NCBI GenBank assembly: GCA_021432655.1
Contig: MU271555.1
Coordinates: 1-44,987 of the forward strand
Origin: Atractiella rhizophila
Lineage: Eukaryota
Length of the DNA: 44,987 bases
Direction: 5' to 3'
Shown: piece after piece, positions 1 to 44,987 of the stretch
Numbering within the stretch: position 1 is the first letter of the stretch
How the letters are laid out: every line of letters begins with the position of its first letter
Position numbers and translations under genes: made by a program
The notes under the pieces: generated by a model
The model's database searches: none
What the model was told of the DNA's origin: nothing
What the model saw: the letters and a program-made list of their open reading frames with translations, nothing else

Positions 1-118
1 CCTAACCCTAACCCTAACCCTAACCCTAACCCTAACCCTAACCCTAACCCTAACCCTAACCCTAACCCTAACCCTAACCCTAACCCTAACCCTAAGTAAC
101 CCTAAACCCTAACCCTAA
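1..118. repeat. Telomeric repeat array (CCCTAA)n / (TTAGGG)n with variant units at the inner edge
   Basis: Perfect CCCTAA repeats from 1 to about 95, then variant units (CCCTAAGTAA, CCCTAAA) to 118. The C-rich strand is at the 5' end, as expected for a left chromosome end. Confidence 0.98.
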
Positions 119-3050
119 GAATCCTCAGGCAACTAAAACCTTTGTTGTCACTACTTTTGACGCAAACGCTCGAGTTGCGAAGAAGCTCCAATCTTACAAC
201 ATATTGCTATCAAACACACCTATTGAACTAGCTGAGAAGTGTTCTGTCCTTCAAGCAGCTGAAGCCACATCAGCCTCCCAGGGAGTCTTCAGCCCTGTCT
301 CTCTTGACAACCAGAAATTCTTTGATGGTGGGTTTGGAACTAGTAATCCATCTGATCTTGCTCTGAAGGAAGTGAAGAAATTGTGGGGGAAGAACCTGAG
401 AATCGCTTGCTTCGTTTCAATCGGAACTGGAGAGCAGATGCCCGCCGATGCAGGCTCGCTGGAGGCTTTGAGAGAGATTGTCGAAGACTGCACCAAAGTT
501 CACCGTGAGGTTCAGTATGTCTTCGAATCGGACGGAACGGGCAATAGCTATTTTCGTTTCAGTGCTCCTTTGATGGCGATAGGGTCGCAGCAATGGAAGG
601 AAAAAGAGAAGGTTGTTGGCCTCGTCAAATCCTACGTACAAACCGATGGGATGAGCATGGCATACGCTGCCGGAAGCGTCTTGACAAAAGGTGCCTATTG
701 CTGTTTTTGCACAAGAAATGGCTCTGATATATACTAGAATCAACCAAAAGAGCTATACTTGCATTGCCATCGGTTCCTCTTCCACTCCGACCTCTCTGCT
801 ATGGTCGAGCAGCGGAGAAAGATGCGACTGTCGATCACGTCCTCGCTGGCCGGCATGTCGCGATTATATGTGGAGCCGGAGATGGCAAGTCTACAGTCGC
901 CAAAGCAATCCTTTACGACCCACGGGTTCAGGCGAAGTTTCGTGAGCATTTCTTCATTCGATGCGACAATTTCTACAACTTCAAAGACCTCGAATTTCAC
1001 CTCACTATCCACGTCTTCAAAGGTCAACAAGGCGACGAAGTTGGTCTCACAGATCACTTTGCCAACCGAAATTGCCTCCTTGTTCTTGACAATTTTGAAA
1101 CACCAGCTCACCGTGACGAACGCGGACGAAGAAACTTCTTCAAACTCTTGCTCTCCAAAAGGTCATTAACCCTGTCTGCTCTCGTTGTCGTCCACCACGG
1201 TCGTCACCCATATGTGATTCCTGTCGATGATCTTGCCTTCCAAACTATCTCGATTGGTCGGCTGGATGAACATGACGCCGTAAAGTTATTTCAGCATGAC
1301 TATGCCCGAATGAAAGACACAGAGGCACCGGTTGTGAAGGAGATTGTCAAGGAGCTCGACTATCATGCTCTGTCAACGAAACTCTTTGCCCTACGCGCTG
1401 AAAAAGACGACTATAAAAATCTTTCTCAATTGTTGGAGGAATGGAGACTCACCAAAACTCAACTGCTGCAAGATGCTGCTATCAACGATTCTGACAGCTT
1501 TACCTCTAACGAGAGAAATGGCTGTGACGATACAGACGAAAAACTCAAAGTCACGCCCAAGAGTTCCATCGTGCTGTCTCTCAGTTCACCCCTCATCTTC
1601 AACTGCGTCCATGCACTTTTGTTCCTGGTTTTCATTTCGCACTGCCCCGATGGACTTCGTTTTGATCATTTGAAAGACCTTCGTGTCAATAAACACGATC
1701 GCCAGGCTGCTCGCCTGCTTCAAGATGTTGGCCTCGTTGAAGACCCGTGTGAACTTCTCGTTGCGACCAAGCGACTTCGGATGCTTGCACCAATCCGAGA
1801 ATTCATCAATAGTTTCTTCAGCTCCCCGTCGTTTCCACTTGATCTCTTGTCTATACCTCGAACCTACTTCGATACGAGTGATTTTATCAACGAGAAGAAA
1901 GGCGAAAGCGGTCCAAAGAAGACACTATTTCACTTCATGTTGATTCCATACTGTTGTCCGCACGACTGGTCAGAAGAGCGTCCAGGCGAATGACGAGATA
2001 GACGGTCAAACTAACTATCGAGTCTGGTTTCTTGAACACTTGCTAAGATACGAGATTAAGTATGCCCAGGATATTGTCAGTGACGTGACATCACAAAAGC
2101 TTTCGAAGAAGGATGGCTGTCTTTTGTTGGCCGAAGAACTGCGAAATATTTCACATTTACTTCTTGGATTGTACAAGGTGATTCACCTGCAGTCGTATCC
2201 AAAGCTTAAACAAACTTGTCATCATTTCGTGAACGACTTGACCATTTTCAAGAAACAAGAATACCCAATGCCCGAAGAATTGCTAGTCGAGACCACCGAG
2301 ATTGCGAAGGAGGACGGCACGTACGAGGGACCGTTGGCCTTCTCGCTGGGGATGATCTTTGCAACCACAGGGAGACCACAACAAGCGGTCCGGTATTTGA
2401 CAGCTGCCAAAATTCTGCTATCAGACACGAACAATGTCGGATGTTCAGCGGCTTGTCAACTCAACCTTGGGATTCTCTTGAAAGACTCAGGACACAACGA
2501 TGACGCTCTACAAAATTTCAATGAAGCACGCGAAGCGTTCCAGAATATCAATGACCGTCGGAGTGTCGCTGCCTGTCTATTCAACATCGGGACGATCAAC
2601 CAAGAGAGTGGGCGTATTCCTGGGCCTTGAACAACTTTTTTGAAGCTGAGGATCTTTTCATTGAATTTGGGGACAACAAGAACGAGGCTGCTTGCATCTT
2701 GCAAGCTGCCATCATCAGTTTAACGACTGGGAACCTCAATCTCGCTCTCGAAAACTTTTGTGACGCCAAAGAAATTTTTTTTGAGCTTGGGGATCGCAGA
2801 AGCCTTGTGGCGTGCCTCAGTAACATTGGAATCATCTATGACAAAACCGGGCGGCGCGTTGAAGCGAAGTCCAATTTCTTAAGCGAGGCAGTCTGTTTGA
2901 TGAATCCCGGACTCATCTCGAAGGATCTCCAGAACTACGACGAGGCATTAGAAAGTCTGAATTCGGCAGTAGACATCCTTATGCAAGCCGGGGAGCAAAG
3001 AAATGCTGCTATTTGTGCGATGAACCTCGGCGTCGTTCACAAACTTCTCA
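119..3050 (+). pseudogene. 5'-truncated, frameshifted patatin-like phospholipase / STAND NTPase / TPR protein (fungal NLR-like)
   Basis: The frame is open from the telomere junction: TKTFVVT..LQSY..CSVLQAAEATSA..FFDGGFGTSNP..FVSIGTG..YFRF (C-terminal half of patatin). Intron 691-737 (GT..CTGAT..TAG) joins it in frame to the NTPase: CYGR, P-loop CGAGDGKST, Walker B LLVLDNFETP, SIVLSLSSP, LRMLAPIREF. Then 40-aa TPR units (A.C..N.G......G....A...F..A...F). Frame changes at about 1945-2022 (possibly an intron) and about 2622 (1-nt deletion). Confidence 0.88.
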
Positions 3051-3326
3051 AGAGCTTGATGTCCAGATTGCTTTCTACTCTTTCCACAGGGCTTCGTTCG
3101 CAAATGGGTTGTTGTTTGCAATTTGACCTGCGTCTGACAAGAGCAAGGAAGATGGATTTTTCTTTAATTCTGACGCTATCACAACATGGTGAGTTTAGAC
3201 TTGTGCTGAAGAGGGGAGTCCAAATAGCTCACGATTGTCCTTACGCATACAGGAAAAATGTTCCCGCTTGCCTCGAGTCTCAACTTGTGAGAGAGCCGAA
3301 TAGACCTCTACAGGTCCATGGTTCGT

Positions 3327-3960
3327 TTAACACAATCGTGATTGGTCCCGGCAACTCGTGGTTCTTTTTCCTGAAAAGGCATGGATAATCAAATTTGGGT
3401 CGTGAGTAGTTGTCTCATCTTGGTTATTCTCTTTGCGGTCGAACGTTTTAAGGTATGAACGTCGCTCTTGTCCAGTCAGTTGAACTGGCAACAACTCACC
3501 GTTAACCAAAGGAGAACGTAAGCGAAAGATTCAATATCGTCGGCGGCACAATGTTTCACCCGAGTTGGATGAGTCGAAGGGACAATAATTGATAAGTGCC
3601 CTAACTTTCCGCTTAAATGACATTGTAGCGGATACGTGCTCAGGCCCACACTTACAGTTTGTTCAGGCAACCGCGCCGAGGCATGGTTGATGAATTCCGA
3701 GTCTATAAGCCTTCCTCGCGCTTCACCGTCTTTGGTTCGCAACAACAGTATGTTCCCAACAGAGACATCTCGATGGAGCAGGTTAGCGAGCTGGATGGCC
3801 TGCTGGTATGCTGATATCAAATTCACTCACTGTGAAGAGAAGAAAGGGAAAGAAACCTGTGAAAGCATCCAACAGAATCTTCACCAGCTCCCATTTGGGG
3901 TTGGGTTGAACAGCGGTTCTCCCACCTCGTTCAGGGCAATCCTTTTAGAGTCCAGTTCGA
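3327..3960 (-). pseudogene. Fragment of a fungal-specific FunK1 (Pkinase_fungal) protein kinase
   Basis: Motifs RIALNEVGEPL..WELVKILLDAF, LLHRDVSVGNILL, GRLIDSEF and HCAADDIESFAYVLLW are collinear with the intact kinase at 39720-41892. No recognisable N-terminal half, and the frames are broken. Ends are approximate. Confidence 0.8.
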
Positions 3961-4635
3961 AAGGGGAGCGTTTGGAGTCGAAGGGATCTGTTACTTTCTC
4001 TGTCTTGAGCTCTGCAAACATGTCGACATTTCGCATTTTGTTTCCTTCCACCACTACCGCTTCCGCCTTCCGCCGAATACAACACCAGCTCAGGTTTTAA
4101 TGCAGTATAGTTGTAAACAGGATGTATTGTTTTGTCAGGCAACTTAGATGAGTTGGCCCAGTGCCAATCACAAGCGAGATAGCTCATATCACTCTAAAAT
4201 CGAACTAGGACATTGAAACGGATAATCAGGGACAGGGTAGGAATCGATAGCGGAGTCAGGAAGTGGGTGTTCACCCAACACGCTATCGTTGTGACGATGC
4301 CAGCCAGCCATCTATCTCTGCTTGTTCAACGTATCACACCGCACAAGCTCACCTTCCTCGCCTCGTCTGTGCGCACCTAGCCTTCCTACACGTCCTACAC
4401 GTACTATTAGGACACAATGCGGTTAGACACATAACTATTCGGTTTTTGTATTGTCGCCTCGTCGTTGTTCGGGGTATGCAAAATAGAGTTCCTGCCGCCA
4501 TCAGGTTACTAGCAGAAAGAGCCCACGGTGTGTTATTAAGCCACTTCTTTCTCCCTTACGCACACCCAGCTTAACGCTCTCGCCATCAGCCAAGGAGCCT
4601 GAGCACGGTCGTCCTGGCTTTACGACAGCAACGAA

Positions 4636-6563
4636 ATGGCTACCGAGCGTACTCCCCTCCTCTCAGGCTCCAGCGCGCCCTCATCCACAGTAGTCGATGC
4701 CCAAGATCCTATAGTGACTGACGCCTCTGCCTTCGCCGCAGAAAGCGTGGGCCTCGATGGAATAGGTCCCTCTTCCCCCGTTTCTGAAGAGGAAGAGGAC
4801 AAATCCCTGCCCAAGGTTCAGATCGGTCTGCTCGCCGCCTGCAGGTTTATCGAGAGCGTCACGTTCTTCATCATCTTTCCCTTCATCAGCGAGATGATTG
4901 TTAAGGTGGGAGGGATTGAGGAGGCCAAGGTTGGATTCTGGGCTGGGTTGATTGTACGTTCCTCCTTTGCCCTTTGCGAATAACCCTCTTCTCATGTGTC
5001 ATTGTTATTTGACATTTCGAGGAATCACTCTTCTCTCTCACACAAGTGTTCGTCATGATACCATGGGGTCTCCTCTCCGATCGCATAGGACGCAAACCCG
5101 TGCTCGTAATCTCCATGCTCGGACTGTCAACCGCTCAGCTCTTCTTTGGACTGGCAAATGATATCAAGAGCATGATCATATTCCGTTGCCTCGCCGGAAT
5201 CTTCGCAGGTACCGCTGTGTACTTTCTTCCTCCTCTTACAGTGTACTGAGTTGATGATAACGCCGGCTGTGCAGCACCGTAAGGACAATGGTGAGCGAAA
5301 ACAGCACGAAGAAAACTCAAGCCCGCGCTTTCTCCCTATGGGCGTTTGCGGGTGCGTTGTCTCTTCTTGATCCAGATCTCTCCGTCCATACATCGCACTC
5401 TATACTGATGCAGTGATCACGCAGGCAACATCGGCATCACTCTCGGGCCTCTCATTGGAGGTTCCCTGGCGGACGCTGCCACCAACTTTGGAGGCATCTT
5501 CCAGCGCATCTCCATCATCAGTGAGTATCCGTATGCTCTGCCCTGCTTCCTCGCTGGCGGCATGGGCTACGTGGCAACTATGGCAAGTCTTTTCTTCCTA
5601 AAAGAAGTCCGTCCTTCCCTTCCTCAAACGCCCCGTCGTGCCTGCTGAACGATGACATGCCAGACGCTGCCTCCCAATAGAGGAGAGATGAAGGAGAAGG
5701 ATCCAAGTGTCCTTTCTCTCCTCAAGGCTCCAGGTGTCGCGCATGTCGTCGGATTACAGTTCAACATCCTCATCGTGGCATTCGGTTTCACTGCCATCAT
5801 CTCCGTCTTCTGGTTCACTTCAGTGCCTGTTCGTTACCCCTTTTACTCCCAGCCCGGTTCAAAGCGGCTCACGATCTGGATGAGACTAGCTAGGAGGCTT
5901 CGGATTCTCTCCGGCTCAGATCTCGCTCTTGTTATCGCTGACAGGAATCTGTCAGGGTCTCTGGCAACTCCTTTTCTTCCCCCGGTTCCAAACACGCAGG
6001 GGAACCAAATTTGTCCTCATAATTTCCTCCTGGATTTACGCCCTCTCCATGATCTTCCCCCCGTTCATGAACACCTTGCTCCGGAACGGACTCGACGACA
6101 TCTTCTGGGCCCTACTCATCCCTAGCACCGTCATAGGTACATCCGCTAGCATGGCTTATCTAGCCTTACAGCTCGCTATCAACGACGTTTGCCCAGATCC
6201 TAGGCTCATGGGCACGCTCAACGGCCTCATGCTCAGTTTGACGAGCGCTACCAGGGCTATGTGCCCGGCTTCGTTCGCCAGCTTGTATGCCAAAGGAGTG
6301 GAGGATCAGATATTTGGAGGGTACCTTGTACGTCTTTCCTTGAGCATCCTTTTTCGTCGTCCCTATTCGTTCTCTTATACATATCATTGATGTGGCTGCC
6401 AATGACAAAGGCATGGGTCGTCCTTTTCGTCCTCTGTGTCTTCATGGCCATCAACTCTGGGTTTTTGCATCCGAAAGCGGATGGAAAGAAAGAAGTGGTG
6501 GAACACCCGAAGACATGCATAGACTCAAGTGTGCCGAAGGGGCAAACTACATTGTCAATATAA
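4636..6563 (+). CDS. Major facilitator superfamily transporter, multi-exon
   Basis: MATERTPLL start, IFPFISEM..VGFWAGLI, MFS motif A WGLLSDRIGRKPVL, IFRCLAGIFAG, GITLGPLIGGSLA, MGTLNGL..RAMCPA. About 7 GT-AG introns. Confidence 0.92.
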
Positions 6564-6881
6564 GTTAGATCAAGATCTCAGGTTTGCGAACTCGCAATAA
6601 CGATTGAATGCTTTTCAAGTCGCTAGGACAGAGGAATAGTTAGGCAATGGGAGACAATGTTTGGGGAAGGCATCACTTCCTCAGCATCAATGAGACCTTG
6701 CTCGTTCAAGCTGGGTAATGATTATGGAGCAATCGACAATTTCATTCAGTTACGATGTTTATTATTTAGAACAATGACCCTGACGCCAAAAGGCTTGAGA
6801 GGGTATTGACATCTGACGAACGAGCCAGTGGTTCTCCCGTAGACAAACATGTCCCACCGTTACATCGACCTCTCCTTACAA

Positions 6882-8005
6882 TCAACACCAATGCTCTCCA
6901 CCTTTCACGTCGAGGGGAATGACGAATTTTCTTCTGCCTTGCCCGTCCTTCTCTGGCAATCTACCGCCTCGGATATTCACCTGCATACTCGCATGTAACA
7001 ACCTAGGCACCGCGAGCTGAGCATCTCTTTCTTCCCTAAACTTGACAAACTGCTCTTCGGTCGTTCCATCCTTCACATGCTTGTTCTCCTTCTTCTGCTC
7101 CTCAACAGTGGAAGAGGCTGTTGGACCACGAGTGCCAGCAGGAGGATAATCGTGGCCGACGAAGAGGGAGGTGTTGGGATCCAGGGAGAGGAGGGTGAAC
7201 ATGCTTTTGTACAAGGCGTGAGCGGATCCGTTGGGGAAGTCGGCGCGCGCGGATCCTACATCGGGCTACGACGCGACAGACAGTTAAAGCATGACTGAAG
7301 GAGCGCGACTATACAAACAAGGAAGATGCTGTCGCCAGTGAAGACCTTGCTACCGATAACGTAACTATGTGCGTACCAATGCCATCAGCATCGTTTTTAT
7401 AATGAGATGACAAGGGAGAGAAGAAATATGTACCCCATCGAGTCTGGCGTATGGCCAGGTAAATGCACAGCTTTCACCTCCAATTCTCCCAACTTGAAGA
7501 CCTCATCATCCTTCCATAGGCAGTCGAACATCTTCTCCCACTCTTCCTCTCTCACAGCCTCCAATCCGTACTTTCCCGCAAAGGTTTTCTGCACCTCTGT
7601 GATTCGAGAGCCTATCCCGATCTTTGGTCGCACGCCGTTATTGGAGAGTGAGTGTGCAGCGTATTGAGAGGCAGTAAGATGATCAGCATGCGCATGCGTC
7701 TCCCTACACCCAACAAGCAACAATATAACTCTCTGTTCTATTTCGCTTTTCGCTTAGAGGACGCACAAGATGTAAACCACCTTCAGTTGTTCTTGCTTCA
7801 CGAACTCGAGCACGATGTCCGCGCTAGCAGTGCTTATCATCCCGCTCGCTGGGTCGAAATCCAACACGGTATCAATGATCATAGTTTCCTTCGACGCGGA
7901 TGGGGACGAGACGACATATGTCCAAGTGCCTGTCACCTTTTCAAAGAACGAATGGACAGAAGGCTCCTTAGAAGATGTTGAGGGGAGTGAGTGCGTTGGC
8001 GCCAT
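6882..8005 (-). CDS. Metallo-beta-lactamase-fold persulfide dioxygenase-like protein (ETHE1/Blh-type), multi-exon
   Basis: ATG at 8005. IIDTVLDFD, ETHAHADHLTA (HxHxDH), HLPGHTPD, VFTGDSIFLPDVGSARADFPNG, VGHDYPP, ENKHV, PRLLHASMQVNIRGGRLP. Confidence 0.9.
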
Positions 8006-8072
8006 TTCGATCAAAACAAAGAAGGATCTTCCCAGCAAATCTCAAGAGGAAGGAGAGTCTGAAAAGAAGGCC

Positions 8073-8078
8073 TTTATA
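8073..8078 (-). promoter_or_regulatory. Putative TATA box of the metallo-beta-lactamase gene
   Basis: TATAAA on the minus strand about 70 nt upstream of the ATG, followed by a CT-rich leader. Confidence 0.5.
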
Positions 8079-8999
8079 GACCGCGGTTCTCTAGTTACGG
8101 CACCCCGTTCCCTTTTGCTTGAAACCCTTCAACGGGGCGGAAGATGCGGGGCTTCTCATAGCCCAGAGTCACACTGCAAGTGAATGCCCGCTTGCCAAAA
8201 CACTCCAATCAGCACCATCGTCAATCAATCGAGCTCATGCCACAATGCTTCATTATCGGGGCAACGCTGCAAGATAGACTGCCAATTGTGCCAGGGACAT
8301 CCGGTCGAAACTCCTGTGCTATGACATATCCAAGCGCTGGAATACCACACAAAGGTGCATTGTTTTATGACCGTGTTACATGATCGTCGAGGAGAAGGCT
8401 GGAATGGGTGAACGCTTTAGAGCCTGGGGGTTTTTCCATGACCAGCTTGAGGGGGTATCAGTTTCACTTGATGGAACCATGATCCAAATCCAATGGAAGC
8501 GATGATTGGCTAGGCTGACATGTGAACCTGTGGAGCCCAAACCGAAGTGAAGAGTACGGAAGTTGGTGCGTTTGCTTTGCTCTTGCATCGCTTGGTAGAA
8601 ACAGGGTTATTGTCAACAAGCTCGCCATTCTTTTACTTTATCTGAGCAGCATCTGGACTCTTCCGAACGGTGGCGGGACACATGCATGACCCTTAGGGTT
8701 TGTCCTTTTCCGATTCGCTGTCTCGCAGCGCAGCGATGTATCAGGTGTTCTATTGTTTCCATACCTCTTCCTGTCTACGGGACCCTGTGCCTTCTGTCAG
8801 GTGCTCCACAAGTGGCCAGCTCCTCAGCCTCTCGTCTTCATTTGAGGTTCATCTGTCTTCTGTTCGTCACATGATTCAGCATCTAACAACTGTGTTCCCG
8901 TTGATGCTATGTTGCTGAGAATGAATAAGACGCAGAGACCGAAAAGCTTACTAGTATCCTTTCATAGGAATCAATTATTGAACAAAATTAATAACATCG

Positions 9000-9782
9000 A
9001 TGGCCCCTGAGAAACAGACAAAGATCCTGCAAGAGACGCAGCGCGATCCAAAGCTGGACGCGGTATTGGAGAACTGGACAAAGTGCGTAATCCTACGCCT
9101 CTATTAAGAGTGAAGAGTGAAGAACTCATGATCCCAGGGAGCAGCTCCGCCTCTCAGCGAAAGCCATTTGGGAGGACGATCTCTCTTTCAATGTTCCACT
9201 CTGGTCACAGAACAGTACTTGTCCGAAGCCGGATGCTACCGATTTTGTGACACCTGTCGTTGGGAGACTCGAACAAGAAATATCAACCAGCTGGACGGGT
9301 CTTCGATATGTTGGAGGCGCCGATATATCCTTTAGGAACGACAACAGGGGTGAAGATGCTGTTGCTACTCTAGTAGTTCTCGAATACCCCTCTCTAAAGG
9401 TGCGTATATTCACTGCCTCACCACTCACCACCCTCACAATTCTGTGCCAGTTATTGTATGAGTCATCGCGAGCCATCAAGCTCACTGTCCCTTACGTCCC
9501 CTCTTTCCTCTCGCTCCGGGAATCGGCGCCGCTCCTGTCTCTCATCGACGACCTACGTTCCCACCCACAATATCCTTTCCCTGAACTTCTCATGGTCGAC
9601 GGCAATGGACGCATGCATCCGCGTGCCGCTGGCCTCGCAGTCGTTGTCGGTGTGGAGAGTGGAATTCCAACGCTTGGTGTGGGAAAGGATTACTACGCTC
9701 TTCCATCACCAGTGGTAGTGGCAGGTGGGGAGTGGAGGGATTCTCAGAAAACTTTCAAAGGTTTAGCAAAACGGGTTCTGCA
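9000..9782 (+). CDS. ENDOV: Endonuclease V (inosine-specific), 3' end lost in the assembly gap
   Basis: YVGGADISF, AVATLVVLEYPSL, VPYVPSFLSLRE, PELLMVDGNGRMHPRAAGLA, GIPTLGVGK are the EndoV catalytic motifs. ATG at 9000; introns begin near 9083 and 9400. Confidence 0.92.
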
Positions 9783-10045
9783 NNNNNNNNNNNNNNNNNN
9801 NNNNNNNNNNNNNNNNNNNNNNNNNNNNNNNNNNNNNNNNNNNNNNNNNNNNNNNNNNNNNNNNNNNNNNNNNNNNNNNNNNNNNNNNNNNNNNNNNNNN
9901 NNNNNNNNNNNNNNNNNNNNNNNNNNNNNNNNNNNNNNNNNNNNNNNNNNNNNNNNNNNNNNNNNNNNNNNNNNNNNNNNNNNNNNNNNNNNNNNNNNNN
10001 NNNNNNNNNNNNNNNNNNNNNNNNNNNNNNNNNNNNNNNNNNNNN
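9783..10045. other. Assembly gap (263 N)
   Basis: Run of N. Confidence 1.
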
Positions 10046-10569
10046 GGAATAGTCGATGAGCCTACCCAAAGTCCCTGGAAACGAAGGAACCTCGGGAAGA
10101 GCCGAAGTTGAGAGGATTTGGGGAGGTGCAGATGCTTCGACGTAATTACAAAGTGACTCCTCAATCTTGCAGGAAACTAAATTCATGAAATGATAGGCTG
10201 CTTTTCTTATCTCATCATACTTAAAGCATACAGTCGATTTCTGCCCGTTCTCCAGATCCAGAATTGCAACTGCAGCATAATGAGGAAGGAGACCTGTGTA
10301 CCCAGACCAGCAAACTTGTTGAATTGGGCCGGGATGTTTCCGTATCGGAGTCAACATGCACGCACAACTCTCCATGCGGTCCTTCGATTACAAGAAGATA
10401 AGAAAGCCAATGAGAGCCATGGGAAAGCACAAGCTCGTCCACTCGACACTGGAACCTGAGAAGGGCCTCCCATCGACGAATTAACTGGTACCTGCTTTGT
10501 CAAGCGTTGCAAAGGTTGGGTCTAATCGGTTATAGTTAGCACTATCGTCAGCGCTTCACATGCAAAAAC

Positions 10570-11800
10570 ATGAGGCGATTGTTTTCGAAGTTGAAGAAGT
10601 CAAAAGTGAAGAAAGGCGAAGGTATATTGCCCTACGATATTCTAGACCACATCTTCCAACATTTATCGGACGACACACGCTCAATGTTGACCTGTGCCCT
10701 GGTCTCCAAGATGTTTCTGAGTCTTAGCCGTGAACATCTCCATGCCATTGTTCAAGTTGCGAACGCAGCTCAAGGATGTGAGCTCCTGACAGAAGGGAGC
10801 AACACCTTTTCTAAGTGGGTGCGAACCGTCCAAATCCGCGGTAGGAAATTCGAGGAACTGGGTCTTGGCGGAATGCCCCTCGCCGACGAGTGCTCCCCGA
10901 TTGAGAGAGACAAGAGAGAATCACAGTGGTTGTCAAAGATCCTTCCCATTCTTGCGCATCTTCCGGACCTTTCGCAGTGGGAATACTTCGGTGTCCAAGG
11001 TCTGTCGCAAGCGCCGGTCGACGTAGTTTCATCGTTCCTCCAGGCCGCCACTAGAATGACATCCTTTCATTGTTGCTACACCGCTTTGGCATCGTGATCT
11101 TCTAGACATTCTACGGGCCGCGACGCAGCTCAGGCTTTTGCTCCTCGTCGACTGCACATTCCTGGACATTCTCGAATTTGATCAGCAGCGTATCGTCGCG
11201 TTTGAAGGACACATGCTGACATTGAACGGTGAAGGCTTCTCCTGCCTATTGCCGTATCTTCTCCCTCCTGTTCGAACGAGCCACATCTCTGTCAGGTTTC
11301 GGATTCGGCGAGAGCTGGAGACCGTCGCGAATTTCTGGACAAAGTGGAAAGAAAAAATATCAGATCTGTCCATCATGATGGATCATATGCCTGGACCTGC
11401 TTTCCGGAATACATTCGAATTTTATCTCGACTTGGTTCCCTTGAAGCGCCTTGACAGCTTGTGTTTGGACTCGGTAGATATAGCTGAAGAGGGTTTCCAC
11501 TGGCTGATAAAGGTCCTCAACACCGTCACATCTCAACTGAAAGAACTAACGATATCGGTCGCTTTTGTGGACCCCAATGCTTTGGAGCTCTGGCAGAAAA
11601 ATTGGTCTTTCCCACACCTCACCGAAGTTATCGACGAGCGATTTAAGGATATTAGAATTGTGCGAATACTCAGTCAAGAGAGTTTTCTCCGTAGTTGGAG
11701 CTTTCGCCAGCTCCTGTACAAATCATTTCTATACTGGCATGAGCAGGGAATTTTGAGAGTTGGTGAAATTCCTGTTTCTGTTGCAACTAAACACTTGTAA
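10570..11800 (+). pseudogene. F-box-like protein with leucine-rich C-terminus, interrupted by a +1 frame change near 11085
   Basis: LPYDILDHIFQHL..MLTCALVSKMF is an F-box-like motif. Frame 1 stops at 11097, while frame 2 continues LWHRDLLDILRAATQLRLLLLVDC to 11800. Only a weak 34-nt intron (11072-11105) could repair it. Confidence 0.65.
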
Positions 11801-12603
11801 AGAAACGACATCCGTTGCTACAGGTTTCTTGTCCAGGATGAGGTGTTCAATCATGCCGCAAGGCGCTGGTAGGGTTTGATGAGTTAAGACTTATACAGAT
11901 TGGTCGAAAATCAGAGCAATGTCGTCTGTGAGGGTTGCATCTCATAATGCTCGTGAAAAAGGCAAGCTTAAGTTACGATAAGGCTACCGAATCCTGAACA
12001 TTCCATGACAAAGCTTACATCCAATCTGTCTTCACAACTATAATTGAGGGAGGTTAACATATACAGAGAATGCAGAGTTAAATTAAAGTAACCATGTAAG
12101 GGGCCTGAAGCATTGTCAGTCTCGCTGGATCGTGATTGTTCAACGACGAATTGCAGTAACTTCATAATTCTCAGCAATTCCAACACGCATGTCACAATCT
12201 CTAGTTTGTCAAGAAACAAAGCGGAACAAATTAGTATGGCGGCTTTGAATACAGCCGAGCTCCCTCAGATTTTCATGGCCAGTTGAGGGTCAAATGTTGT
12301 GTCGACCACTGCTTTTAGATTGTTGAGTTGAGTATTCTGCGAACAATCAAGTGGTGCTAGCATATCCAAGTTATCTCTGACTTCGAATCGCCGCTAGTTG
12401 CGGGTTGCGAAATAGCTTCAGGTGTAAGATAGCGAAATACTACTCGTTATTTGTGAAAGTGAAACAAAGCTGAACCTGTGGTCGAAAGTTCGGCCCGATT
12501 TCTCGCACCGTGAGCGGCATCCCTCGCGAGCCAGAGCACAATTAAAGCACGACACCCAACAGCAAGAATACCACCACTTACGGCTCACAAGTTGTCCTTC
12601 ACA

Positions 12604-14918
12604 ATGTCCATGCCAAACCTCTTCGCACGCACACGCGCTTCCTCCCTCTCCCACTCTCGCCTTCTGAAGTTGTCTCGCCCGCCATTCCTCCAAGCACCAC
12701 GGTACAAAACGACATATTCGGTATCCGACCCGCTTCAAATATCAAGCCTCTTAACGTCCGAAGAGACTGATATTCGGGAGAGCATGCGCTCTTATGCGCA
12801 GGAGAAATTGATGCCGCGTGTTGTGCAAGGATACAGGAACGAGAGCTTTGACAGGAGCATGATGAAGGAGATGGGGGAGCTGGGCTTCTTAGGTGCTACA
12901 ATTGAGGGGTATGGTTGTGCAGGAGTCAGTAGTGTCGCAGGAGGCATGCTGTGTTATGAGATAGAAAGGTGCGTTTTATATTTTGGAAGCGGGAAGAATG
13001 AACTTAAAGAGTCGAGCCTGCATTCCATTTATCGAAACCGATTGCGACAACAGCTTCCATTTGGTTTCTGCAATAGGTTATATACTACCTTCAGCTTAAA
13101 CGCTTATTCTACACACACTTTTTGCTGCAGCATTAAATGAGCTCTTCCTATTACCCCTTTTACTTAAAATAAGAGCCAACTTTGATGATTCGCATGACCT
13201 TTTTCAAAGAACTTTGCTTAAATCACATAGCGCTTGTTCCTGTCACCCTTTCAAGCAGAAATTGATGGTACTACTTCCCGGTGATGATTACTAAACTGTT
13301 TCATGGAGGACACGATAAGATCCAGTACAGTATTGCAAACCTTGCTGAATCACGAATAGAGTCGATTCCGGGTATCGTTCGGCTATGTCGGTGCAAAGCA
13401 GTCTAGCAATGCAGGCCATTTGTAAGGCTTCGACAAAACCTGCACCTTTTCTGATGGTTTCCATTGTAGATATGTACGGCACCGAGAAGCAGAAGGAAAC
13501 CTGGCTTCCGCGAATGGGTACACTTTCACCCTTTCACCCTCAGACGCATGCTGAACGTTCCACAGCACAAGGAGATGTCATTGGCGCATTTGTGAGCTCT
13601 TACTTCTGTTTAAACGCTCTGTTGACGGAGAGCAGGGTCTCACAGAGCCTGATCATGGTCAGCTTCCTTCGCCCTAAACAAGGAAACGATGTGGAAAGTT
13701 TACCATCATAGGCAGCGATCCAGCTTCGATGAAAGCCACGGCAAGGGAAGCGAAAGGAAGCTCAAAAATCGTTCTGAATGGAGAAAAGACGTCTGTAGGC
13801 TTGCTTTCGCGATACCCCTTCTAATGTGATACAGATGGATTACAATGTCCCCCAATGCCGATATTTTCATTGTGTGGGCAAAGTGTGAATGGGACGGTAT
13901 GTCTAATCCACCAGATTCTCTTATTGCTGCTGACAAGCATTTATTGTAGGGAAGATTCGTGGTTTCATAGTTGAAAAGGTACAGCCTTTCGCGTTTCGAC
14001 TTCGTGGATTGAGGCTAAATACGTTGCGCAGGACCTTAAGGGTGTGTCTGCACCTAAAATCTCGAACAAAATAGGTCTCCGAGCATCGGTTACGGGATCG
14101 ATTATCCTCGAAGACGTGGAAGTAGATAGCGAAGCATCCCTCCTGCCGAATGTCAGCGGGCTAAAAGGGCCATTCGGATGTCTCAAGTTTGTTTTCTCTG
14201 CATCAGTGAATCCTAACCCTGATTGCCCTACAGTCACGCACGCTTTGGAATCTCTTTCGGTAAATTTTACAATCGGACTTGAACTTGAGCATTCTTTGAT
14301 TTCTCTGGTAGGCGCAATGGGAGCGTTGCAATCTGCCTTCGACTATACTCTCGAATATTCGCTCAATCGGTGCGCGCATTTCCATTTGGGACGCAAGCAC
14401 TATAACGAAGTACAGGAAGCAATTTGACCGTCCGTTAGCTTCCTTCCAACTCATCCAGAAAAAGTTAGCAGATGTTCACACGGAAATTGCCATTGGCCTC
14501 CTGGCATGCATCCAACTTGGACGTCTCAAAGATGAAGGCAAAGTCACGCCAGAGATGATCAGCTTGTTGAAGCGGAACAACTGTGGGAAAGCTCTGGAGG
14601 GGAGCCGGAAGCTAATGGACGTATTTGGAGGGAATGCGATTGCGGATGAGTATCACATTGGAAGGATAGTCAACAATCTTTACGTGTACGTATTTCTCAT
14701 CTTTGACTCCAACTTTCCTGATGTGGTTCTAGGGTAAACACATACGAAGGTAGGCATCCATGCTCTTCTGAAGAATTATCTCAAGCACTGTCCATATTAA
14801 TCAGGAACTCACGTAAGTTCCCTTATGCTTTCGTACAATGAGCCTGATTATTTGTTAGGACATCCATGCACTCATTTTGGGGAAGGCAATCACAGGGATT
14901 CCCGCGTTCGCAAACTGA
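12604..14918 (+). CDS. GCDH: Mitochondrial glutaryl-CoA dehydrogenase (acyl-CoA dehydrogenase family), many small exons
   Basis: Arg/Ser-rich presequence. [122 protein letters not shown] at 14916-14918. Confidence 0.95.
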
Positions 14919-15028
14919 TCCCCATCAACGCACTAGCACAGGTTGCAATGTATCACCTGCAGCATCTGAGAGACCCATTGAGCAAGTGGCGATGTATACT
15001 GAAATCTCAAGTACGATGGCACCATTAA

Positions 15029-16073
15029 CTAAAGAATATCATCTCGTTCCTTCCTCGCCTTCAAGAAAACTTTTTTTACATCCCATTCATCCTCAAACCA
15101 ATCATCTTCCACTTCTTCGATTTTGCCGTCTTCGGCCTCTCTCTCCTTCCCAACGCCCATCTGAGATGGACGAAGGGGCTTCTCCTGTTCGAATAACTGC
15201 AATCTCGCCGGGCGATGGATGTAATCTTGAATCCTGAGAAATGACGCTTTATGCTTCAAGTTCCATCGCTTGTTCTCCGCGGGTCCCACTGGTCCCCTCT
15301 TCAAAGCTTCCCTTACATCTGCATTCGAAGCGCATTCCCAGTAGGCATGGGCACCCTTGCCGTCCTTTCCGTGCAATACAATCAGCCGAAGTCGAGATGT
15401 GGGAGATGGGAGGTACGGGAATTGCTGTCTAACAGTGTCTGCAGAGTCGGAAGGGGAGAGGTTTCCGATTACGAGCGTTGTGCAGTAGTCATGATCTACG
15501 GGAAAGTTCCCCAAGTCCGGGGTGGAAGGTGACAACGCTATGACTTTGAGACGAAAAGTAATGATGGGCCGATTGCATGGCTTCAAACGACTTCCAACGT
15601 ACAGCAAGAGACCCAACGCGGTCTCGCTCGTAATCGAACCTGGCCGGCAAGCAAACCTTTCTAAGTTCCTTATTATATACAACTAAGGGAAGCGGAAACC
15701 AATACCGAAAAATATAGCTTTCGGCCCATGTCCTCAGTCCTCCTCGAGGAAACCATAGAGTTCTCAAGAACCATCGAGTAAACTTGGAAGAATGCCGCGG
15801 CATCGCTGGACGGACAATCTTCATCCAGCTGTAAAAACCAGGTTCAATCCGAGAAGTCGACGAGGGTTTGGCGTTGTTACTTTTCGATGCAATTGGAAGC
15901 TGGGAGGGTCCGGAAGAATTCGTCCAGTTGGAAACATGTCGAGAGATGGAAGGTGTGGTAATAAGGCGGCAGTAATTCAATGAACGTCCCAGCGCTATGT
16001 TTCTACACGCCGATCTGTTGAGGAGCCTTGTTGTTCCCCTCAAGTGGCAATTTGTGGCAACTGCCCATGGCAT
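15029..16073 (-). CDS. Unknown protein, paralog A of a divergent pair (possible degenerate RRM-like folds, possible mitochondrial presequence)
   Basis: ORFs 15489-16073 and 15029-15682 together align block by block with the gene at 16349-17274. They are joined by a frameshift or a weak 49-nt intron near 15497-15545. Confidence 0.65.
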
Positions 16074-16348
16074 GGAGGAGACAATTTTGATCCTACAGCG
16101 CGAGGTCAGTATCCATAATTAACATTCGGAGGACATCAGACGCAAGCTCTATGAAAGTCGACGTAGATTGCAGGCAGACTGCAATGACACAAGTAAAAAT
16201 ATACGTGAAAACGCCAAACTCTATCGAGCCTAATTGCCTACCTTGTCATTGCGCAGCATTGCGGTCGCAAAACCTGATCGCATAGTGCTTTCGAATTAAT
16301 AATCACTCTTGCTTCTTGCACTCGTGGAGCAGTGCCAGATACTATTTA

Positions 16349-17274
16349 ATGCTTCCATTACACCGACAATCTGTCAAATTTCTTTCATCTCCATTGAGGC
16401 CATCGGAGACCACACTCCACCCTCACCTTTCCCGCCTTGTTTCTTCTTCCGTCAGCGACACTTCTTCCAGGGTACCTGAACCCTCAATACAACAAGATAA
16501 CAATAGAATTTTCAATCGTGGCTACTTCTCCCACGTCGTCCCAATATCCAGCGTCTCAAGAGATCAATTTTTTACTTGGTTCACACAGGAGCTTTGGAAG
16601 CTCCCCCAAATCGGTCTACGAAACCTTGCGTCTCAGTATCGCCTACCGTATGCTTACATCTGTAAACCTTTCGAAATTCTCATGTAATCTTCGCAACAGA
16701 TCCGATGTTAGGTCTGGGGAAAGGCGCTTGTTGATCCGATGGCGCTCTTTCGAGGCGCTGAAAGAAGGCCATCGTCTCTTCGAAGGACGTGGCCCAATAT
16801 CTGCTCTATCTGTCCAAGCAAAACTATGGCCAATCAGTGATCCCAACACCACTACACTTTCCATGATTGGCGTGTCTCCGCACATGTCAGCAATAGAAAT
16901 TCGCAAACAGTTCCCTTATCTTTCCCCGCCAGTTCGACTGTATGCTTATGTGGGATATACTAAGAACAATCTCACGTACCCCTCCATTTCCTAACCCACG
17001 TGTCACTTCACTAACCTACCATTGATTGTGCTGTAGAGTAGTAGATTGGGAATGCAAAAACAACGAAGAGGTTCTTGAAGCTATAGAGCGTGGTCCCAAT
17101 GATCCGTTGGATAACCCGTGGGATCTGTCTGCAACGGGAACACTGTTCCGTATTCTCGCAGATATCTACAAGGAACAGAAGGAAGTGATGCGAACAAGGC
17201 CTCGCAAGCGGTCGGCGAAACACAAATCGTGGGTCATTTCATCCGTCTGTCGAGGGTGTTCAATAGCGGTTTAG
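16349..17274 (+). CDS. Unknown protein, paralog B of the divergent pair
   Basis: ATG 16349. Introns 16648-16699 (GTATGC..CAG) and about 16976-17036 (GTACCC..CTAAC..TAG) join three ORF pieces in frame. Shares RW(R/K)SFEA, R(K/Q)QFPYL, WEC..N..V.EA..RGP..P..N..W.L with paralog A. Confidence 0.7.
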
Positions 17275-19602
17275 CTCTGGTGAAGAAGGAATGGAAACTT
17301 CGTCCCAAGAGGAGGCTCGCGTGAATAAGACTGAGGGATCGGAGTACGTCCAATAACCGTCCATAGGAAACAAGGAGTTGACATAGTAATGTCTTGTGTA
17401 GATTGACTAATTCTCTGCTGAAAGAACTGAAAGGAATTCTTGGATAATGTGTCCTAATCTTTATGCTGTTCCAACAAATCTATCTACCCATGTGGTGGAA
17501 TCCAAAGCACAATTTTTAGATTTCATATTCACGAAGGATAAAGTATGCTGCCTTTAAGTATGAGAAAAGACGTTGAAGACGCCATAACTTGAAGCTTCAT
17601 ACAGTCCCTCACATCGCGCATCACCGCGATTATTCTTTGACCGTCTCGAGACTGGGCTGACATGGCTCTTTTTAGATGACAGATGTACTAACTAACCTAA
17701 GAAAATCTCTGCTACGTCCTCCTCACCTCCCCCTAGGTCGACAGGTCCACGCCTTTCAGAACCCCTCAACTCCCAAGTGCTCTGCCATGCTCTCCAACGC
17801 CAACTTACTAGAGGCCCTCAGCTCTCATCCTGTTTTGTGACAATGTCCACAATGGGAACATCAAAAGGGAGAACCTCAATTGAAAAGGACAGCATAATGT
17901 CTGAGATGTATATAATATCGCAATACACGGGCAATTACCTGGAAGTATTTATGTGAAAATCATTAACATTGGAATGAGGAATAAATTTACTTTTAAAGAA
18001 CAGCATGCTTTTCATGCACTGTGTCTATCCTTTTCGTCTGAGGTTGGGATAGGTCTCCAATCCAGTCATGAGATTGACAACCACCTTGACTCCAACATAA
18101 GCACTGACGTGCTTCTTGAACTCTCGAGGCATTTCATTCAAAAATCCAAACATAACATCACCAGCCCACCATGGAGATAGACAGTAAGGGTCCACTGGAC
18201 GAGAACCCACCCATCGAATTGACTCGAAGTTACCCGAGCTAAACTTCCACATCAAGCGGTTTTGATCAGGCACGGAGTTCGCCTCCCCAAAGAACCGACA
18301 TTTCGCACTCCATTCTTCATCCAACAGACTATGCAAGGCATCGACTTCTTCTGTGGTGTAAAATTCTGGAAAGACGGCGGACAGCAGTATCTGCCTCACT
18401 TTTCGCGATCCTAAAACAGGCACCCCGTCACGCCGTTCCCAAGTCATGCCTATCGCATCATGAGAATCAAACAAGAAACATATGTCTCCATACCTTTTTT
18501 TACCTGCTTCGCTCTTGGCGACACCATGTGCCTTCCCACCACATCGTTATATTCCTGCTCTCAATCAGGAGCCGCAAATATAATAAATGAACCTACATTT
18601 GAACTTTGGCCCAAATTATATCGATAGCTTTTGCTTCTTTCTTGACCGGAGAACTGATTCGAGGCACAGTTATTCACCATTGTTCATACATAACAATCTT
18701 TCATCCCCTTCGTGGCACTTATATACACCATCTAGATGAAGGGCTTGGTATTGAAACAAGCAAGTTCACCAAGATGCAAAGCCACAGGGTCCCGATGTGC
18801 ACGTGCATCAACCAAAATGCGACGGTGAGTCACACAATCCTCAAAAAAACACTTGATCTCTGAATAAAGTCCTTGCACAAACTGGCAACCTCAGGTTAAA
18901 TCATTAAGTTTGTATGCAGGTAAGTCTTGCTATTTACCAGATATACATATTCATGGCTTTGCACAGAACTGAATATATTGTCATTTAAGGTGTTTCAGAT
19001 TCTCTGCTTGCTCGAAGGCGTTAGGATTGGACAGTCGATCATAAATACTTTCTAGGATGACAATCAATAACAGGTCCTATCGAAAAGCTTGATTGCGATG
19101 CACGTGATCCAGGATATGTCTCAAACCAAGCCAGGATGCAACAAAGTAGCATTGCACTTCATCGAACAAATAACACGAACAATTTTATATTTCAACTCAA
19201 CCCCATCTCCCCAGACCGGGAAAGGCACGGATATTTTGTTTCATTATCCGTCGTGCTTGACAGCTTCTTCAGCAGCGCCAGAGTAGAACAGACGGAGACT
19301 CTCACGATGTAAATTGCTTCGCGGTCTCTCTGGACCATAAACTGGTTCTACACCGTCTCGGAAGCCATACTGGTTTCCTGGAGATTCAGCCGCCCGTCGT
19401 TGAGCGTTGTACTTTGCCTCAACCCGTTCTTGCAGTTGTTGGTCATAGTCGCAACCCCTTGGCCTTGGAAATGTGGACGACGTCCAAGGATATAGAGCGG
19501 CGTCGCTGGCTTCATAGTGAGGATGAAAATTCGGATCATGTATTTCGCCGCTACGCAGAGTAACCACTGCTTTACGTGCGACCCTGTCCGAGGGATGAGC
19601 AT

Positions 19603-20302
19603 CAATCGAGGATGCAGATACAAACGAACCATCGCTTAGATTTAGTAAGCTTGCTCGAGTAAAGTGGATGTAAGTTGACCCAAGGCATTTTGATGTTTCG
19701 ATATTTAGTCTTCAGGAAATTTCAGTGCAGATCCCAGTCTCAGTTTTTGTAGAGGAATCCTCTTAGAAGGACGAATTACTACTCAGAGCAAGCTTTTATG
19801 GTCAGGAAGAGAGCGGCGCCTTTGTAGGCAGCAATATACAGCAAATAATGCCAGTCAAGACTACAGACAGTGCAACGGAGCTAATCAACTCAGATGCCTT
19901 TGTGCAACAAGGGCTTGTAACTTGTCGGCTTTCGCTCGGGAATGAATTGCGACGTTTAACCATTTAGACGTCCAAAGATCCCTTTGTGAAACAAAGGACT
20001 TGTGCCTTTGTCGTCTTTTGACCATACATTTGATTCGGAATATTTCCCTACTCTGTGTCTGTTGAATTCAAGATTCTTTGTAATCTTACCATTGATCCCG
20101 CTTGATATTTCCTTTCCTTCGTCTCACAGTTCTTTATGCCCCAGCTAACCGTCTAACGGGCAGATCTCGCATATATCGACCTAATATGAATCAATGGTAC
20201 ACGACTGGTCATTCAAGTGACATTCTTTGACTCGCTACACTTAGCACCTGGCCTGCAATAGGGCTGCTTGTTGAATTTTCAACTCCCATTTTCTCCAACC
20301 AT
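19603..20302 (+). repeat. Direct repeat A, copy 1 (about 700 bp, diverged)
   Basis: Collinear with 21293-21986, e.g. GAGTAAAGTGGA..TAAGTTGACCCAAGGCATTT, CAGAGCAAGCTTTTATG, CAGCAAATAATGCCAG, GGAGCTAATCAACTCAGAT, TGACATTCTTTGACTCGCT. Confidence 0.9.
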
Positions 20303-20589
20303 AAAGGCTGTTTAAGGTTTCTAGAACAGTAACTGAGATGTGTGCCACCGAAAGGGCTACCGCTTTGGTTACGTGCTTCTATACCCAGGATTTCGTTCCC
20401 GCTGACGGTAAGAGCAACGGCAAAACACAATCACAATGTGATATCTAGGAAGAGGCGAGAGCCCCAAATCTGGATGGCTTGTCGGCTTGAGAGGCATACC
20501 CGACGGAGAACATGGCCAGCACCCTGTAGCCACCTAACACTTCTTCAGAGTGTTACTGACAACTTGAGGTTGCCTGTGTTTGTTTCAAG

Positions 20590-20918
20590 TTGCTCAGGTT
20601 ACTTAGGTTCGTTACAGTTTGACAGTGTCCGGCGACGTCCACCTCCCTCGGACTTTTGATCGACCTTGCCGCTCCGCATCGGCGCCAGTGAATCTTCTGC
20701 CAGCAAAAACGTCCAAGAACCAGTCAATCGCCTTCGGAATATATTCGCAGAGGTCGTTGGGAACTGTCAAATTTACGAAGGTGGGTGCCTTTGCGTGGGC
20801 GAGGATGGATTGCTGACGTTGACGCAAATTGTCTGGGCGGCGACCACAGCTCTGCTCGGGTTCTGTGCACCGCTCCAGCTTTAGCTCGCCTCAAGTCCTT
20901 GGACATGAAATTTTGAGT
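20590..20918 (+). repeat. Direct repeat B, copy 1 (about 330 bp, near identical)
   Basis: TTGCTCAGG..TTACTTAGGTTCGTTACAG..GGACATGAAATTTTGAGT matches 22420-22750. Confidence 0.95.
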
Positions 20919-21292
20919 GGGAGGCAGTGAGCCGGAGAGAGTGAATAGATGCATATGGTGGACTTGGGGAGGTGCGGGAGGGTATGGAGAAAGTGGAGGT
21001 GGAGACGGGCATGGTATGCTTGAGATTGAGAGAGGTGAAACGACAGAGGAAGGAGAGCCAGAGGTTTTTGGAGAAGGGTGAGGTTGGAGATCATGGGGAA
21101 GGGGAAAGTGGGACGCTTGGAGTCCAGGTTGTCGCGAAACGGGAAGGGCAATCTTCGCTTCTCCGACTGAAGCCTCCCCTGCACGCACGACACAAAGGAC
21201 ACGATTTGACTTGGAGAGGGGAAGAGAGGGATCAACCTTCGACCAGGCGACCATTACTTTGCGTACAACCTGGTGAAACATAATGAAAAACA

Positions 21293-21986
21293 ATAATTCG
21301 GGATGCAGAAGGACGAACCATCTTTTGGATTTGGTAAGCCTGCCCGAGTAAAGTGGACGTAAGTTGACCCAAGGCATTTGGATGTTTCGATATTCAGGCT
21401 TCGAGAAATTGTGGCAGATCCCGCTTCTCCTTTTCGTAGAGTAATCCTCTTAGGAGGACGAATCAGAGCAAGCTTTTATGCTCAACAAGAGAGTGGCGCC
21501 TTTGTACGCAGCAATATCCAGCAAATAATGCCAGCCAAGACTACTGCCAGTGCAAGGGAGCTAATCAACTCAGATCCACTTGTGCAGCAAGGGTTTGTAA
21601 CTTTCGCCTTTTTCCAGGGTATGAATCGTGACGTTTAGCCATTTAGACGTCCAAGATCCCTTCGCGAAACAAAAGTCTTGCGGCTTTGCGGTTTTTGAGC
21701 ATAATTTATTCGGAGTGTATCGCTATTCTGCGTCTGTTCTATTTAAGATTGTTTGAAATCCTACTATTTGATTGCGCTTGATATTTCCTTTCCTTTATTT
21801 CACAGTTCTGTATGCCCAGCTAACCTTCTAACGAGCAAATCTCAATGTCGACCTACTATGAATTGCAATGGCGCACGAGTTATCAATCGACTGACATTCT
21901 TTGACTCGCTGCGCAGGGGGGCACTGAAGCTTGCAATAAGGCTGCTTCGTCAGTTGAACTTTCAACAACCGCTTTCTCCCACCATG
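21293..21986 (+). repeat. Direct repeat A, copy 2
   Basis: Collinear with 19603-20302. Confidence 0.9.
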
Positions 21987-22419
21987 CTGTGACTTATCTC
22001 TAACATCCCCGCTGAATCATGGTCCAGAGCTCTGCGAGGTGGCAACAATCAATAACATTCAACGTTTATAAAGGTTGTGTGCATATGCGTGGCAAGAGAT
22101 GCTTAGGACTGGCCGAAACATTGAAGGAGCCATGCTTCTGAAGTCGAGACCATAAGTCATTGGATGATAGAGCATTAGCTGAGATATGTTAAAGCATATC
22201 ACAGTCAGATGCAGCCAATGAGAGAGCCACCAGTTTGATGACCATACCCAGGATTTCATTCCTTCTTTTAGGGCATGCAACGACAAGAAAATTACAGTCG
22301 TGATTTTAAGGAAGAGGGGATGTGAATGACGCCGAAAGATAACTTGCGGCTCAGCGCTATCCGCCCTGCGACCACAAGCACTCAACATATGGAGGTTGAC
22401 AGACGTTCCTTGGGTTTGT

Positions 22420-22750
22420 TTGCTCAGGTTTACTTAGGTTCGTTACAGTTTGACAGCGTCCGGCGACGTCCACCTCCCTCGGACTTTTGATCGACCCTCG
22501 CCGCTCCGCATCGGCACCAGTGAATCCTGCCAGCAAACGTCCAAGAACCTAACCTGTCAATCGCCTTCGGAATATATTCGCAGAGGTCTTTGGGAACCGT
22601 CAAATTTACGAAGGTAGGTGCCTTTGCGTGGGCGAGGATGGATTGCTGACGTTGGCGCAATTGTCTGGGCGGCGACCACAGCTCTGCTCGGGTTCTGTGC
22701 ACCGCTCCAGCTTTAGCTCGCCTCAAGTCCTTGGACATGAAATTTTGAGT
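22420..22750 (+). repeat. Direct repeat B, copy 2, immediately upstream of the gene at 22834
   Basis: Matches 20590-20918. Confidence 0.95.
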
Positions 22751-22833
22751 CGCTCTTTCACCAATTCCTACAGCCTCGTCGATATCATCCATTCGATTAT
22801 TCTCCCCATCTCCCTTTCTCTGCGTACTTCGAT

Positions 22834-25127
22834 ATGCGGCGTCACCTCTTCCTCCTCCTATTCAGCCTTCTCACCGCCAACGCCCAGTACTCAGACGCTG
22901 GTGTGTCTCATTTATCATCAATCAAAGCATTGAATCTGCTAAGAACAGTCTTAAAACAGTCTGCGGCCAAGGCTTCTCATGGATGTCCAACGACCTCTCC
23001 CAGTCTCCATGTCAAGTTGCTTCTTCTATCCTATCCGGATGCATCAATGGGCCGTACAACCTCTGGGCGCTTCCTGCCGCCAACTACGCATATCCTGGTA
23101 TGTCCCTCCGTTTCCCCCAACGATGAGCAATTCATAAAGGATAATGGATGGATCTAGGCCCTACACAGACCAATTCCACCGCTTTCGCTTATAATCAATG
23201 CTTGTGCTCCATGCCAATATACAACCTCCTCTCCGCTTGTGCCGGTGCGCATCTCTTCCTTTCCTCTCGCTCTTCCTCCTCCCTCAACACAGAGCTGCAG
23301 ACTGTCAAGGATCGAGCTGGGTTGGATGGGAGAGGCATATCGAAAATTGTAATTCTGTCAGTCTTTCTCTCCTCTTACGATTAACCTAGCTCATTCCTGA
23401 CGGTACCACAGAGTTATACTGGAGAGTGAGATCCTTTCCTATGCAGCGGGGCAAAGCTCAGGTTATTTTTGTCTGTAATAGTAACGAAGGCGGACGGGTT
23501 GACCTGCCTATTACCGTACCAACAAACACCATGCTCATGCGTCGGTCCTCCTCCATCCCTCTTCCCTTCCCTTGTTTGCTCTCACTGACTGTAATCCCCG
23601 GCGATAGCCTGGATGACGGTCAACCCGCTGAAGAACACCACCAACGGCGAATGGTCCGAAACGCTGTCCCGCCAGCTCGCCACTGCTGGCAGCTCGTCTT
23701 CCAACCCCATAACAGGATCTTCCTCCTCCAAGAACGCCAACACAGGGATCATCATCGGCGCTGTCCTCGGCGGTGTCGCCCTGCTCTCCGTCATTGTGTT
23801 CGCCTTCTGGTTCCTCCATTCCAAAACTAAGGCATCATCCCCCCGCCCCCGTCGTTCCAGGGGGTTTAGATTCGGAAGGATACCGAGCGAGAGGGAGGTT
23901 GTCGATGGAGATTATCCCGGAATGCACGAGAGGAGGAACACTTGGTTCGGTCTCTCTGGGTTCAGGAGCGTGAGGAAGCCTGGAGCTGGCCTTGGGAGGG
24001 AAAAGAGCCAGATGTCATCCTTTTCCACTTCCGGAGGCCAAGCGCATGTCGACAGTTGGGGAACTGGTACGACGAAGGTAGAGAGGAGCAATACATCGCT
24101 CTCGTTTTGGAAGGACAGGCCGGACAAGAACGCCCAACAAACTGCCTATCACGTCGTCGACACTTCTCTGCCTCAGAGGAGGATCGATGAACCCGAAACA
24201 GGGGATTGGGGCCATAAACATGATTCGTCCATGGCCATCGCTAGCGGGTATCGATCCTTCAGAGGAAACGGGCCGGCCCCTCCAGCTCCCACCCCGACTT
24301 CGACAGGGCAGAATCAGAGGGAGCTCAGAAATTCTCCGCTCTCTAGCTCAGGAGGCGGAGGCGGCACACCGAAACACGATCGCTTCGCTTCTGCCCCAGT
24401 CGTCCTGCCCACTTCTTATGTCGATCCGTATGAACAGCAGGCTAACCTACAACAACAGCAGCAGCAGCAAAGAAGAGCACCTTCCTCGCCTAATCTAATG
24501 CATTTCATGCCTCCCGAACCTCAAGAACCGGATGGACCGCCCATCGACCACCGTATCGCCTCCTCCGCCATCTCCTCCATCTCCGCCTCCTCCTCCTCTG
24601 CCGTAGGTCGGAATCGGGGGAGCATTGGCGTGCAATACGCTTCTTATCCGCCGCCACCCAAATCCATCTCCTCCCTCTCCGTCCAATACCCCTCGCTTCC
24701 CTCCTCCCCAGCTCCGCCTTTGCCTCCAATCTCCCCCATGACCACCATCCTCGAACGCTCGCGTGAACCCTCAATCACCAACACCAGTCTCCGCACCATC
24801 CCCGCGCCATTGAATTCGAATCCACTGTGGAGCCCAGCGAGCGTGGGACAAAGCGCTCGGACGGCCCAGACGCCTTCGCCACAGTTCGCGAACGTGTCGA
24901 GGCAGGACAGCCTGTACAATCAGCGCGTATCGGAGGCGGTGGCGTTTTCGAGCCCTCCTCATATGATATATCAGACCGGATACGTGCCTGGAGGCGGAGC
25001 CGCAAGCCCAACAGTCCAGTTCCCAAATGGTAGAGGGGGATTTGGTGGATTGGGAGGAGCGGGAGGAGCGGGAGCTCCAGGATACGATCAGGGGTACTTC
25101 TACCCCCCCGGAAGTGGAGTATCGTAG
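22834..25127 (+). CDS. Single-pass membrane protein: signal peptide, Cys-rich ectodomain, transmembrane helix, long Pro/Ser-rich cytoplasmic tail
   Basis: Signal MRRHLFLLLFSLLTANA. Spliced ectodomain VCGQGFSWMSNDLSQSPCQVA..C..YPG..QCLCSMPIYNLLSACA.CQG..W..NC, a pattern common in basidiomycete uncharacterised proteins. TM GIIIGAVLGGVALLSVIVFAFWFL; final 500-codon exon ends at 25127. Confidence 0.85.
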
Positions 25128-25948
25128 GTGGATTACGTTCTGTCAAGTTGCTTGAAGAGAGCGGTTTTGATCGAGCTGTCATTGTATCACTTGTAATTCG
25201 CATTTTGGTATATATCAAGTGTTTTCTCTGGTTTCCACCCCACCCGTTTTACATGACTCCGAAACGTAATTCTTTACGGGAGGCTTACTTTGCCAACAAT
25301 TTTCAGTTTCAAGTCCTGCCGCCGCGAGTACTGCTCTGACAACATTGGGTGTGTCTGGGGGGCAAGAGATCAAATAAAGACCTCAATCGTTCTTCAACCT
25401 TTTCTGATTTTGGTTTCGCACGATTTTATTTCGTGGCGTTCCATCAGCCCTCACGAACGTGGCTACGAAGGTCATGTGCTGAGTAGTGCTCACGCTCACG
25501 ACAGAGCGAACTACCGTGGTGACCATAATGTGGCAGGACCATGGTCGTTTTCTTTGCGACCCTCTTGTACTTTGAACGAGTTCGATCGGGGTCGTGCCTC
25601 GCTTTGCTTAGTGTTTTTGAACAGGCGAGGAAATGGATGATGCAGCAAGATGGTGTACGAGCCTGGACCATTTTGATCCATACTTGTCTTTTGAGTATTG
25701 TGAATCAGGGAACCAATTCATCCGCATCGCTGCAGAACATACAGACTCACATTTTCTACCTACTCCTGTTACTGGGTGACCGTCCAAATGGATAACAGTG
25801 ATGTAAAGACGAAGAGCAACAAATTTGAAGCGCATTTCCGGCCGCTCTTCCCGATCAGAACGCGCCAAGACTTTTCTTTCAACCCCTGTCTTTGGAGCCA
25901 CTCCATGAGAGCACCATCTTCTACGTATCGTTAGGTTTTAGGTACCGC

Positions 25949-27587
25949 ATGCAAAACACGCCAACGATGTCAGGGAAAGCAATTGATATCCAAAGCATTA
26001 TGAAAGCTATGGACTCGAACTTGGGAGCTGTGAAGAAGCAGCAAAAGCGGAATGAGAAGGGGAAGCAGGCACGCGGCGGGAGGGTATGCGATAACAAGCA
26101 GTGCGGCAAGAAAGAGGGAAGCTTTCCCGCTGGAATGGGAATCAAGTTGAAATTTTGTACGAGGTGCCAGTGAGTTTCTCAAATGACTCTCGATTTTACA
26201 TTCCTACAAGTCCATTTTGACGGTGAAACAAAGCGAATGAGACCGTCTACCAATATTCCTCTCGTTGTGTAATGATACCATATTGACGCTACCTGAAGTT
26301 ACGCTAGATATTGCTCTGATATCTGTCAAAAATCAGATTACCAATTAGGGCACAAGGACGAGTGCAGTGCCTTCCTCAACGCACCTTGGACGAGCCGCTT
26401 CGATCCCAATTTCTGTGAGGGAACAGACTGGCCAATCAACCCAATTTTTGCGCGAGGGAATAGCCACGGACTTGGGATGTGGGTGACGATGAATGGAGGC
26501 GTGCAAGGAAGGTTCGTCTTCTCCTTCCACCATTGCTTGGTGTCTCACTCGAAGCATGATGCGCATGATGTCTGACATCCTATACTCAGTCTGCAATATG
26601 CGCACGAGAGCATCCTCTGTGACCATTCAGACAGCCTCACTGATGCCCAAAACGACGACTTCAGGTCATGGGCAGGTGATATCGCTGGCATCCCACCATC
26701 TTCTCTACCTGCCGAGGCGAAGAAGCGACATGGACGCACGTTATTGACCGTTTCCGTCGCCCTACAAAACAGGAGGGAAGATGGGAGAGATATTATTGTC
26801 TCCGGGTGTTCCTTGGGTTTGGGTGCGAATAAAAGACTGAAAGAATTTCAGATCGAAGGCGAAGATCATGGTTGCCAGACTGTTGTGATTGGTCCAAACA
26901 AGTTTGTGTCCCCCACCGCGTTTTCTATGTTTTTCTATTGAATTTGGCTGCTGACCTCAGACGATACGGACTAGGGACTTCTGTCTCATCCCAGTTTGGA
27001 GGGATTGGAACAATCAGAAGCGAATCTGCATTAGCGACATCAACGGTCGTCTAATCAAGCCACAGAAGCAGCGAGAGAAAAGCGATAGCATTCCACAAGT
27101 GCTCGATTGGGAGACCTGCGATCTTGTCCTTTCTCCAGGCGACTTCGTCGTTCTTTCAGCCCAATTTCGTTGTGGAGACGGTGATGATGCTTCCGAAAGT
27201 GGAGTCACCTACGAGTCCCAAGTTTGGCAGGCCGCATTTCTATTCAACCTCAAGGCAGTAATTCGCGAGCCATCCATATCTCTATCAACGCAAACCAAGA
27301 TTGCATTCTCGCCTCTCATCGCGGGAGAAGACACGTTTGTAGTATTCGCGCCAGTCGATCACGCGTATTTGGAGGAGTACTACCGTCCCTGGATTGAGAG
27401 AGGGCAGGATGCGTTCTTGAGAGAGAGGTTGGGCAGTCGGGCGGAGAAAGTGATGGAAATGAATGACAAGATGGGAAAGTTGGCAGAGGCAATGACAAGG
27501 CAGATGTGGGAGTTGATGGACGAGAAGTCCGGGAGGAAGATCAAAGAATCCAAACGGTTTAAGGTATGGCCGCGGTCTCAGGCATGA
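25949..27587 (+). CDS. MYND-type zinc finger protein, multi-exon
   Basis: CDNKQC..LKFCTRCQ / YCSDICQKSDY..HKDEC split by introns. Coding exons continue to ORF 27099-27587. The start could alternatively be the ATG at 25967. Confidence 0.78.
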
Positions 27588-27798
27588 GTTGCGCTCTCTC
27601 TCTCTCGAAGTTTATATCTGTCGATGAGCCTTTGCTGATTGTTCAACGTTTCCGTCATGCTGTGATCAGATTCGTATTTCATTTGTAACACATGTAAATG
27701 TTTGACATTGACCCATTTCCATAAATCGATTCACTTTGCTATATTTGAGAGTCCATTAGTCCATACCATCCAAATGTTGACGGGAATTTGAGATGAAA

Positions 27799-28724
27799 TC
27801 AGTAACTGCTTTCATTCCCGCCTCCCCTTCCGCCGCCATATCCACTTCCCTCATCTCTTCCCCCGAATGTACCTCCACCAGTATTTCTGCCTCCTGCATT
27901 GCTTCCATAGCTATCATCCTGGTTCCTTCCAGAGGAATATGCGTCTGAACCAGCGGTCATTCCGCCTCCCCTTGAAGAGCCAAACGAATCATCATTCGAC
28001 CCAAAGCCGCCTGAGCCAGCTCGATCAGAAGATCCATACGAGTCGTCGTTGTTCCTCCCACTAGAGAAGGAATCCGTGTTTGAAGAGCCAAAGCCATCTC
28101 TCCCGCTCGATCCGGAAGAAACATCGTCATTCCTTCCTCTCGCCCCAGTACCGTACGAATCATCATCTCTCGTACCTCCACCAATACCACCTGAGCCGAA
28201 AGAAGTGTCAGTGTCATCCCTCCTTCCTCCACCGAATCCTCCGGAGCCAAAACTGTCATCTGCCCTTCCACCAGTGCTAGAACCGTAAGAATCGTCGTCC
28301 CTCCTTCCGCTCCTACCAGCGGACGCATCGTCATCTCGCCTGCCGCCTCCGTAGGAGTCGATGTTGCCAGAGGTGTCGCGATCGCCGGAGGTATTGTTGC
28401 CAGATCCGTAACCGCCAGAAGTGTCGCGATCGCTCGAGTTGTAAGAGTCGTTGTTCCTGTCGGAGGAGGACGAGTAGTCGTTGTCGTTATCCCTCTTCCC
28501 TATGATTTACTCGTTAGGGTATACATTGCTGTGGAGACAGAAGCGGATCACGAACCTCCACCCATTCCCATTTTATCCTTGGCAATGTCCATAGCTTGGT
28601 CAGAGAGGTTCTTTCCCTCAGGAGTTCCCATGAATTCTTTCGCTTCTGGAATCCAAAAAAGTGCTCAACATGATAGTCTCCTGGGGGGGGATCAAGAAGA
28701 GAGCATACGATCAAGGATTCCCAT
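27799..28724 (-). CDS. Gly/Ser/Asp/Arg-rich hydrophilin-like repeat protein, 268 aa (absent from the ORF track)
   Basis: Exons 28724-28709, 28645-28556 and 28499-27799 total 807 nt with canonical GT-AG introns. Protein MGILDQAKEFMGTPEGKNLSDQAMDIAKDKMGMGGGKRDNDNDY.. with repeated GR(R/N)DDDS(Y/F)GS units, ending NESSY*. Confidence 0.88.
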
Positions 28725-28791
28725 ATTGGTGTAGTGGAGTTGTGCACTTGAATCGATGTTTGAATGAGATTTTCAAGATGAGGAGCCCTCC

Positions 28792-28866
28792 TTTATACCC
28801 CCCAAAAGCTGGCAACAGAACAGGAACGTTGACTTCACAATTAATCGGGAAATCACCCTGACGTCA
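28792..28866 (-). promoter_or_regulatory. TATA box (28792-28797) and palindromic CRE site TGACGTCA (28859-28866) upstream of the hydrophilin-like gene
   Basis: TATAAA lies 68 nt upstream of the ATG. A perfect ATF/CREB palindrome lies about 60 nt further upstream, with a near-match TGACTTCA at 28830. Confidence 0.55.
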
Positions 28867-29286
28867 CGGGACCAAGTCGCGTCATTCATTCTTCGCCCCG
28901 CTCATTCTGGGAGCAGCTGGGAATACATTTCTATTTTCTCCCCTCTCGCACCAAGAGTGCAAAGCTTGAAGGCAGGCAGGCCACATGAGCATGAGCCCAT
29001 GAGGATGGAGCGTAGCCCTGCTGATGCGGGACGTTGTGTGCCCCGCTGGAGAGCTGGAGAGCTGGAGACCAGAGAACATTCGGTGAGCAGCATGAAAGCG
29101 AGCTGCTGGAGTCCGTCAATCCGTCAATACGTCAATACAGTATCAACGACTCAGATCGGAACACGCCTCAGGCTCTGAATTTCAGAAAAGAGTACGACAA
29201 ACAACGAAAAATGATAAATGAACCACGTCCGCTATGGAGGTGAAACTAAGTGAAGTCCCTCATCCGGTCACGAGAAGTAGTGAACA

Positions 29287-29448
29287 TTTCCGTGTAGCGA
29301 GCAACGCTGAATAAGGCTGCACGCCAGAGACGAGAGCCTCTTTCCAGAATGTAGTACGCATGTGGACTTTCCGTGTAGCGAGCAACGCTGAATAAGGCTG
29401 CACGCCAGAGACGAGAGCCTCTTTCCAGAATGTAGTACGCATGTGGAC
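29287..29448. repeat. Perfect 81-bp tandem duplication
   Basis: TTTCCGTGTAGCGAG..CGCATGTGGAC occurs twice (29287-29367 and 29368-29448). Confidence 0.97.
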
Positions 29449-29463
29449 TGTCATTTCGAAATC

Positions 29464-29510
29464 GTTGAATTTCAATATCGCTCACGTAGTTGAATTTCAA
29501 TATCGCTCAC
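29464..29510. repeat. 22-bp direct repeat with 25-bp period
   Basis: GTTGAATTTCAATATCGCTCAC at 29464 and 29489. Confidence 0.93.
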
Positions 29511-29612
29511 AGCAGTGACAATCGTGTTCGAATCAGAGAACTGGCAGACCAGAAATGATGGAGCATTGCGGCATGCAAATGAACAAAAACACATACCCCT
29601 CTCTTCATTCTA

Positions 29613-30311
29613 TCACGTTTCCTCTTTCTCTTTATCCTTGAGGTTTTCCTTCTCCCACTCTTGTACCATATCCCGTCTCCTCGCAAAAGCTTTGTCCTTC
29701 TGCATCCCTTTGACTCTCGGATCTCCAACTCCAATCTCAGGAGTTGGCTTCGTATCTGCAAGAGTGATGTCCTGACCCGGAAAATGACGCTTTCGCTCTT
29801 CTTCCTCTTTCAAAAGCCATATCGTTTCTGATATTGCTTGTGAACATCGATAATAGTTGTCGGATTCCTTTTCGAGGATCGACTGAGCTCTCCTAAATAC
29901 CAGACCAAAGGTGGTTAGTGGATGGACAACAGTTGAACATGATTTAAGCTTGGTCTTCAATGGTGTTCATTCCATAAATATACCCTTGTTATTTGCGGAG
30001 CCAACACAGCAATCAAACTATACCTCCAACTCTCCAAAGACAGCTTGATGGCACAATGTTTGCCAAAGCAGAAGAGTCGGGAAAACGAACCCAATTGAAG
30101 ACCGCATAAGCGAGAGCGAGGACAATGAAGCCAAACGCAGATTAACAGAACAATCACTTGTCCCTTTTGGCCCATCAAAGAAAGCTTGTACTCACGTCCT
30201 CCCTATTGTCCCACCCATTTGCCATCCAACAAACACGCCTACAACACTCCATCCCATAATTCCGCTGAACACCGTTTTCCTTTTCGCGGTCCATTCCTTC
30301 CCCTTGCCCAT
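29613..30311 (-). CDS. Probable small multi-exon gene of unknown function (5' end uncertain)
   Basis: Coding-looking segments MGKGKEWTAKRKTVFSGIMGWSVVGVFVGWQMGGTIGR (followed by a GTGAGT donor near 30195) and a charged C-terminus ..WLLKEEEERKRHF..KEKEET*. Confidence 0.4.
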
Positions 30312-31697
30312 TTCTCGATCCACATTCCTCCTATGCACCACCTGTCGGCTCGTCGGTAGCATTCCTCGTATAAGGTTGCCGCGTCCACGAAAGGCTAAGA
30401 GACATGCAACACTCGAGGATATAACCGTGGTTAGGAAGGTGGCATTCGAAATTGCTTCGCCAGCGGCATGGATTGCGAAACGGTCCTTTTGAGTAAGAGA
30501 GCGTGCATGAATTGCAAGCGTTTTTTCTAGTATCTAGAAAAAATTAGAACTCGTGTCAAGGACGCATAGATTCTTTCGTACATAAGGATGTAACTGTGTT
30601 TGGGCCATTTTTTCAGAAAGTGGTGCATAAATAATATTTTGCTGCGCGATCCCAATGTCATCATCGGAACCTTGTCGCTTTTGCTACCCATCGCCAACAG
30701 AGAGCTCAGGTGCAACCACGACTTGCCTATGCGTTCACGTGAGAGAATGGGGGAGGACGCTATTGCTGTCGGCGTCTGTGTGTCCAAGACCTTCCACTGA
30801 GCTGACATGGACTCAGAATTGTGTGTTGCGTGCAGCTGTTTTGCCTTTCCATTCTCGAGAATCCTTTTTTTGTGCCGATGAGGAATGAAATCCTGAGCCC
30901 ATGCCCGTATATTGTCTCCAAGGCCACATGTTATAGTAATATCAAAGCATATTACCTGATGCCTCCAGGATGAGATGTGTTTTAGCAGCTAGGAGTATAT
31001 TTGGTATGCTTGGGTGTGCGCCGTCACCGTCGACCTAGCACCTAGCGCCTAGCCTGCGTTATTGGCTGCATTAATGCAGAACATAGCGGACAGTATGGTT
31101 CATACACCAAACGCTCTTCCCTGGCTGCCTGTACTGTGTTTGTGGTGGTGGGCGAGAATGGCCTTCCTTTATTCAAGTTGTGCATTCTTTGCACAAGGAG
31201 AGACAATAGATGTACAATCAGCCCTGTCGTGAGCTACTGCTCACCCTTACCTGTGCCAAGACTTTGATGAGGGGACGAGTTATCGTAGAAAGTCCTTGCT
31301 AGCACGGATTATGTCTGCACGGCGATTCAGATGGACGATGGAACTGTAGGCGTCCTGGAGTAATGATTATCATGAACAGGAGGGCTCCACAGCACAATTG
31401 TGCTATGGGCTCAGCTTCAAGTCAAAAGATTTTAGATATAGAATCCCTTTCAGAATGGATTCTCCCGTTCAGCACCTCAAGGACGTCGAGGGAATATGTA
31501 GGAACAGCTGTGATGCTTTGGCAATGCGTAGTGGATGACGACTAGATAACACATGTGCTACTGGTAAAGTTGAAAATGTGTCCACTTGATCGTGAACACT
31601 CCTTTTATGCGCTCATTTGCAGTGATTGGTTATTAAACGCCCGCTACAAGATGAATAATCTCATCGGCGAGGTCGGTAAGTGAATCTTCGCTCCACC

Positions 31698-33116
31698 TCA
31701 ACAATATCTAACAGCTTCCTCTCCTTCCAGCGCAATTCCTTCAGCCTGCAGAAGGCCCAAATATTCCAAAAACTTTTCTGTTGTTTTGATCGTGGTCCAG
31801 GCATAGTATCCAAGTCGTAAGGTGACCAAGTTTCTCCAGCCGCCTTCGTGTTTTTGCTTCGCAATCGAGTAGAATATGAAACCCCAAATTTCAGGTACGT
31901 CCTCTTCCGTGTTGAATCGAAAGCCAGCATCGGTCAGACGGGGGTTGAAACTCTTCCGGCAATCCTCCAGAAGGAAGGTAGGCCACGGACTTCCTCGTAT
32001 GACATTGTTGAAAACAAGACTGTCCACGACAAGGCAGATTGCCGGTGATGGTGCAAAGGCAAGGAGGATCCTGTCCAACGGTTTAGAAGCATCTTCTTCC
32101 AGGTACCCCAGCTGCTGTAAATTGGGTACTGAGGAGAAATGGAAAGGGACTTTCGGTTTAGAAATGATATCCCCTTGAATCGATAATTCCCTCAGAGATG
32201 TCGGAGAGCAATGCAGAAAGTCTTGCATGTTTGCAGGATGAAAGCCTGAAGCCAAATACGTGTGTGCTACGACAATGTTCAGCCGTCTGATGAAGGGAAG
32301 AGGCATGTGACGGCTCGAATGGGGCCCGAATTCGTCTCCAAAAGTCCCGCATTCGATCGTTAAAGTATCTAGGCCAGGAGGAAAGGGTGCTTCAAGTCCC
32401 ACATGGTGTGAACAGATATCCTTCGCTAATAAGACCAAAGACTGGACTTGAAGTCCCGGAGGCAAAGCGTGGAGAGCTTGGCGAAAATAGGGAGATGGGT
32501 CTTCTTCCGCCTCCTCCCTATATTGACAGTGAGCGACTGTCAGATCGATAGACAATTTTTGACCCATAGACGACAGCAAGTTCTTCAACCCTACAGACAT
32601 GTCGATTTTGCCAGAGCCTACTACGGCCTCGAGAAAGGTAAGCTTGAGAGATGCGACGCGATTGCCAGGGAACGCGATTATTTCGTCAAATCGAGATTTC
32701 ACTTGCTCCACAGCGTTAAGAAAGGACGGTACGTCTAATTCATAAATGAAGTCGTCGGAGTTGTAGTTGTCGTCCTCGTCAGAATCTTCTTCCTCCTCAT
32801 CTTCGCTATTATCTTGTTCCCCCTTGTCCCAATATCCAAAGTGTTCGAGATAGAGACGCAGATGGACCGATCGTGCAAATCACAAAAATGACGAAGGGAA
32901 ACCATCCTCGCTTCCGTCGATTTCTTGATTGGAGTACTGATCTCTGGTTGAGATTTGAAAGTTTTGAAAAAGAAAAGGAACAATGAGCTTTCTCAGATGT
33001 TTGGAAACAAGACTGGCTGTTTTGAGATTCATCTCTTCGGGATCGGCATAGAACCACTTGTTGATAATCTCTATTTGAACATCGGTAGGCAGTTTCTGGA
33101 TTGGAAAAGGGTCCAT
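31698..33116 (-). pseudogene. F-box-like protein, 472 codons, with one in-frame TGA at 32880-32882
   Basis: MDPFPIQKLPTDVQIEII..LKTASLVSKHLRKLIVPFLF is F-box-like. After SSFL-TGA the same frame continues FARSVHLRLY.., through an acidic tract and into ORF 31698-32711 with no further stop. Confidence 0.8.
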
Positions 33117-33719
33117 CTCTGTGAGATTGCTCTTTCCGCTAAGTCAACGTCAGAATCCAGATCATAGCAAGACAGAAACATACCTGTGGACAATATGCGC
33201 CATCCAGACAATTTTTTTTACGATTCGCCACTTTGAATGGAAGTATTTTTTGTTCCAACGCTTGCGCTCCTTTTGACAAGGTAAGACGCTTCCGGGAACG
33301 TGTCGGAAACCGCAGGGACCAAGGTGTCCACAGACGGTGCAATTAGTCCTCCCATGAACAGTATGGCACATGGGCCATTCTGCTATTGCTTACCAGTAAG
33401 CCTGGAAACTTGCGGCCCGAATAACTCCTAGTAATGCTAGAAAATTGACGGAGTACCCTGTCGAAGTGTCTCACAGAGAATGGCAATTGGGAGAAAGATT
33501 TTCATCGCCACGAAACCTAAGCTCACACTGGCCCTAAGGGCTGCTACCCATACTGCCATTTGCTTATTGGCCCCATCAGCCTCGTGTAGCCTTCCCGTCA
33601 CTGTTAGCCTCTGTGTCGAACAAAGTTAAAGTTTTGGCTTCCTTATTTTCTTTTGAAGGGTTAGGGTCGTTTCACCTTTTGTTGTTGGACCTGCGATCGC
33701 TGCTTCATTCTTTGGTAAG

Positions 33720-34275
33720 ATGTCACGGCACGTCTTCCTGGCTATTCCTCCTGATGATTCGTTATCTGACTCCTGGGCAGACTTTATTCCAGAGCACGAA
33801 TTCTCGGACACCAGCGCGGGAAGCGCAACACTTACCCGAAGTGTTCACTGGTGCAGATTGAGGGAGTAGCGAACAAGGATGAGGCTAAATTTTATCTCGG
33901 CAAGGTACGCCATCTCTTTACCTTCCTGTCTCAAGAGAACCGGAAGGGAATGTTGATTGTGTTGCAGAGGATTGCTTACGTTTACCGTGGAGAGAGAGTC
34001 AGAACAGGAGAGAAATCAAAGTGCGCATCTCGTCCCAGTTCTCCCTCTCACATCTACTCAACGTTTTTCACTCAGAGTCCGAGTAATCTGGGGTAAAGTG
34101 ACACGGGTGCATGGAAATGGTGGAGTTGTCCGCACGACCTTCAAGCACAACCTTCCACCTCACAGCTTCGGTGCCATGGCCAGAGTTGTATGTTGCTTTT
34201 CTTACCTCCCCGCCTGACGCATGGAAGATCTTGATCCTTGTTCTTTTATAGATGCTTTACCCGAGCAATATCTGA
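33720..34275 (+). CDS. RPL33: 60S ribosomal protein eL33 (L35a)
   Basis: [50 protein letters not shown]../[38 protein letters not shown]. Four introns, the first apparently GC-AG. Confidence 0.95.

Positions 34276-44987: not shown

Follow-up and report, generated by a model that had tools for sequence, protein, structure and literature searches.

We found that a telomere repeat tract lies directly on the C-terminal part of a patatin domain in an NLR-like gene of Atractiella rhizophila. The window (the whole stretch of DNA that we analyzed) is a complete scaffold of 44,987 bases. The repeats fill positions 1 to 118, and similarity to patatin proteins sets in at 120 to 137, so the original prediction held as an observation. 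The simplest reading is that terminal sequence was deleted and the resulting end was capped with new telomere repeats. We put a probability of roughly 0.7 on this being a real chromosome end, where terminal loss reached into the NLR-like gene and telomerase then added repeats to the coding sequence.

The scaffold begins with telomere repeats

The tract (CCCTAA)n occupies positions 1 to 118, without a strand assignment of its own; the C-rich strand is on the plus strand, as at a left chromosome end. Tandem Repeats Finder reported a single period-6 array at 1 to 118, with 19.8 copies and 93% matches. With at most one mismatch allowed, CCCTAACCCTAA occurs 15 times, always within positions 6 to 118 and nowhere else in the window, compared with an expectation of 0.10 from 100 shuffles. 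The telomere units are flawless from 1 to 95 and are followed by GTAA, CCCTAA, an extra A, and two further CCCTAA units. Variant units (GTAA and the one extra A) are found only at 96 to 118, on the junction side of the tract. This is expected where the outer repeats undergo renewal. The length of the tract is also similar to that of native telomeres of Pyricularia, which have about 20 to 30 repeats according to the available text of PMC8381367.

Unique coding sequence follows the last repeat without a spacer

Unique sequence starts at 119 and adjoins the last telomere repeat, with no subtelomeric spacer, as had been predicted. We found no subtelomeric repeat or retroelement between the telomere and the gene. 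The junction has the form of a healing site, in which end-oriented telomere repeats are joined directly to unique, nonsubtelomeric sequence. The claim that the patatin frame is open right up to the last CCCTAA was also correct: read from 96, it is open through 737. Similarity to full-length patatin proteins begins no more than six codons from the last repeat (query residues 1 to 6, corresponding to window positions 120 to 137). Of the 149 non-self matches listed in a search against 1.84 billion representatives, 45 start at query residue 1 to 6. The junction maps to residues 121, 219, 379, and 147 of the whole-domain relatives P0018, P0020, P0021, and P0047, respectively. No telomerase seed is visible at the junction; on the G strand, the unique sequence ends in a C just ahead of the repeats, and C is not a telomere letter.

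Contigs assembled from sequencing runs were compared with the window with positions 50 to 122 masked. De Bruijn contigs from runs X1 (about 122x) and X2 (about 6.6x) extend 55 and 49 letters, respectively, past base 123, an extension that is known by its length only. In both runs the contigs pass from unique sequence into this extension unbranched and at single-copy depth, and no alternative contig joins at the junction, although de Bruijn contigs may lose rare variants. X1 and X2 come from the same sample, which is possibly the source of the assembly, and their support is thus not independent. Runs X3 and X4 cover only a minor part of the stretch and do not reach the junction, and X4 lacks positions 50 to 856; that X4 is RNA is only a guess. 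In one short X2 contig the word depth averages 402, compared with 6.6 to 6.7 in its unique neighbors. This is consistent with a few very abundant telomere words at the end of the contig, since a few abundant repeat words within short contigs give high means in X2. We considered whether the uneven X2 depth reflects a telomere-directed transcript and dismissed the idea, both because the X2 contig retains intron 1 and because such words account for the high means.

The patatin domain lacks its N-terminal half and the gene lacks its start

The remnant of the patatin-like domain, at 119 to 690 on the plus strand, consists of the C-terminal part only and has no start codon. In the Pfam search, residues 26 to 81 of the translation of window positions 120 to 737 match profile positions 135 to 190 of the 191 in PF01734 (E = 7.1e-6). 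The score of 26.8 bits narrowly misses the gathering cutoff of 27.7, as expected of a fragment. Relatedness is secure: among the matches listed, the best non-self relatives reach E = 3e-24 (to P0018) and have whole patatin domains. The catalytic-Asp motif D-G-[AG] is present, as predicted, in the form of FFDGG, with DGG at 324 to 332 and its Asp codon at 324 to 326.

The patatin oxyanion loop is defined by G-G-x-R/K close to the N terminus of the domain. In alignment A1, the glycine-rich loop (DGGG, DSGG, or DNGG) is upstream of the first aligned residue of the window in all eight full-length relatives. The G-x-S/G-x-G-G nucleophile motif likewise lies upstream of that residue in 8 of 8. Consistently with the prediction, then, the oxyanion loop and the GxSxG nucleophile elbow are absent from the window gene, and the domain is short by at least about 110 residues. 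The gene therefore stands without a promoter, a start codon, an oxyanion loop, or a nucleophile serine. The first in-frame ATG is at 438 to 440 on the plus strand, codon 107 counted from base 120, which agrees with the expectation of no ATG before about codon 105. The public gene model P0001 (502 amino acids, "hypothetical protein") starts from this internal ATG and has its stop at 1991 to 1993. Residues 1 to 84 of P0001 correspond to 438 to 689, and residues 85 to 502 correspond to 737 to 1990. With the promoter, the start codon, and at least about 110 patatin residues gone, no active lipase head would be possible.

The remainder of the gene has the modules of an NLR-like protein

Mapping of P0001 places intron 1 (47 bases, GT...AG) at 691 to 737 on the plus strand, where the reading shifts from frame 3 to frame 2. 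A P-loop STAND NTPase (NOD) module of 417 stop-free codons follows at 738 to 1955 on the plus strand, with Walker A (GAGDGKST) at 872 to 895 and Walker B (LLVLD) at 1076 to 1090. In tblastn comparisons, the module is 25 to 31% identical to 15 STAND-TPR proteins; its identity to the paralog P0119 is 36%. No Pfam NB-ARC or NACHT model scored above threshold on it, and nSTAND1, at E = 0.0029, was below the cutoff.

We predict from the sequence a probable second intron at 1956 to 2022 on the plus strand, of 67 bases, or 70 with a start at 1953; a CTAAC stands 8 bases upstream of its AG. Paralog similarity picks up again at 2031 in the other frame. Around the frame change at 1944 to 1993 there are 28 frame-preserving GT/GC-AG candidates, and we favor 1956 to 2022 because of its branch-site motif and the place where paralog similarity resumes. 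The frame change could instead be a frameshift. Beyond it, positions 2023 to 3051 on the plus strand contain a linker followed by roughly five and a half TPR units. TPR_12 matches in two frames, at 40.2 and 40.8 bits (Pfam cutoff, 30.1).

P0119 is a 1,235-residue protein of the same species, annotated as a "TPR-like protein" with Pfam NACHT, TPR, and BAG domains, and it resembles the window gene. The two are co-linear through patatin tail, NOD, linker, and TPRs, at 26 to 36% identity. P0119 differs in being distant, in carrying a BAG domain and a far larger number of TPR units, and in having no known telomere location. The Pfam patatin and TPR_12 matches, the Walker motifs, and the co-linearity with P0119 support a predicted patatin/P-loop STAND NTPase/TPR architecture, the NLR-like arrangement named in the original prediction.

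The same order of modules (patatin head, P-loop NOD, TPR sensor) characterizes the PLP-1, HET-Z, and VIC2 type of NLR in the available portion of PMC10197012, where the patatin domain of PLP-1 is reported to be required for cell death. In contrast to those proteins, the window gene has a head without its first half and nucleophile and a frameshifted, shortened sensor. An immune role may be ascribed to it by analogy only, with PLP-1-type NLRs as described in that portion of PMC10197012.

The gene carries further damage

Truncation at the telomere is not the only lesion. We found a 1-base, frame-shifting deletion near 2622 (within 2616 to 2623) and a 13-codon in-frame deletion at 2881, which leaves the fourth TPR unit with 28 residues versus about 40. 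The X4 sequence, which is 95 to 99% identical, carries one additional A behind 2622 and is 39 letters longer at 2881; at both sites X1, X2, and X3 are the same as the window. The TPR register is unbroken when it is read through with an X at the break, and P0119 is co-linear over both frame changes. TPR similarity stops at about 3037 to 3064, and a two-copy repeat begins at 3052. The feature at 3052 to 3444, without strand, is where DNA with about two copies in the genome sets in, and two paths join here in the X1 assembly graph. Because TPR similarity ends where the two-copy DNA starts, the gene is probably truncated at its 3' end as well.

Open frames of 190, 417, 201, and 142 codons contain no stop. 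A single intact frame from effector head to sensor is absent, given the missing start codon, the shift near 2622, the deletion at 2881, and the end of similarity at about 3050. Since the remaining frames are otherwise open, the decay would be recent. The remnant is a putative dead relic, which in addition bears the frameshift, the in-frame deletion in the TPR sensor, and the probable 3' truncation. It is highly unlikely that the truncated gene is instead alive and encodes a headless NOD protein, starting at the ATG at 438, that regulates related receptors or serves them as a decoy. The 502-residue frame, running from 438 via intron 1 to 1993, and the stop-free patatin remnant and NOD would suit such a protein. 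Against it, there is no promoter at the end, and the model ends short of the TPR sensor, which itself has a broken frame. In addition, 6 of the 7 listed single-base differences from X4 within the gene change a residue, which gives no sign of constraint, albeit with very low power.

The gene has a neighbor that is also a remnant: a fungal-type protein kinase remnant lies at 3476 to 3826 on the minus strand (PF17667, profile positions 296 to 386 of 387). Ordinary metabolic genes are found no more than 12.5 kb from the telomere, as though the original subtelomere had been lost.

Searches for relatives and for an intact copy

A near-identical full-length copy was not found in word-limited protein searches or in metagenome contigs. 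Two scans of the metagenome contigs gave 212 and 91 pattern matches, none of which was confirmed by tblastn. When the patatin part was used to search for longer proteins, two came up: the public model, and P0002 through a stretch with 44% identity. The corresponding NOD search returned 15 longer proteins at 25 to 33% identity, with heads that are kinase, SIR2-like, or unrecognized. A near-relative search yielded six proteins, the best paralogs being 37% and 35% identical. Both of the closest paralogs, P0167 and P0168, are annotated as "partial"; their scaffolds measure 46.8 and 18.7 kb. Identity to the nearest patatin relatives in the annotated protein set of the species is only 32 to 38%.

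How the end may have formed

We propose that a break, or else erosion following telomere failure, removed the original chromosome end. This removal would have halted inside the coding sequence of the patatin/STAND-NTPase/TPR gene, which is transcribed away from the end. Telomerase would then have added TTAGGG repeats straight onto the coding sequence, that is, by de novo telomere formation, or chromosome healing. What we observe is the junction, the absence of the motifs, and the additional lesions; telomerase is the agent that we infer. The original prediction had a break remove the promoter and the catalytic serine and de novo telomere addition cap the end. Its account of the promoter and serine loss and of abutting, end-oriented repeats agrees with our findings; the single break does not stand as such, being indistinguishable from gradual erosion. 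Nor do we adopt the view that the locus is a snapshot of an immune gene dying through chromosome-end turnover, which presumes that the truncation was the killer. The lesions at 2622, 2881, and 3052 are also present, and because their order relative to the telomere event is not readable, this is not clearly a death by telomere.

Contigs cannot show the ends of molecules, so that the terminal rather than internal position of the repeats is likewise what we infer. The scaffold is gapped (an N run at 9783 to 10045) and its sequence begins within the repeats, which could be an interstitial telomere-like tract at a scaffold break, or an assembly artifact, with the remainder of the gene or other DNA on the far side. 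We consider this unlikely. In its favor, some 100 bases of perfect hexamers are impassable to a short-word assembler, so any scaffold would stop there; the contig extensions past base 123 are of known length only; and interstitial tracts of native telomere length occur in fungi, as the accessible sections of PMC8381367 describe. However, the repeats are oriented as at a true end, their variant units are confined to the inner side, unbranched contigs at single-copy depth enter them in two runs, and the nearest annotated patatin relatives in the species are just 32 to 38% identical. It is quite unlikely that a true end was repaired by recombination, with the broken end using similarity over a few bases to invade another telomere and copying its repeats (telomere capture or break-induced replication). 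Such routes are described beside de novo addition for naked ends of Pyricularia in the part of PMC7367193 available, and the irregular inner units (GTAA and the extra A) may have been copied from a donor. Capture, however, normally carries subtelomeric DNA along, and here the repeats come directly after unique coding sequence; invasion within pure repeats needs a repeat-like seed, and none is visible.

Terminal deletion with healing, our preferred reading, has precedents. Chromosome breakage and healing truncate subtelomeric genes in Plasmodium falciparum, in events that arose in culture. The likeness lies in telomere repeats on the coding sequence of a truncated end gene; the two cases are unlike in organism and in gene families. 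In Pyricularia oryzae, terminal deletions capped by new telomere repeats are well documented, as far as the available texts of PMC7367193 and PMC8381367 go. The progenitor there is known, and junctions and 1- to 4-base seeds were mapped for 19 of 24 events (PMC7367193, same portion). Going by those texts, the A. rhizophila end is like them in that telomere repeats directly abut single-copy or genic sequence that was once internal, with everything distal lost, in the identical TTAGGG unit, and in a similar tract length. It is unlike them in that there is no progenitor and no visible seed, the organism is a root endophyte of the Pucciniomycotina, and the gene that was cut is NLR-like.

Implications

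The mechanism is already established in other fungi, and the A. rhizophila end is a further example that opens no new question. Its value lies in a clean, base-resolved telomere on NLR-like coding sequence in a little-studied basidiomycete lineage. The public annotation of a 502-residue "hypothetical protein" conceals a multiply damaged receptor gene, which calls for caution in counting NLR repertoires, and the junction may serve as a marker when chromosome ends of different isolates are compared. That end loss and healing form a recurrent turnover route for the expanded patatin-NLR family of this fungus, with members perhaps located preferentially near ends and clipped or deleted there, is a doubtful extrapolation; it would draw on the "partial" annotation of P0167 and P0168 and on the metabolic genes close to this telomere. 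On our preferred reading, this locus would be a case in which terminal deletion contributes to the loss of NLR-like genes.

Telomere repeats abut a truncated patatin domain

We found that the scaffold, which the 44,987-base window spans in full, opens with a single hexamer array at 1 to 118 (19.8 copies by Tandem Repeats Finder) and that unique sequence starts at 119. The 12-mer CCCTAACCCTAA occurs 15 times in the window, always within 6 to 118, versus 0.10 expected. The repeats run free of error up to base 95; two departures from the unit, a GTAA and one extra A, both fall in the inner 23 bases. The array is oriented as at a true left chromosome end, with the C-rich strand as the + strand on the 5' side. 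On the G-strand, C is the last unique base before the repeats.

The frame that runs into the tract (96 to 737) matches Pfam Patatin only at profile positions 135 to 190 of 191 (E value, 7.1e-6), scoring 26.8 bits versus a cutoff of 27.7. We searched 1.84 billion representatives exhaustively by phmmer with the translation of 120 to 689 (E ≤ 0.001). This returned 1,416 proteins, and the top nonself match had an E value of 3e-24 and 38% identity. Among the nonself matches listed, 45 of 149 start at query residues 1 to 6; similarity therefore begins a few codons at most from where the telomere repeats end. Residues 5 to 6 of the query correspond to residue 121 of P0018, 219 of P0020, and 379 of P0021 (the three closest Atractiella rhizophila patatin paralogs) and to residue 147 of a further relative, P0047. 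In all four, the patatin domain is essentially whole by Pfam (starting at profile position 1 or 2 and ending at 190 or 191). When the remnant was aligned with eight full-length relatives, the glycine-rich loop and the nucleophile motif lay upstream of the window's first residue in 8 of 8. The FFDGG motif is retained, with its D at 324 to 326. In the same alignment, DGG is conserved in the truncated copy and in P0018, while two of the three closest paralogs, P0020 and P0021, have no DG in the catalytic-Asp motif. In frame, no ATG occurs before 438, where the public model P0001 starts. The gene has lost its promoter, its start codon, and at least about 110 residues of the patatin domain. These data bear out the original prediction that a telomere sits directly on the patatin coding frame, that no early ATG is present, and that the oxyanion and nucleophile motifs are gone while the catalytic Asp remains.

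Reads at the junction and alternative explanations

Sequencing runs X1 and X2 have contigs at the junction; X3 and X4 do not cover it. Both X1 and X2 were made from a single sample, possibly the source of the assembly, and their reads were assembled independently into these contigs by a short-word method. The X1 contig (3,014 letters) aligns to 123 to 3081 from contig letter 56 on; the X2 contig (439 letters) aligns to 123 to 512 with 49 letters left over. Extensions of 55 and 49 letters would be expected of a 31-word graph, which would take in the 24 irregular bases and then roughly one word of error-free repeat. The X2 junction contig has a mean word depth of 402, versus 6.6 to 6.7 in its unique neighbors, which would fit a few very abundant telomere words.

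We consider a telomere-healed terminal truncation of the gene the probable explanation, at roughly 70%. The X1 and X2 contigs run unbranched toward the telomere, and no further contig joins near 119. The extensions are given by their length, with 50 to 122 masked and two loose ends dropped there, and contigs carry no information on molecule ends. An internal telomere-like tract at a scaffold break is unlikely. Capture of another telomere by recombination is less likely than healing because no subtelomeric DNA was brought along between the repeats and the gene.

The original prediction was to be checked against a full-length copy extending 5' of 119. Protein searches with the patatin part and the STAND NTPase (NOD) returned no near-identical protein of full length, and two scans of metagenome contigs confirmed none. 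For the patatin part, the closest relatives are A. rhizophila paralogs (7 of the 10 top matches looked up; 32 to 38% identity). For the NOD, they are P0167 (37%) and P0168 (35%), both annotated "partial."

NOD and TPR modules

P0001, a 502-residue A. rhizophila "hypothetical protein," is 100% identical to the region. By tblastn, its residues 1 to 84 map to 438 to 689 and residues 85 to 502 to 737 to 1990, which defines a 47-base GT-AG intron at 691 to 737. The second exon codes for a P-loop NTPase carrying Walker A (GAGDGKST, 872 to 895) and Walker B (LLVLD, 1076 to 1090), for which Pfam gives only a subthreshold nSTAND1 match (E value, 0.0029). It is 36% identical to the NACHT/TPR/BAG paralog P0119 and 25 to 31% identical (tblastn) to 15 STAND-TPR proteins of 794 to 1,092 residues, whose heads are kinase, SIR2-like, or unrecognized. 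The 35 bases of Walker B DNA at 1067 to 1101 (RNCLLVLDNFET) match other X1 to X3 contigs with 4 mismatches. The motif is common to the window and paralogs at the DNA level, and P0167 and P0168 have LLILDNFETPA.

The P0001 model ends at 1993, and similarity to P0119 picks up again at 2031 in a different frame. Among 28 frame-keeping GT/GC-AG candidates after the NOD, the most plausible second intron would be 1956 to 2022 (67 bases), with CTAAC 8 bases before the AG. Both downstream frames contain TPR_12 (40.2 and 40.8 bits versus a cutoff of 30.1).

Further lesions in the gene

The frame changes at 2616 to 2623, where an intron would not fit: residues 675 and 679 of P0119 correspond to 2615 and 2624, so that 3 residues are covered by 8 bases. 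The TPR register is continuous when the break near 2622 is read through as X. The window's version is also found here in X1 (depth, 128), X2 (39.7), and X3 (3.7). A 95 to 99% identical sequence in run X4, at about 2× depth, has one additional A behind 2622. We conclude that this strain carries a genuine 1-base deletion.

At 2881, X4 is longer by a further 39 letters (38 between the sides in the alignment table, which aligns one position twice). By eye, these letters translate in the flank frame as 13 codons and show the helix pattern of a TPR. The fourth TPR unit in the window has 28 residues, versus 39 to 42 in neighboring units. X4 is more intact in the TPR region, and a close relative or other isolate with a better-preserved copy is therefore present in public data. 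Six of the seven single-base differences from X4 listed within the gene change a residue, a sample too small for any inference.

TPR similarity to all relatives stops at 3028 to 3064, and the relatives run on for about 80 residues (tblastn). In the X1 graph, a second path (depth, 121.6) meets at exactly 3052, beyond which the depth doubles to 261.6; the DNA from 3052 is therefore a two-copy repeat. The 3' end of the gene was probably lost there. Word depth in X1 is about 128 before 3052, about 262 from 3052, and about 534 from 3414, and the DNA at 3052 to 3500, beside a fungal-kinase remnant (3476 to 3826, − strand), is present in two to four genome copies.

Surroundings of the gene

Several ordinary genes neighbor the telomere-bearing end. 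They are an F-box-like gene (10.5 kb), an acyl-CoA dehydrogenase (from 12.5 kb), a short-chain dehydrogenase (35.5 kb), a class-III aminotransferase (37 to 39 kb), and a second fungal-type protein kinase (PF17667; 40068 to 41889). The kinase is split across two frames and is close to the opposite end of the scaffold, where repeat and pattern searches of the window found no telomere repeats. An N gap of 263 bases (9783 to 10045) falls within an open frame; the scaffold is therefore a gapped assembly. Several direct repeats at 19624 to 22750 (45 to 146 bases, 82 to 100% identical, spaced 1,674 to 1,833 bases) suggest a tandem duplication of about 1.7 to 1.8 kb, and an 81-base unit is perfectly duplicated in tandem at 29287 to 29448.

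Comparison with known systems

A. rhizophila belongs to the Basidiomycota (Pucciniomycotina, Atractiellomycetes). In Pyricularia, sequenced rDNA-end truncations had 1- to 4-base seeds under 19 of 24 new telomeres, nested truncations have been mapped between strains, and Avr-Pita deletions are ascribed to a telomere-addition process (PMC7367193, PMC8381367). The anatomy described there is like that of the window, whereas the window case has no known progenitor. In PLP-1-type fungal NLRs, cell death requires the patatin head (PMC10197012). The window gene has the same patatin-NOD-TPR design, and its NLR-like role is predicted from architecture. The original prediction of immune-gene death by chromosome-end turnover finds partial support: a healed truncation is likely, but the gene carries several lesions, any of which may have come first. 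Lesions aside, it retains frames of 190, 417, 201, and 142 codons without a stop, so its decay is young.
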